DNA of 64,000 nucleotides from Candidatus Thorarchaeota archaeon (GTDB taxonomy: Archaea; Asgardarchaeota; Thorarchaeia; Thorarchaeales; Thorarchaeaceae): assembly GCA_048884965.1 (NCBI GenBank), contig JBHLQH010000013.1, positions 27,429 through 91,428 of the forward strand, written 5' to 3'. This document shows positions 1-64,000 of the stretch, in pieces. The notes under the pieces were generated by a model. The model searched no databases and was not told where the DNA came from. It worked only from the letters and a program-made list of their open reading frames with translations. Numbering within the stretch: position 1 is the stretch's first letter; each line of letters begins with the position of its first letter. Position numbers and translations under genes: made by a program.

Positions 1-1
1 A

Positions 2-1273
2 AGAGGAGGTCTCTCTCTGGAGATGCCGTTGCCAGCCAAATATAAACAGAGGACATTGATGAAGGAGTTCAAGGAAGGGAAGTTTACAGAAGAGATGGTT
101 GATGACCTAGTTATTCGATTTCTACGTGTCATGTTTCTAACCGGTGCGTTCGAAGAACGAAAGACTTTGTCAAAGAAGACCCTAAACACAGTTGACCATC
201 AGACACTAGCTCGTAGAATCGCGGAGGATGGGATGGTCCTACTAAAGAATGAAAATGGATTGCTTCCCCTTCGTCTTGGAGATCTCGACTCCATTGCGTT
301 GGTTGGTCCCAATCTCAAAAAGAAATTCGGACGAATCTTCTATGGTGGTTCATCGGCAGTTCAACCACCTCATGAAATAACCCCTCTAAAAGGCATGAAG
401 GAGAAGATGAAGGGAAAGGTCCAGATCAAAGACGATGTATCCAGCTCAGACATAGCGATCGTCTTTGCTGGATTGAACCATGGCAAGGGAAATGACTCTG
501 AAACATATGATAGAGCAGATCTTCACCTTCCTCCAAATCAAGTACATCTCATCAACGAAACAGCGAAAGATAATCCGAATACCATTGTTGTCTTGATTGC
601 AGGTAGTCCAATTGCTATGGATGGGTGGATAGAAAATGTACCGGTCGTTCTTGAAGCGTGGTATCCCGGGATGGAGGGCGGTAGGGCCATCGCGAACATG
701 CTCTTTGGGGATTGCTACCCATCAGGTAAACTTCCTCTCACGTTTCCAAAGAAGTTAGCTGATTCTCCAGCTCATAGCACTAGTGATAGTAAGAACTATC
801 CTGGTGATGACGAGAAGAAAATCCACTATGATGAAGGCATATACATTGGCTATCGCTGGTTTGATGAAAAGAAGATCGCTCCTTTGTTCCCGTTCGGATT
901 CGGACTCGGATATACGGACATCCAGATAGGAGAGATTCAATCCCCAGAAGGCAACATCAAAGAATCAACAGAAAACTTCACAGTCAATGTCGAATTGGAA
1001 AACATAGGCGAATCAATAGGTGCAGAAGTTGCGCAAATCTATGCTCACGATGTGCATTGCACGGTCGAGAGACCGCCCAAAGAACTCGTGGGATTCCATA
1101 AGGCAATCCTCCAGCCGGGTGAAAGAAAATTGATCCCTATAGTTGTGAAATCGAAGGATTTGATGTTCTATGATGTGAATACCCATGATTGGCTTTTAGA
1201 GGGTGGAGATTTCGAGCTCCGGATAGGCACATCTAGCAGAGATATTCATTCAAAGATTCAGCTCAGCGTATAA
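2..1273 (+). CDS. GH3 beta-glucosidase, C-terminal part (5' truncated by the window edge)
   Basis: Frame is open upstream of the track's Met (RGGLSLEMP, cf. the GH3 GLDLEMP motif). GH3 motifs: MVLLKNENGLLPL, GGSSAV, AWYPGMEGG, PSGKLPLTFP, YDEGIYIGYRW, FPFGFGL, and an Fn3-like tail (EVAQIY, RPPKELVGF). Confidence 0.9.
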   Translation, partial: RGGLSLEMPLPAKYKQRTLMKEFKEGKFTEEMVDDLVIRFLRVMFLTGAFEERKTLSKKTLNTVDHQTLARRIAEDGMVLLKNENGLLPLRLGDLDSIALVGPNLKKKFGRIFYGGSSAVQPPHEITPLKGMKEKMKGKVQIKDDVSSSDIAIVFAGLNHGKGNDSETYDRADLHLPPNQVHLINETAKDNPNTIVVLIAGSPIAMDGWIENVPVVLEAWYPGMEGGRAIANMLFGDCYPSGKLPLTFPKKLADSPAHSTSDSKNYPGDDEKKIHYDEGIYIGYRWFDEKKIAPLFPFGFGLGYTDIQIGEIQSPEGNIKESTENFTVNVELENIGESIGAEVAQIYAHDVHCTVERPPKELVGFHKAILQPGERKLIPIVVKSKDLMFYDVNTHDWLLEGGDFELRIGTSSRDIHSKIQLSV

Positions 1274-1346
1274 GACGTGTTACACATACTTAAGACATTG
1301 AAATTGAACTAACATCAGATGACTAGTATCTAGTGGGGATCAGCTT

Positions 1347-2078
1347 TTGTCGAGGCATACTGACATTACTGAATGGCTTAATCTGGCGATTGAACTACTG
1401 CAATCTGGAAAACTCAATGATGCAGAGGAAGCTGCCAGAGAGGCGATTGATCTTGACCCCACATACGCCATCTCATGGAATGAGCTTGGGATAATACTTG
1501 GTTTTGGGGGAAGATACCAAGAATCAGAAAAGGCCTTTAGAAAAGCAATTGAACTGGATCCAGAACTTGCTATGTCATGGGGAAATCTGGGAACGACTCT
1601 GAATCAATTGACAAGATATAATGAAGCTGAAATTGCTCTTAGAAAGGCAGTCGAACTTAGGCCATCTGAGTCGCAGCCATGGATTGACCTTGGAGACGCT
1701 TGTAGAAAGCAAAACAAGCTTGAGCACGCAGAGCATGCTTATGAGAAAGCTGTCGAGCTTGATGAACGCAATGCAAGAGCTTGGCATGATCTTGGTATCA
1801 CACTGATTACCCTTGGGAAAGATGAGAGAGCAGAATACGCGTTGCGTCAGGCTGTTGCTCTACAACCATCATCTGCAGAATCATGGTACAACCTTGGGAA
1901 TCTGTTGGGACGTCAAGGACATCACAAGGAAGCGGAGGAACCTTTCAGAAAAGCCATCGAACTCAATCCAACATATGAGCTAGCATGGACTGGACTGGCA
2001 ATTGTTTTACGTGAACAAGGAGAACAAGAGAAAGCAAAGGAAGCATTAGATAAAGCACGAAGTCTATTGAACCGATGA
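1347..2078 (+). CDS. Tetratricopeptide repeat protein
   Basis: About 6-7 regular 34-aa repeats (W.NLG......A.KA.ELDP). Confidence 0.9.
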   Translation: MSRHTDITEWLNLAIELLQSGKLNDAEEAAREAIDLDPTYAISWNELGIILGFGGRYQESEKAFRKAIELDPELAMSWGNLGTTLNQLTRYNEAEIALRKAVELRPSESQPWIDLGDACRKQNKLEHAEHAYEKAVELDERNARAWHDLGITLITLGKDERAEYALRQAVALQPSSAESWYNLGNLLGRQGHHKEAEEPFRKAIELNPTYELAWTGLAIVLREQGEQEKAKEALDKARSLLNR

Positions 2079-2228
2079 ACTGAGGCTTCAAGTAGGTGAA
2101 ACTCACACTCGTATGAGATAAAAGAACCTTGTAAATCAAAGCAATGAGATTCTCGATTGTGGACATAGGCTTGCACTCTAGATTACATTTCTTTACTTGG
2201 TGCATGAATATCTTGTTGGTGATAAATA

Positions 2229-2315
2229 TTGAAAAGAAACAAGTTAGTCTATATCTCATTCATGGCTTTCGGAATAGTTGCCTTTGTTCTTGGTTTCTAC
2301 TTCTACTTTAGTTAG
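2229..2315 (+). CDS. Candidate 28-aa single-pass membrane microprotein (MKRNKLVYISFMAFGIVAFVLGFYFYFS)
   Basis: TTG start 5 nt after a GGTGAT SD-like site; basic N-terminus followed by a hydrophobic helix; not in the ORF track. Confidence 0.4.
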   Translation: MKRNKLVYISFMAFGIVAFVLGFYFYFS

Positions 2316-2510
2316 TAGAAAGAGTACCAACAACTAATGGGATGCAAAGAGAGAATCGGGGGAGATTTATTTCGATGCGATCATCTCAGACGTGTATGGT
2401 ACTCCGGGAATACTGCTAAAGAAGATACTACAGACTTGCGTCAATTATTCTCCTTTGCTGAGTTTGGACACTTTATATTAGATTCATACATGTAGCCATT
2501 GGAGATTTAG

Positions 2511-3359
2511 ATGTTTGCAACTAGAAATTCCAAGATCATTGCAGGTGCAATTCTGATAACTATCGTTATAGTAGCTCCAGCAATCTACTTGACATTCCTG
2601 AATCAGGGGACCTCACCGGTTATACCTCCTGATGATGATAATGACCCACTTGAGATTCCAGTGACCTCGGTCAACATCACACTCCTAGATACAGCAGGGG
2701 TAATGATTGAAGCCAACAATATCCGGATATACATCGACCCATATCGTATACCGAAGGACAACTTCTCAAACTTTCCTGCGGACCTGATACTCATTACTCA
2801 TGCACACGTTGACCATTATTCAGCCTCTGACATCAGAGATATCCAGAAGAATAGTACAATGGTCGTCTGTCCTGCAACTATGACGACCCAGCTTGAAAGA
2901 TACAATAATAGCTTGGGGGTTAAGCCCGGAGATAGTTTTCTGTACAGAGGCATCAACATTACTGCCTTTGATCTATATCTTGAGAACTATCCCTCAGGAG
3001 TTTTATCTGCACATCCGAAAGCCAATAATTGGACAAGTTATATCATCGATATCGATGGCTTTGTCATCTTCCATGCAGGTGATGCCAAATACATGGAGGA
3101 GTATGAAGACTTCACAGCAGAAGTAGATGTCGCACTCCTTCCAATCTACTATGATCCCGGATATGGAACCAAAGATGAATCGCTTGCACCCATTATCCAA
3201 GTTATTGAGGAGATACAGCCCAGCTATTGCATACCAACCCACTGGTACAATGAGGACAATGTTCTCTTCATGGATGAGTATGTACCATTCCTAGTTGATG
3301 ATTGCATAGTCATGAACTTGGATTTCTGGGAGTCACATGTATTCAGTAATGATAGCTAA
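2511..3359 (+). CDS. Membrane-anchored MBL-fold metallo-hydrolase
   Basis: N-terminal TM helix; IYIDP, THAHVDH, FHAGD and IPTHW motifs. Confidence 0.85.
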   Translation: MFATRNSKIIAGAILITIVIVAPAIYLTFLNQGTSPVIPPDDDNDPLEIPVTSVNITLLDTAGVMIEANNIRIYIDPYRIPKDNFSNFPADLILITHAHVDHYSASDIRDIQKNSTMVVCPATMTTQLERYNNSLGVKPGDSFLYRGINITAFDLYLENYPSGVLSAHPKANNWTSYIIDIDGFVIFHAGDAKYMEEYEDFTAEVDVALLPIYYDPGYGTKDESLAPIIQVIEEIQPSYCIPTHWYNEDNVLFMDEYVPFLVDDCIVMNLDFWESHVFSNDS

Positions 3360-3405
3360 GAGTATGGATTCTATATGAACAATGGACATGATTCTTACAG
3401 TCTTG

Positions 3406-3452
3406 GCAAAAAGAAAGAATGAAGGAAAGTGCGGGCGACCCTTGCGGGGTCG
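3406..3452 (-). terminator. GC hairpin plus pyrimidine tract ending the hdr-mvh-vhuU transcript
   Basis: On the minus strand CGACCC-CGCAA-GGGTCG (3452..3436) is followed by ACTTTCCTTCATTCTTTCTTTTT. Confidence 0.55.
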
Positions 3453-3486
3453 TCCAGCCCAACCCGAGTTTCGGTTGGACCTTCAT
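3452..3486 (-). promoter_or_regulatory. Eukaryote-like SECIS element
   Basis: Minus strand reads AUGAA-GGUCCAACC-GAAACUCG-GGUUGGGCU-GGAC: AUGA/GA non-Watson-Crick core, 9-bp stem with G-U pairs, unpaired AAA in the apical loop. Lies directly 3' of a gene with an in-frame TGA. Confidence 0.8.
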
Positions 3487-3647
3487 GCGCCGCCCAGCAC
3501 TAGATCCTTCCTGGCTATCTCGTGCAGTTCACCATCGTCATCCTCGCGAACGACGACCATGTGAGCCGCACATGATAGTCAGCAGTCATAGCAGCGTACG
3601 ACCATCTCGATGAGATTGAGTACGCCTTCCGGTATTTCGTCAGTCAT
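3483..3647 (-). CDS. vhuU: Selenocysteine-containing small subunit of a split [NiFeSe] hydrogenase, 54 aa: MTDEIPEGVLNLIEMVVRCYDCULSCAAHMVVVREDDDGELHEIARKDLVLGGA
   Basis: ATG at 3647 with a GGAG SD, just after the mvhA stop. In-frame TGA at 3581..3579 falls at the first ligand position of the L2 motif (RxYDxU/CxxCxxH). The upstream large subunit lacks this motif. SECIS follows. Confidence 0.93.
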
Positions 3648-3659
3648 CTTTCATTACTC

Positions 3660-4976
3660 CTAGGTCTTTACCAGTGGTTCGGGTAGTTTCAGACTATCGA
3701 GGGCTTTATCCTCGAAGATCTGCTTCGCTGCGGTCATGAGTGACTTCTCAATACCAGCGATGTTGTTATTCGTTGCAACGATGAGGTTTGCATGTACAAG
3801 CATCCCATCATCATCGCTGACGTAATTATGCATGAGGGTTCCTCTCGGGGCCTCAACGATGCCTACGCCATCTCCAGCCTTGGGCTCTACATCTGAGAGC
3901 TTGACATCCTTGCTTACGATCATTGGATCCTCCAAGAGAGTCTTGATCCATTCTGCTGCCTGCACTAGCTCAACGATACGTGCATAGTGGTACACAAAGG
4001 TGTGGTGTGATGGTCTACCGACAAGATCACGCATCTCCTTGAGCGCCGCATCTGCAAGAGGTGTTGCCATCTTGTCAGCGACATTACATCGAGCAAGCGT
4101 ATTGGCTCGCCAGATCCCATCAGGATATCCAGCAGGCTTGTAGTAGATATGGCTAGCATATGAATGTGGAGCGATGTGCTCGCCATAGTACTTTGTGTAG
4201 TCCTTTGGCTCGAAGTCAGCGACTATCTTACCGTTTGGATCCATAACGCGCACATTGCCATCATAGATGTCTAAGACACCGTTGTTCGTTAGACCAATGT
4301 AGTATGTTGGTGTTACAGCAACCTTAGTGATGACATCGATATATGCATTCACGACGGTCTTCGCAAGCTCGACAGTTTTAGTCACGTTCTCAAGCATCTC
4401 TGGTACTCGCTTCAGCCACTTATCACGATCTTCTTCAGGAAGGGCATGTAGCATTCCACCAGGAATTCCTGTAACAGGATGAACAGCCTTTGCACCAATA
4501 TCACGGATGAGTTCTTGGCCAAACTCCATGATCTTTATCGCTTGTACTGTCACATCAGGAAGGTGCTTCAGTACTGCTGCGACATTCCTCACTGACGGGT
4601 CAGCGAATGGACCGAACACAAAGTCAGGTGCTGCTAGAGCATAGAAGTGGATGGCATGAGATGAGAGCTGCTTGGCCTCAATCATCAATCGCCGTAGCTT
4701 TATTGCTGCTGGGGGTGGTTTGACGTCCCAAGCAGCCTCTACAGCTTTGATTGATGCCAAGTGGTGAGGAATTGGACAGATCCCACAGATTCGAGGAGCT
4801 ATCCTTGGCGCTTCCTCCATAGGACGACCAGTTAGGAACTTCTCGAAGAATCGCGTAGATCCAACATTGTATTGGATGTCTTTGACCTTGTTATCTTTCC
4901 CTAGCTTGATTGTCAGCGCACCGTGGCCCTCCATTCTTGTTACTGGGTCGATCTTTATCGTCTTCTCGTCAGACAT
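3660..4976 (-). CDS. mvhA: F420-non-reducing (group 3c) hydrogenase large subunit lacking the C-terminal Ni-binding motif (VhuA-type)
   Basis: IDPVTRMEGHG, RICGICPIPH (L1), EAPRGTLMH and NLIVATNNN present; ends at LPEPLVKT without DPCxxC. Confidence 0.93.
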   Translation of the reverse strand: MSDEKTIKIDPVTRMEGHGALTIKLGKDNKVKDIQYNVGSTRFFEKFLTGRPMEEAPRIAPRICGICPIPHHLASIKAVEAAWDVKPPPAAIKLRRLMIEAKQLSSHAIHFYALAAPDFVFGPFADPSVRNVAAVLKHLPDVTVQAIKIMEFGQELIRDIGAKAVHPVTGIPGGMLHALPEEDRDKWLKRVPEMLENVTKTVELAKTVVNAYIDVITKVAVTPTYYIGLTNNGVLDIYDGNVRVMDPNGKIVADFEPKDYTKYYGEHIAPHSYASHIYYKPAGYPDGIWRANTLARCNVADKMATPLADAALKEMRDLVGRPSHHTFVYHYARIVELVQAAEWIKTLLEDPMIVSKDVKLSDVEPKAGDGVGIVEAPRGTLMHNYVSDDDGMLVHANLIVATNNNIAGIEKSLMTAAKQIFEDKALDSLKLPEPLVKT

Positions 4977-5912
4977 CTATGCGACCTCCTTTGCGTGTTT
5001 CGCGTCTTCGCGCCTGATTCGCATGCGGTTCAAGTGACTTGTACCATAAGTGAATCTATAGAACATGCTTAGCGGATCCTTCACCTGCTCAACAAGCTTC
5101 TCTGGCTCCATAGGAGCATATGTTCCCAGCATTGATATTGCGGCAGCACCGAAATCTGAGGTGATTGGCGGAGGTGGTCCGAAGCAGCCACGACATGTGG
5201 CACCTTTGTTGACGCACTGCCCTTCGCATAGACCCCATGTACTTGAACCAACACAGATGTAGCCCTGTTCCAATAGGCATCGGTCATGGTCAGCATGACC
5301 AGTAAAGGGTCGCAGGATCTCAGAGATGGGTGTTTCCTTCTTCTCTCGAGAGCAGTAATGACAAACAGTATGAGGTGGTAGATCTAGAGGAGTTCCCGTC
5401 AAGAGGGAGTTGATAGCAGCTCCGATGAGCTTGGAAGTTGGAGGGCATCCAGGCAAGTAAATATCGAAATCTACATAGTCAGAGTTGGGTCTAACAACTG
5501 GCTCAATCTTTGGGATATTCACTGATGGAACCTTACCTCCACTGAATGTCTTGTTCTCTCTGTATTTCACATCATAACATTCTTCGATGTCTGATAGATT
5601 TGCCAATGCAGAAACGCTTCCGAAACATGCACATGAACCAAGGGCAACTAAAATCTTGCACTTGTCACGCATTATCTTCAGAAGATGTACATCCTCTTCT
5701 GTTCTCGCCATCCCTTCGAAGAAGCCAACGACAATTGACTTGTCCTCATATCCTTCGAGGTGATGGAGTTTGAAGTCCGCTACTGCTTGCCAATATTTGA
5801 TTTCTAATTTTGGTAGTACGTCTGCTAGTCCAAGATGAATGTCGACGAGGCTCTGATAGCATCCCCAACATGAGGAGCCTTGAGCCATTGCGACTGGTAC
5901 GGGATCACCCAT
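4977..5912 (-). CDS. mvhG: F420-non-reducing hydrogenase small Fe-S subunit
   Basis: SCWGC, GSCACFG, LPGCPP, VCHYC, CLLEQGYICVG and CRGCFGP motifs. Confidence 0.92.
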   Translation of the reverse strand: MGDPVPVAMAQGSSCWGCYQSLVDIHLGLADVLPKLEIKYWQAVADFKLHHLEGYEDKSIVVGFFEGMARTEEDVHLLKIMRDKCKILVALGSCACFGSVSALANLSDIEECYDVKYRENKTFSGGKVPSVNIPKIEPVVRPNSDYVDFDIYLPGCPPTSKLIGAAINSLLTGTPLDLPPHTVCHYCSREKKETPISEILRPFTGHADHDRCLLEQGYICVGSSTWGLCEGQCVNKGATCRGCFGPPPPITSDFGAAAISMLGTYAPMEPEKLVEQVKDPLSMFYRFTYGTSHLNRMRIRREDAKHAKEVA

Positions 5913-5914
5913 TT

Positions 5915-6148
5915 CTAGACCTCCTTAATGGCATAGACTAATTCGTGGTTTTCTTCTCCAGCGACTTCGACATCACCCCACTTGAGCATCCCCATCAGGT
6001 TCCAGACAACCAGTTCTTGGGACAACTCAGTTTTCTTGGAAATCAAAGCCACCGTGTTTGCGCCGCCGTTCAATGCCTCTTTTATTGTTTTGCGTTGCTT
6101 ACGCACATCACTGTGCTTTTGCTCAAAATAAGTTGCAAACCGTCTCAT
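5915..6148 (-). CDS. Small winged-helix protein inside the mvh operon
   Basis: wHTH-like pattern (IKEALNGGANTVALISKKTELSQELVVWNLMGMLKWG); ATG at 6148 overlaps the mvhD stop (ATGA). Confidence 0.7.
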   Translation of the reverse strand: MRRFATYFEQKHSDVRKQRKTIKEALNGGANTVALISKKTELSQELVVWNLMGMLKWGDVEVAGEENHELVYAIKEV

Positions 6149-6588
6149 CGCCACTCCCTCTCTATTGGTCCAAGTTCCTTGACTTGGTCTACAAGTGTTC
6201 TAACTCCATCTGCGAATATCTGAGCCTCAGAGGCACTTGCCCACTGAAGACGAACTCGCTTGGGATTAACACCTGATTGTTCTATGACCTTCTCCATCAA
6301 TGCCCATCGTGCTCTAGCTTTCAGATTACCACTGGTATAGTGACAATCTCCAGGGTGACACCCGCTGACTAGCACGCCATCAGCGCCCATATCCAAGGCT
6401 GCGAGGATGAACTCCACATCAATCCTGCCTGTGCAGTTAACGCGGAGAATCCTTGCATTGGGAGGGTACTGAATACGAGATGTACCAGCTAGGTCTGCTC
6501 CTGCATACGAGCACCAGTTGCAGCAATATGCGATAATACGAGGTTCCCAACCTAGATAGGGTGCCTTGGCTGTTGCAGCTGCGGTCAT
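6145..6588 (-). CDS. mvhD: Hydrogenase [2Fe-2S] subunit MvhD (Cys form)
   Basis: CCNWCSYAGADLAG, CTGRID, GADGVLVSGCHPGDCHY and WASASEA motifs. Confidence 0.95.
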   Translation of the reverse strand: MTAAATAKAPYLGWEPRIIAYCCNWCSYAGADLAGTSRIQYPPNARILRVNCTGRIDVEFILAALDMGADGVLVSGCHPGDCHYTSGNLKARARWALMEKVIEQSGVNPKRVRLQWASASEAQIFADGVRTLVDQVKELGPIEREWR

Positions 6589-8369
6589 TATGCTCCACCT
6601 CCTACAGAGGGTTCTAGCGTAGGACAGAGGAACGCCTCCACCATTGCTAGAATCTGTTCATTGGTTGAGTGTAGCATAACGATTGCACTACTTGGGCAGG
6701 CCGCGGCACAGGTGCCACATCCATGACACTTTGCCTCAGTCACATAGGCAATGTGTGGATCATGGGAATCATCCCAAGTTATCGCACCGTAGGGACATGC
6801 AGTCAGGCAGGTGGCACAAGAGGAACAGAGTTCTGGAATGACTCTTGATACAGTCGATTCAATCTCGACTGCTCCTTTTGCCATAAGACCGACAGCTTTT
6901 GCTGCAGCACCACTTGCGTCGATGACTGCCTCAGAGGCGTTCTTCGCAGCTTGAGCCGCTCCAGCTATCATAATCCCAGCAGTATGAGTCGTAACAGGAT
7001 TCAGCTTGACATGTTCGGGATTGAAGAAGCCATCACCACTACGCGTGAGGCTGAAGGTATGACCTACATCCTCGATGCCCTCAGGTGGAACCATCGCTGA
7101 TGCAAGGACCAGAATATCAGGGCTGAATTCCAGATCTGTATCACCAAGGACATCCCTCCAAGTCACTGTAATCTTTCCACGCTTTACATCGACTTCAGGT
7201 TTCTCACCAGCTGGGAATTTCGTATAGATGACATGTTTCTTTCTGGCAATCCTCTGGAAGTCCTCATGGTCCTTACCGTAAGTTCTGATGTCTTGGTATA
7301 GGATGAGGGATTCATCCAGCTTATCGGCCATGATTCCAGCGGTCTTTGCTAAAGCACTACAACAGTATCGTGAGCAGTGCTCATGACCTTTCTGACCAGC
7401 CTCTCGAGACCCAACACATCCAATGTAGGCAATCTTCTTGACAGGCTTACCATCACTAGGACGAATATATTGCTCTGCGTCGGGCTTTGATTGAAGCTCT
7501 GCTAGAGTCATTATATCTGGAGTTTTTCCGTATCCGTACAATCCTGTTGGAATATAGGGTTGGAATCCTGTCGCCACAATCACTGTTCCAATCTGATATT
7601 TCTTTGGAGCTTTCTGGCCTTCAACGGCAATCTCTGCCTCGAAGTTACCAACGTAGCCCTCAAAGTTCTCAATTCTCGCGCCAGTCTTGACCTCTATCTT
7701 CTTGTGTTTCTTCACACGATCGATTAATGGCTTCAAGACTTCAGAACCGGGTTTATCCCCAGGGAACATATGGGACCACTTACGAACGTTGCCGCCAAGC
7801 TCCGAGTCGCGTTCGACTAGTACAACCTCGAACCCACGATCAGCAACATCCAGCGCTGCACGAAGTCCAGCAATTCCACCACCAACAATCAAGACTCGTG
7901 GGGTAATCTGAACGGTCTTAATCGGTAATGATTCGAGATTTGCAGCACGAGCAACTGACATTCGTACGAGGTCTTTCGCTTTCTCAGTAGCTTCCTCAGG
8001 TTGCCGCATATGGCACCAGGAAACATGCTCTCGCAGGTTGACCTGATCGAACAGATACCTGTTCAGTCCAGCCTCTTCGACCACTCTCCTGAAGGTGGGC
8101 TCATGCATTCGTGGGGAGCAACTCGCCACAACGACGCGATTCAGATTATGCTCTGCGATCTTCGTTCGAATGGTTTCTTGTCCTGCATCACTACAGGTGA
8201 ACATCTCATGGGTTGTGAATACTACATTAGGTAGCTTCGCTGCAGCTTCTGCAACCTCAGCTACATCGACAACTCCTGCGATGTTGTGGCCGCAGTGGCA
8301 CACAAACACACCTATGCGCGGTTCCGCCGAGGTGTCGGCGGCCTTGATTTCTACACTGCCTTCAGTCAT
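6588..8369 (-). CDS. hdrA: Heterodisulfide reductase subunit A-like protein (N-terminal Fe-S domain, FAD domain, C-terminal ferredoxin; no inserted ferredoxin)
   Basis: RIGVFVCHCGHNI, SCSPRMHE, NLREHVSW, GGGIAG, CVGSR, CSRYCC and two C-terminal CxxCxxCxxxCP motifs. Likely start 8369 (TAATG overlap with hdrB, GGGGTGAG SD). Confidence 0.9.
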   Translation of the reverse strand: MTEGSVEIKAADTSAEPRIGVFVCHCGHNIAGVVDVAEVAEAAAKLPNVVFTTHEMFTCSDAGQETIRTKIAEHNLNRVVVASCSPRMHEPTFRRVVEEAGLNRYLFDQVNLREHVSWCHMRQPEEATEKAKDLVRMSVARAANLESLPIKTVQITPRVLIVGGGIAGLRAALDVADRGFEVVLVERDSELGGNVRKWSHMFPGDKPGSEVLKPLIDRVKKHKKIEVKTGARIENFEGYVGNFEAEIAVEGQKAPKKYQIGTVIVATGFQPYIPTGLYGYGKTPDIMTLAELQSKPDAEQYIRPSDGKPVKKIAYIGCVGSREAGQKGHEHCSRYCCSALAKTAGIMADKLDESLILYQDIRTYGKDHEDFQRIARKKHVIYTKFPAGEKPEVDVKRGKITVTWRDVLGDTDLEFSPDILVLASAMVPPEGIEDVGHTFSLTRSGDGFFNPEHVKLNPVTTHTAGIMIAGAAQAAKNASEAVIDASGAAAKAVGLMAKGAVEIESTVSRVIPELCSSCATCLTACPYGAITWDDSHDPHIAYVTEAKCHGCGTCAAACPSSAIVMLHSTNEQILAMVEAFLCPTLEPSVGGGA

Positions 8370-9241
8370 TAGCTCACCCCACAACAATCAATAATCGAGT
8401 GCGGATCGATCTTGTTCAGTTCAACTCCAAGTATATCCTCATTGATACCCAGCGCAGGGCCTAGGAACTGCGGAATAGGTAGAACAGGAATCTTCTTCCT
8501 GCTACCTGCACGGTCACCAAACTGCACCTGAGTGAGTTGGATATCGCAGAATACACATGCAGTCACGATTCCATCTGCACCAGTTCGTGCGATATTGTCG
8601 ATTTTATCGAGCCCTATAGTGGCTGCAACGGCTTCATCCATTGCCAACATGGGACCACCGCAACAACGAGTCTTGCCAGGATAGTCAACAGCAGTTGCAC
8701 CTACTGCCTCGACTAGACGGTCCAGAATTGTAGGATTCTCGGGATCATCGACTTGCACGATCTCGTATGGCCGGGTTACGTGACATCCATAGTGAGCAGC
8801 AAGCTTCACTCCGTTATACGGTTTGACGACAGCTCGTTCGATGGCATCGAATCCAATGTCATCTGCGAGGACTTGGAGTAAATGACGGACCCGAACTTTC
8901 CCAGTGTATTTGAGCCCCTCCTCAGCTAGGAGTGAGTTCACTTCGTCTCGGGCACGGATGTCATGGTCAAGCAAGTACTTGTTCGTCTTTAAAGACCCAG
9001 AGCATGCACCACAGAGTGCAAGGATATCTTTCTCTTCTCTCTCCGCAAGAGCAAGAATTCTTCCACTCATTGCAGCATATGCCATCCTGTCCATAGATTC
9101 CACATATTGAGCTCCGCAGCAGTTCGTGTCTTTCATCTCTGTGATCTTGACACCCAACTTCTTCAGTACTGCAATAGTCGCGGCTTCATACCCAGGAAGT
9201 CGTACTGGAGTAGTACAACCTCTGTACAGCAGAAGTTCCAT
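8369..9241 (-). CDS. hdrB: Heterodisulfide reductase subunit B
   Basis: Two CCG domains (YRGC..NCCG..CGAC; HYGCH..RCCGG..ACVFC). Confidence 0.92.
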   Translation of the reverse strand: MELLLYRGCTTPVRLPGYEAATIAVLKKLGVKITEMKDTNCCGAQYVESMDRMAYAAMSGRILALAEREEKDILALCGACSGSLKTNKYLLDHDIRARDEVNSLLAEEGLKYTGKVRVRHLLQVLADDIGFDAIERAVVKPYNGVKLAAHYGCHVTRPYEIVQVDDPENPTILDRLVEAVGATAVDYPGKTRCCGGPMLAMDEAVAATIGLDKIDNIARTGADGIVTACVFCDIQLTQVQFGDRAGSRKKIPVLPIPQFLGPALGINEDILGVELNKIDPHSIIDCCGVS

Positions 9242-9771
9242 TATGCTACCGCCTCCTCTTTCATCTTCTTTCGTTGGAAGTATCTCTTCTTGACTTTCTC
9301 GACAAAGTCATGATTCATCTCAAGATTGGGATTCAGTCCAAGGTCTTCCCTGTCCTCCTCTTGGAAGTCAGTATAGGAATCCTTCAACAGCCATCCATCT
9401 TCCAGTACAGTATCGACAGTGTCCCTGAAGACCCTTGGTATGTGACCTTCTCGTGCAGCAATGACACGAACTGCATGGAAGATCTCTGCGGGAGAAACGC
9501 CTTCCTGACATCGCTCCTCACACATCCTGCAGTTCAGACATAGCCATGATTGATCACTGCCCAGCACCTCCTCGCGCTTTCCTAGAATGATCTTCTGGAT
9601 CATTCGACGGGGACGATAGAGGTCATTGGCATTGGCAACAACACAGCTGGCTGTGCAGATACCACATTGTACGCACTTATTGATCGCATCACCGCCTTCT
9701 TCCATTGCCACCTCTCTGGCAAAATTGGAATTGGGTACATGAACGGATTTTGGTTTGATTTCTGTAGTCAT
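9241..9771 (-). CDS. hdrC: Heterodisulfide reductase subunit C
   Basis: CVQCGICTASC and WLCLNCRMCEERC motifs; sits between hdrA and hdrB. Confidence 0.92.
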   Translation of the reverse strand: MTTEIKPKSVHVPNSNFAREVAMEEGGDAINKCVQCGICTASCVVANANDLYRPRRMIQKIILGKREEVLGSDQSWLCLNCRMCEERCQEGVSPAEIFHAVRVIAAREGHIPRVFRDTVDTVLEDGWLLKDSYTDFQEEDREDLGLNPNLEMNHDFVEKVKKRYFQRKKMKEEAVA

Positions 9772-9781
9772 TCTGCATCAC

Positions 9782-12589
9782 CTATCTCGACTTGGAAGCC
9801 TCTAATTCAGGTCCTGGAGTCATAGCCTTGACTTGTTCGCTGGCTCCTCCATTTTGCATTATTCCCAGTATTATTGATGCACGCATTGCAGCGGCACTAC
9901 CAGCAGTGACAGAGTCAGGAATGTCCTTTGGTCCATCAGCACACCCACAAACGTAGATGCCATCCTCGCTGGTATCGACTGGTTCTATTATCTCATTTCG
10001 AACATCGATGTAGCCTTCCTCTGAAAGATCAAGACCAAGTTCTGCGGCCATCTCATCCATGTCATCCGGTGGTTGGAGACCAGGGCTTATGACCAGGAGG
10101 TCGTGCTCGATCTTATCGATTATGCCAGTTTCTGTGTTCTCTACTTGGATGATCAGATTACCATTTGCGGTGTTCTCATCAACCTCGGCGACCCTTCCTC
10201 GTACAAAGGATACACCAAAGCGGGTCCTTGCCATCTCATAGAACTCCTCGAAGCCCTTGCCAAAGGCTCTGATGTCTGCATAGTACATTGACACCGTGGC
10301 TTCAGGATCATGCTCTCGAGCCATCACTGCGTTCTTTATGCCATACATACAGCAAACTCGGCTGCAGTTGGGCACGTCCTTCTGAGTATCTCGTGCTCCG
10401 ACGCATTGCACGAAACCGATGTTCTTGGGCATCATTCCATCACTGAAACGAATAAGATGTCCTTGAGTAGGCCCAGCCGCGTTGATGAGTCGCTCGTACT
10501 CCATGGCAGTTATTACGTTCTGGAACTTACCATATCCCAGGCGCTTGTACTTACTGACATCAAAGAGCTTGTAGCCAGTTGCTACAACAATTGCTCCAAC
10601 ATTCAATCGATGATGTTCCTCTTTCATTGCGTGGTCAATAGCCTGTCGCTCACATGCCTCGACGCAGCTCATACACTCACAACAATGTGTACAATTAAGA
10701 CAACGTCCGGCCTCACTTACTGAAACATCTTCAGTGAATCCAAGTTCGACCTCAGTGAAATCACCTTTTCTACTGGCGATGCTTTGATGAGGCATGAATG
10801 CTCTTGGTTGTGGCTTGAAGTGAGCAGGATCTACGGTAGGCTTTGCAACTCTGTAGATCTCAGGGTCTCGGCCAGCTTTGAGATCCTCTCCACGCAGATA
10901 CCTATCGATTGAGATTGCGGCCTCTCTTCCTTGACCAACTGCCTGTACGACAGTAGCTGGTCCGAGAACGCAGTCACCACCAGCAAATACATCCTTCATA
11001 CTAGTCTGCAGGGTTATTTGGTCTGCGATGAGAGTTCCCCATTCTGTAGTGTCCAAACCATTATGCAGTGGAATCGGCTCTACAGATTGTCCAACTGCAA
11101 TAATCATCGTGTCTGCGACCACAGTGAACTCAGAGTCAGGGATTGGTCTTGGTCGTCGACGTCCAGAGTGATCGGGTTCTCCAAGACGCATTCGGATACA
11201 CTTGACTCCTTGGATAGCACCTCGTTGTGTTATTACTTCAACGGGATTCGTAAGGAACATAAAGCGAATGCCCTCTTCTCTGGCCATCTCTACCTCTGAA
11301 GGGGTTGCGGGAATCTCTACTTGGGACCGACGATATATCATGGTGACCTCTTGCGCACCCATTCTTTGTGCGGTTCTGCAAGAATCTACTGCGGCGTCAC
11401 CGCCACCGATGACGACTACTCGCTCTCCAACTTCGACTCTTTCATGTGAGGCGACTTTATCCAAGAAATCAATGGCATGATAGACACCCTTCGATTCCTC
11501 ACCTTCAATCATAAGTTTGTTACTTTGACTTGCTCCAGTCCCGATGAAGATGGCCTTGTATCCTTCCTCCCTAATCTCATCAAGGGATTGGATATTCCGG
11601 TCACAGATGAATTCGACTCCATGCTTCCCGACCCAATGGATTTCTTCACGTAGAATCTCTCTTGGAAGTCGGTACTCAGGGATGGACCATTTGAGGAGAC
11701 CTCCCTCCTCTGACCGTTTCTCGAAAACAGTGACTGGATAGCCTTTACGTGCAAGTTGGTATGCACAGGAAATGCCTGCTGGACCCGCTCCCACAATTGC
11801 CACTTTCTCAGTCTTGTCAATCTTCGACTCCACCGGTACTTGTGTTCCATGCTCCTTCTCATAGTCAGCTAGGAATCTATGGAGATTTCGGATGCTTATG
11901 CTCTCATCGTACTCACCTCGCTGGCATTGTCCTTCACACCAGCTGACACAGACTCGTCCCAAGGTTCCAGGGAAGGGGATCGCTTCACGTACGATCTTTA
12001 TCGCATCGGCATATCTCTCTTGATTCAGTAGTGTCACGAAAGCCTGCGCATTCACTTGTGCTGGACAATTGATGCGACATGCAGGATGGTCCCGCTTGTC
12101 AATAGTGTAGACATTGGGAGTTGCTTGTGGGAATGGGAGGTATGTTGCTTTCCTGAAACCTAAGCCTTGATCGAATTCATTGGCAGTTTCTATCGGGCAT
12201 ACCTCAACACAATCGCCACATCCCGAACATTTGTCCTCTAAGATGTAACGCGGCTTTCTCAGTACTTCCACATGGAAGTTTCCAGATTTTCCAGTCACCC
12301 GCTTGACCTCCGAATAAGTCAATAGCTCGATATTCGGATGTCGTGCGACCTCGCTCAAGCGGGGGGTCAGGATACATGCAGAGCAGTCAAGAGTTGGGAA
12401 CGTCTTGTCGATTGCTGCCATTCGTCCCCCTATACTGGGGGTCTTCTCAACAAGATGTACCTTGAACCCTTGATTTGCAATATCAAGTGCTGCTTGCATT
12501 CCTGCAACTCCACCGCCAATCACGAGTGCACTGGGAGTCTGGTCATCAGCTCCTATAGCATTCGTTTGCGTCGGTTGATCAGTTGTCAT
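9782..12589 (-). CDS. hdrA: HdrA-family flavoprotein with an inserted NfnB/GltD-like NAD(P)H oxidoreductase module (HdrL-like)
   Basis: HdrA core (GGGVAG, KTFPTLDCSACIL, CVGAR, CSRVCC, GPKDIP). Inserted module: PACRINCP..LGRVC..CE, GAGPAG, GGGDAAVD, YRR, FAGGD, EAGRCLNC. Confidence 0.88.
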   Translation of the reverse strand: MTTDQPTQTNAIGADDQTPSALVIGGGVAGMQAALDIANQGFKVHLVEKTPSIGGRMAAIDKTFPTLDCSACILTPRLSEVARHPNIELLTYSEVKRVTGKSGNFHVEVLRKPRYILEDKCSGCGDCVEVCPIETANEFDQGLGFRKATYLPFPQATPNVYTIDKRDHPACRINCPAQVNAQAFVTLLNQERYADAIKIVREAIPFPGTLGRVCVSWCEGQCQRGEYDESISIRNLHRFLADYEKEHGTQVPVESKIDKTEKVAIVGAGPAGISCAYQLARKGYPVTVFEKRSEEGGLLKWSIPEYRLPREILREEIHWVGKHGVEFICDRNIQSLDEIREEGYKAIFIGTGASQSNKLMIEGEESKGVYHAIDFLDKVASHERVEVGERVVVIGGGDAAVDSCRTAQRMGAQEVTMIYRRSQVEIPATPSEVEMAREEGIRFMFLTNPVEVITQRGAIQGVKCIRMRLGEPDHSGRRRPRPIPDSEFTVVADTMIIAVGQSVEPIPLHNGLDTTEWGTLIADQITLQTSMKDVFAGGDCVLGPATVVQAVGQGREAAISIDRYLRGEDLKAGRDPEIYRVAKPTVDPAHFKPQPRAFMPHQSIASRKGDFTEVELGFTEDVSVSEAGRCLNCTHCCECMSCVEACERQAIDHAMKEEHHRLNVGAIVVATGYKLFDVSKYKRLGYGKFQNVITAMEYERLINAAGPTQGHLIRFSDGMMPKNIGFVQCVGARDTQKDVPNCSRVCCMYGIKNAVMAREHDPEATVSMYYADIRAFGKGFEEFYEMARTRFGVSFVRGRVAEVDENTANGNLIIQVENTETGIIDKIEHDLLVISPGLQPPDDMDEMAAELGLDLSEEGYIDVRNEIIEPVDTSEDGIYVCGCADGPKDIPDSVTAGSAAAMRASIILGIMQNGGASEQVKAMTPGPELEASKSR

Positions 12590-12840
12590 ATTGTTAGCTC
12601 CTCAAGCTGTAATTGTATAGTCTAACCTGTTAGAAATAAGAACGATAGAATATGGTACGCTCTGACGATATTTCCTCAAAACCCTACGAGTTACATTCTG
12701 TAATAATATTGTATACCTTTGCACGAACGTTTCACTCTCGTTGGCCTTCAAGCAAGGCGATTCAATGCGTCAGAGGTACGGTCGAATGTAGTCAATGTTT
12801 GTCAACAGGCTAGTTATAGGCCGTACATGAGTTAGACTAT
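12590..12840 (-). promoter_or_regulatory. Long structured 5' leader of the hdr-mvh operon
   Basis: TTTTTATA box at 12868..12861 (minus). Nested inverted repeats at 12617-12626/12831-12840, 12622-12632/12803-12813 and 12655-12667/12768-12779. GAGGAG SD at 12603..12598. Confidence 0.55.
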
Positions 12841-13172
12841 CGCGAAATAAGTTTGTCCAGTATAAAAACGTTCATGTTTTTGGAGTTTCTTTGTCATTTC
12901 GTAACTAAATTCGAAAATTATGTAAATTTTGTAACATTTTCTTTGATGATTTTGTCGATGCGTTTCGAAAGGTAACTCGTAAATGTTTGGTATCGGACTA
13001 TCTGGAAGATAACAGAGTATGATATCGTTAATAGCTGACTTGAATTGTGTTTGTTTTCAATCATAGCTGTTACAAAATGTAATTATTTACATTCTATAAG
13101 TAAATTTGGACATCTTCACAATATCTGTGCCGCTTTTCAAGCATAATTTCAACTTCTTCTTACAATGTGTAA
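12691..13172. promoter_or_regulatory. Three copies of palindrome TTACA-N3-TGTAA (putative operator sites)
   Basis: Exact copies at 12691-12703, 13070-13082 and 13160-13172. Confidence 0.6.
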
Positions 13173-13236
13173 CCGCGATAGTATGGATTGTATGGTTTCA
13201 GTTCTCGGGTAATTGCAGAGTATCGATTTCGGACAT

Positions 13237-15147
13237 TTACACGAAAAGAGATGGTAGTAGATGGTCGCCGTTTTGCTTCCGAAGTTCCATAAGCCGCTTT
13301 CGCTGGTCACTCAGAACAGAGAAAAGTACCTCTGGAGTATCTAGTACTGTTTCCCGATAGATTCTCTCAATGCGATCGATCTTGGCAAGGAGTTCAGGCA
13401 CACGTATCTTGAACTGCTCCTCATATTCCTCCGTAGTATATTCCTTGTCCAAGTATTCTTCGAAGAGCTGATTAACATCATCATATTGGGGAATGAATCC
13501 GGTAGGGGTATGAATCGCCTCGACCTCTTTGTGAACACGAAGTTCCATCCATTTTAGCCAAACCTGCTTGTCAGTCTTGTCAGTGAGGAATTTTCCTTCC
13601 TTATCCTTCAGGAAATAGTTCACAGCAAATATCTGAGGTATCTCCTTCAAATCTGCGACAAAGTCCAGGTGGTTCTGTATGTATTTCCCAAGTGAGATTG
13701 AGATGAAATCCATGTTTGAGAATGGCTGAAAAGCTCGTACACCACTTGGTCCCAAAGTGGCTGCTGTAGTTTCAGACTCCAAGCTTGCGCCCATTGTGAT
13801 GACACCATGTTCCCAATCTAAGGACTGCTGAACTGGTACCCAGGTATCACTGTCACGCCCACCATAGATAATCCCGCCAACATCGACTCCACGAGGATCA
13901 TCCAGCGTGTCATCCAAGTTCGCTAGACCTTCCAATCCAATGGTATAACGTGCATTCTTATGAGCGAAGGAGATAACTTCTCCATTTTGGTCGACTTTCC
14001 CTTCAAACCACTCACCAGAATGATTAATCCCAATTTTCGGGACTTCGAGCCCATCATCCAACCAGCGCGGTTCTGCATCATCAGTGATTAGAACATTGGA
14101 GAAAATCGCTGGTTGCTTCGAATGAAGCACATCCCAGATTACAGGATCATCCTTTGCGGTAACCGATCTAATAATACCAAAGATACCCCGCTCAACGTTG
14201 ACACCTTTTACTTTTCCATCATCCTTACGGAGATATGTAAGGTCATCACCAACGATGGAGTTCGCACGCACCATAGAGGTGCTGGTCTTCCCGCAGCCCG
14301 AAGGAAATGCTCCAGTAAAGTAGGTCTTTCTCCCTGAAGGACCATGAATAGCCATCAAGAACATATGTTCTGCTAGCCAACCTTCTCGGTCAGCTTTTCT
14401 AATCGCAAGTCTGAGTGCCAGTTTTTTCAAACCTATCGTATTGCCAGCGTATTGCGTATTAACACTATACACGGTATTCTCTTTGTAATCAATCATCACA
14501 CCCCGCTTCTTCCAATCAGTACTCACTGAGTGAATAAGTTTCCCGGATGAATGAAGCATCCAGAATATCTCACGATCCTCAGGCATCCTTCTGAAGTATT
14601 CATATCCACGGCGATAGAGGAGGTCCTCGCTATGAGCTACATAGAATGAGTCAGTAATCTGAACAGCTGGGATCGAGAAAGTAGAATCTAATGGTCCAAG
14701 TACAAAGAATCGTACTACCATCTTCTTATTCTCCATACTTCCATCAAGCCTACTCTGAGCAAGTTCTAGCCCATAATCTCGGTCCATCTGAGATAATTGC
14801 TCTCCAAGAGATTCACCCTTTGGGACGAGATAGACTGTGCTCTCCTTGTCTCGGGCTTGATCGAAGTACCCATCAAAGTGAACCGTGTGATACGGATTTG
14901 CCAAAGGTGTTTCTTCTCCTCTAGCTATCGCTGTTCGCCGGATGTACTCCGTGTCCATCTTGGAGTCATTGCAAACAAAAACCTTCATTGGCTTGCAAAG
15001 CTGTATAGCCTCAGCAACGAATTTGTGCACCCTCCGATTCGGAATAGCAAGGAGTTTTCTGAAATTCGCGTCAGTTAAGGCCTTTTCAAGGACGGAAAGT
15101 GTTTCATTCATGGCATAAGCCTCAAGGAGGTGTGGTGGTTGGGTCAA
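13237..15147 (-). CDS. pckG: GTP-dependent phosphoenolpyruvate carboxykinase
   Basis: YAGNTIGLKKLALR, WLAEHM, GAFPSGCGKTSTSM, VGDD, GGRDS and ESETTAAT motifs. Start could be ATG 15111. Confidence 0.93.
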   Translation of the reverse strand: MTQPPHLLEAYAMNETLSVLEKALTDANFRKLLAIPNRRVHKFVAEAIQLCKPMKVFVCNDSKMDTEYIRRTAIARGEETPLANPYHTVHFDGYFDQARDKESTVYLVPKGESLGEQLSQMDRDYGLELAQSRLDGSMENKKMVVRFFVLGPLDSTFSIPAVQITDSFYVAHSEDLLYRRGYEYFRRMPEDREIFWMLHSSGKLIHSVSTDWKKRGVMIDYKENTVYSVNTQYAGNTIGLKKLALRLAIRKADREGWLAEHMFLMAIHGPSGRKTYFTGAFPSGCGKTSTSMVRANSIVGDDLTYLRKDDGKVKGVNVERGIFGIIRSVTAKDDPVIWDVLHSKQPAIFSNVLITDDAEPRWLDDGLEVPKIGINHSGEWFEGKVDQNGEVISFAHKNARYTIGLEGLANLDDTLDDPRGVDVGGIIYGGRDSDTWVPVQQSLDWEHGVITMGASLESETTAATLGPSGVRAFQPFSNMDFISISLGKYIQNHLDFVADLKEIPQIFAVNYFLKDKEGKFLTDKTDKQVWLKWMELRVHKEVEAIHTPTGFIPQYDDVNQLFEEYLDKEYTTEEYEEQFKIRVPELLAKIDRIERIYRETVLDTPEVLFSVLSDQRKRLMELRKQNGDHLLPSLFV

Positions 15148-15393
15148 TCACTTGACGTTTCCAATATAACACACTCGCCAGCTGCAAACTTAAGAATAAT
15201 TCGCTGTTAATGTAAAAGAGCGTTTGCACAATAATTAGGGGAAGTGAGGAGAAGGATTCATGGCCACGACTCAAAGGTTCATTATGCATCATAGAACATG
15301 TCGGCTACGGCAAGACTCAAATGTGACCTACGTGCGATTCGGCTCAGTTGCCTCGGAGGATAGTAGGCAGAAAGCAACTTGCTGGTGGTTCCT

Positions 15394-17577
15394 ATGCTGA
15401 AAGAGTTCACTTATGAAGTGCCAAAGATTGAGCGAGGGTATGCAAACCAAACGCTCTATGTGAATCTAAGTACAAACGAGATCAAGCTGAAACCTGTTGA
15501 TGATAAGATGAAGGAAACCTTCACCGGTGGTAAAGGGTTTGATCTCTGGCTAATGTGGAATAGTCTCCCTAAGGATAGAATCGTGAAATGGGACGATGAT
15601 GAAAACGAAATCTGCATTGCAACCGGTCCACTCGGAGGAGTGACTCAGTATCCAGGTGCTGGAAAATCGATCGTCACATCAATCTCTCCAATGACAGGGA
15701 TACCCATTGACTCTAACGTTGGTGGCTACTTTGGACCACACCTGAAGTTCAGTGGATTCGATGCCATGGAGATTCAGGGCAAGGCAGAAAAAGATGTATA
15801 CGTTTTCATTGACGGGGACCGCGGGAAAGTACAGATTTGCGACGCTTCTGACCTTCCAAATACAGCTTACGAAATAACACGTGTACTCAGTGAGCGACAC
15901 ACAGAGAAGGAAGGCAAAGACATGTCCGTAGTTACTTCTGGTCCAGCAGCCGAGCACGCATGGATGGGATGTCTCAACTTCAGCTGGTGGGATATGCGTC
16001 GTAACCTTCCACGATACAAGCAAGCGGGTCGTGGAGGAATTGGAACAGTCTTTAGAAATAAGAGAATCAAGGCATTAGTATGCAAGCTGGAGAAGATCAC
16101 TCTTGATATGAACAATCCAGCAGATGAGGAAGCAGTAAAGACAGTTGGCCGCGAGCACTCGGGAGAGATTCTTGAACTAGATCCCAAGCAGAATAGGATG
16201 CGAGTCATAGGCACTGGACATCTCCCAATCATCATGGATGAGTTCGATCTTCTACCCACACGCAATTTCCGTACTGGAAGTGATCCTGATGCGAAAGGGC
16301 TTTTCGGTGATGTATGGGAAAAGATGTTTAGCAACCCTGGAAAAGGATGGGATGGATGCTGGAGGCCCTGCGCTATCAACTGCTCACATTGCATCGAGGG
16401 TTTCATTCCAAAGACAGGATCCTTCAAGGGCAAGAATGTAGTGGTTGATGGACCAGAGTATGAGACCATCGCTGGTTGTGGTTCCAACATCGGAGTATTC
16501 GATCCCCATTACGTAGCCGAATTGAACTTCTATTGTGATGCATATGGAATCGACACCATCTCCTTCGGAACAACTATGGGATTCGTCATGGAGCTCTTCG
16601 AAGAGGGGCATATAGATGAGAAAGCGACTGGCGGACATAAGCTCACATGGGGAGCTGGAGATGAAGCCCTTGCTGTCCTACATGAGATGGCTGAGGGAAA
16701 AGGGTTTGGCGGTGAACACTTCGGTAAGGGCGTGCACTACCTCAAGGGATACTTTGGCGATAAGTTCGGTGTTGACAAGCAGGTCATGCATGATATCGGA
16801 ATGGAGCACAAGGGTCTCGAATATTCTGAGTATGTCACAAAGGAAAGCCTCGCTCAGCAAGGTGGCTACGGTCTTACTCTGAAGGGACCTCAGCATGATG
16901 AAGCTTGGCTCATCTTCCTCGACCAAGTTCACAACTATATGCCAACCTTCGAGGACAAGGCCGAGGCTTTACATTACTTCCCGAACTGGCGAACCTGGTT
17001 CGGGTTGAATGGGCTGTGCAAGCTACCTTGGAACGATGTCGTACCTGCAGATAACGCAAAGAGTTCAGAGCCAGCCAAGGTGCCAAAGCATGTCGAGTTC
17101 TATGCTCGTTTCTTTGAGGCAATGACAGGTAAACCAACGAAAGGCAAAGACCTCATCAACATGTCAGAGAAGGTCTACAACTTCCAACGTATCTTTAACA
17201 TACGACAGGGCAAGGGTCTTAGACTCAACGACTCATACATTCCCTACAGGAGTGCGGGACCTGTCACTGATTGGGAGTACGAATCCCGACAGGATAGATA
17301 CGATGGACAGCTCAAGGAGGCGGGTGTTGATATCAGTGGTATGTCAACAACGGAGAAGAACAAGAGACTCCGTGAGATCAGAGAGGAACGCTATAGGCTT
17401 CTCACTGACGCGGCTTACAAGCGACGTGGTTGGACACGAAACGGTGTCCCCAAGATGGAGAAGCTCAAGGCACTCGGTCTTGATTGGATTCCAGAGGTAG
17501 TTGATATTGTGAGGAAGTTCGAGAACTCTGAGCCTCCAAAGGATACACTGCCATCAAGCGATGAGGCGTGGAACTAA
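15394..17577 (+). CDS. Aldehyde:ferredoxin oxidoreductase family (W/Mo-pterin) enzyme
   Basis: DSNVGG, QAGRGGIG, CWRPCAINC, GPEYET and DAYGIDTIS motifs; start taken at ATG 15394. Confidence 0.9.
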   Translation: MLKEFTYEVPKIERGYANQTLYVNLSTNEIKLKPVDDKMKETFTGGKGFDLWLMWNSLPKDRIVKWDDDENEICIATGPLGGVTQYPGAGKSIVTSISPMTGIPIDSNVGGYFGPHLKFSGFDAMEIQGKAEKDVYVFIDGDRGKVQICDASDLPNTAYEITRVLSERHTEKEGKDMSVVTSGPAAEHAWMGCLNFSWWDMRRNLPRYKQAGRGGIGTVFRNKRIKALVCKLEKITLDMNNPADEEAVKTVGREHSGEILELDPKQNRMRVIGTGHLPIIMDEFDLLPTRNFRTGSDPDAKGLFGDVWEKMFSNPGKGWDGCWRPCAINCSHCIEGFIPKTGSFKGKNVVVDGPEYETIAGCGSNIGVFDPHYVAELNFYCDAYGIDTISFGTTMGFVMELFEEGHIDEKATGGHKLTWGAGDEALAVLHEMAEGKGFGGEHFGKGVHYLKGYFGDKFGVDKQVMHDIGMEHKGLEYSEYVTKESLAQQGGYGLTLKGPQHDEAWLIFLDQVHNYMPTFEDKAEALHYFPNWRTWFGLNGLCKLPWNDVVPADNAKSSEPAKVPKHVEFYARFFEAMTGKPTKGKDLINMSEKVYNFQRIFNIRQGKGLRLNDSYIPYRSAGPVTDWEYESRQDRYDGQLKEAGVDISGMSTTEKNKRLREIREERYRLLTDAAYKRRGWTRNGVPKMEKLKALGLDWIPEVVDIVRKFENSEPPKDTLPSSDEAWN

Positions 17578-17589
17578 CAAGCTGTCAAA

Positions 17590-17610
17590 GAGGAGCTATA
17601 TTTGCTCCTC
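17590..17610 (+). terminator. Hairpin downstream of AOR
   Basis: GAGGAGC-tatattt-GCTCCTC, 13 nt after the stop. Confidence 0.45.
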
Positions 17611-17795
17611 AGCCTATGTTTCCATTCCAATAGAAATAGATTTGCAGTGCGAACAATATCGAGAATTACTTGATGAACGTTTCTAAAAATCTCTTAGTCC
17701 CTGGAAGTCTTCAGTTAGATTGATTCCAATAGACCAATCAGATGGCATCATATCTATATATCACCAAGTACTAGCACTCCAAGGAGGAGGCTCTA

Positions 17796-19430
17796 TTGGA
17801 TCGAGAACATATTGAGATTAGATTGGAAGGAGAAGACCTCGAGTACTACGAAACCACTATGTCTGCCATTCAGCTTTGGAAAGATGATAAAAAGAAAGAG
17901 GCAATAGAAAAGCTACAGGGTCTAGTGGAAAAATTCCCTGATGTGCCAGGAGTATATCATCACCTATCTGGATATCTACATGAAACGGGGTCAAGAGATA
18001 AGGCATATGGCCTTGTAGAGAAGGCAATATCGTTAGATGAGAATAATCCAGATTCATATATTCAAAAGGCTAAGCTTGCTACAATGGATGGCAACTTTGA
18101 GGATGCATCTGAACTTGTCGATTTAGCATTGAGCAAGACAGTAAATATTTACCTCACATTTCTGGTTGCCGCACAAGTTTTCTCAGACTATGGGATGGAT
18201 GAAAAAGCAGTAGAGATTTACGAAGAAGGAGTCAAACGAATTCCACAGAGTGGAGCCATCTGGCGAGACTATGCTAAACTGTACTCGGAGAAATTTGCAT
18301 TCGAGAAAGCCATTGATGTTATGAAGCGCGGTGTCAATGCTGCAGGAAATGATAAAGAATTACTACTGGATTTTGCCATTCTTACTGGCGGACTTGGTAT
18401 TACAGAACTTGCCATCCCAGTAATAAAGGCGTATGAAAAACTGTCGCCTGATGATAAAGACCACTATGTCAATTTAGCAAGAATGTATATGGCAAGCATG
18501 GAACTTAATTCTGCAGAGGATGCAATCAAGAAGGCTTTGAAAAGAGACAAGATGAATGATAAGGCATGGATGGCGAAGGCATCACTAGCAAAATTCAGAG
18601 GAAAACAGAAAGATGCAGACAAAGCATACGATGAAATGATTAAGATAAATAGAAGAAACGAAGGCCTCGTCAATACCATTCGGTCAACACCAGCAATCAG
18701 ATCAACTGAAGTCATTTCTCAATATATTGCGATTCAAAATCTTCGCACCACACTAGAAAGTATCCAAAGAGGCGATCAGCAATCAACGGTTGAAAACCTA
18801 AAGAAGGCAATCAAATCAGGCACTGAACTTTGGTTAGAAGAAACCCTTGTTTCCGCAGCAAAGTCAGATGATACCAAATTGGGACTGCTAAAATTGCTTA
18901 CATCTGTAATTGAAACCTCTGGTGACAAAAAGAAAAACATCGGAATCCTTCATAGAGCAACCAAGCAGTTTCCAGACGATTCTACATTGTGGATGAACCT
19001 TGCAGTATCATCGTACAACATTCGAAGCTATCACGGAGCATTGAAAGCAATCGAAAAGGCAAAGAGCATTGATCCCAGCATAAAAGGCGCAAATGGATTA
19101 CATGGCAGGATTTCAATCAATCTGGATGATTATGACCAGGGTTATGTCTTAACAAAACTAGCGTATGAAGAGAATCCCAAAGATATCTCGAACCTCACAT
19201 TTCTCGTAGCAAGCTGTATTGAGCTGAAGAAATTTGATGAAGCGGAGCGGTATAACAATGAGGGCTTGGATCTCAATCCCAAAGTACCATATTTCTATGG
19301 ATACAAAGCTCATATCGAACATCACCATGGCAGACTGGAAGAAGCAAAGCAATCTCTAGAGGCATGCTCGAAGATTGACCCAAATATCGCAAAGGAATTC
19401 GAAGAGGAGATCAATGAGATATCCAAATAA
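17796..19430 (+). CDS. Large TPR-repeat protein
   Basis: Multiple TPR-like helical repeats (KAISLDENNP, KALKRD, KAKSIDP, GLDLNP); GGAGG SD. Confidence 0.8.
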   Translation: MDREHIEIRLEGEDLEYYETTMSAIQLWKDDKKKEAIEKLQGLVEKFPDVPGVYHHLSGYLHETGSRDKAYGLVEKAISLDENNPDSYIQKAKLATMDGNFEDASELVDLALSKTVNIYLTFLVAAQVFSDYGMDEKAVEIYEEGVKRIPQSGAIWRDYAKLYSEKFAFEKAIDVMKRGVNAAGNDKELLLDFAILTGGLGITELAIPVIKAYEKLSPDDKDHYVNLARMYMASMELNSAEDAIKKALKRDKMNDKAWMAKASLAKFRGKQKDADKAYDEMIKINRRNEGLVNTIRSTPAIRSTEVISQYIAIQNLRTTLESIQRGDQQSTVENLKKAIKSGTELWLEETLVSAAKSDDTKLGLLKLLTSVIETSGDKKKNIGILHRATKQFPDDSTLWMNLAVSSYNIRSYHGALKAIEKAKSIDPSIKGANGLHGRISINLDDYDQGYVLTKLAYEENPKDISNLTFLVASCIELKKFDEAERYNNEGLDLNPKVPYFYGYKAHIEHHHGRLEEAKQSLEACSKIDPNIAKEFEEEINEISK

Positions 19431-19634
19431 ATCAAATCCTTGAGGGCATCTTTCCTGTAAGGAAGTATGAGAATTCTGAATCTCCAAAGGACACTCTTCT
19501 AGCAAACAACGAAGATTTAAACAAATACTATTGGAGGATATTCGTTCCTCCTCTTTCATTGTTTAGGAAGAGTGAATATCACTGCTATAGGATTATATCT
19601 GTAGGAATTCAATTTTACTCTGAGGAGATACTAA

Positions 19635-19916
19635 GTGGCTAAAGCAGGGAACAAATGTCGGTCGTGTGGTGCGACTGTTTCAATAAAAGAGAGATATTGT
19701 CCAAAGTGCGGGAAAGAAATCCTTCAGAGAAGACTAACAAAAGACTTCTCAGGCGTACTTCATCAACAAGGTCGTGTAGTGATAGATGACGACTGGAGCG
19801 AAGAAAGCCAATTGCATTCAAAATCAGAAAGAGTTGCTAGTGTAAGATGCGAATCGTGTGGGTCAATCAACACTGTATCGAGCAAGCAGTGCAATCACTG
19901 CGGAGCTAGTCTCTAA
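19635..19916 (+). CDS. Double zinc-ribbon protein
   Basis: CRSCG..CPKCG and CESCG..CNHCG; GAGGAG SD. Confidence 0.8.
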   Translation: MAKAGNKCRSCGATVSIKERYCPKCGKEILQRRLTKDFSGVLHQQGRVVIDDDWSEESQLHSKSERVASVRCESCGSINTVSSKQCNHCGASL

Positions 19917-20127
19917 CTTTCATCGGATTCCTCAGAAGTAATTTCCGAAGTACAAGAATAGAATCAGGGCCATTAGTTAAGTCACATTGAATCAATATCA
20001 AGATTCAAGCAATCACACGGATTGGGATATACTTGCCAGTTTGCTCAATACAAATCATTCATTCATCTCATATCTCGTCATCATCCCAGCATACAATTCC
20101 TATTCCTTCTCCGCAAGGGAGATTTAA

Positions 20128-21201
20128 GTGCAAAGAAATGTAATTCGACATTCGCCAATTTGCATGAAGAGGAGAAGCTTTCTTGTGAATGACATCTCAA
20201 AAGTAAGACTCATCCGTCGAAAGGCCTTCCAAGACAAATCTCATCTCACGATTGCAGACTGTGTGGATCAGAATCTCATAGATGACATTCGCATTGCTTC
20301 TGCAAATGCAAGCTCCTTTTGCTTCGAGATCTTGGATGGGAACAAATTCGATACCACCTTGATTGGTATGATACCAAGCATAGAATATCTTAGTATCACA
20401 AAAGGAACCGATATTGAGTCAATCAATCTTCAAGGATTAGCTTCTATGAAACGCTTATTGAATTTCGAACTTGATCTGGGTCCAAAGAAACCATTAGCAT
20501 GTCTTGACTTATCTCCACTCGGAGGACACGAGAGAATTCTTTCAATCAATCTAGCTTGCCTGATCAAAAAACTGAAACTAGATGGTCTAGGAGCATGCCC
20601 CAAACTGGAAGCATTTTCAATATCCTCCTTTGTATCTGGAGTCCTAGACCTTTCACAACTATCCGGTGCATCGATGTTGAGATCCATTTTCATTGGCGAT
20701 CTTGGCCGTGAGGTAGAAGAGAAGCAGAAGATAAGAATCGTACTACCTAAAAACACTCACCTCAGATCTTTGCAAATCTCCAACCCAGTGAATTCATTTG
20801 TAACTCCAGATGTCGACTTTTCATTTTGTCAAAGCACGAAAGTAATGGATGATATTTCACTTACTGGATGCAACCTGCGTGATTTTGATCTTGAACCCCT
20901 AACGGCGCTTGAAAGGATTGGTAGGATTGATCTTCGTCAGAATTCAATTTCACGCTTGAATCTAACTCCACTCCTTGAGATGCCAATGCTGAGCATGAAT
21001 AATCTGGGAAGCCAACCATTTCAAATAGATAATACTGTGGTTCTCCAAATTGATAGCAGCAGGAAGAAGGAAATTGAAGGAATCCTTGAGATTCCAGATT
21101 ACACCAACGAAGACCATTTTGGAGATTATCCTATCGAGTATGTATTTGGACATCAATGGCTGGGATCTCTATTGTCCAAGCATTCAATAGAATGGATCTA
21201 G
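20128..21201 (+). CDS. Leucine-rich repeat protein
   Basis: Repeats such as LDLSPL, LDLSQL, FDLEPL and IDLRQNSISRLNLTPL; true start may be slightly downstream. Confidence 0.7.
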   Translation: MQRNVIRHSPICMKRRSFLVNDISKVRLIRRKAFQDKSHLTIADCVDQNLIDDIRIASANASSFCFEILDGNKFDTTLIGMIPSIEYLSITKGTDIESINLQGLASMKRLLNFELDLGPKKPLACLDLSPLGGHERILSINLACLIKKLKLDGLGACPKLEAFSISSFVSGVLDLSQLSGASMLRSIFIGDLGREVEEKQKIRIVLPKNTHLRSLQISNPVNSFVTPDVDFSFCQSTKVMDDISLTGCNLRDFDLEPLTALERIGRIDLRQNSISRLNLTPLLEMPMLSMNNLGSQPFQIDNTVVLQIDSSRKKEIEGILEIPDYTNEDHFGDYPIEYVFGHQWLGSLLSKHSIEWI

Positions 21202-21283
21202 TTCGGGGATTTATGATTCATCCAATTTCGTTAATTGGCTTTGAGGAACACATTTTTCTATACGGTTTCTTTGATTCACAATC

Positions 21284-22477
21284 ATGTCCGGTCAACTGAA
21301 GAAATGCAATACTGATGACAAAGAGGAAATCTGGGACCTGGTTTCATACGCATATGGTGTACCTGAAACTTCACGTGAAGGATTCCTAGAAAGGTTAGAT
21401 ATTATCTCAAAGGAGTTCTATATCTACAAGGTCGATGATGTACCTGTCGCAGCTGCGAGAATGCTACCCTTCAAGCAGAATATTAGAGGGCTTCTCAAAC
21501 CAATGGGAGGTATTGGAATGGTCGCAAGCTCTCCTGAGCATAGAAGAATGGGATACGTGCATGAGCTTATGATTGCGATACTAAAGGAGCTCAAAAAACA
21601 AGGCTATGCTACAAGTACTCTATACCCATTCAAAGACACGTTCTACATGGCTGTTGGATATACTAAGATGCCAATGTCGAGAATACTAGAAGTTGACCCA
21701 CGTACTCTATCTGGGGTGTCGATGCCAGAAGGATACTCTGTAAAACGCGAGTCTGGTGACGATGTGTTCAAGCTCTGGAGAGAGATCCATGAGGGAATGG
21801 TTCTTGAAACCCATGGAGCTGTCATGCGAAATGATGATCGCTGGATGGAACGAACCAGTGCCTTTAGAGCGAAAGCTGCAGTAGCAAGGAACTCTTCAGG
21901 AAAACCTGAAGGAATCATGACCTTTGGCATCAAGGGGTATGGCGATGGACATGCATGGTCAGAACCGGGACAGCTCAGCATAGGAGACTTTCATTGGACA
22001 TCTATCGAGGCTAGAAACGCTATTCTGAACTTCATTTTCAGACATGCTGATCAAATCACAAAAGTGAATATCCTGATTAATTCTCGAACGGATGATTACT
22101 ATCATTGGCTGACCAATATTCACACACCAACATTGAAGTCAGGTATCTTCAACATGGCGAGAATTGTAGACATCCAGACGGCGTTCTCAGAGATGCGAAC
22201 CGAGAAGGAAGGAAATTTGAAGCTCAGAGTTGTGGATAAACAGCTGGACTCCAATTCCTCAGGATATGAGTTCATTTCGCAAGGGGGCAATCTACAGGTA
22301 GAAACGACTAAGGAGGAACCTACCACAAAGATATCCATCGAAGGTCTTACTGCTGTGCTTTATGGAACCCTCAATGAGGCACAACTTCGAAGATTGGGAT
22401 GGCTTTCTGGAGAGTCACCTGAATTAATGTTCAATTGGTTTGGCAGCGCTACGCCTTGGCTAACAGAGGATTTCTGA
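21284..22477 (+). CDS. Eis-family GNAT acetyltransferase with SCP2-like C-terminus
   Basis: GIGMVASSPEHRRMG, LYPF..FY..GY, ARIVD, and C-terminal EDF. Confidence 0.88.
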   Translation: MSGQLKKCNTDDKEEIWDLVSYAYGVPETSREGFLERLDIISKEFYIYKVDDVPVAAARMLPFKQNIRGLLKPMGGIGMVASSPEHRRMGYVHELMIAILKELKKQGYATSTLYPFKDTFYMAVGYTKMPMSRILEVDPRTLSGVSMPEGYSVKRESGDDVFKLWREIHEGMVLETHGAVMRNDDRWMERTSAFRAKAAVARNSSGKPEGIMTFGIKGYGDGHAWSEPGQLSIGDFHWTSIEARNAILNFIFRHADQITKVNILINSRTDDYYHWLTNIHTPTLKSGIFNMARIVDIQTAFSEMRTEKEGNLKLRVVDKQLDSNSSGYEFISQGGNLQVETTKEEPTTKISIEGLTAVLYGTLNEAQLRRLGWLSGESPELMFNWFGSATPWLTEDF

Positions 22478-22519
22478 AAAGAGAAAATGAAGGGAGAGCC
22501 CCTCGGTGAGGGACATCCC
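22478..22519 (-). terminator. Hairpin plus T tract between convergent genes
   Basis: CCCTC-ggt-GAGGG with flanking GGGA/TCCC; minus-strand TTCATTTTCTCTTTT follows. Confidence 0.5.
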
Positions 22520-22523
22520 GATT

Positions 22524-23198
22524 CTATAGTAATCCTTGAGGTCGAGGATTGAATTTCAATGATGCATATCTTGCATCGCCAGGTTCGTGAGTAGACTTGA
22601 GCTCACGTTTGTAACGTTCATAATCATCCTCACACTTTCCTTCAAGCTGGAACTTGGTGTATTTCAATTTGATTTCGTTCTTCGTTATATGCTGAATGAA
22701 AGGCATGGGGATTAGCAAGTCTAAATCTGGCTGGATACCAATCTTCTCAAGAAACTCTTCGAAAGAACCCCCACTCGCTACCAGCCATGGTGCTCCATCG
22801 AAATCAAACCAAATATCAATGGCACGTCCTACTTTCATCCCATCTGAATCTATGATCGGCAATTTTGAGAATTCTGAGAGTCGCATATCATGCTCAGTAA
22901 TTGTGCCCTCATCTAAAGTAGTCTTCAGACTCTCAACATCTGTAATCAATACAACATCCTCAGTAATTTGAGAGATGCAATCCATCTGAAAGACTGGATC
23001 AATATCAGGCTTGAGTCCTATTGACTCCATGAATTCCTCAATTCTGCCGCCTCCTAGGACGATTGATTTCAGGGCTACTTTGTTCTCAGCAAAGGTAATG
23101 ATGAAATCATTGACCTGTCCTGCTTCTTTGTTACTTGAATCAATTACTTTCTTGTTCATCAACTGGCTAAATCGAATCCCACAACACTGGTATGGCAA
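22524..23198 (-). CDS. Tandem PRC-barrel domain protein
   Basis: Two internal repeats: FSQLMNKKVIDSSNKEAGQV / LSEFSKLPIIDSDGMKVGRA and EEFMESIGLKPDID / EEFLEKIGIQPDLD. Confidence 0.8.
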   Translation of the reverse strand: MPYQCCGIRFSQLMNKKVIDSSNKEAGQVNDFIITFAENKVALKSIVLGGGRIEEFMESIGLKPDIDPVFQMDCISQITEDVVLITDVESLKTTLDEGTITEHDMRLSEFSKLPIIDSDGMKVGRAIDIWFDFDGAPWLVASGGSFEEFLEKIGIQPDLDLLIPMPFIQHITKNEIKLKYTKFQLEGKCEDDYERYKRELKSTHEPGDARYASLKFNPRPQGLL

Positions 23199-23266
23199 AA
23201 GGATTCACCTCTTATTAACTATAGTGAAATGCTAGCTATATAAGCTTAGCTCAAGCATCGTTTTCC

Positions 23267-23536
23267 TTAGACTATTGTCATCATCCAGATGATGATTGCT
23301 ACCATAATAAGTAGTATAGCAAGCATCCCAGTGATACAAGGAAGTCGTTGGTCAAGAACGCGATACGATTTCACAAAGGAGCACTGACCTATAAAGTCGC
23401 CGCCTATCCATAGCATGCATTCTCTAGTGATACAGCTACCCTCACGGAATGGGCAATCTCTAACAGGAACTGGTTTCTTGGGTGCAAACATCACACTCAT
23501 CTTAGGTGAAATGACATGAACCTGACTATTAATCAT
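23267..23536 (-). CDS. Small Cys-rich protein with a C-terminal TM helix
   Basis: CPF..SC...C..W..C cluster and a hydrophobic tail; start uncertain. Confidence 0.55.
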   Translation of the reverse strand: MINSQVHVISPKMSVMFAPKKPVPVRDCPFREGSCITRECMLWIGGDFIGQCSFVKSYRVLDQRLPCITGMLAILLIMVAIIIWMMTIV

Positions 23537-23655
23537 GCTGGAACATGGAGATTCATTCCAAGATTATACTTGATTGCTTTGCAAGCCTCATTTCTAAAAT
23601 GCACTTGCAACTCTAAGGCTCAAATACTCTTAAAGTGAGAATCGAAAATAGAATG

Positions 23656-23680
23656 AGATGGAGCCCATCAGGGCTCATCT
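23656..23680 (-). terminator. Hairpin after the 23693 gene
   Basis: AGATgGAGCCC-atca-GGGCTCATCT followed by a T-rich tract on the minus strand. Confidence 0.5.
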
Positions 23681-23692
23681 GATAGGATTATT

Positions 23693-23995
23693 CTAATAGA
23701 CTTCTCTAGGACTGTGGTGAAGCTTGTCAGGCAATTGACCACCTTCACCTAGAACCTCTAGATCATGATTGCGACCTGCACGACCACCGCTCCTGAGAAG
23801 GAAGCCGGTCTTAGTGATGCCACGAGCTTGACGCTCAGCAGCTCGCTTCGTGATCATTGATACCCCAGAGGGGACGGTCATAAGTAACTTCTTCCGCCCT
23901 TCATCGATTGCTAGAAGGATAGCATCTTCAGCCGTGACCCTTGTGGTCTCTTGAAACTGGGATGCTGAAGGATTGAACTCAAGATAGACTGGCAT
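23693..23995 (-). CDS. Small conserved-looking protein, possibly a single gelsolin-like domain
   Basis: About 100 aa; pattern EDAILLAIDEGRKKLLM..S.ITKRAAERQARGI recalls the gelsolin strand-strand-helix core. Start taken at ATG 23995. Confidence 0.45.
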   Translation of the reverse strand: MPVYLEFNPSASQFQETTRVTAEDAILLAIDEGRKKLLMTVPSGVSMITKRAAERQARGITKTGFLLRSGGRAGRNHDLEVLGEGGQLPDKLHHSPREVY

Positions 23996-24089
23996 TGCAA
24001 CAACAACTCCCAATGAGTTTTCGTTACTCTTGTCTATGAGCCTTATAATAAAATCTCGCGCGTCCTAGAGAGCTAGGACACTTTGAAGA

Positions 24090-24788
24090 CTAGGTCGGAA
24101 GTAAGTGAGCAGTCCTGCAATGTGAACAGACTACTGCTTCTTCCCAATATTCTGGGAGCGGCAATGGTGCGCCACAATTTTGACACTTCAGTTCCTTGAT
24201 CTCTGAGCGTTCTTCAGGAGATATATCCAGACGAAAGACCTTCTCTGCAACATCAGAGATTCCCTTGCCAATCTTCTCAGCAGCCCTTGCAACTGCACTC
24301 GTTTCTCTGTCAGTGAGAGAGCCAAGACCAACAGCTTTGAAGAAGGTCTCGATGGCTTGACCAACACGACTTATGAAATCGCCAATAGACCTACCTCTCC
24401 TCCAATCCCGAACCGCTGCAAGATGAACCTCTATTAGCTCGTTATCAGGATGACCGGGAATCTCGTATCCCTTTTGCCAATTGATCTTTTTATCACGCTT
24501 TGGCGATAAAATCTGACCACAGCCAGGACATTCCAAACGATATTCTTTGGAGAAGAAACCCTTCTTGTGTGTCTTCTCTCCATGATTATACCAGCATCGC
24601 TTATGAGCGACCTTACTACAGTTTGGACACGGAAATAGGAAATATCTCTCAGGTTTGTGTTTCAAAGATTGTCCCACTGCATTTGGCACATATGCAAGAT
24701 CAGCCATCGTATTGGTCAGCAAATCTTTTCCGCAAATGAAACAGGGTCGATCCTTGAATTTGTCCATCTTGTCAGCTGTGAGTTTCAT
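24090..24788 (-). CDS. C4HC3 (RINGv/PHD-like) finger plus C-terminal zinc-ribbon protein
   Basis: CFIC..CPNC-x4-H-x2-C..CPGC, then CQNC..CSHC. Confidence 0.7.
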   Translation of the reverse strand: MKLTADKMDKFKDRPCFICGKDLLTNTMADLAYVPNAVGQSLKHKPERYFLFPCPNCSKVAHKRCWYNHGEKTHKKGFFSKEYRLECPGCGQILSPKRDKKINWQKGYEIPGHPDNELIEVHLAAVRDWRRGRSIGDFISRVGQAIETFFKAVGLGSLTDRETSAVARAAEKIGKGISDVAEKVFRLDISPEERSEIKELKCQNCGAPLPLPEYWEEAVVCSHCRTAHLLPT

Positions 24789-24949
24789 CTTCTCGCCTCA
24801 ATCGAGAAAGGACTCTGAGAACTATTAAGGTATTTTGCTTTGGCATCAACATGAATTTTGCCTAGTTATTTGCCGTCCTGAGGAGGATTTTTGAAGTACG
24901 AAAGGATAAAAGAAGGCCAAACTCCTATCCCGAGAAGGGGTGCAAGAAC

Positions 24950-27667
24950 ATGACTCCCGAGCCCTATATTCTATCACTTAATCAAATAGCAGCAAATTCC
25001 ATATCTCTCGTTGGAGGAAAGGCGGCAAAGCTGGGAGAGATGAAACAGAATGGATTCAATGTTCCAGACGGATTCGTTCTGACCACAAGTGCCTATAGAC
25101 ATCTCGTGGAGAGTTCCGATTTTCAGAAACAACTCTTAGAGGTGATTGGAGCTATTGACTATGATGATGCGAGCTCGATTCAAACTGCATCAACGAATCT
25201 TGCTAAGATAGTAAACCAAATGGAAATCCCTGATACCATTCTCACCCAAATTAAGGGCACTTATGGGTCTCTAATGGAGAAGCGTGTTGCTGTTAGATCA
25301 TCTGCGACGGCTGAGGACCTGCAGGAAGCGTCCTTTGCCGGACAGTACGAAACATTCCTTAATGTGAAAGGAATGAGTGATCTAGTCACCAATATCAGAA
25401 AATGCTATGCATCTCTTTGGACCCCAAGAGCAATCTCCTACCGTTATAGAAATAAGATTCCTCATGACGCCGTAAGAATAGCAGTTCTTGTACAGTCAAT
25501 GGTTGACGCGGATAGAGCGGGTGTCCTATTTACTGATGATCCAACAGTCCCCTCACAAACCCAGATGTTGATCGAATCGAACTTTGGACTAGGAGAGTCC
25601 GTTGTATCAGGAGTTGCTACACCAGACCGATATGTAGTATCCCGGAAAGATAATCCTCGATACAAGGAGCATAGGCTTCTCTTCTCTGAGATAGGAACAA
25701 AGGATGTGATAATCCGCTCAGGAGGTATTACTGAAACAGGTGTTACTACTTCTACAACGACAGATGCGATTAGTCAAAAAGCATCATTGAGTGAAGATGA
25801 AGCGATACAACTTGCTGAGATAGGGTACTCATTAGAGAGATTCTTCAAAGGACCTCAGGATGTTGAATGGGCGATTGATACATCAGGGAATCTACATGTA
25901 CTTCAATCCCGACCAATCACTGTACAGCGACACAGCGAAAGCCAGGAGATTCTATGGAGTAGGGGTTATTCTGATGACTACTGGAACGATAATGTCACCC
26001 CCCTTTTCTTCGATCTCTTGGGAGATCAAATCAAGTACATTGTGAATGTTGAATTGAATCAAATCATGGGCTATAAGGGAATGCCCTCAGAGATTCTCAA
26101 ATTGTATAAGGCTCATGCGTATTTCAATCTTGAAGTCATCCGGAACAAAGTTGTCAATGAGATACCACCCTTCCTCCGATCAGATGATGTCCTGAATTAT
26201 TTCCCTGAAGGAAATGGTCCCTATGGAAAGGAAACAATGAGAAACCTTCCATTTGCCACCAAGAATCGTATACTGGCTGAGATTCGTGTGATGGCTTTTG
26301 ATTCTCAAGGAAGCATGACAAAGACCGCCGATGAGTACAAGAAATGGACAGAGGAGGAATTCATCCCTTATCTGGATAAATTCGATTCGAATCTTGGGAA
26401 GCTAACAGATCAAGATCAGCTGGCCGAATTATGGGAACTCGCTAAAGAGATTGACAAAGTTATGATTCGTCATTTTCGTATGGTCAGGTATGGAATCCCA
26501 GTCCACAATATTGGCATGAACCTCATTGTCAATTATCTACTTAGACGATGGATGGGAGAATCTCGTGCCGTGCGGCTTTTCCCGCTATTGGTCACAGGCT
26601 TGAAACACAAGACGAATGAAACAAATCAAAGACTCTCAGAACTAGCAAATCTCGGTAGGAGAATGGATGACGTAAGGAAATTGATTCTTGGTACACCGTC
26701 AGACCAATTGTATTCGGAGTTTGAGAAGCAGGATAACGAGGATAAGAAACAATTCTTTCTTTCCTTTAGCAAGTTCTTGGAAGACTTTGGTGTCAGGGGG
26801 TATACCAGAGAGCCATATTATCCTCGATGGGGTGAGAAACCATCCCTTGTGTTTGATATTCTGAAACCACTAATGGCAGCCCAAGGAAGCGATCCCCTCG
26901 ATCAGGATAGCCGCGTAACCCAGATGCGATTAGACGCAGAGGAAGAGGTTGAAGCGGGCATTAAAAGCACTAGAAATGGAAAGATCAAGTGGATGCTTTT
27001 CAACACCATCCTAGGCATGAGTCGCACATACATTGCTTTCAGAGAAGACCAACGTTTCAATCTTGATAGATGGATCACACGGAATCGAGCATTGTTCCTA
27101 CAGATGGGGAGGATTCTCAAGCACAGAGGAGTGATTGAGCGACCTGAGGATATCTTCTTCTTCTATAAATCGGAGATAAAGCTGATAGTGAACAATGGAC
27201 CTGAGACCCTCCCTATATTGCTCGAGAAGCTTCGAGAACGGAAAAAGGAATTCGATGAGAATGAAGATATGACTCCACCAAAGTTCATTCAAGGTTCTCG
27301 AGTTTACAATGACAGGCTCGGACATTCGGAGGATGACACAACGCTAGTAGGCTTACCTGCAAGCCAGGGAACTCTCACTGGATATGTGAGGGTCCTCAGA
27401 AAAATCGAAGAGATTCCACTTGTCAAGGAAGGTGAAATCCTTGTTGTACCAAGGACGGATCCAGGATGGACACCAGTCTTTGCTCAAATTGGAGGATTGG
27501 TCACTGAAACAGGGGGAATCCTATCTCATGGTGCTGTAGTTTCGAGGGAATACTGCATACCAGCTGTTACTAATATTAGACAGGCCTGCGACATATTGAA
27601 AACAGGTCAAAGAATAACTGTCGATGGAAACAAGGGTACGATAACATTTCATGATGACCATGAGTGA
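24950..27667 (+). CDS. PEP-utilising dikinase of rifampin phosphotransferase/PigC architecture
   Basis: VGGKAAKL, VRSSATAED..SFAGQYETF and DVEWA..LQSRPIT; central helical domain; C-terminal swivel with TDPGWTP and GGILSHGAVVSRE. Confidence 0.88.
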   Translation: MTPEPYILSLNQIAANSISLVGGKAAKLGEMKQNGFNVPDGFVLTTSAYRHLVESSDFQKQLLEVIGAIDYDDASSIQTASTNLAKIVNQMEIPDTILTQIKGTYGSLMEKRVAVRSSATAEDLQEASFAGQYETFLNVKGMSDLVTNIRKCYASLWTPRAISYRYRNKIPHDAVRIAVLVQSMVDADRAGVLFTDDPTVPSQTQMLIESNFGLGESVVSGVATPDRYVVSRKDNPRYKEHRLLFSEIGTKDVIIRSGGITETGVTTSTTTDAISQKASLSEDEAIQLAEIGYSLERFFKGPQDVEWAIDTSGNLHVLQSRPITVQRHSESQEILWSRGYSDDYWNDNVTPLFFDLLGDQIKYIVNVELNQIMGYKGMPSEILKLYKAHAYFNLEVIRNKVVNEIPPFLRSDDVLNYFPEGNGPYGKETMRNLPFATKNRILAEIRVMAFDSQGSMTKTADEYKKWTEEEFIPYLDKFDSNLGKLTDQDQLAELWELAKEIDKVMIRHFRMVRYGIPVHNIGMNLIVNYLLRRWMGESRAVRLFPLLVTGLKHKTNETNQRLSELANLGRRMDDVRKLILGTPSDQLYSEFEKQDNEDKKQFFLSFSKFLEDFGVRGYTREPYYPRWGEKPSLVFDILKPLMAAQGSDPLDQDSRVTQMRLDAEEEVEAGIKSTRNGKIKWMLFNTILGMSRTYIAFREDQRFNLDRWITRNRALFLQMGRILKHRGVIERPEDIFFFYKSEIKLIVNNGPETLPILLEKLRERKKEFDENEDMTPPKFIQGSRVYNDRLGHSEDDTTLVGLPASQGTLTGYVRVLRKIEEIPLVKEGEILVVPRTDPGWTPVFAQIGGLVTETGGILSHGAVVSREYCIPAVTNIRQACDILKTGQRITVDGNKGTITFHDDHE

Positions 27668-27673
27668 TTCACG

Positions 27674-28642
27674 ATGGAACCAATAACACACCCACCGAAC
27701 AGCAATGATAGCAATTGGAACGAGAGCTACTACTTCATCTTCTATGACAAGAAAGAGAAGATAGGCGGAATGAGTCGAATAGGATTCAAGCCGAACAAAC
27801 CTGAGGGAATGACATTCTTCTTTCTATTCCTTCCTAATGGCGATGTTGCTGCATATCACCAAACAGACGAGGGATCAGCCTATCCTGAAGCTTTGAGGGT
27901 CATGGGGATGAGCCACTCTCCACAATCTGATGACACATGGAAATACAAACTTGAAGGCTCTCTTGTTGTTGTAGAGAATTCCGAGCACTTACCTCTGGCA
28001 AGAAAGGAACCTCAATACATCAAGGACCTCGTTGAAGCATCAATAGATCTTAACCTCCGCCCAATCCATAAAGAGTATGAATATTCAGAGCACATGACGC
28101 CCGAAAGTCTTGAACTCGGTAAGAAATCAGGAGACAAGCATTGGGAACAAATCGGTAAAGTGTCTGGGACTATAAGAATCGAGGATAGGGTAATCGAGAT
28201 ATCAGAATGCATGGGTCAGAGAGACCATACCCATGGGATTCGTGATTGGACTGGCATCGGGAACTGGTTCTACTTCGTAGTTTGGTTCAACGATAATCTG
28301 TGTATCAATCCTGCAGCAATTGTGATGGAAGATGGTCGCTTAGGAACTGGAGGATTCCTCTTCAAGGATGGAGAGAATATTCCCTTAGTAGATATCAAAC
28401 TCAAGAGTCATGATTTTGGAGAGAACGGAGTCTTTCCAACACAGACTACTCTCGAAATAACTGATGCTAGAAGAAACACCCATACTCTGATTGGCAAACC
28501 GGGAGATATCATTCCTGTGCCATTCATAGATGCAGATGGGAACGAATCAATTCTCGTACAATCATTTGGTGAATACCAACTTGATGATATGGATGGTGGA
28601 TATGGGTCATACGAGGTTCTAAGAAGGATGGAGAAGAATTAA
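27674..28642 (+). CDS. Uncharacterised beta-rich protein (tocopherol-cyclase/lipocalin-like)
   Basis: WNESYYF, HWEQ.G.V.G.I and GQRDHTHGIRDW motifs; starts 6 nt after the dikinase stop. Confidence 0.65.
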   Translation: MEPITHPPNSNDSNWNESYYFIFYDKKEKIGGMSRIGFKPNKPEGMTFFFLFLPNGDVAAYHQTDEGSAYPEALRVMGMSHSPQSDDTWKYKLEGSLVVVENSEHLPLARKEPQYIKDLVEASIDLNLRPIHKEYEYSEHMTPESLELGKKSGDKHWEQIGKVSGTIRIEDRVIEISECMGQRDHTHGIRDWTGIGNWFYFVVWFNDNLCINPAAIVMEDGRLGTGGFLFKDGENIPLVDIKLKSHDFGENGVFPTQTTLEITDARRNTHTLIGKPGDIIPVPFIDADGNESILVQSFGEYQLDDMDGGYGSYEVLRRMEKN

Positions 28643-28695
28643 GAAGAGGTACATTTGCAGACTAAGATGCGTCTACCCTTCTTGGAGGATATACT

Positions 28696-29343
28696 GTGTT
28701 CGAAATAATTCAGGAACCTGACTACGGATCTATTTCTCGTGTGATGATACACGTCGTCGTTCATGGGGAGCCAGATAAAAAGGAGAAGGATGGCCTTTCA
28801 GAGAGAGGCAGGAATCAGGTATTCGAACTGGCAAGGTCAAGACTATTAGCAGGCCCCTCAAAGCTGTACTCAGCTGATACCAAGGAGTGCAAATCTTCTG
28901 CTGAAACCTTGGCAAAAGAATTGAATTCCTCCGTAGCCAAATTGGATTGTCTATCGGACATTGACCTTGGAACGAAGGAACTTGATGAAGCATATCTGCA
29001 AAACGAAATGCCAAAACTCTGGAATGACATCAACTACGAGCCCAAATTGGGAGAGAGCCTGCGAGATGCCCAGAGTAGAATCGCAACATGCGTGGATAGA
29101 CTAACAAAAATGCATCCAGAAGCCACTATCGGCATCGTTCTCTCTCCTATTACGTCAATACTCTTTCACAAACTTGTTGTGGGCGGTGAACCTCAGATCG
29201 AGGATTGGCTTCACTTGGAATTTGCATCTTGCGCGACATATGAGTACTCAAAGAATGGATGGTCTCTTATTATGCCTCCAGAAAGCAGTTTTTTGAGCGA
29301 TCCCTCAAGAGTTCTTGATACACTTCCATCAGGTGTATTCTAA
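28696..29343 (+). CDS. Histidine-phosphatase (PGM) fold protein with degenerate active site
   Basis: VVHGE (RHG arginine lost), LSERGRNQ and GESL present; the usual VxHG replaced by VLSP. Confidence 0.7.
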   Translation: MFEIIQEPDYGSISRVMIHVVVHGEPDKKEKDGLSERGRNQVFELARSRLLAGPSKLYSADTKECKSSAETLAKELNSSVAKLDCLSDIDLGTKELDEAYLQNEMPKLWNDINYEPKLGESLRDAQSRIATCVDRLTKMHPEATIGIVLSPITSILFHKLVVGGEPQIEDWLHLEFASCATYEYSKNGWSLIMPPESSFLSDPSRVLDTLPSGVF

Positions 29344-29354
29344 TAAAAAGAGAG

Positions 29355-29373
29355 AGGGAGGGAAACCCTCCCT
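29355..29373 (-). terminator. Perfect 8-bp hairpin terminator between convergent genes
   Basis: AGGGAGGG-AAA-CCCTCCCT; minus-strand CTCTCTTTTTATT follows. Confidence 0.6.
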
Positions 29374-29382
29374 AGATGTATT

Positions 29383-32300
29383 CTATCTACGTCGACGTAC
29401 TAGGACACAAGCGATGACTACGACAATCACAATACCAGCAACCATCACAACATCCGAAAATGAACCTCCATTTGTTGGGGGTGTAGGAGTTGTACCGGTC
29501 GTTGGCAAGGTCGAAGTTGACGTGGTCGTAGTAGTTGTCACACTAGGAGTCTGGTGAGCGCTTGTATATGATACAAAGACAGGATCCACGCGAATCTCCT
29601 GACCACCCCAATGTGTATAGCCAGCGGTCATGAAGAGCATGGAAGCATCAACGTTCCACTGTGTGATGCTTTGGCCACTGTCTGATTGATACATGGCACT
29701 GAAAGCACCAATGGGAGCTGTTGATGACCCAGAGATGTACTCAACTGAGAATGCTGGATTATCACCTGCCCAAGTATATGGCAAACCACCCATGCTCACG
29801 TTTGCATATGGACTATCTTGGGAACCAAATAAGTAGTAATTGGCTCCAGTACTATCACCATTTGTATCAGTGATGGGCTCAGAACCAGCTTGATACTGGG
29901 TATGTGTCACAGTTCCTAGCACTGCAAAGTAGTTCACCGCAAGACTTCGTTCCGCTAGTGCGTCATCATTGAAATCAACAAGATCCCAATCACCAATGAC
30001 TTGATCGACCTTGAACGATGTCGCATGGTTCCATGTCGTTGGATCAGACTCATCGTACTCGACCATATCAACTATGAATGAAACATCAAAGGACATTTCC
30101 TCGATCGTCGCGTGAGTGATTCTATAGTCGAAATCAGTAGAGTTCAATCCGATGGCGCCTTCATAGGATTGCCTGAATTGCCAAGGTCCACGTATACCTT
30201 CACCATTCTGGATACGGAGAGGATAGATGGTTACATTGACATCATAGATCGATACTCCATAGCTGATGTCAGTTTCTGGACTGACATACACCAAACCAGA
30301 TCCGTTGGTTGCTCCAAATGGTTGCCGTACTTCAACAGATCCTATGGAGTCAATCAATACAACATGCGATACCTCCTCCGTTACGACACCACCTTCCTCT
30401 ATCGAGAAATCAGGAGCATCGGGTGATGCACCCATTGGATCATCATCGAAGATGAGCATACCTGCATATTCAGTCCTGAAGGTTGCTATGGTTCGCGAGC
30501 TCTCACTAATGGCAACATTGAATGCCTGTTGTGAACCCCACGAGAACCATGTATTCTTCCATACGCCTGTTTCCAAACCAGGAATCTGAGTCATATCATA
30601 GGTCCAGTTTCTGGAAAGCCAAGCTACATAGGAATACTCTGGAGCAGGAATATCATTACCCTCATCGGCCCAAAGTTGATCCTTAATATCAACCATCTCA
30701 GAAGAGGATACAGGAGAGAAGTCATTGGCATGGAACCAGTAGAATGTTTCATTCGCACTGAACTCCATGGTGAGTGATACTGCACCCATCCAATTGACCG
30801 CATGAAACTCATCTCCATTGTTTCCAGGACTTGGATCGAATATCAGGTTAACTCGCATTCCCTCTGCAGTGATGTTGCCATAATCCTCCCAGTAGCCTGT
30901 TCGCTTCACAAAGTACTGGTCTTCGGTAGTGTATGTGTTGCCATCAAGATCGATGGCACCATCATCGGTTACAGCCCAAACCTGAGGTACATAGAATTCT
31001 ACATCGCCAAGTCTGAAGTGCACTGGACTCCAAATGATATCGTTGGTAACGTCGTAGGGATGGTATTGATCAATCCATTCCGGAACTGTATCATACCCAA
31101 TCCACCATGGGAAACCATAGGTGTTATTGGCAGGATCCCATATCCTCAGATTCTCTAGTAGGCCTACTGTCATCTTGGCTTTGTCAAAGATCATATCAGG
31201 TGCCTGCGCATCGAAGGTGATGTTCAAGTAGAGTTTGCTTAGATTGGGACCCATAGTTATGTTCCAATCATTCACCGTTACCCATTGGTCGATGACGATT
31301 TGAAGTGGTCCTACTTGCACGCCAGTTTCCTTCAAGTGAGTTCGTTTGACCATTACGGACCAGACCCGAGCTTCATTTTCTTCGAAGTCTAGCGTGACAT
31401 TGTACGAAGCTGCATATACCCAGTAGTGCGTATCGTTCTCACCAGAGCCATCACCAGATAGTTGAATGGATATGTTAACCAGCTGTTCAGTTAGTTCCCA
31501 CCAATTATTTTCATGATAGAACTCTTCGGTTCCATTGAACGATTCCAACGGTTTGTGTATCAGCATAGTGATGTTGAGGCTCTCACCTTGATCGCCTTTA
31601 TCCGCTATGTTTCCTTCGGCATCAAAGACGAATGATTCAATGAAATCAGCTCGATAAGCTAAACGCATTGTTTGCAATCGAGTTATTTCTGGACGAGGTA
31701 CTAGCTGATTACCCTCTGCATCCTCAACTTGAGTGAACCAGAGAATATCAGTAGGATCGATGACATCACCATTACTAAAGGGCGAAGCATCCATATCGGT
31801 AATGTTAGTGAAGTATCCTCCCCACATTACGCCATTCCCTCCGTCGAACTCTCCTGTATAGGTCGCATTCATTACATAGAACTCTTCTAGGTCGATTGTC
31901 GTATTCCGTATCATCGTGAACTTCGGAAGCCACTGACCTATACCAGGAGCTATCTCGGTCCACAGGAACTCAATGTGTGGATACCCTGCCAGAGCATAGG
32001 TCCCTGTTTCATTGTGCTTGAAATAGACCATTGGTCCAAGTTTCATAGATTGGTTCTCTAATGGAGGATTCTCAAGATACATGTTCGCACTTGGGAATCC
32101 AACAGGTTGAGTGAAATTCACCCACTGCTGATAGCTCGTATTCCATGTCAATACTGCAAATGGTACAACCACATCGCCTAATTCATGAGCTGCTCTTATC
32201 CGAACAATGAAGGTATCGTTGTAGGATGCATAATGAAGGAGTTGCCCATTCGGAGATACTATGTCGCCATAGAAATACTGCGGAAGCGAGAAATCTCGTG

Positions 32301-32979
32301 GATTCACTGGTAAACCAAGGGCGATTGGAGGTGTGACAAAAGCCCCACTCTGCAATCGAGAGAGCCATGATGGCGAAACTGGACGTCCAAGCGTGTCGAT
32401 TGCTTGCATTCCTGTCCAGAATACTCCATTAATTATTTCCTCAGTGAAGGTCACTGCAAAAACGGCGCTGTAGTCGTCTGCTGTTTCCACATAGGTATTG
32501 TTCTCCAAGTCAGCTGATAAGAAGTTTGAGAACGAAGGCACTTCTGCTCCAGGGGCATAGTGCAATGTGACTGGAGTCGCCCAGTCATCACCTGTTGCAT
32601 TGTATTGAAGCAAGAATATCGCCCTTCCAGTTCCTGTTGCCTGTCCCCAGAATCTTATGATCTCGAGTTCAACACCTTCTCCAAGAAATGGCTTGGGAAT
32701 TGTTATGTTGATGAAAAGCTTGTCACCTACATCAACAGAATAGAAATTGTCTGCAATGTCGGTTCCATTCTCAGCATACGATATCACTATCGTAGGTTGT
32801 GGACCGAACATCCACTCAGAGCTCTGTTCACTGTGGCTTAGTTCCTGGAATGAATCAACAACTTCCCAACCAACTAGTACAACGGGATCGGGAGCAGTTT
32901 GAGCTGAAACAAAAGCAGCTGAGGAAGCTAAGCCAACAAGAAGCAGAGCGACAATAAGTATGCTATACGTCTTATTCAT
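29383..32979 (-). CDS. Large cell-surface (S-layer-like) glycoprotein
   Basis: Signal peptide, acidic composition, many N-x-S/T sequons, Thr-rich linker, C-terminal TM followed by RRRR. Confidence 0.8.
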   Translation of the reverse strand: MNKTYSILIVALLLVGLASSAAFVSAQTAPDPVVLVGWEVVDSFQELSHSEQSSEWMFGPQPTIVISYAENGTDIADNFYSVDVGDKLFINITIPKPFLGEGVELEIIRFWGQATGTGRAIFLLQYNATGDDWATPVTLHYAPGAEVPSFSNFLSADLENNTYVETADDYSAVFAVTFTEEIINGVFWTGMQAIDTLGRPVSPSWLSRLQSGAFVTPPIALGLPVNPRDFSLPQYFYGDIVSPNGQLLHYASYNDTFIVRIRAAHELGDVVVPFAVLTWNTSYQQWVNFTQPVGFPSANMYLENPPLENQSMKLGPMVYFKHNETGTYALAGYPHIEFLWTEIAPGIGQWLPKFTMIRNTTIDLEEFYVMNATYTGEFDGGNGVMWGGYFTNITDMDASPFSNGDVIDPTDILWFTQVEDAEGNQLVPRPEITRLQTMRLAYRADFIESFVFDAEGNIADKGDQGESLNITMLIHKPLESFNGTEEFYHENNWWELTEQLVNISIQLSGDGSGENDTHYWVYAASYNVTLDFEENEARVWSVMVKRTHLKETGVQVGPLQIVIDQWVTVNDWNITMGPNLSKLYLNITFDAQAPDMIFDKAKMTVGLLENLRIWDPANNTYGFPWWIGYDTVPEWIDQYHPYDVTNDIIWSPVHFRLGDVEFYVPQVWAVTDDGAIDLDGNTYTTEDQYFVKRTGYWEDYGNITAEGMRVNLIFDPSPGNNGDEFHAVNWMGAVSLTMEFSANETFYWFHANDFSPVSSSEMVDIKDQLWADEGNDIPAPEYSYVAWLSRNWTYDMTQIPGLETGVWKNTWFSWGSQQAFNVAISESSRTIATFRTEYAGMLIFDDDPMGASPDAPDFSIEEGGVVTEEVSHVVLIDSIGSVEVRQPFGATNGSGLVYVSPETDISYGVSIYDVNVTIYPLRIQNGEGIRGPWQFRQSYEGAIGLNSTDFDYRITHATIEEMSFDVSFIVDMVEYDESDPTTWNHATSFKVDQVIGDWDLVDFNDDALAERSLAVNYFAVLGTVTHTQYQAGSEPITDTNGDSTGANYYLFGSQDSPYANVSMGGLPYTWAGDNPAFSVEYISGSSTAPIGAFSAMYQSDSGQSITQWNVDASMLFMTAGYTHWGGQEIRVDPVFVSYTSAHQTPSVTTTTTTSTSTLPTTGTTPTPPTNGGSFSDVVMVAGIVIVVVIACVLVRRRR

Positions 32980-32980
32980 T

Positions 32981-33104
32981 TCAATATCTCCTCATTGATA
33001 TTGATGACTGCAAACATGCCAAGATATTGAACTCAACGTAGTGTGTGGTTTCTTTATTGTGATTAATATCAGGCGCGGAATCAAGTGCAGGTCCAATCAA
33101 TATC
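32981..33104. repeat. Five GATATTGA-type octamers in both orientations upstream of the surface protein gene
   Basis: Copies at 32981-88 (rc), 32997-33004, 33023-30, 33063-70 (rc, 1 mismatch) and 33097-33104 (rc). Confidence 0.55.
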
Positions 33105-33231
33105 ATTTCACGTTTCATCAAAGGATACGTCCTATAATCCTCTGATAGAAGAAACCATTTGACTGCAGGTACTAGTGCGAAGGTTTGCTATTAAAGCGCG
33201 ATGTATGAATCGTCTAGAAAAACCATCCACA

Positions 33232-34200
33232 CTATTTTTGGGCATAATAGGTTGATTCTCGCTTTACTAACTGAGCAACTCCCCTCGTTTCAAGTACCCT
33301 TACAAGATCCTGGGTTTCAGCAAGTGCCAAGATCAATTGACTGTCATCGTATTCCCCATAGAGGTATCTAGATAGCTTATAGATCGAAATGGGAGTAGAG
33401 GTGATATGCTGAGAAGCTCGCTCGAGTTTCTCGTCATAGTCCGAAAGTAGCGCTTCAATTCTAGCTGACAAATCGTGAATGAGAGACCGATGACCGGGTA
33501 GAACCAGATAGTCAGAATATCTCCTAATCTTTTCTAGAGACTCAAAGTACCTCAGGATGGATATCCCTAAGATACCATCGAAATCCAGGGAGGGATTTGA
33601 CGAGATATCACCTAGAACATGGTCTCCTGAGAATAGAACATGTTGTGACTTTAAGGCATAGCATAAAGACCCCAATGAATGGCCTGGAACCCAGACAGTG
33701 GTTAGGTCACCGAGTCCAGACTTGATGAGGTCTCCATCAGTTGCATGAAGAACTTCTGGAACAGACTCGCCAAACTTCAAGAAATACGCAGCAAGAGCGT
33801 TGTGCGAATCAAGAATCCCACTCTCAACAGATGCCCCTGACTCAAATGCGATTCTGTGATAGGCATGCATTCTATCATCAATATATTCCTCGTATGCTGT
33901 GATTCGTGAGGAATCCATTTCATGGATCCATACCTTCACGTCGTGCTTGCTTCGATCTATAATCGTCTTTACAAGTCCAATATGATCAACATGTCCGTGA
34001 GTCAGACATACTTGCTCTATATCTTCAATCTCATATCCAGTATCTGAGAGACCCGATTCAAACTTCGCCAGTGCAAGTGATGATTTTACTCCAGTGTCTA
34101 CCAGTGTAACAGGACTACCTTCAATCAGATAGCAGTTCACAGGACCTACTGGAAATGGAGTAGGTACTTCAATGAGATGAATGCCTTCAGAAACCTGCAA
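33232..34200 (-). CDS. MBL-fold metallo-hydrolase with wHTH-like tail
   Basis: PTPFPVGPVNCY, VDTG, THGHVDHIG, PGHS, SGDH and LPGH motifs. Confidence 0.88.
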   Translation of the reverse strand: MQVSEGIHLIEVPTPFPVGPVNCYLIEGSPVTLVDTGVKSSLALAKFESGLSDTGYEIEDIEQVCLTHGHVDHIGLVKTIIDRSKHDVKVWIHEMDSSRITAYEEYIDDRMHAYHRIAFESGASVESGILDSHNALAAYFLKFGESVPEVLHATDGDLIKSGLGDLTTVWVPGHSLGSLCYALKSQHVLFSGDHVLGDISSNPSLDFDGILGISILRYFESLEKIRRYSDYLVLPGHRSLIHDLSARIEALLSDYDEKLERASQHITSTPISIYKLSRYLYGEYDDSQLILALAETQDLVRVLETRGVAQLVKRESTYYAQK

Positions 34201-34204
34201 TGTG

Positions 34205-36220
34205 TTAGAGCTCCTGGAAATACACTCTCAATAATTCTGCTACATTTCTAGCCCTCGAAACTACTCCTCTGTCACGATGAGGCTTGGAGCCATCGAACAT
34301 ATCAGAGATTGTTCCAAGACATCCACTTCTAATGGTATCGAGAACTGGTCGGAAGAACTCTTTCTCGGCATAGGCCTTATTCTCAGCAGTTCGGCCGTTC
34401 ACAGCGAGATAGGCTGAGATGTATGGACCAATCAACCATGGATGAACGGTCCCTTGATGTGTGGCTCCTGCTCTACTTCGAGGTCCTCCAGTCAATGCAC
34501 GGGCATACCTCTTATCCTTGGGCGACAAAGTGCGTAGACCGTAGGGAGTAAACAGCTCATCTTCAACTACTTTGAGCACTGACTTCTCCATCTCCGGTTC
34601 AAGTATCCTATATGGTAGACACAATGCAAAAATCTGGTTCGGACGAATTGAGTCATCCTTCTCTTCGTCGGATATCAGATCATAGAGATACCCTAGCTCT
34701 TCATCCCAGAAAGATTGAATGAAAGCTTCTCTAATCCAGGATGCCACAGCTTTGTATTCATAGGGATCACGCCCCATCATTTGAGACATATCTCCCATTG
34801 CCATTAAGGCATTGTACCATAGCGCGTTGACTTCAACGCACTTCCCAATCCTCGGAGTAGCACACCAATTGCCAATCCGTTCATTCATCCACGATACCTC
34901 AACACCCTCAATACCTGAGCAGATCAATCCGTCGTGATCCTCATGGATGTTGAACTTCGTCCCAATTCTATATGCAGTAATAATAGACTCCATGGTTTCC
35001 CAAATGATACCTCGCAGGAATTCCACATCGTTAGTTGCCTCAAGATACTTCTTCACTGCAATGATAAACCAAAGAGAAGCGTCTACTGAATCGTACTCTG
35101 GTTGAATACCTCTATCAGGAAAGTCATTTGCAATCAGTCCATATCGTGAATACCTAGCGTAAGTAGTGAGGATTTCTCGAGCATCCTGAAATCTACCTAT
35201 AGCTACGCTCAGACCTGTATGAGCTATAAGAGCATCTAGTCCAATATCAACTAGTTCGTGAAATCCCGCCAGAATGGATTTTCTTCGTGTGGAAGCCCTA
35301 TCTACTATGAATGTGTCAGCATTATAGACAAGCCACTCAATGTCCTCATCGCGAGCTCTATCAGTAAGAGCATAAGCCCGATCATTGAGAATCTTCCTTC
35401 TGCGTAACTCATCAAATCGCAGCTGAGCGAAATCCTTCCTCTCAGCTTTGGCTAGTTCTCCAAGCTCAGTCATCAGAGTCTTCTGAGTTTGTCCTACTGC
35501 AAACAAGAAACTCAGAAAATGCTCTCCGGGTTCAAGTATAGTATGAAAGACTCCGGGGATATAGAGTTCTTCTTGATGAGGCAATCCCTTTGCTTTGTCC
35601 TTGCGGTAGATTTGCGGTTCAGAAATCTTGAGTTTTGTCTGCATGAACTCCGCATCAGGGGTATAGGCATACATCCAGGGGCTGATATCTCGGTCATCAT
35701 ATGAAAAATAAGAATGATCATCGATTATCTCTATGGCCGGAGTGAAATCCAACTTTGACCGCAAGCTGTTGATTGGACGACAAGTCTGAAACGGTGTCAC
35801 CGTTAGGACAGTTTCTTCTGAGTTCTGAAACTCGTAATTAACGACAGTCAGATTTCTTCTATGGGCCATAAAGACGGTCTTGTGCATTGTAAGGCAATCA
35901 GTTGAGTAAGTCATCTGAGGCAATGGATTAAGAACGAATCGTGTCAGACTCCTATAACCTCGTTGTGATACACCCTCAGAAGTGTGCTCTGTTCCAAGAT
36001 TACAGGGCTCATCCCCTGTAGCTACTACTTCGTCAAGACGTGAAAGAGTTAGCCAGCGATCAACAGGAGGATTCAGAGATGACACTAAGAGCCCATGATG
36101 GCTTCGAGTATTCATCCCTACAATCGTTGATGAGGCATACCCCCCAAGGCCATTCGCATAGAGATATTCGAATGTGACAGCTCGGTTCAGCCTCAGATCT
36201 GCTTCCTCTAGTATTATCAC
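34205..36220 (-). CDS. Archaeal-type glycogen debranching enzyme (amylo-alpha-1,6-glucosidase) homologue with altered catalytic motifs
   Basis: NGLGGYASST, HGLLV, DASLWF, GKCVEVNALWYNAL, IRPNQIFA, TPYGLRTLSP and HQGTVHPWL motifs. Confidence 0.88.
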   Translation of the reverse strand: MIILEEADLRLNRAVTFEYLYANGLGGYASSTIVGMNTRSHHGLLVSSLNPPVDRWLTLSRLDEVVATGDEPCNLGTEHTSEGVSQRGYRSLTRFVLNPLPQMTYSTDCLTMHKTVFMAHRRNLTVVNYEFQNSEETVLTVTPFQTCRPINSLRSKLDFTPAIEIIDDHSYFSYDDRDISPWMYAYTPDAEFMQTKLKISEPQIYRKDKAKGLPHQEELYIPGVFHTILEPGEHFLSFLFAVGQTQKTLMTELGELAKAERKDFAQLRFDELRRRKILNDRAYALTDRARDEDIEWLVYNADTFIVDRASTRRKSILAGFHELVDIGLDALIAHTGLSVAIGRFQDAREILTTYARYSRYGLIANDFPDRGIQPEYDSVDASLWFIIAVKKYLEATNDVEFLRGIIWETMESIITAYRIGTKFNIHEDHDGLICSGIEGVEVSWMNERIGNWCATPRIGKCVEVNALWYNALMAMGDMSQMMGRDPYEYKAVASWIREAFIQSFWDEELGYLYDLISDEEKDDSIRPNQIFALCLPYRILEPEMEKSVLKVVEDELFTPYGLRTLSPKDKRYARALTGGPRSRAGATHQGTVHPWLIGPYISAYLAVNGRTAENKAYAEKEFFRPVLDTIRSGCLGTISDMFDGSKPHRDRGVVSRARNVAELLRVYFQEL

Positions 36221-36368
36221 AGCTGGAATCTCACATTCTTTCTCTGCTCACTACACTACAACCAGACTTTAAGCATTGCGTGCGCTATGGATGAATGTGG
36301 CACAGACAGTCAGTATCTTAAGGAGCTCATTTCCTCGTCCATTATTCCAATCAAATTGGTGATACAAG

Positions 36369-37625
36369 ATGGTAACTCCAGATCATACAGTAATAAAGCC
36401 CCCTGCCAGAAGGATAGGAGGACTTACTGGAAATCTCTGGAGACTCGCTCTTGTAATCGGTGTCGCACAATTCTCTATGAGTGTGTGGACATGGCAATTC
36501 GGCATTTACATTGAAACACTCATCGAGCCTTGGCAGATGGGTCTAACTTTCACTGCTAGCTCTATTGCAGGTCTTATCGGGGTTCCCCTTTCAGGATATG
36601 TATCAGACTTTATTGGAAGAAGAAAGACTCTGCTTTCTGCATATATCCCGATGGCAATTGGACTGTTCTTTCTTTTCTCATTTCCAATCTGGCCGCTTCT
36701 CCCACTATTCTATGGTCTAGTGCAATTTGGTTGGAGCTTTGTTGTCATTATGGCAAGGGCGGCACCAGCAGATCAGATTTCAGAAGATAATGGAAAGGAT
36801 GCTGGAAGGACGTTCACGATGGTATTGCTTCCTGCATTCGCTATTGACGGACTCAGTCCTCTCCTCGCATCAGCCCTTTTAATTTCGGGTCTTCCTCAAA
36901 GAAATCTCTTGATACTGGGAGGATTTGGTACAATCATCGCATTCATAGTCAGTGCCATATTTGTCCGAGAAACCCTCAGTAGTTCTATACGGGAGAAAGC
37001 TCGATCCGGACCCATTATCTCTCTTAGAGGATTGGGAAAGGATTTCTGGATTTTGGCGGCCGGTGTAATCGGCCTATACATGTCCTTCGGACTGGCCTTC
37101 CCCTATCTTGGCAACCTAGTAGTAGAGGAATGGTATGTCAGCACTTCAGATTGGGGAATCATCTGGTGCATTTCTTCTTTAACCATTGCTGCGCTTTCCT
37201 ATTTCGGAGGTAAGCTGGCAGACAGGAAATTGAAGGTATCAATGTTCTTTTCAGTGGCTTCTATTGGACTCATTATCTTAGGACATGCCCTTCTAGAGGG
37301 AATTCTCATCCTTTTGCTAATCAATGTGATTTGGGGAGCTGTTGTAGTGTTTTGGATAGCGTCCGAACGAGCACTCATAGTGCAAGGAGTGAGCGAGGAA
37401 AAGAAGGGGAGAGCGCTGAGCACTTTTCAAGCGATCATGAGCACAGCACAGATGGTCATGATGAATATTGGAGCAGCGATATGGACAATCTCTGGGAGTC
37501 TTAGGTTCCTATTCACCATAGCAGCTTTAGTTGCGCTTGCAAGTCTCATCCCATTGGTTATCGCAATGAAGTACATCACACTAGATAAGAATGAAAATGA
37601 AACTTCAGCAATTCATGACTCATGA
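36369..37625 (+). CDS. MFS transporter
   Basis: About 12 hydrophobic segments; motif A ([10 protein letters not shown]; GKLADRK). Confidence 0.88.
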
Positions 37626-38326
37626 GAGTATGACATGACCTTGTCAACATCAGTGATTTCTGCCTTCTTGCCTAGTAGGTGACCAGTCTTCTCAGCTTTC
37701 GTTTCGAGATATGCCTTGTTGAACTCATTTGTTTGTATTATCAAAGGCACTCGTTCAGTGATAATGATTCCATGCTTTGATAGTTGCTTGACTTTATCTG
37801 GATTATTAGTCAGTAAACGAATCGATTTCACACCAAGTGTACGAAGGATATGAGCTGCGATACCGTAGTCGCGTTGGTCAGGCTGCCATCCTAGAAGTAG
37901 ATTCGCTTCAATAGTATCATATCCTTGGTCTTGCAATGCATATGCCTTGATCTTCTCAGTGAGGCCGATGTTACGTCCTTCTTGACGTAGATAGAGAAGA
38001 ATACCTTCACCTTCTTCCTGTATTCGCTTCAATGATTCGAGAAGTTGCTCCCTACAATCGCAACGTTTGCTTCCCATTACATCACCAGTCAGGCACTCGG
38101 AATGAGCTCGAACTAAGACATTCTCCTTGTTAATGATGTCACCTTTGATGATGGCAGTGTGCTCTTTTCCATCGCAAGGACTAACCAGTGCGCAAATCTG
38201 GAATTCTCCGAATTGACTAGGAAGATTGGCAACACCTACCAACTGTACGCAGCAATCATATGGATCGCACTGGTGATTCTTGCTATCTTCCAACAATTGA
38301 TCGATTTGTAATGAGGTCAATTTCAT
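37613..38326 (-). CDS. ribA: GTP cyclohydrolase II
   Basis: [39 protein letters not shown] and LLTNNPDK motifs; start taken at ATG 38326. Confidence 0.92.
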
Positions 38327-38456
38327 GCCATACACCGACTTCTTCTCTAAGGCATAGCTCCATGATATAGGTTTGGATTCTTGAAAAGCTTTAAGTGATA
38401 TTCCAAAAAGCATGCGTATTTAGAACTCCCATTCGATTTTATATAGAAGGCGCTTT

Positions 38457-40265
38457 GTGAAAATGCTTCCACAATCGATCACTGAACAGAGAATCAAGAT
38501 ATATTTGCTTGCAGCATTTGTAGGATTAGTTGCAGGGCTTGCTGCAGTTGCCTTACGATATCTGATATTTGGTATTAGCTTGCTGTTTGTGACTATTCCA
38601 AACACACTGGGACCAGCTGGATGGATCATAGCGCCGGGTTTAGGGGGTTTGCTTGTTGGTATCATCGTCATCAAGTATGCACCTGAAACAAAGGGACATG
38701 GAGTTCCCGAGATCATGGAAGCATATACTCTTCGCGGGGGAAAGATGCGAACGAGAACGCCTTTACTGAAGAGTCTTGCATCTGCCATATGTATTGGTTC
38801 TGGAGGCTCATCCGGGAGAGAGGGTCCAATTGCACAGATTGGTGGAGGAGTTGGTTCGGCCATTGCACAGTATCTGAAGCTGAATGCAAGAATGACAAAG
38901 ACCTTGGTCGTGTGCGGTGTTTCAGCAGGGGTAGCTGCGACATTCAATGCACCGTTGGGAGGATTCCTATTTGGAATAGAAGTAATCGCAGGAGGGATCG
39001 TTGGGTTCTCTGTAATTCCTGTCATCCTTGCTTCGGTTCTTGCAACTGCGGTATCAGGAGTGTTGATTGGTTCCTATCCAGCATTTGAATCTCCACTATT
39101 CAACATGGGTAACTATCTTGAGCTATTTCTCTACCTAGGCCTTGGAATTGCTCTTGGTTTCCTTAGTATCGTATGGAGCCGCGGTTTCTATAAAATCGAA
39201 GATATATTGGAGAAAGTAAAACTGTCTCCATATGCTCTTCCAGCAATAGGCGGAATTCTAGTAGGCGGCTTAGCCATAATCGCGTTATTCTTAGAAACGC
39301 AATTTGGATACTTTGGTTCGTTCAAACCCGAAGACCCACTGTTTCCAGCGATTATAGGTGTGGACTATGCGTTCATCAACTCAGCACTTGCGGGAACTGT
39401 AGTCATTGGTGCATTGCTCGCATTTGGATTTCTAAAGGCACTCGCAACTTCTCTGACTCTTGGCTCAGGTGGCTCCGGAGGTGTCTTTGCACCCACCCTG
39501 TATATCGGTACCGCGGTAGGTGGAGCATTTGGTTTGGCTTTTTCATTTCTGTTCCCAACGGTAGTAACACAACCTATGGCATTTGCCTTGGTAGGTATGG
39601 CCGCTCTCTTCGCAGGTACAGGCAGGGCGCCTATTACTATCATCGTCATGGTAATGGAGATGACAAAGGACTACTCCATGATTCTGCCTTTAATGATAGC
39701 TGTATCAACATCCTTTCTGATTTCATCAACGATAGAGGAAAATAGTATCTATACTTTCAAGCTTCTCCGCAGAGGAGTAAACATCAATCAGAGTCGATAT
39801 GTTATTGCATTGAAAGATGTTCGTGTTTCGCAGATTATGACTGTGAAACCTACTTTGCTAAAACCAGAAATGACAATTGAGGAAGTCCTTGATATCGTGG
39901 ATGCTACACAGCATACGAAATTCCCTGTAGTTGATGATGAGGGTTCGATTATTGGAATTCTACTAACTGAAGACCTCTTTCATGATGAGGAGAAGAAGGA
40001 AGACCCGCTCAAGGTTAAAGATATCATGAAGAGCAGTTTCTTACATTTGAATCCTAATTGCACGATGGATAGTGTAGTTCATGAAATGCTAGAACGACAA
40101 GAAGGTCACGCAGTGATTGTGAATCCAGAACAACCAAATGTAATGTTGGGATTTATCACAAAAGCAGATGTATTGAGAGCATATGAATTTGCTATCAATC
40201 AGCTTCAAGAAGATGGAGAACTTGTAGAAGGAATTTCACCTGCAGAGCTAGTGGATGTGAAATAA
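38457..40265 (+). CDS. CLC-family chloride channel/transporter with a CBS pair
   Basis: GHGVPE, GREGP, FNAPLGG, GGVFAP and SIYT motifs; two C-terminal CBS domains. Confidence 0.92.
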   Translation: MKMLPQSITEQRIKIYLLAAFVGLVAGLAAVALRYLIFGISLLFVTIPNTLGPAGWIIAPGLGGLLVGIIVIKYAPETKGHGVPEIMEAYTLRGGKMRTRTPLLKSLASAICIGSGGSSGREGPIAQIGGGVGSAIAQYLKLNARMTKTLVVCGVSAGVAATFNAPLGGFLFGIEVIAGGIVGFSVIPVILASVLATAVSGVLIGSYPAFESPLFNMGNYLELFLYLGLGIALGFLSIVWSRGFYKIEDILEKVKLSPYALPAIGGILVGGLAIIALFLETQFGYFGSFKPEDPLFPAIIGVDYAFINSALAGTVVIGALLAFGFLKALATSLTLGSGGSGGVFAPTLYIGTAVGGAFGLAFSFLFPTVVTQPMAFALVGMAALFAGTGRAPITIIVMVMEMTKDYSMILPLMIAVSTSFLISSTIEENSIYTFKLLRRGVNINQSRYVIALKDVRVSQIMTVKPTLLKPEMTIEEVLDIVDATQHTKFPVVDDEGSIIGILLTEDLFHDEEKKEDPLKVKDIMKSSFLHLNPNCTMDSVVHEMLERQEGHAVIVNPEQPNVMLGFITKADVLRAYEFAINQLQEDGELVEGISPAELVDVK

Positions 40266-40357
40266 TACACCATAAAATGGGTTTCATCTTCATCCTCTTA
40301 GGCATCGTTATGCCTATATGGGACCGATGTGCGTACAAGCAGCTATACTGAGAGGAA

Positions 40358-41431
40358 TTGAGGATGACACCAGATGTTGAAAGTGCTCTATCAGCTGGTC
40401 AAAAGTGGCTGGAAGAGTATACAAAGAGATACGCGTTCAAGAAGCTTGAAAGAGAAGTAATCACGACAGGAGTCTGCGTGGAGTGTGGAACTTGTGTTTC
40501 TAATTGTCCAGTAGATGCAATTACTGCTACCCGTGTTGAAGGCAAGTATGTTCCAGAACTCACAGGAAAATGCACCTCATGTGGAATCTGCTACGCGATG
40601 TGTCCAAGGTCTCTGACACTGCCTGAAGATCTGATTGGCAATTACATTTCAATCTACAAAGCCCGGTCAAAGATAGATGGAGGAAAACGTCAGGATGGAG
40701 GGATTGCAACAGCTATAATGGTTTCGCAGCTTCGGGCAAAAGAAATTGAAGCCGCTATTGTCGCATCACATAGCCCTACTCCATGGCTTCCTGCATCAGC
40801 TACTGCGAAATCAGAAGAGGAAATATTGAATTCGGGTGGTACCATCTATATTCATACTCCAATCGTTCAGGGAATGATGGATGCATTCGAAAATGGCTAC
40901 TCAAAGCTCGCAGTGGTAGGAACTGCATGCAATATTGACGCTATTTCAAGGCTACAGACACATCCTGCGGGATTTCTATCAATCTCCAAGGACACAGAGG
41001 TTTTAAAGATGGGACTGTTTTGCATGGAATCCTTTCAGTATGAGGGTTTGAAATCTTTCTTAAAAGAGAATGGGATTGATATAGATAAGGCACTGAGGAT
41101 GGCCATAGCAGGAGGTAAATTCACGATTACTACATCTGAAGGAGATAGGGAATGGCCTATAGCTGATTTGAACTCCATCGCAGCTCGATCTTGCTCGTAT
41201 TGTCACGATCTCACAGCAACATCAGCAGATATTTCCTGTGGCAATATTGGTTCAGATGAAGGTTGGACAACAGTCATTGTAAGAACCAAAACAGGAGAGA
41301 AAGCTTTTGATCGTGCTGTGAAAGATGGAGTGATCGAGGCTGAAGCTTTGGATGATAAGTCGATTCAGACAGTGATGAATGTTTCCAGATCTAAAGCAAT
41401 AAGATATTACAGCATGGAACCTTCACACTAG
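40358..41431 (+). CDS. F420-binding FrhB/FpoF-family subunit with an N-terminal 2x[4Fe-4S] ferredoxin
   Basis: CVECGTCVSNCP, CTSCGICYAMCP, QDGG, VGTAC, GLFCMESF and CSYCHD..ADISCG motifs. Confidence 0.88.
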   Translation: MRMTPDVESALSAGQKWLEEYTKRYAFKKLEREVITTGVCVECGTCVSNCPVDAITATRVEGKYVPELTGKCTSCGICYAMCPRSLTLPEDLIGNYISIYKARSKIDGGKRQDGGIATAIMVSQLRAKEIEAAIVASHSPTPWLPASATAKSEEEILNSGGTIYIHTPIVQGMMDAFENGYSKLAVVGTACNIDAISRLQTHPAGFLSISKDTEVLKMGLFCMESFQYEGLKSFLKENGIDIDKALRMAIAGGKFTITTSEGDREWPIADLNSIAARSCSYCHDLTATSADISCGNIGSDEGWTTVIVRTKTGEKAFDRAVKDGVIEAEALDDKSIQTVMNVSRSKAIRYYSMEPSH

Positions 41432-41453
41432 ATTTGGAGGCCGTCCGTATCAT

Positions 41454-41975
41454 ATGAACATTCTACTCACTGGAAATCCTGGCGTTGGCAAGAGTACCAT
41501 CATCCAAAAAGTGATTGAAGAGATTGGCACAGAAGGTGCAGGGGGATTTTGGACTCTTGAAATAAGAATCAAGGGTAGGAGAGTAGGATTCTCCATTCAG
41601 ACGGTGGATGGAGTTGTAGGTACTCTAGCTCATATCGATAATTCTGACGGACCAAGAGTCGGGAAGTATGTCGTAAGTGTCGGACACATTGAAGATGTAG
41701 CAATTCCCTCGATGATCAATGCGCGAGCATCTGATGGAATAATTATCATTGATGAGATTGCTACTATGGAACTCAAATCCCCACTCTTTGCACCTGAAGT
41801 AAGAAGATGCCTCGATACTGGAAGGGTTCTAGGTACTTTGCAAGCTCGGAAAGAATTCTTCCTAGATGAAGTCAGGAATCGTCCAGATGTTTCAATTCTT
41901 ACGGTGACACCTGAGAACAGGGATAGGATCCCTGCTCAGGTACTTGAATTAATCCAGAGTTCTAGCGAGTCTTAG
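41454..41975 (+). CDS. NTPase (THEP1/NTPase_1 family)
   Basis: LTGNPGVGKST, GGFWT.EIR..G.RVGF, VGKY and IIIDEIATME motifs. Confidence 0.9.
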   Translation: MNILLTGNPGVGKSTIIQKVIEEIGTEGAGGFWTLEIRIKGRRVGFSIQTVDGVVGTLAHIDNSDGPRVGKYVVSVGHIEDVAIPSMINARASDGIIIIDEIATMELKSPLFAPEVRRCLDTGRVLGTLQARKEFFLDEVRNRPDVSILTVTPENRDRIPAQVLELIQSSSES

Positions 41976-43728
41976 TTCTGAAGTATATCCACAGTAGCGC
42001 TATGGAGGATAGGATGCCCATGGCAAGTATTCCAACCCAAACAAGGGCGGGTGTTGTGGCAGTATTCATTGACTCAACTCTATACTCGATCCATTCAGTA
42101 ATGTATTCGTTATTCACAGAGGAATTGTCAACGGCACGAACTCGATATCTAATGGTATCTCCGTGATTGAACTCACCAAGCGATGCAAGGAAAAAGTCGT
42201 TTCCGAATAAAGTCATATCCAACGAAAGTATGGTAGCATTATCATTTACTGTCCATTCGACCTCAATTAAAGACAGGTTATTGATATCCCAAACATATGC
42301 TTGGATAGTGATGTTATTTGTCGAGATAGTGGTAAAGGTCTCCAATACGCGTACATCCTGAATTAGTGGATTGTGGGCATCTGGAGTAACAGTTAGGGTT
42401 GTCAATTTGATGGTAGTCTGGTTGAAGTAGTCAATCAGCGTCATATTGTAGATATACTCGCCTACATCCAAGTGGTCAATTGAAATGGTAAGGTTTTCAC
42501 CACGCCATGTGCCATTCATGAGAACCTCGCCATCGCGGGTAAGATTATAGCTGCGAGGGTTATTTTCCTCAGCAGACCAGTTGAGCGAATAGCCTGAATA
42601 TCCTTCTTCATATTCGAACTCATCAACAGCATCTACGATAGGAGCTCGGAGGTCTTTGTAGATGGTGACATTGACACTGTCAGTTGCGGTGTATCCGAAA
42701 TCATCTTGCAAGGTGAGGGTGAATGTGTAGTTACCTAAATACATCTTGTCTACTGAGAAAGTGAGATTCAAACCCTTTGGATTTGAAAATGACCAAGTTA
42801 CTGATGTAATGTTAGGAGGAATACCTTGCAAAGCGGTGGTATTCCCATAGGTCGTATCGTTATAATGTACTAAGACTTGCAGACTATAGTTCAGAGGATT
42901 GCTATCATAGGTGAACCAAATGATCTGATACCCTGTATCTCCGAACTCATAGGATATGTCATCCGGAGATGAAATCACAGGTGCTGTAAGGTCGGGATAG
43001 ATTGTGATGTTTACTGAGCTAGTCGTATTATAGCCAAGAGTATCATTGACAAACAGCGTAAACATATACCAATGTGAGGCATTGAGCCCATCAATCGTGA
43101 TAGTCAGATTACTACCATCCCATGATCCAAATTCAATGATGGTGTCATTACTTGTGGTTTCATTTGAGGTTCGAGTAATGTTGTAGAAACTTGGGTTAGT
43201 TTCAGTAATATTCCACGTGATTGAATGTCCGAAGCTACCAACTTCAAAGGATGCATTTGTGGCGCCATATACATCATCAATGGTCGGAACTACAATGGGA
43301 GCGAGAACATCAGCGATAACCTCAACCTCTACTGTGTCAGATACAGTTTCGTTATCCAGATTGAACACAGTACAAGTATAGGTGAAATAAGCAGGTAACG
43401 TTTCTAGAAGGTCATCCTCATAGAGATGATCTAGGTTCACAGCAATTAATTCTCCATCCCATGACGAATCAGAGAGATGCACTTCTCCGTCAAGTAGGAC
43501 CGTGAAATTCTTCGGGTTCTCGGTAGTGGCATTCCATACGATTGATTTACCGATGGTGCCATTCTCAAAGCTTATGTCTGTGGGACTGGTAATTTCGATG
43601 GCAGCAAGGGTAAACGAGTGCTTTGCTGCTACAACTTCTGAACCCAATATCCCCGCAACAAAGGGCGATAGGACAAGCCAGGCTAGAAGAGCTGTGAAGA
43701 TCATTGAACGTTTTCGCTTTGAGAACAT
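41962..43728 (-). CDS. Secreted membrane-anchored protein with tandem Ig-like repeats
   Basis: Signal peptide; repeats of P.D..YE.G..G..I.W...NP..Y.....W.G.....D.L..G.Y.F.L...D; C-terminal TM. Confidence 0.8.
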   Translation of the reverse strand: MFSKRKRSMIFTALLAWLVLSPFVAGILGSEVVAAKHSFTLAAIEITSPTDISFENGTIGKSIVWNATTENPKNFTVLLDGEVHLSDSSWDGELIAVNLDHLYEDDLLETLPAYFTYTCTVFNLDNETVSDTVEVEVIADVLAPIVVPTIDDVYGATNASFEVGSFGHSITWNITETNPSFYNITRTSNETTSNDTIIEFGSWDGSNLTITIDGLNASHWYMFTLFVNDTLGYNTTSSVNITIYPDLTAPVISSPDDISYEFGDTGYQIIWFTYDSNPLNYSLQVLVHYNDTTYGNTTALQGIPPNITSVTWSFSNPKGLNLTFSVDKMYLGNYTFTLTLQDDFGYTATDSVNVTIYKDLRAPIVDAVDEFEYEEGYSGYSLNWSAEENNPRSYNLTRDGEVLMNGTWRGENLTISIDHLDVGEYIYNMTLIDYFNQTTIKLTTLTVTPDAHNPLIQDVRVLETFTTISTNNITIQAYVWDINNLSLIEVEWTVNDNATILSLDMTLFGNDFFLASLGEFNHGDTIRYRVRAVDNSSVNNEYITEWIEYRVESMNTATTPALVWVGILAMGILSSIALLWIYFRTKTR

Positions 43729-43897
43729 ATTGTCAATCTCCGTTGATGATTACTAGGTTGTGTGCGGTCGAACCTTTGGGTGAGGTTTTATACTCTTCGG
43801 TGGGGGGTACAGTTGTACTAGTATTCATAGGGTCAACTCTCATAAGCAACAATTGTTGATACGGAGTTCAAACATACTCAGTTGGGAGGTACATTGG

Positions 43898-44830
43898 ATG
43901 CCAAAGGCCATGTATGCGATCTGGTGGGATGATGCCCTGGGACCATTTGTAGGTAGAGTCTGGCCTGAAGATGTTAGCCTCACAGGAGAAGAAGCTCTGA
44001 CTATCTTCATGGGACATGGAGTGAATATGGAGGCACAGATTGGCTATACGAAAATACCTCAAGGTCTTGTCGTGTCATTTATGGAACCACCCAACTGCAT
44101 TGCAGTCCTTTTGAATGAAGATGATGACCCTGCAATTATCGAAAGAAACCTGCTCCGAATTGTCCCAACTATCGACTTCTCTTCTTCAAGTTGGGATAGG
44201 GAGATAAAGAAAGCATTCAATGCACTCGAGGAAATAATTGATGAAACCTCTGGAGAAAGACTCCTGAAAACTCCAGGAATCTCTAGATTGATTGAAGACA
44301 TGTATGAGGGACGTGTGGTTTCCATAAGACCTCAGCATGTATTGGTAGCGACTGATAAGTACCCAGAAGCATCGAGCTATCTCGGACTTAATCGAGAAGA
44401 GGTCATAAGAATCCTTGAGGATTTAGAATCAGAAGGAATACTTATCCCGAGGACCTATGGCAGACGAATCGAATGCAGACAATGCGGCAGTTCAGAACTC
44501 AAAGTAACCCTCCAATGTCCTAAGTGTTTTTCTGAAGAACTCTATAAGGTTTATACACTATTTTGTCCTCTATGCAGTGATCAGTTCCAATCAGTTATTG
44601 TGGATGAAGTTACAGAGGTCACATGTCAAAAATGTAAGAAACCTGTAAAAGTTTCAGAGCTTGCTGTAATGGATGTAGAACCTCTGTGCAATTCTTGTGG
44701 TACAGCTTCAGCAGATCCTAGGATAGTTCTTACATGTGCGGTATGCAATAAGCAACTAAAGGGAGCTGATTTGTTGGCTGGAACAGGGTTAGCCTATGTC
44801 CCATTGAAATCAAAGGACAAGAAGAGTTAA
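43898..44830 (+). CDS. uDENN/longin-like N-domain plus wHTH plus multi-CxxC zinc-ribbon (TackOD1-like) protein
   Basis: IWWDDALGP..G..WP start; EEVIRILEDLESEGIL; six CxxC pairs; GGAGGT SD before ATG 43898. Confidence 0.65.
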   Translation: MPKAMYAIWWDDALGPFVGRVWPEDVSLTGEEALTIFMGHGVNMEAQIGYTKIPQGLVVSFMEPPNCIAVLLNEDDDPAIIERNLLRIVPTIDFSSSSWDREIKKAFNALEEIIDETSGERLLKTPGISRLIEDMYEGRVVSIRPQHVLVATDKYPEASSYLGLNREEVIRILEDLESEGILIPRTYGRRIECRQCGSSELKVTLQCPKCFSEELYKVYTLFCPLCSDQFQSVIVDEVTEVTCQKCKKPVKVSELAVMDVEPLCNSCGTASADPRIVLTCAVCNKQLKGADLLAGTGLAYVPLKSKDKKS

Positions 44831-44874
44831 CCGAAACGGTTTTCTTTCCGAGCTACAATTGCAAATGGATTAAA

Positions 44875-45747
44875 ATGTCAGGGGACAAGGTAGTAAAAGT
44901 AGGTATACTCAAGCTTGGATGCATTGGAGCAGCCCCATTGCTGGATTATATCTTTGACGAACGAGCAGATAGAGAGGATATTGAAGTACGAGGTTTCTCA
45001 AGCGGCGCAAAAATGGATGAAGATTCAGGATCTGCGGCGCTGAAGTATCTCTTGGACTACAAGCCACAACTAGCAATTGTCATTAGTCCGAATGCGGCAT
45101 TGCCCGGACCTTCAAAGATGAGAGAAGAACTGCAAAAGGCAGGAATACCAACTATCACAATTTCTGACGCCCCATCAAAGAAGGCATTCTACGAGAAGAA
45201 CGAGAAGGGAAAGTCAGTTCCCGCCCCTCCGGAGGGACAAGGATTCATCATCCTAAATGCAGACTCTATGATAGGAGCTAGGAGAGAATTCCTCGATCCA
45301 ACCGAGATGATTCTTTTTAATTCAGACATGCTAAAAGTATTAGCAGCAACAGGATATGTCAGATTCATTCAGACGACAATTGATGATATCATTGCAGATA
45401 TCGCGGCGGGTAAAGCACCAGACCTCCCAGCAGTAACAGTAGATTCAGAAACAGCAGTCGATGCAGCAACCTTCAGCAATCCGTATGCTCACGCTAAGGC
45501 TATCGCCGCGGCTGAGATGGCTGAACATGTAGCCAATCTAACAACAGCAGGATGCTTCAAGGTTCAAGAAGCCTCAAAGTACATTCCTCTGGTTGCAGCT
45601 GCTCATGAAATGCTCAGGACCGCAGCATTGCTTGCAGATGAAGCACGTGAGCTCGAGAAGGGAGAAGATACTCTATATCGAACGCCGCATGCAGCAGATG
45701 GCACTGTTCTGAAGAAAGAGAAACTTGGAGAAAAACCAAAGAAGTAG
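44875..45747 (+). CDS. mtd: F420-dependent methylene-H4MPT dehydrogenase
   Basis: KVGILKLGCIG, DERADREDI, SGAKM, SPNAALPGP, DSMIGARREFLDPTEM and FSNPYA motifs. Confidence 0.93.
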   Translation: MSGDKVVKVGILKLGCIGAAPLLDYIFDERADREDIEVRGFSSGAKMDEDSGSAALKYLLDYKPQLAIVISPNAALPGPSKMREELQKAGIPTITISDAPSKKAFYEKNEKGKSVPAPPEGQGFIILNADSMIGARREFLDPTEMILFNSDMLKVLAATGYVRFIQTTIDDIIADIAAGKAPDLPAVTVDSETAVDAATFSNPYAHAKAIAAAEMAEHVANLTTAGCFKVQEASKYIPLVAAAHEMLRTAALLADEARELEKGEDTLYRTPHAADGTVLKKEKLGEKPKK

Positions 45748-45749
45748 AA

Positions 45750-47345
45750 TCAACGCTGATTCTGCTTCTCCTTAATGGTCTTCTTCACGACCTTTCTTGC
45801 ATCAGCTAGGATCCTCTCTGCACGATCCTGGCTGAGCCCCTCTACTTTTGATGAGAGTCGAGACGCTGTTTCACCTGCTAATTGTGCAGCAGAGGTATAT
45901 CCAGCATCCACCAACTTTTCTTCCAACTTAGGACCGATTCCAGGAATTCTTCTGAGAGGAAGTGCGTTCTGAAAGTCCTCACCAACTATCTCACCAAACT
46001 CACTATCACTCAGTTCTTGTGTGACATCAAGAATTTCTAGTTGGCTTTGGATGGATGAGAAATCATCCTCACCTACGAATGCTTCCACGGTAGCTCGGAC
46101 TTCCTTATCATCAAAGTCCAAAGCTAGTTCCTCCATCTCTACTTCTCTGCCAAGAATTTTTGGAGTATCAGTCGAGATATACTGAGTGATTAAAGCTATA
46201 AGGATTGCAAAAGGACCACCAACCCTACCGATTCCACCTTGGAATGCGGTTACAACATTTAAACCCATGAAGGTGTGATCAAGTGCCCAGAAGAGCAAAG
46301 CATATCCAAGGAAAAAGAACCAGACTAGTGAGAGTCTTCTTGCTTTGGTCTTTGCTGAGCCTATCTCATTCCAAATCAACAGACAACAGATGCCAATGAT
46401 GTACCCCTCAATGAGACGCTCCATGAGAAGAAGTGGGATCCCCCATATTGCTACGGGATCATAGAAGATAGGACTGAAGATTGCTAGAAGACCCATAAGC
46501 AGGATTGCCATATTAAACCCAGTCTTCCGTCCTCGAAAGTCTGCATACAACCCACCAATCAATGCGCCTAGTCCAAGGAGAAGCGGTTCATAGATTCCAA
46601 AGCCAAATCCTATGTCAATCTGGAATTCTTGGGATATGGATACAAAAGATGGATGAAGTTCAAGTAGTGTCACCTTTGTTCCAAAGAACCAAAGCATATG
46701 AGAAGCAAGAAGAAGCACCATTGGTCTGAAATACTTAATGTGATTGCCATGTACAGCAAGTGGATATTTCTTCCACTTCCATGTTTTGAAAGGTAGTACT
46801 GCTACAATCGAGATGATGGCAATTATTTCAGGAAGAGTATTTGAAAGATACCCTAAGTTGAAGTAGTCAATATATAGGAATGAGTAAAGAACAACGAACC
46901 CAAGAGACAAGAAGATGAAAAGCCCTGTAATCCTACCTCTGAATCTCTCAACAACGGTTTTGTTGAGAAAGATGACCCAACAGCCAATAAAGAACGCAAG
47001 ACACACAAAGACAGCGATAATCCACGCCTCGGTGAAGGCAGGATTGAAGGCTCCAGGGGTTCCTGTCAGATAGCCTAGTAGTGCAATGAAGGGAGCTGTA
47101 AATCCTGCAAGAATTAGCAATATTTCGATTCGCTTTATGTGATCTAGCACAATAGCATTGAAGAGTAGAGCTAAAGCCGCGCTTCCCCCAGCTACACCCA
47201 AGTAATATACATTCAAGGTGCCTCCTATCACGGGGAGTGTTCCAAATATCAGCTCCTTCACAATAAAGATCAGATACCCAAAGACAGGTGCGAGTAGAAG
47301 GAAATGTAAGGCGGTTCGTGTCGGAAATTCCCTGTATTCTAGCAC
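45750..47345 (-). CDS. Multi-pass (MFS-like) membrane protein with a C-terminal helix-hairpin-helix domain
   Basis: About 12 TMs and GLYADFRGRK; acidic linker; LRRIPGIGPKLEEKLVDAGY..VEGLSQDRAERIL. Confidence 0.75.
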   Translation of the reverse strand: MLEYREFPTRTALHFLLLAPVFGYLIFIVKELIFGTLPVIGGTLNVYYLGVAGGSAALALLFNAIVLDHIKRIEILLILAGFTAPFIALLGYLTGTPGAFNPAFTEAWIIAVFVCLAFFIGCWVIFLNKTVVERFRGRITGLFIFLSLGFVVLYSFLYIDYFNLGYLSNTLPEIIAIISIVAVLPFKTWKWKKYPLAVHGNHIKYFRPMVLLLASHMLWFFGTKVTLLELHPSFVSISQEFQIDIGFGFGIYEPLLLGLGALIGGLYADFRGRKTGFNMAILLMGLLAIFSPIFYDPVAIWGIPLLLMERLIEGYIIGICCLLIWNEIGSAKTKARRLSLVWFFFLGYALLFWALDHTFMGLNVVTAFQGGIGRVGGPFAILIALITQYISTDTPKILGREVEMEELALDFDDKEVRATVEAFVGEDDFSSIQSQLEILDVTQELSDSEFGEIVGEDFQNALPLRRIPGIGPKLEEKLVDAGYTSAAQLAGETASRLSSKVEGLSQDRAERILADARKVVKKTIKEKQNQR

Positions 47346-47481
47346 TAAATCTCACCCATTCACTATCTTCGCCTGTACTAGAACCAATATGGACATTTCG
47401 CCTACAACCCTCAGTTTTCTGACAACCGTACAATACCTTAAATTTGTATGATTTCTGGGTCAGGACTAGGAGCCAGCGCCT

Positions 47482-48372
47482 TTGAAAGGAAGATTAAGAA
47501 TACAAGAATTCATGGTCATTAAACCTGGAGGTGTCCCCATCTTTCACTTCTCAGTTGATGGGACCAGGAAATTGGACGAGCTCCTTTCGGGTTTCCTTTC
47601 AGCGATTACGAGCTTTGCGTCAGAGTTTGGTGAGAAATCGGTACAAAGTCTCTCTTTTGAAGGGTCAGAGATCATGTATGAGCAAGGCGAAGAAGGACTT
47701 CTTTTCGTTGTGCTTGTTGATAGCGTTTCTCCCAAGAAGGTAGTACGAATGGTCCTGCGCGACTTGAGCAGGAAATTCCAAATCAGATTTGCTGAGGAAT
47801 TGCGTAGGGATATACCCATTGAAGAGAAGTTCAAGGTATTCTCCTCAGATGTCGACCGCGCACTCGATTTCTACGAGAATATTCTAAAGATTACCTCGAG
47901 CCTTAGTCCGTATGTGGTTCCTGATATCAAGCAGCAGGCTCTGGATATAGCCATTAAATCTAACAGTCTTCTGGATGACTTCCATAGGGATTTTGGTAGC
48001 GCTGGAACACGAATCCTTGATGCGATTGATGGACAGACCCCAATCGTGAATCTGAGTACAGGCTTGGGTCTCGAACTTGATGAAACAAATGAGATCGTAG
48101 AGTATCTTCTAATCTGGGGTGTTGTAACGATTTCTAGACTCTGCCCCAAGCTTCAAGAGAACAATGTTAGATTTGATGCTTTTCTAGATATCATTGGTTT
48201 ACCAAAAAAGGAATATCAACTCCTTAATCGTGCAAAGCCACTTTGCAATGGCGAGAGATCCATTGTAGATATTAGTGAAAAACTCAGTGTGACATATGAA
48301 ACACTCTACGAGATGCTGCTCAAGCTTGGAGACCAAGTTGAATGGGTGCATGTACCTGTTGTTGTACCGTAA
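47482..48372 (+). CDS. Longin domain plus tandem wHTH protein (NPRL2-like)
   Basis: GGVPIFH..LLSGFLSAITSFASE longin signature; YVVP..ILDAIDGQTPI..LLIWGVV; CNGERSIVDISEKL. Confidence 0.7.
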   Translation: MKGRLRIQEFMVIKPGGVPIFHFSVDGTRKLDELLSGFLSAITSFASEFGEKSVQSLSFEGSEIMYEQGEEGLLFVVLVDSVSPKKVVRMVLRDLSRKFQIRFAEELRRDIPIEEKFKVFSSDVDRALDFYENILKITSSLSPYVVPDIKQQALDIAIKSNSLLDDFHRDFGSAGTRILDAIDGQTPIVNLSTGLGLELDETNEIVEYLLIWGVVTISRLCPKLQENNVRFDAFLDIIGLPKKEYQLLNRAKPLCNGERSIVDISEKLSVTYETLYEMLLKLGDQVEWVHVPVVVP

Positions 48373-48448
48373 CTCCATCAAAATCTTACGAAGGTATAAG
48401 TGGATTCGATTCCTGTAAAATTCGCCTAGAGATATTGGTGAACCACCG

Positions 48449-49741
48449 TTGGTTAAGGAAATCATAATACTTCGTGAAACAGGCATTCCACTATACCACT
48501 ACAGTGTGAGTGGTGAAAAGAAACTTGATGAGCTGGTAGCAGGTTTCCTATCCGCACTTGGAGGTTTTGTTGAGCAGGTTAGTGAGGAACAAATCAAAGT
48601 AATGGCATTTGCGACGAACAAGTTTGTATGGGAAAAGAAAGGAGATCTGTTCTTCATCGCCTTAGTATTGAAGGAAGATAGCGCTGAGATCTACAGGGCT
48701 ATCCTACAAACTCTTTCAGACCAATTCGTTAGCAAATATTACACAATATTGCGGAATGAAATAGTCAATCCGCGTCAATTCTTGGAGTTCACGGATACAG
48801 TTGAGCTTATACTACAGAAATTCGATGGTATTCCAGGCCTAGCAAGAAGATACAAAACAGGACTTCTGCCACTTCATCATTTGCGATCCTTGAAGGTCGC
48901 ATTGGCAGAGATTGAGTCACATGATGAGATTTTACGAGGTGCAGTAGTCACATATGATGGATTTATTGTCGCTTCTAATCTGCGAGCATATGAAATGGAA
49001 GCGTTGCTTGATAGATTAAGAAACTCTGAATTCGCAAAGGAAATCTCAGAACCCCGATTGGTTGTACACACCTCTTTGGAACCTGTAACATCATTCTATA
49101 TTCACCCATTGAATCAGAAATGTGTCTGCGCTTTTGTTGTTAGAGCTGGTAAAGGAAATGAGGAATACGCAGCAATGGTCGACCCATTCCTAAAGCTCGT
49201 AAAAGCTACTGATTTCAGTGAAATGAAGAAACTGCATCCAAAGCAACAGGATGATTACACAGGTTTCTATGAACATGATGTTTTGGTTCCGGTAGTACCA
49301 TTGACAACAATCCTAGATAATGCAAAAGATGTCTTCGCATCCATGACACCAGAGTCGCAAACCGCCGCGATAAATATTCTAAGAGCGATAGATGGAAACC
49401 AAACGATTCTTGAGATCCAAGAGAAGACGAATTGTTCAAAGGAAATCATAACCGAATCTGTAGCTGCGCTGATAACCAAGGGTTTCGTGCATGTTACAAA
49501 GCTCTTTCCCATCATGGGAGAGCGAGACAGTAGATTTTCCGCTTATTTGGAGGTCATAGGAATCCCTAAGAAGGCATACGACATTGTTGATGCGGTCTGG
49601 AAGTACTGTACAGGTGGCTTTTCCATAAGAGAAATATCTGAGAAAAGTGAAATACAGGCTACTAGAATCATGGAAGTTCTGCGTACTTTAGGTAACTATG
49701 TCACATGGCAGCACGAGAGGAGAATGGAACATGACAGGTAA
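48449..49741 (+). CDS. Longin plus roadblock-like plus tandem wHTH protein (paralogue of the upstream gene)
   Basis: TGIPLYH..LVAGFLSALGGF; ILRGAVVTYDGFIVASNL (roadblock-like); ILRAIDGNQTI and CTGGFSIREISEKS. Confidence 0.7.
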   Translation: MVKEIIILRETGIPLYHYSVSGEKKLDELVAGFLSALGGFVEQVSEEQIKVMAFATNKFVWEKKGDLFFIALVLKEDSAEIYRAILQTLSDQFVSKYYTILRNEIVNPRQFLEFTDTVELILQKFDGIPGLARRYKTGLLPLHHLRSLKVALAEIESHDEILRGAVVTYDGFIVASNLRAYEMEALLDRLRNSEFAKEISEPRLVVHTSLEPVTSFYIHPLNQKCVCAFVVRAGKGNEEYAAMVDPFLKLVKATDFSEMKKLHPKQQDDYTGFYEHDVLVPVVPLTTILDNAKDVFASMTPESQTAAINILRAIDGNQTILEIQEKTNCSKEIITESVAALITKGFVHVTKLFPIMGERDSRFSAYLEVIGIPKKAYDIVDAVWKYCTGGFSIREISEKSEIQATRIMEVLRTLGNYVTWQHERRMEHDR

Positions 49742-50483
49742 AATAGTAAGCATACATTCCTTTCGAGGAGGAACCGGTAAATCAAACATAGCTGCCAACC
49801 TCTCAGCAGTGGCAGCTCTCGAAGGAAAACGAGTTGCAGTGATGGATACTGACATGGCATCTCCAGGTATTCATGTCATCTTCGGACAAGGTCGTAAGAA
49901 GATGAAGTACACACTTAATGACTATCTTAGAGGTGAGTGTGACATAGGTCAGACTTGCATGGACATGACAAGTGAATTAGGGATAAAGAATGGGAAGCTC
50001 TTCCTGATACCAAGCTCCATGACAGCTACTGATATCACAAGGATCCTTAGAGAGGGATATGAAGTAAGTGACCTAAGGAATGGATTCACAGAAGTACTGA
50101 AGCAAAAAGACTTGGATTACCTAATCATTGATACACATCCAGGTCTAGATCGAGAGACCCTCCTCTCCATGGCTACAGCAGATTATCTCTTCGTAGTAGC
50201 AAGAATTGATGAGCAGGATCTCTTGGGGACTGCCGCTACATTAAGTGTAGCTAGAAAACTTCAGGTACCGGATATTCGAATTGTGATAAATAAGAAGCCA
50301 TCAATCTATGAGGATAAGGCAATCATCAAGGAAGTGGAAGCTAAATTCAAGGCGCGAGTCGCAACGATCATCCCGCTGCTTCCAATTCTGATCGAAGCAG
50401 GTAGTAGGTATATCGTTTCTCTAAGACATCCAGACAATGAATTCACGAAATGCATGTATGACTTGTACAAGGTACTGATCTGA
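49731..50483 (+). CDS. MinD/ParA-family ATPase
   Basis: IVSIHSFRGGTGKS, MDTDMASPG and IIDTHPG motifs; ATG 49731 overlaps the end of the upstream gene. Confidence 0.9.
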   Translation: MTGKIVSIHSFRGGTGKSNIAANLSAVAALEGKRVAVMDTDMASPGIHVIFGQGRKKMKYTLNDYLRGECDIGQTCMDMTSELGIKNGKLFLIPSSMTATDITRILREGYEVSDLRNGFTEVLKQKDLDYLIIDTHPGLDRETLLSMATADYLFVVARIDEQDLLGTAATLSVARKLQVPDIRIVINKKPSIYEDKAIIKEVEAKFKARVATIIPLLPILIEAGSRYIVSLRHPDNEFTKCMYDLYKVLI

Positions 50484-50486
50484 TTC

Positions 50487-50615
50487 TCAGATATTATATG
50501 AGGATAGATTAGCCAATCCTATCGATATAATTAGCAATATGAATGAGATAAAGAGAATAAGGATAAGAAGAAATCCACTTCCCTCTTCAGGCTTTGCATA
50601 ATAGGCTTCGTTCAT
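50487..50615 (-). CDS. Possible 42-aa single-TM protein
   Basis: ATG 50615, MNEAYYAKPEEGSG followed by a 22-aa hydrophobic run; fills an otherwise empty gap. Confidence 0.3.
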   Translation of the reverse strand: MNEAYYAKPEEGSGFLLILILFISFILLIISIGLANLSSYNI

Positions 50616-50723
50616 TTCCTTCAAGTAACTATAGACACGAAACGTAATATGACCTTTCATTAGAGGAATATACCACAATGTTTCTATCTGAAATCCAGTA
50701 GGAAATTGAGAGAGGCTTAGAGA

Positions 50724-51170
50724 ATGTCCATTGAAGTTCGAATTGCAAATGCTAGAGATAGACAAGCACTCAAGGAATTCTACTCACGAGAAGGTATGGA
50801 TTTCCAGAATCTTACTAGTAGGATCACTCCATCGGCAGGCGGGATTGCCACCGAAACCATGTTCATCATTGCACTAGCAAACGAAATGGTTGTCGCAGCT
50901 ATGCGATTGGACATTGGACAAGACCCCTCACTTGGAAAGGTAGGGTTCATTCAGCACTTTGAAATAGAAGACGAACTTGAAGAATCGGACCTGGGCAAGC
51001 AGATGCTAGATCGTGCACTCGAGATTGGTAGGAATAGAAATCTCAGATGCTTGGAGGCGTTGGTCCATGAGAAACGAAAGGAAGTAATCAAGCTCTATGT
51101 AGATTCAGATTTCCGTGAGGAACATAAAGAAATTCTCATGAGAAAGGACCTCAAGACTAGAATATTCTAA
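50724..51170 (+). CDS. GNAT-fold protein
   Basis: IEVRIA..D, DLGKQMLDRAL and VIKLY..F motifs; the acetyl-CoA loop is acidic and atypical. Confidence 0.75.
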   Translation: MSIEVRIANARDRQALKEFYSREGMDFQNLTSRITPSAGGIATETMFIIALANEMVVAAMRLDIGQDPSLGKVGFIQHFEIEDELEESDLGKQMLDRALEIGRNRNLRCLEALVHEKRKEVIKLYVDSDFREEHKEILMRKDLKTRIF

Positions 51171-52979
51171 TCACAGATTCAAGAGACCTAGAGATTCCAT
51201 TGTTTCATCTGTAGGTACTCCTTTTGAATCCCATCCCATCAAATCATAGTACCTGGAAATCGATGCCTCAAAATCTTCATTACTGATGAAAGAACGCATT
51301 CCTTCTCTAGGACCGTGTGATTGAGGTTCCCAAAATCGAGGAGGTAGAATATCGTCGTTTCGTGTTATCCCTTCCCGAACGTTGAATAAACGAATGAGAG
51401 TCTCAATTCGCATCGCAGTTTCATCAAGGTCTCTTAGAGAATAGTTCATTCCAGTAGCTCCATTGAGCATTCGTCGCATCTGATCCATCGTTATTGGAAT
51501 GCGATTAGTAAAGTGACAGATAACTAAACAATCTTTGATAATCTTCTCAATCCGTCCGGGTAGTAGCTTCTCAACGAACTCTATAGCTGATGAATCAGGA
51601 GCATTAGATGTTGGAGGCCATCCCCTGAGATGGCTAGCACCAATGTCTCCTGTTGCATACAATATACCTTGGCCCATACGCCCTCGAGGATCCCAAGCAG
51701 GAACTTCCATTCCTTTCACATGCACGGCAAATGACTCGGCTCCATGGCCAAACTTTGATGCAGCGAACCGAACTCCCTCTGCAAGAACATCTCCAATTCC
51801 AGTTCGTGATGATATCATTTGCAGCAATTTCGCGGCACATATGAAATCTCCAAAGCGAAGATGAAACCCTACTTCCTTCTGCGATAGAATTCCTTTTTCG
51901 AATGCCTCTATTGCAAATCCAATAACAGAGCCACTGCTAATTGTATCTAACCCCAGATCGTCGCATAGATAATTCAATTGAAGAACTTCCATAGGATTGG
52001 ATATGGCTAGATTTCCTCCGAGTAGGCCTATGCTTTCATACTCTACGGTTGATTCTACTTCTTTGGTAAGGTCTCTTGGATCAGCTGTACGAAATGCATG
52101 AGTACATCGCATTACGCAATGAGGACAGGAGTTATTATTGCCTAGTCCATACTCTTCCATCCTAAGATGGGACAAATCCTCGTATTGATCAAAGAAACCA
52201 TTCTGCCAATTCCTTGTTGGAAATTGGCCATAGACATTTGCGATTTCAACAAGATGTCGAGTACCGTATTTCTTGAAGTCAATATCAAGTGACCTCCATT
52301 GCTGGGTAAATTCCTTGTTCACTGCTTTGATTGCTTGTACATCACTGGATGCAATCTCCTTTGTGCCGCGAACCAAGATGGATTTGATATTCTTCGAGCC
52401 GAGAACTGCACCAGCTCCACCTCTGCCTGTCTGGTGAGCGATCTCACACGAGGCAGTAGCGAAAAGGACCTTCTGTTCCCCAGCAGGCCCAATGGTGTAT
52501 ACTGAGAAATCATCACCATATCTATCATGGAGCAAATGAGTTACTTCGTAGATGCCTTTGCCCCAATATGATGTCGCATCATTGATCACAGTCGAATCAT
52601 CATCGATGGTGATAACAACCGGAGAACTCGCCCTGCCTGTGATACAGACTGCATCATAGCCAGCCTTCTTTATCTCTCGGCCAGTTGGACCACCGCAATG
52701 CGAATCCAAGAAAATCCCTGTCAGGGGAGACTTCGTCACGATACTCCATCGTCCAACGTTCGGAGCTGGCAGTCCTTGAAGAGGTCCGCTGAGTAGAATA
52801 AAGATATTGTCTGGATCTAATGGGGCTATACCTTTCTCAAGGTTCTTGTAGAGTAAGTAGGCACCGAGTCCTTTTCCACCAAGAAACCTTTCAAGAATAT
52901 CAGCTTCAAGTTTTTCCTCACGAATGATTCTCGACCCCAAATCAATCCAAAGGATTTTTCGATTCCATCCGTGCTCCAT
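51171..52979 (-). CDS. aor: Aldehyde:ferredoxin oxidoreductase
   Basis: LGGKGLG, KSPLTG..DSHCGG, IGPAGE, GRGGAGAVLGSK, CPHCVMRC, EYES, DDLGLDTIS and VKGMEVPAWDPRG motifs; start taken at ATG 52979. Confidence 0.92.
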   Translation of the reverse strand: MEHGWNRKILWIDLGSRIIREEKLEADILERFLGGKGLGAYLLYKNLEKGIAPLDPDNIFILLSGPLQGLPAPNVGRWSIVTKSPLTGIFLDSHCGGPTGREIKKAGYDAVCITGRASSPVVITIDDDSTVINDATSYWGKGIYEVTHLLHDRYGDDFSVYTIGPAGEQKVLFATASCEIAHQTGRGGAGAVLGSKNIKSILVRGTKEIASSDVQAIKAVNKEFTQQWRSLDIDFKKYGTRHLVEIANVYGQFPTRNWQNGFFDQYEDLSHLRMEEYGLGNNNSCPHCVMRCTHAFRTADPRDLTKEVESTVEYESIGLLGGNLAISNPMEVLQLNYLCDDLGLDTISSGSVIGFAIEAFEKGILSQKEVGFHLRFGDFICAAKLLQMISSRTGIGDVLAEGVRFAASKFGHGAESFAVHVKGMEVPAWDPRGRMGQGILYATGDIGASHLRGWPPTSNAPDSSAIEFVEKLLPGRIEKIIKDCLVICHFTNRIPITMDQMRRMLNGATGMNYSLRDLDETAMRIETLIRLFNVREGITRNDDILPPRFWEPQSHGPREGMRSFISNEDFEASISRYYDLMGWDSKGVPTDETMESLGLLNL

Positions 52980-53006
52980 CACAATATTGCACCTCTGAAA
53001 CACATA

Positions 53007-53156
53007 TCACGAAATCTCAAGCCTTCTGATCTTTGTGATATCGACTCCATGTAGATTGCTAAGAATCGCCATGGCGACATCATGTATCAGATCGCTAACA
53101 AACTCATTCATAGGAATCTTCGTTCCATGAACATATAACTCAAAATCCGCAGTCAT
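53007..53156 (-). CDS. 49-aa protein resembling the stand-alone C-terminal domain of archaeal MobB (MTADFELYVHGTKIPMNEFVSDLIHDVAMAILSNLHGVDITKIRRLEIS)
   Basis: AGGTG SD; pattern L.V.G..IP.N.FV..II....L..L.G; co-oriented directly upstream of aor; below the ORF-track length cutoff. Confidence 0.65.
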   Translation of the reverse strand: MTADFELYVHGTKIPMNEFVSDLIHDVAMAILSNLHGVDITKIRRLEIS

Positions 53157-53340
53157 TTTGGACACCTAACCCTCAAGATATGATTTGGACCTTATACGAT
53201 TGTTGGTTGTTAGAATCGAAAGCTACTTAGTTAGGTTCTACAAACACCAAAGAATAGAGAGCGCACTCCGATACGGATATATACCCTGTCGAATCGTAGG
53301 CTGGCTCGATGATGACCATCAAAACGTGAGGAACTTAGTC

Positions 53341-55257
53341 ATGACACAAGATTTCTCGGTAGCAGGAGTTATCTCCCAGAAAAAACGGGACGGTTCCCGA
53401 TATGATCCAGTCGGGAAGCTGGCCGGATTGGGAGGATTTCTTGGTATCTTAGCAGGTATTTACGGATTATTATTCAATAGTACTGAAACAATGTTCCAAC
53501 TATATGGAGAAACACCATCAAGTGGGATTATCATGCTCCTACTTGGTGCAGGTCTATTGCTCCAATCGATTGGAGGAAAGGAACTAAGAATTAAACTCGG
53601 GTCTGGATATTCCCAAGTGGGCTTGTTAGGCGCGTTGATCGGATTGGTCTATTTCCCATTCCTTATCGTTTCGTCTGGATGGACTATTGCTCAGTATGAA
53701 ACCTTAGTTACATTGAGCGCATTTTTGACCGCCTTCTTCATTATCATGTGGCAAATGTATGCCGTAGTGTTCACCGATTCTACAAATGGATGGATTGGTG
53801 TTCTTACAAGCATCATGAATGGATTCTTCTTCCCAGTGTTGGCAATTGGTACAGTTTATGGTGAGCTACTGATTATGCTGGCATTTGTCATGCTAATACT
53901 TGGTCAATTGCTAGTTCTCTTCTATTGGTGGAGCCCCTTGGATTCGATTCGAGAATATGCACGAAGTCCTGATAAGGCGAAGTTTTCATTTGGACTATCC
54001 GGATTGCTAGCTTTCATGGTTGGCGGTGTTGCTGTTTTTGCAAACGCCTTAGTGACTCCTTATGGTGAACTATGGTACCCATTCAGTGCACCTTTCAGTT
54101 GGAACTACACTCTAGCCTTTGGATTCATCTCAGCACTCTTGTTCTGGGTATTGCAGGGACCAAGGCTTGGTAAGAAAGAGCTGAAAGCAGCAGAAATCAG
54201 TGACGATCTGATACATGGTGGAAGCAAGTACTTCCCAGCATTCCTATCAGCTGTTGGAATCGTTGGAGCCATTCAGGCAGCCACATTCCTACCAGGTGCT
54301 ATTGAATCTTGGTCACTGTTGATTGTGTGGGCAGCTTCTGGCACAATGTTTTTGGTTGGTGCCATATACATGGGAAGAACAGATGTCATCACCGGCTTGC
54401 CAATAGTTATCTCAGCCATTATGATGTCTATTCATCCTGCCGCAATCACACCCTTCGTTGTTATTCCATTCATCTTGGTAATAATCTCACAAGCATTTTT
54501 GATGTTCGAAACGAAGGTTCGAGGATTCACCTACTACTCTCAGCCGGTATTATCAGTGATTGTCACTATAGTATTTTCATTGGTATTCCTGGCTTTCATG
54601 TTGGGTGCCTTTGGTAGTGGTCCCGCAGCGATTTGGCCAACGAATAGATGGTTCAATGTAGCTTTATTCGCACCTGAATATTCGATGGCGGTACAGGCAG
54701 CAACTGTTCTTACACTTCCAATTGCGGCTCTGATGATAAGGAATGTCGCTGTGGTAGGCTTCGGTCAAAAACAGACTGGAGAGGCCAAGGATGTAATCAG
54801 TGGATTGACCATGCTCTTCGTGTTTCTTGTTCCAATTGTCGCTGCTGCTTTCAAAGGAGTAGCTCATCAGGCACTCACTGCGGCTGCGATAATGCTAGCG
54901 CTCTATATGATCAGCTTTGTGCTAGTGCTTTCGCTGAACCTTACTCTTGCTGGTGAAGTTGAGGATACTGGCAATCCATTGGAAGGCATGCTACTCAGAA
55001 TGACGGCGATGTTTTCTCTTGTCTTCGGAGCTATCATTGCTATCGTTGTTCTTGGTACATTCTCAAGCACTTCAGTAACAGCTCTGGAAACTGCTGCCGT
55101 AATCACCTGGCTTGTCATCCTAATCTCTGGGCTTGAGGTTCTTCTCACCTTGGGATGGATCATTGCTGGCGTGCGTCTGGGCATGTTCAAAGCAGGATTC
55201 AAGTTCAGAAGAGCTGAAGATGCAATAGCTCAAGTAGAGTACACACCAGTACAATAG
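53341..55257 (+). CDS. Uncharacterised polytopic membrane protein (roughly 17-19 TMs)
   Basis: Continuous hydrophobic segments; start taken at ATG 53341 after GTGAGG. Confidence 0.75.
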   Translation: MTQDFSVAGVISQKKRDGSRYDPVGKLAGLGGFLGILAGIYGLLFNSTETMFQLYGETPSSGIIMLLLGAGLLLQSIGGKELRIKLGSGYSQVGLLGALIGLVYFPFLIVSSGWTIAQYETLVTLSAFLTAFFIIMWQMYAVVFTDSTNGWIGVLTSIMNGFFFPVLAIGTVYGELLIMLAFVMLILGQLLVLFYWWSPLDSIREYARSPDKAKFSFGLSGLLAFMVGGVAVFANALVTPYGELWYPFSAPFSWNYTLAFGFISALLFWVLQGPRLGKKELKAAEISDDLIHGGSKYFPAFLSAVGIVGAIQAATFLPGAIESWSLLIVWAASGTMFLVGAIYMGRTDVITGLPIVISAIMMSIHPAAITPFVVIPFILVIISQAFLMFETKVRGFTYYSQPVLSVIVTIVFSLVFLAFMLGAFGSGPAAIWPTNRWFNVALFAPEYSMAVQAATVLTLPIAALMIRNVAVVGFGQKQTGEAKDVISGLTMLFVFLVPIVAAAFKGVAHQALTAAAIMLALYMISFVLVLSLNLTLAGEVEDTGNPLEGMLLRMTAMFSLVFGAIIAIVVLGTFSSTSVTALETAAVITWLVILISGLEVLLTLGWIIAGVRLGMFKAGFKFRRAEDAIAQVEYTPVQ

Positions 55258-55278
55258 AACTCACGAGGTCATCTTACA

Positions 55279-56040
55279 TTGACTCCGCAGGTGAATGGAA
55301 TTGTCCGGAAACCTGCTGGAGCCAATGTTTCATTTCTTTTGATTCATGGTTTCTGTGCAGATGTTGACGAGCTAGCAAGTTTAGGGGAAGAGCTAGAAAG
55401 GAAGGGAATTGCTTCTCTTGCTATGCAGATTGCAGGGCACGGAACGAGTCCTGAAGATCTTGCTTCTTCAACTTGGAATGATTGGTACTCATCTGTTGTC
55501 AACGCACTAAATGAAGTAAAATCGTGGAAGACAAAACATGTCTTCGTTGCAGGACTATCTATGGGTGCTGCATTGACCCTCTATCTCACCACAAAAGAAT
55601 CGGGAATTGATGGTATCGTGATACTATCTCCTGCAATCAAGATTGGGGGTTTTGCCGGTAGGATGATCCCTATTCTGAAACATCTAATAAAATACCGATC
55701 CATCGATCTTTCATACATACCAAAGATGTATGACCTACCGCGAACCAGATATGATAGAGAACCTCTCTCTGCTATCCATGAGCTGCTTCGACTATCGAAA
55801 GAGGTGCGTAAAGCGCTTCCGGAGGTCAGCATACCAACTCTAGTCATCAAGGCCGGAGCAGACAAGACAGTGAATCCAGAGAATGCCAACTATGTATTCA
55901 ATAACATCTCTTCAAGTGATAAGACCTTGCAAGAAATTCAAGGTGCAGAACATGTTATAACATGCCATCCAACAAGGAAGGATGCGTATCCATATGTCTT
56001 CGAATTCATAGAACGAATCAGAAGCAACGAAACAAATTAG
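55279..56040 (+). CDS. Alpha/beta hydrolase (carboxylesterase/monoacylglycerol lipase type)
   Basis: LIHGF, GHG, GLSMG nucleophile, D.TV and catalytic His in AEHVI. Confidence 0.9.
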   Translation: MTPQVNGIVRKPAGANVSFLLIHGFCADVDELASLGEELERKGIASLAMQIAGHGTSPEDLASSTWNDWYSSVVNALNEVKSWKTKHVFVAGLSMGAALTLYLTTKESGIDGIVILSPAIKIGGFAGRMIPILKHLIKYRSIDLSYIPKMYDLPRTRYDREPLSAIHELLRLSKEVRKALPEVSIPTLVIKAGADKTVNPENANYVFNNISSSDKTLQEIQGAEHVITCHPTRKDAYPYVFEFIERIRSNETN

Positions 56041-56735
56041 ATTGCTAGACTTCTAATTACCTCAAAGCAAATATCAGGCACATCGGTTATGATGCCATCA
56101 ACTCCCATCTTGATCAACTCAACCATCGTTTCTTGAGTGTTCACTGTCCAGGGGTATACGTTCAATTTCTGTGCATGAGCTTCTTCAACTATGCTGGGTT
56201 CTACGGTAAGATAGAGAGGATTGATTGCATCTGCATCCAGACCCTTAGCATACTCGACTACATTCTCTATGGGTTGATTATAGAGAAGTCCAATTCTTGC
56301 TCTAGGCTCTATTTCTCGAATTATTGTCAAGAACCCGTGGAAGAACGAAGAGAAAATGATATCATCAAGCATCCCTTTCTCTTTGACGACATGCAGAAGT
56401 ACTTCTTCAACATCAGGCGACTTTATTTCGATATTGACCTGAGCCCTCCCCTTTGCCAACTCAAGGACCTCCTCAAGAAGGGGAGCGCTTGCTCCTCCAC
56501 CGATATTTATCTTCTTGATATCGGAATAAGTAAGATCAGAAAGCATTCGTTCATCATTCGCTAGACGAACGAAGTCATAGTCATGAAACACTACTAGACG
56601 TCCATCCGCACTCATTTGCACATCGAGTTCGAACATGTCCACACTCATAGCAATCGCAGCTTGGAAGCTTTGAAGAGTATTCTCAAGAGCGACTTTGGGA
56701 GCACCTCGATGGCCAATAACCAATGGTCGTTTCAT
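56037..56735 (-). CDS. Glycerophosphodiester phosphodiesterase
   Basis: IGHRGA..ENT, ELDV..SADG..VVFHD, NIEIK, WTVN and GVDGIITD motifs; AGGAGG SD before ATG 56735. Confidence 0.93.
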   Translation of the reverse strand: MKRPLVIGHRGAPKVALENTLQSFQAAIAMSVDMFELDVQMSADGRLVVFHDYDFVRLANDERMLSDLTYSDIKKINIGGGASAPLLEEVLELAKGRAQVNIEIKSPDVEEVLLHVVKEKGMLDDIIFSSFFHGFLTIIREIEPRARIGLLYNQPIENVVEYAKGLDADAINPLYLTVEPSIVEEAHAQKLNVYPWTVNTQETMVELIKMGVDGIITDVPDICFEVIRSLAI

Positions 56736-56760
56736 TGAGTGACCTCCTTTGAAATGCGTA

Positions 56761-57060
56761 TCATTCATCATCTATGTTGTCTATACCAGTGCCTCCGCAT
56801 CGGGGACAAGTCCCACCATCATCACTGGTACCGGTTCCTTTGCAATAGTAGCAACCTTCCTCTGGCTCATCGAGGGATTTGTCAAATCCCTTCAGGATGG
56901 CTCCACCTATGCCAATCATGATAACCCCAATAAACATCAGAATAAGTGATAGTAAGTAGAATTCAGGAATTTGAAGAACGAACAGGAACGAAAAGAGAAA
57001 CAACACTACACCTAGAAACGCAATCATTCCTGCATTTTGCTTTCGTTCCATACTAATCAC
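56761..57060 (-). CDS. Small two-TM protein with a DnaJ-type CxxCxGxG zinc finger
   Basis: Two TMs, then CYYCKGTG and CPRCGGTG. Confidence 0.75.
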   Translation of the reverse strand: MISMERKQNAGMIAFLGVVLFLFSFLFVLQIPEFYLLSLILMFIGVIMIGIGGAILKGFDKSLDEPEEGCYYCKGTGTSDDGGTCPRCGGTGIDNIDDE

Positions 57061-57132
57061 CTATTGCAAATAACAAAGGATGTTCGGAGTATCGTCGGAT
57101 TCCAAAGTCCCTAAATAGGTTATGGATAGCCA

Positions 57133-58128
57133 ATGAGCCCTGATTATGATTTTGTCTACACAAGAGATAATAGAACATGTAAGGTAGAATTCCACCTCAG
57201 GGTGTCCAATATGTCCAAAACCGACCTGTTCTCACGATATTCTCAACTCTACCAGAAAGAAACGATGCGAGAGATTGTTCCTGATGGAGTATTTGTAAGG
57301 CAGCTAGTAGATACACCATCACAGGAAATGGATGTTGGATTGTTCTTCAAACAGAAAGGAATCCGAGACTCTCGACAGATTTACTTCAGAAATCCTATCC
57401 CTACAGAAGTATCTAAGAAGGATGGTTTGCTTGAAACGGATGATAGGACATTCTTTAGCCACTATATATTAAATAAATTCAAGTCTTTGGATTATCTGAA
57501 ATTGGTGATGGGAGCAGACACCGTTCTTGATAGTAGAGAAGAAAGAATCAGATTTCTAAAGAGCTGCCAGAAAATCATTGACGTGATTCTCAGGAAGGCA
57601 AAGAATGTCATTCACTTTGGTGATTTCTCGCCATTCCTATTCTCCCAGAAGGTACGCACACTGGATTGGTTTCTCTCAAAAGATTTGAAGCTCGATGAAG
57701 TGTCAGCAGAAGCGGCAGCCATTCCTTTCAATGTGGCTGAACCAGAGTACATTCTCTTAACTGGACAAAACATCGTAGTTGTAAAAGACGAACCACAGAT
57801 TCCTCATGGAGTATTCTACTTGGTAGGGGGCATTGGGTATAGCTTTGATACCTCTGTTGGTGCAGTTAATGAGGAGAGAATGTTTAGAACCACGGTAGAT
57901 CTCTCACCAATGGGAATCGATGAGGCATACATTGAGAATAGCATCTCTCGAGTCACTGAGGACTTTCAGACTAATGTACATTCCCTGATTTTCAGTGATA
58001 TTTGGAAGAAAAGTCCAGCAAAGCCTGTAGGTGTAAACATTGGAAATGATCTTCTCATCAAGCCTGCCAAGGATAGTGAGATATGGACGGGGGTATTCGA
58101 AGTATATCTTAAAAGTCCTAAAGCATGA
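57133..58128 (+). CDS. Hypothetical soluble protein
   Basis: 331-aa ORF with natural composition; no recognised motif; start may be 57211. Confidence 0.65.
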   Translation: MSPDYDFVYTRDNRTCKVEFHLRVSNMSKTDLFSRYSQLYQKETMREIVPDGVFVRQLVDTPSQEMDVGLFFKQKGIRDSRQIYFRNPIPTEVSKKDGLLETDDRTFFSHYILNKFKSLDYLKLVMGADTVLDSREERIRFLKSCQKIIDVILRKAKNVIHFGDFSPFLFSQKVRTLDWFLSKDLKLDEVSAEAAAIPFNVAEPEYILLTGQNIVVVKDEPQIPHGVFYLVGGIGYSFDTSVGAVNEERMFRTTVDLSPMGIDEAYIENSISRVTEDFQTNVHSLIFSDIWKKSPAKPVGVNIGNDLLIKPAKDSEIWTGVFEVYLKSPKA

Positions 58129-59758
58129 TGAAATCGAACGAATCGATTGCCATCATAACAGCACGGAATGCATAGATTCTGAAGGTATAGGTAACGATTG
58201 CCTCATCAACTTTCTCGAACTCTGATCTAAGGAGAGCAAGTCCATCCTCTCCAAATGATGAAAGGATCGATGGAAGTGAGCTGATGACGATTTGAGTGAC
58301 TCCATTTCCACTTGCAATGGCAATATCGTTCACCAAGATGGAGATATCTTCGTATACAGGATCTGCGAGTATCGAGCTACCAGAATTATTGCCTGCAACC
58401 CCCAATCTAATTGAGTCTGTTTCTGAAGATAGAGAGTATGTATAACTCAAATATTCTCCAACATCACCTTCCATGACCTCTGAATACTGAGTTCGACTAC
58501 AAGATACTTCAAGGTTCAAAGTATTTGCTTGAAGGATTTCGGTAGAGAATCCGTTGAACCTAGCAACAACAGAATCGTTGTCAATGATATCATCAATTGC
58601 AAATCCATCCACAATAAAGCCTGTTTCAAAACCCAATATCTCTGAAACCAGAGTGAGTGATTCGTAGCTTTCCATGAGACTTAGCGTTGCTATCGCATCA
58701 GTTTCATTCCGTATGTATTCACTGAATCTTGGCAGATCTACAGAACGAACATGCGTCATCATAGACTGCCATGCTTTTTCAGAGAGTGTCATATCGAAGT
58801 ATACAGGAATAGAAGACGTATTCATACCATATGTTGCTGTGAGATTCGAAATGTCTTGAAGCACATTTCGATACTGACTTTCCATTACATCAAATACCAT
58901 AGTGTGGGTGAAACCAGCTTCTTCTATCCATGTTTCTATTTTATCTCGATCCGAAGTAATCGTAAGTCGGAAGGGGACTGAGTTTGAATCTAAAACAAGC
59001 ATCCACGTTTCGAGAGCTCCTAACTTGGATGTATCATTAGATGGGTATCGTATATCAATCCCAATATTGGCAGCAAGAAGTTTGTCTATAAGATCACTAT
59101 TGGGAAGGATAGCTTGATACCCCGTTCCAAAATCGGACAAAGGCATTTCCACAAATAGTGGAACAGAATGATCCGCTTCAACTACAGCAATAGGTGTTTG
59201 CCCCATGACAACAACAGAAACCGGCATCATTAGTCCAAGAACATTCATTAGCAAGAACCATGCAAGTCCTTTTTTCCCGATAGACCGGATTGGTTGAGTA
59301 GGTCGAAATCGTCCCATCACAAAGATGAACACACACGAAATGATGTTTACAACTACGAGAATGACAAATCCCCGTACAAGGTTGGAAATCAATCCGAAGA
59401 TAATAGCGGAAACTGCAAGGATTAGCATACTAAGAAACGCGGATCGAGAGCGATAAAGATCAAAGAGTATCTTTGGCAGGATTATCATGAGTGGTAGGAT
59501 GTAGAATGCCAGAGGCAACGAGTCCAACAGAGGAACATTGCTTAGAAGGTTCCTCGCAGTTATCGATAGGAGTGCATAGACGATCAACAAGATATTCACA
59601 GCTAGAACGGAATTCGAAAAGATGTGCAGACTTCTATCAACAGTCTTGTTCGAATTGATCGTTGACCTGAGATGCCTTCTTGATTTGATGAATCGGGATG
59701 GAATACTTTTGAATATGGCAAGGATTGGGTTGCCGGTGAAATCAATCGAAGAAGACAT
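58118..59758 (-). CDS. Membrane protein with N-terminal TMs and an acidic extracytoplasmic domain
   Basis: About 5 TMs followed by about 350 aa of soluble sequence. Confidence 0.7.
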   Translation of the reverse strand: MSSSIDFTGNPILAIFKSIPSRFIKSRRHLRSTINSNKTVDRSLHIFSNSVLAVNILLIVYALLSITARNLLSNVPLLDSLPLAFYILPLMIILPKILFDLYRSRSAFLSMLILAVSAIIFGLISNLVRGFVILVVVNIISCVFIFVMGRFRPTQPIRSIGKKGLAWFLLMNVLGLMMPVSVVVMGQTPIAVVEADHSVPLFVEMPLSDFGTGYQAILPNSDLIDKLLAANIGIDIRYPSNDTSKLGALETWMLVLDSNSVPFRLTITSDRDKIETWIEEAGFTHTMVFDVMESQYRNVLQDISNLTATYGMNTSSIPVYFDMTLSEKAWQSMMTHVRSVDLPRFSEYIRNETDAIATLSLMESYESLTLVSEILGFETGFIVDGFAIDDIIDNDSVVARFNGFSTEILQANTLNLEVSCSRTQYSEVMEGDVGEYLSYTYSLSSETDSIRLGVAGNNSGSSILADPVYEDISILVNDIAIASGNGVTQIVISSLPSILSSFGEDGLALLRSEFEKVDEAIVTYTFRIYAFRAVMMAIDSFDFIML

Positions 59759-59858
59759 GACAAACCTACTTCACTTTTAGTTTATACATGTGATGGTGTT
59801 GTCCATGCATGACCTAAGACTATTAAGCCAAATTTATTACTCGAGTTTTGACTGACGA

Positions 59859-61046
59859 ATGTATGATGTAGTTGTTGTCGGAGCGGGACCCGGAGGGTCG
59901 ACAGCTGCAAGGTATCTTGCAAAGCTTGGGCTATCAGTAGCTCTGATTGATAAGGATCAATTCCCTCGTGACAAGGCTTGTGGCGGAGGTTTTGCGTTTG
60001 GAATTATCAATGATTTTCCGTACCTGAGGAAGAAGGCTCAGAGTTTCCTATCGGGAGTCTGTGAGATAGGAGTTTTGCACTCACCAAATAGACGAATCGT
60101 ACTCAAGGGTAAGGTGAATATGGCAACAGCATTGAGATATGATTTTGATAAAGCACTATTTGATGCCGCTGTCGAGGAAGGAGCAGAGCCAGTTCTCTCT
60201 ACACGAATCAAATCGATTTGCGTGAAAGATGACATTGTATCTCTGGGGACTTCAAAGGATGGCATCATACAAGGAAAGGCTGTAATAGGTGCAGATGGAG
60301 TGGGGAGCATTGTTGCGAGGAGTCTGAATCTCCATAGGCGTTGGCCAAGCAATAGAATAACAGCATGTCGGGTAGCAGAAGTGCCCGAGAACTCCGAGTT
60401 TATTTCTCAAACCTTTGGGAAGGAATATCATTTCTTTGCCAATGTAGGAGGTTTGCCAGGATATGGCTGGATATTTCCCAAGAAGAATACAATCAACATA
60501 GGACTTGGTATTGTTGGCAGTCATGCACAGGGATTGCCTAGATACTTCAATCGATTCGTGCAGATGCTCAAGACCAAGAATCTCCTGAGAGAGAATGCAG
60601 ACTTGAGTAGCGCAAAGGGAGCACTAGTTCCAACAGGGGGAACGATAGCGAAGACCTTTGGCACAAGGGCTCTATTAGTAGGTGACTCTGCAGGCATGGT
60701 GTCCCCTCTAACGGGAGGAGGGATTCACTATGCGATGAAAGCAGGAAGAATCGCAGCTTATGTACTTGCACAAGGAATTGATACCGATAGACTAGATGTT
60801 CAGCATCTCAGCATTTATCAAAAGCTATGGATGAATGATTTTGGGAGAGAGATCAACCCAATGCTAATGGCACAGAGGATCTTTACCGGTCCCTTTACGG
60901 ACCTTCTTTTCGAAATAGCCCAAAGAGACGAGTCCCTACAAAGTGTGGTTTCCGAAGCAATGGCTGAATCGAGTCAAGGGATAGACGTCAAGGGGTTGCT
61001 TCTGAAGACACTGAAAGTGATTGGCAGAAGCGCGTTTCATCTCTAG
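59859..61046 (+). CDS. Geranylgeranyl reductase-family FAD oxidoreductase
   Basis: YDVVVVGAGPGG, FPRDKACGG, GADG, GYGWIFPK and VGDSAG.V.PLTGGGI motifs. Confidence 0.9.
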   Translation: MYDVVVVGAGPGGSTAARYLAKLGLSVALIDKDQFPRDKACGGGFAFGIINDFPYLRKKAQSFLSGVCEIGVLHSPNRRIVLKGKVNMATALRYDFDKALFDAAVEEGAEPVLSTRIKSICVKDDIVSLGTSKDGIIQGKAVIGADGVGSIVARSLNLHRRWPSNRITACRVAEVPENSEFISQTFGKEYHFFANVGGLPGYGWIFPKKNTINIGLGIVGSHAQGLPRYFNRFVQMLKTKNLLRENADLSSAKGALVPTGGTIAKTFGTRALLVGDSAGMVSPLTGGGIHYAMKAGRIAAYVLAQGIDTDRLDVQHLSIYQKLWMNDFGREINPMLMAQRIFTGPFTDLLFEIAQRDESLQSVVSEAMAESSQGIDVKGLLLKTLKVIGRSAFHL

Positions 61047-61143
61047 ATAGCAATCATGGGTCCATTTTGAACGTAAACAATAAATGCCTCCTTAGCTGTT
61101 GGGTGGTTATTATTGAACCGTATTTATTTCGGGAGAGATAAGA

Positions 61144-62814
61144 TTGGACAGACCATGGTTAAAGAACTACGTGGGGAATACCCCACCGGATATTAAACTC
61201 CCTGACGGCCCGCTCTATGGATATCTAGATAGAGCTGTCAAGGAGTTTCCTGATAATATCGCCCTCTATTACGAGGGTGTTGAGATGACGTATCAAGAGC
61301 TAGGTGAAGCTGTCGATAAGGCGGCTTATGGTTTCGCGAAGATGGGAGTAAAAAAGGGCGACAGTGTCGCAATCATGCTGCCAAATTGCCCACAATTTAT
61401 CATAGCATATTATGCGGCACTAAAATGTGGAGCGATTATAACACCTGTCAATCCATTGGCTATGCCAAAGGAATTGAGAATTTACCTCCAAGATACAGGG
61501 GCGAAGACGATTGTTGCTTTGAACTTCTTCTACAAGAATGTCATGGCGGTACGTGAAGAAACTAATCTTGAGAATGTAATTATAACTGCCGCATGGGATC
61601 CTATGAGCAAGATCAAGCAGATTCTTGCACCCAAGCTGAAGTACAAGAAAGAGATGAAGGAAGTTCCACCTCTCAAGGAAGGAGATAGGTCATGGAATGA
61701 GTGGATGGCATCTCTTGTTCCAGAACCTCCAATTGTAAGCATTGACCCAGCCAAGGATTTGGCTGTCTACCAGTTTACTGGCGGAACTACAGGAATTCCA
61801 AAGGCCGCTATGTTGACACATGACAACCTCAAAGCAAACTGCGAACAGTGTGCAGCTTGGATGGAATGGATGGCAGAACGTGGAAAAGAGAAATTCGTCG
61901 CAGCCCTCCCCATTCAGCACATCTTCGGGCAGACGGTTTCGATGAACCTAGCAGTGTCATGGGGTTGCGGAATCATTCTTATTCCAAATGCTCGAGATGT
62001 CAAGAATCTATTAACGAGAATAAATGATTTGAAGCCAACATTCTTTCCAATTGTGGCAACATTGGCGATTGCCATCTACAGCTATCCTGAGGTCAGTAAA
62101 TACGACATAACCTCTCTCAAGCTATCGATTGCAGGTGCTATGGCTCTTCCTGCAGAAGTCACTAAGAAGTTTGAGGCTGCAACGAACTCGATCATCATCG
62201 AAGGATATGGATTGTCAGAGGCAAGTCCTGTAACTCACGCCAATCCCCTTGATAAAGAAAAACGAAAGATTGGAGCTATAGGACTGCCGTTTCCAAGCAC
62301 ATATTGCAAGATAGTTGATCTTGATGATAGGAGTAAGAATCTCCCAATTGGAGAAGTTGGTGAGCTAGCTGTGAAAGGTCCGCAGGTGATGATGGGCTAT
62401 CACAACAGACCCGATGAGACTGCAGATGTCTTGAAAGATGGATGGCTATTCACAGGAGACATCGCGAAGATGGATGAGGAAGGGTGGACATACATCGTTG
62501 ACAGAAAGAAAGACCTGATCAATGCCTCTGGATACAAGGTCTGGCCAAATGAGGTCGAGGAAGTTCTCTTCGAACATCCTAAGATATTGGAGGCTGCGGT
62601 CATTGGCATTCCAGATGAAACTCGTGGAGAGACAGTCAAAGCCTTCGTCGTATTAGAATCTGGCCAAACCGCGACGGTGGATGAGATTCGAGCGTTCTGC
62701 AAAGAAAAGATGGCTGTGTATAAGGTACCAACAGACATCGAGTTCGTCGGAACGCTCCCTAAGTCACAGGTTGGAAAGGTCCTACGAAGAGAGCTTAGAC
62801 AGCTAGAAGAATAG
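61144..62814 (+). CDS. fadD: Long-chain fatty acid-CoA ligase
   Basis: FTGGTTGIPK, EGYGLSEASP, GELAVKGPQVM, TGDIA, DRKKD and LPKSQVGK motifs. Confidence 0.92.
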   Translation: MDRPWLKNYVGNTPPDIKLPDGPLYGYLDRAVKEFPDNIALYYEGVEMTYQELGEAVDKAAYGFAKMGVKKGDSVAIMLPNCPQFIIAYYAALKCGAIITPVNPLAMPKELRIYLQDTGAKTIVALNFFYKNVMAVREETNLENVIITAAWDPMSKIKQILAPKLKYKKEMKEVPPLKEGDRSWNEWMASLVPEPPIVSIDPAKDLAVYQFTGGTTGIPKAAMLTHDNLKANCEQCAAWMEWMAERGKEKFVAALPIQHIFGQTVSMNLAVSWGCGIILIPNARDVKNLLTRINDLKPTFFPIVATLAIAIYSYPEVSKYDITSLKLSIAGAMALPAEVTKKFEAATNSIIIEGYGLSEASPVTHANPLDKEKRKIGAIGLPFPSTYCKIVDLDDRSKNLPIGEVGELAVKGPQVMMGYHNRPDETADVLKDGWLFTGDIAKMDEEGWTYIVDRKKDLINASGYKVWPNEVEEVLFEHPKILEAAVIGIPDETRGETVKAFVVLESGQTATVDEIRAFCKEKMAVYKVPTDIEFVGTLPKSQVGKVLRRELRQLEE

Positions 62815-62823
62815 TACTACTTG

Positions 62824-62894
62824 GGAGACCTCAGCAAGGTCTCCTCTCTTCTTTCTCTAATAGATAGGATAGCTACGGTAGCAGTCCGTAGCTA
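62824..62894. terminator. Two hairpins between convergent fadD and the PRTase gene
   Basis: GGAGACCT-cagca-AGGTCTCC plus a pyrimidine tract (62824-62844); TAGCTACGG-tagcagt-CCGTAGCTA (62870-62894). Confidence 0.6.
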
Positions 62895-62905
62895 GTTAAT
62901 CAAGA

Positions 62906-63466
62906 TCAATCAACAGGTTGGAATACATCCACTTCGAGATTCTCAATCAATGAATGTATCTCTGGACGTCCTAGAAGCTTCCTTCTAGCATCAGTTAGAT
63001 TATTGATGACACACGCGACTCCGACAATTTGAGCTCCAAGCTTCTCGACGATCCTCTCAACAGCAAGAACTGAAGTCCCTTGGACGAGCCAATCATCAAC
63101 TATGGCAACTCTATCTCCTGCATCGATTGACTCAGCTACAAGTGCCAGTCGTCTATCCGCAAGGCGCTCTGTTGGAATGAACTCGACTGGTCTGCTGTAG
63201 TCATCTGGAAGATATGCAATAGACCGAGCGGGGATGATCCCACATCCTAAGTAATAGGCTATTGCGCTCCCAAGCGCAAGACCTCTTTGTTCAATACCAA
63301 TGACCTTATTCGGTTGTACATCAAGAAATGGCTTTGCTAACCGCACGACCGCTTCATGGAAAACAGTAGGATGTTCGAGTAGGCGACTGATGTCACACAC
63401 AGCTTTTCCGGACTCTGGCCAATCCCTAATTACCTCAACATAGTCTCTAAAATCAATCTCTTTCAT
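62906..63466 (-). CDS. Adenine phosphoribosyltransferase-like type I PRTase
   Basis: DWPESG...DIS.LL, GIEQRG and VAIVDDWLVQGTS (divergent PRPP loop); start taken at ATG 63466. Confidence 0.8.
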   Translation of the reverse strand: MKEIDFRDYVEVIRDWPESGKAVCDISRLLEHPTVFHEAVVRLAKPFLDVQPNKVIGIEQRGLALGSAIAYYLGCGIIPARSIAYLPDDYSRPVEFIPTERLADRRLALVAESIDAGDRVAIVDDWLVQGTSVLAVERIVEKLGAQIVGVACVINNLTDARRKLLGRPEIHSLIENLEVDVFQPVD

Positions 63467-63603
63467 TGTAGGCTCAACATTGATTCTGAAGAAGGTAGAC
63501 ATAATTCTTTCTGTCAACCAGTAGTCATTGCAGATGGGGAAGGAACAGTCACGAAACAGTTAAGACAGAGAGCAGTGTCCAATGTATAAAGCATCCATGG
63601 GGA

Positions 63604-64000
63604 ATGAAATCTCTGAGAGTACCGGGTACGACCATTGCCATTACGTTGCTCCCCGGATTTGTGGAAGTACGTGATAAAGGACTAGTTAAGAAGAAGATTC
63701 CAGTGAGAAATAGGTCCTTCGACGAAGTACTAGAAGATTTAGAGATTTTCTTCAATGCCCGTGGAAAGAAACTGCCTCCAGGAATTCTTGTTGACACACT
63801 GATAAAGATCGGTGTGCCAAGGGCAAAACGTATCATTACTCAAGCGACAGTGCAAGAACCTGAAGTGAAACAGGAGCCAGCAATTCCTACGCCACCTTTG
63901 GATTTGACACCAGAAGAGCCTGCAGTAGAAAGTCGAAAGTCAGTGATAGAAGAGAAAGAGATACACAAGGAAAGTATACCCCGCGCTGAGGAATCGCACC
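63604..64000 (+). CDS. Hypothetical protein, 3' truncated (MKSLRVPGTTIAITLLPGFVEVRDKG..., then a Pro/Glu-rich linker)
   Basis: Frame open from ATG 63604 to the window end; TATAAA about 20 nt upstream. Confidence 0.7.
   Translation, partial: MKSLRVPGTTIAITLLPGFVEVRDKGLVKKKIPVRNRSFDEVLEDLEIFFNARGKKLPPGILVDTLIKIGVPRAKRIITQATVQEPEVKQEPAIPTPPLDLTPEEPAVESRKSVIEEKEIHKESIPRAEESH

Follow-up and report, generated by a model that had tools for sequence, protein, structure and literature searches.

The short gene vhuU, on the minus strand of the window (the whole stretch of 64,000 nucleotides that was analysed), very probably encodes a genuine selenocysteine (Sec)-containing VhuU, which would complete a split [NiFeSe] hydrogenase together with VhuA. 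The proposal of the first-pass annotation that an in-frame UGA is recoded as Sec in a separate VhuU is supported by the Sec machinery of the genome, by a SECIS element, by the presence of TGA in 53 of 53 related genes, and by alignment of the codon to Cys or X in solved chains. Because ordinary gene callers halt at UGA, the large subunit at such a locus seems truncated and the hydrogenase seems dead; vhuU is a genuine gene that these callers have probably missed.

Organization of the Hydrogenase Locus

The features of the hydrogenase and Hdr gene cluster are as follows.

3483..3647, minus strand: vhuU coding sequence, 54 codons plus stop, ATG at 3647; predicted precursor of a small Sec-containing subunit carrying the C-terminal Ni-ligand motif
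3579..3581, minus strand: in-frame UGA, the predicted Sec codon (codon 23 of vhuU), where DPCxxCxxH has its terminal Ni-ligating Cys
3561..3587, minus strand: Ni-ligand motif D-C-U-L-S-C-A-A-H, VhuU residues 21-29, from translation and alignment to solved chains
3486..3560, minus strand: C-terminal extension of VhuU, 25 residues after His29, predicted to be removed by a maturation endopeptidase after Ni insertion
3657..3661, minus strand: AGGAG, Shine-Dalgarno-like, read from the sequence; overlaps the vhuA stop and lies 9 nt before the vhuU ATG
3660..4976, minus strand: vhuA, [NiFe(Se)] hydrogenase large subunit without the C-terminal Ni-ligand segment, 438 aa, PF00374, best PDB match 9sfi_g
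4977..5912, minus strand: vhuG/mvhG, hydrogenase small subunit, PF01058, best NCBIfam match NF045875 VhuG
6145..6588, minus strand: mvhD/vhuD, delta subunit, Cys form, PF02662 (E 3e-51), translation without in-frame TGA
6588..8387, minus strand: hdrA-like flavoprotein gene (Pfam), upstream of vhuU in the same orientation
8369..9241, minus strand: hdrB-like gene for a CCG protein (Pfam), upstream in the same orientation
9241..9771, minus strand: hdrC-like ferredoxin gene (Fer4; Pfam), upstream in the same orientation

The vhuA translation contains PRICGICP near the N-terminus and has no C-terminal CxxC motif ahead of its TAG stop at 3662..3660, in agreement with the earlier claim that the large subunit possesses RICGIC but not the C-terminal Ni-binding motif. 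Among PDB entries VhuA comes closest to 9sfi_g, a split VhuA chain of 418 aa, with an E value of 2e-130 across residues 7-421, and VhuA covers just residues 4-414 of the fused 473-residue MvhA 5odc_F. The vhuU ATG is spaced 12 nt from the vhuA stop, and vhuU has its own Shine-Dalgarno sequence and start codon. Its frame reads M-T-D-E-I-P-E-G-V-L-N-L-I-E-M-V-V-R-C-Y-D-C up to codon 22, passes through the TGA at 3581..3579 into L-S-C-A-A-H, of which the His is residue 29, continues for 25 more residues, and terminates at a second TGA at 3485..3483 (minus strand). Translation thereby bears out the ORF that had been described 12 nt downstream of the large subunit (...RCYDC-U-LSCAAH..., with the in-frame TGA), and all of the coordinates and counts given earlier for vhuA, vhuU and the TGA were correct when re-read from the sequence.

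MvhD, MvhG and HdrABC-like genes adjoin vhuA and vhuU, which is the context of a group 3c [NiFe] hydrogenase (Mvh/Vhu type, Hdr-linked). Also upstream in the same orientation, Pfam identifies a second and larger HdrA/NfnB-like gene. The top NCBIfam families for the three hydrogenase genes are VhuU (NF041786), VhuA (NF041785) and VhuG (NF045875); the equivalog cut-offs of these families are tuned to Methanococcales, and all three matches fall below them, that of VhuA to NF041785 having 490 bits against a cut-off of 800.

The mvhD and hdrA-like genes (6145-8387, minus strand) are Cys forms with no in-frame TGA, although HdrA/VhuD pairs are often multi-Sec in Asgard archaea. An additional ORF of about 77 codons is present at 5915-6154 (minus strand), between mvhD and vhuG, ending 2 nt before the vhuG ATG. 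This ORF is kept in 44 related loci at 37-76% identity, with the motif W-N-L-x-G-M-L-[RK]-W-G, and belongs to no Pfam family; it may encode a small accessory protein for the operon, winged-helix-like in character.

VhuU Matches the C-Terminal Segment of Solved Hydrogenase Large Subunits

With Cys read at the TGA, a PDB search aligned VhuU to the 26-28 residues that precede the processing site in 7t2r_D, 5odc_F and 9sw2_F, the match to 5odc_F corresponding to its residues 426-451. VhuU also matched, over 26 residues, the separate 27-residue VhuU chain 9sfi_M, which is deposited as 'F420 non-reducing hydrogenase subunit' and ends one residue beyond the motif His. E values for these matches to solved Mvh/Vhu chains ranged from 2.5e-5 to 8e-5. 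In 7t2r_D, 5odc_F and 9sw2_F the TGA is aligned with the first Cys of D-P-C-L-S-C, and in 9sfi_M with the X of D-P-X-Y-S-C-A-A-H. The assignment of the TGA to the Ni-ligand position of a split [NiFeSe] hydrogenase, as first put forward, is thus borne out by solved chains that have Cys or X there. Because the peptide matches the C-termini of solved Mvh/Vhu large subunits and 9sfi_M, the vhuU ORF is not a product of chance.

The best NCBIfam match of VhuU was to NF041786 VhuU (E 7.6e-16). Its 57.7 bits do not reach the curated cut-off of 70 bits, which is tuned to methanococcal proteins, and the peptide is therefore a VhuU in the broad sense of the Asgard literature rather than the methanococcal equivalog. 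A Pfam search with the 55-aa VhuU peptide alone gave no match.

The In-Frame TGA Is Invariant in Related vhuU Genes

The nearest loci in a collection of species-representative genomes are nearly all labelled Thorarchaeota, with VhuA identities of 78-91%, followed by Helarchaeota and Atabeyarchaeia at approximately 60%. We compared 53 vhuU genes from Thor-, Hel- and Atabey-type MAGs. All 53 have TGA at the Sec codon, Cys before Sec, and TGA as the stop codon, and the Ni-ligand motif is invariant save for A/G at one position. In the six codons of the motif, minor-allele counts at codon positions 1/2/3 after the TGA were 0/16/72; in the tail, for 43 vhuU genes of equal length, they were 112/51/230. 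Variation past the TGA is thus chiefly at third positions, indicating a translated frame under purifying selection. A loss of conservation after the TGA had been named beforehand as an outcome that would speak against recoding; in the 53 relatives the residues there are strongly kept.

A VhuU match was found in 155 of 301 sampled genomes of the phylum and, among the matches listed, nearly all have exactly one TGA; genomes of the same genus also carry vhuU. In Bathyarchaeia and some Asgard MAGs, the distant homologues are fused proteins whose motif is D-P-C with Cys. Three split paralogues in the phylum have Cys at the Sec position (D-C-C), the codon of L103 being read as TGT, and no AUGA element is found behind the stop in these three. 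In two Cys-type split VhuU genes, L102 (G069:C63) and L104 (G064:C227), the motif ends in Phe rather than His (S-C-S-A-F), which would alter the usual recognition and cleavage site of the endopeptidase.

Several VhuA genes of related MAGs (L048, L056, L057, L059, L061, L063 and L070), mostly of a paralogue class with about 68% identity, have no vhuU within 330 nt downstream. Their partner VhuU may be encoded elsewhere, or they may be inactive. The genome studied here contains a second vhuA/vhuU pair at G000:C58:11371-12887 (L082/L087; 69% and 84% identity), the vhuU of which has its own in-frame TGA and a SECIS scoring 58.8 bits.

A SECIS Element Begins at the vhuU Stop Codon

Two structured elements were delimited at the 3' end of vhuU.

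3452..3486, minus strand: SECIS element, Asgard/eukaryote-like type I, from alignment, RNAalifold and a covariance model
3437..3451, minus strand: predicted, conserved second hairpin directly 3' of the SECIS, with a CGCAA loop on a stem of 4-5 bp; structure prediction for 34 sequences gives 4 pairs, the outermost of which switches between AU and GC in 5

The AUGA core of the SECIS (3486..3483) includes the vhuU stop codon and is followed by a single A and then by a 9-bp stem in which 3481..3473 pairs with 3464..3456; the 3' side of the core, G-GA-C, occupies 3455..3452, with the GA at 3454..3453. The distance from the Sec codon to the AUGA is 92 nt. The apical loop, GAAACUCG, is 8 nt long, the lower limit of the published 8-20 nt model, and its AAA is kept in the alignment. 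Published lokiSECIS criteria call for 7-15 bp in the upper stem (Loki has 9) and for an apical loop of 8-20 nt that opens with unpaired adenines. The element has the make-up of an Asgard type I SECIS (lokiSECIS), with an AUGA/GA core, a covarying 9-bp stem and an A-rich loop, just after the stop.

Covariation was assessed in 34 aligned SECIS sequences. The AUGA is invariant in all of these, and the 3' GA is GA in 33 and AA in one. Within the stem 90.2% of cells are paired, a share that falls to 24-46% if the 3' partner is shifted by 1-3 columns; all nine pairs show compensatory double changes, and none of 500 shuffles reached the observed covariation score. At stem positions 3457 and 3458, strain variants turn G-C into G-U and U-G into U-A; neither breaks the pairing. 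A covariance model (R1) built from vhuU SECIS elements and their flanks scored 62 bits at the vhuU SECIS and elsewhere in the genome matched the element of the C58 paralogue alone. The R1 search detected no SECIS at selD, which is expected since the published selD SECIS is of type II. A search of the window against Rfam at gathering thresholds gave no match, Rfam apparently having no model that captures the Asgard SECIS.

A conserved pyrimidine/T-rich tract at 3400..3430 (minus strand), after the second hairpin, probably ends the transcript. The public runs listed as containing the sequence included no RNA dataset. A scan of 3300..3700 for sigma-70 promoters and intrinsic terminators, which is not designed for archaea, found nothing. 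A conserved CUCCUUC(C)AU tract within 3400-3451 (minus strand) is complementary to AUGAAGG of the SECIS core and is paired with it in the minimum free energy fold of the window; this predicted pairing might form a lower helix or an alternative structure.

Contig depth is raised at 3414..3470, and a genomic repeat was considered for this interval and rejected, as a pattern search of the genome gave one other, degenerate copy on C58; the extra depth is due to related strains that share the conserved 3' UTR. The degenerate copy (G000:C58:13722-13747; L082 2504-2543) lies about 830 nt downstream of the second vhuU, past a gene encoded on the other strand. The GGGCUGGACGACCCCGCAA part is present in it as well, but it has AUGG in place of AUGA and looks like a SECIS relic.

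The Genome Encodes the Machinery for Sec Synthesis and Insertion

The first-pass annotation had called for a search of the genome for Sec machinery, and tRNA-Sec, PSTK, SepSecS, EFSec and SelD were all present in the assembly to which the window belongs (an uncultured MAG of 4.09 Mb, 96% complete, 7% contamination). The tRNA-Sec scored 55.6 bits, above the Rfam cut-off, and has a TCA anticodon. Matches of 437 bits and 280 bits were obtained for SepSecS and for an EFSec/SelB homologue, respectively. EFSec, SepSecS, tRNA-Sec and PSTK are clustered within 4.3 kb (G000:C43:16684-20922). SelD, on contig C15, is itself a selenoprotein with Sec in T-H-G-U-S-C-K, and a HycI-family maturation protease is also encoded in the genome. 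Since the bin is 7% contaminated, the presence in one cell of the machinery on C43 and of the vhuU contig, C13, is probable but not proven. A third hydrogenase large subunit, on contig C3, had been a candidate on account of 'one TGA inside', and was set aside as an ordinary fused Cys form (DPCVSCSVH) in which the TGA is the stop.

Alternative Readings of the UGA Codon

One rival reading of the locus is that the TGA is a true stop, with vhuA decaying and truncated and the downstream frame a relic of a formerly fused large subunit. The table 11 frame does end after 22 codons, and vhuU is missing from the 330 nt downstream of some VhuA paralogues in relatives. A relic, however, would not be expected to retain TGA in 53/53 orthologues across several Asgard classes, nor to vary mostly at third positions over the 31 codons past the TGA, and the locus has a covarying SECIS 3' of the gene in a genome with full Sec machinery; we consider decay to be highly improbable. 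The TGA could alternatively be a sequencing or assembly error for TGC or TGT in a Cys form of VhuU, and a split VhuU of the Cys type does exist in the phylum (TGT in L103). We looked for such codons in contigs of four sediment runs covering 3300..5000 and found no difference at 3579..3581, TGA being kept in all. All of these Logan contigs come from a single study, in which one run is possibly the source sample, so they provide weak independent support. Contigs of diverged strains also keep the TGA, and differ from vhuU at eight sites, all of them third codon positions, with two downstream of the TGA. Given in addition the 53/53 orthologues with TGA, and an AUGA SECIS that is present at vhuU but absent from the Cys forms, an error at this codon has almost no probability.

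Read-through of the UGA without Sec-tRNA(Sec) would yield the same 54-residue frame, either by near-cognate insertion of Cys or Trp or by a general reassignment of UGA in the lineage. The inserted residue has been identified experimentally in no Asgard archaeon, which leaves this reading some room. General reassignment is contradicted by the use of UGA to end vhuU in 53/53 cases and to end another large-subunit gene on C3. Near-cognate insertion, for its part, would take place in a genome with a dedicated tRNA-Sec, PSTK, SepSecS, EFSec and SECIS, and at a position that is the canonical Sec/Cys site of [NiFeSe] enzymes. Read-through of this kind is very unlikely, and we favor recoding of the UGA as Sec.

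A Cys Residue Precedes Sec in Split Asgard VhuU

The Ni-ligand segment of the 53 split Asgard VhuU genes (loci L012-L074) reads D-C-U (3579-3596, minus strand, in vhuU), and the three Cys-type split paralogues read D-C-C. Fused Cys homologues and every solved enzyme that was matched have D-P-C/U at this site. Most of the split sequences have a further Cys right behind the conserved Arg (R-C-Y). The invariant Cys before Sec is the less-trodden point of an otherwise known system. From the sequence pattern, we speculate that the vicinal Cys-Sec pair could provide an extra thiol by the selenolate; a reversible selenenylsulfide, for example, might then shield the free peptide or the Ni site, though we regard such a role as rather unlikely. 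The proposal, if true, would mark Asgard Vhu as a variant of [NiFeSe] hydrogenase with a distinct chemistry. The main text of Mariotti et al. (2016, PMC4989117), the one paper covered on this point, makes no mention of the Pro replacement or of a selenenylsulfide.

Comparison with Published Systems

A split Sec-containing VhuU with a SECIS is already published for Asgard (Thor/Loki) archaea (Mariotti et al. 2016, PMC4989117; Huang et al. 2024, PMC11227280), and the present finding is therefore a correct re-discovery. The selenoproteins reported for Lokiarchaeota are VhuU, VhuD, HdrA, SPS and PrxL, and their SECIS, situated near the stop, is described as combining AUGA with a stem of 9 bp and an 11-nt loop rich in A (PMC4989117). 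In VhuU.1 of Loki the AUGA doubles as the UGA stop, and it was argued that a UGA so near the SECIS is unrecodable (PMC4989117). In a survey of more than 400 Asgard genomes, Sec was used by 77% of Thorarchaeia, the MvhA/VhuU family was a selenoprotein in 68% of Sec-using Asgard archaea, and a loop variant G[U/G]AAA was described for the SECIS of Thorarchaeia (PMC11227280). A paper on Atabeyarchaeia and Freyarchaeia lists a 'small subunit (~50 aa) of NiFeSec (VhuU)' (PMC11291895), and a 2026 review places MvhA/VhuA/VhuU under NF041786 with a UxxC motif.

The locus described here resembles the Asgard VhuU/VhuA systems in its short ORF (about 50 aa) containing one Sec, in its archaeal/eukaryotic-type Sec machinery, and in the AUGA_GA SECIS with a 9-bp stem and an A-rich loop right after the gene, the AUGA serving as the stop as in Loki VhuU.1. 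The GNAAA-like loop start of the Thorarchaeia 'frhA' SECIS fits the relatives of this vhuU. Two differences were noted: the apical loop in this genus is 8 nt, not the 11 nt of the Loki SECIS, and the tail past the His is 25 aa, with an EDDDGELHE-type insertion, whereas it is 21 aa in most Thorarchaeota VhuU.

Methanococcales (9sfi, chains M and g) divide their large subunit at the same point and likewise have a small peptide containing Sec-x-x-Cys-x-x-His. The methanococcal peptide, however, has D-P-U where D-C-U is found here, its SECIS is of the GAA_A type rather than the AUGA_GA kink-turn type, and the host here is not a methanogen. Of the Methanococcales VhuA/VhuU model invoked by the first-pass annotation, the split and the Sec thus stand, but the methanococcal type does not, the host being a Thorarchaeota-like Asgard archaeon with a eukaryote-like SECIS and not the GAA_A form. 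The fused MvhA enzymes (5odc_F, 9sw2_F and 7t2r_D) have in common with this system that they are group-3c enzymes in an MvhD/MvhG/Hdr context, but theirs is one polypeptide with Cys (DPCLSC), compared to two genes and Sec here.

Proposed Assembly of the Hydrogenase

The following model would account for the locus. In this Thorarchaeota-like Asgard archaeon, vhuU closes the gene cluster hdr-mvhD-vhuG-vhuA-vhuU, and codon 23, a UGA, of its 54-residue precursor would be read as Sec; the incorporation of Se is what we infer from the sequence data. Recoding would be directed by the kink-turn-type SECIS at the 3' end of the mRNA, starting 92 nt past the Sec codon, and the gene's own UGA stop, inside the AUGA core, would be too near the SECIS to be recoded. 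Sec-tRNA(Sec) would be made by the archaeal/eukaryotic route, with SerRS, PSTK, SepSecS and selenophosphate from SelD, and would be delivered by EFSec.

The roles of the ligands, the removal of the tail and the path of the electrons are drawn from what is known of [NiFe] hydrogenase maturation and of methanococcal VhuU. Sec23 and Cys26 of VhuU (D-C-U-x-x-C-x-x-H), together with the RICGIC pair of VhuA, would form the Ni-Fe site. A HycI-type endopeptidase probably removes the approximately 25 residues past His29 after Ni insertion, which would leave a peptide of about 29 aa on VhuA. In the resulting group-3c [NiFeSe] hydrogenase, electrons would pass through VhuG and MvhD to an Hdr-like flavoprotein complex.

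The main worth of the finding is the correction of an annotation, together with one more well-supported eukaryote-like SECIS in Asgard archaea, for which strong covariation data are available. On the reading favored here, the locus would encode a [NiFeSe] enzyme in full, one linked to a bifurcating Hdr-like complex, which bears on reconstructions of H2 metabolism in Thorarchaeota.
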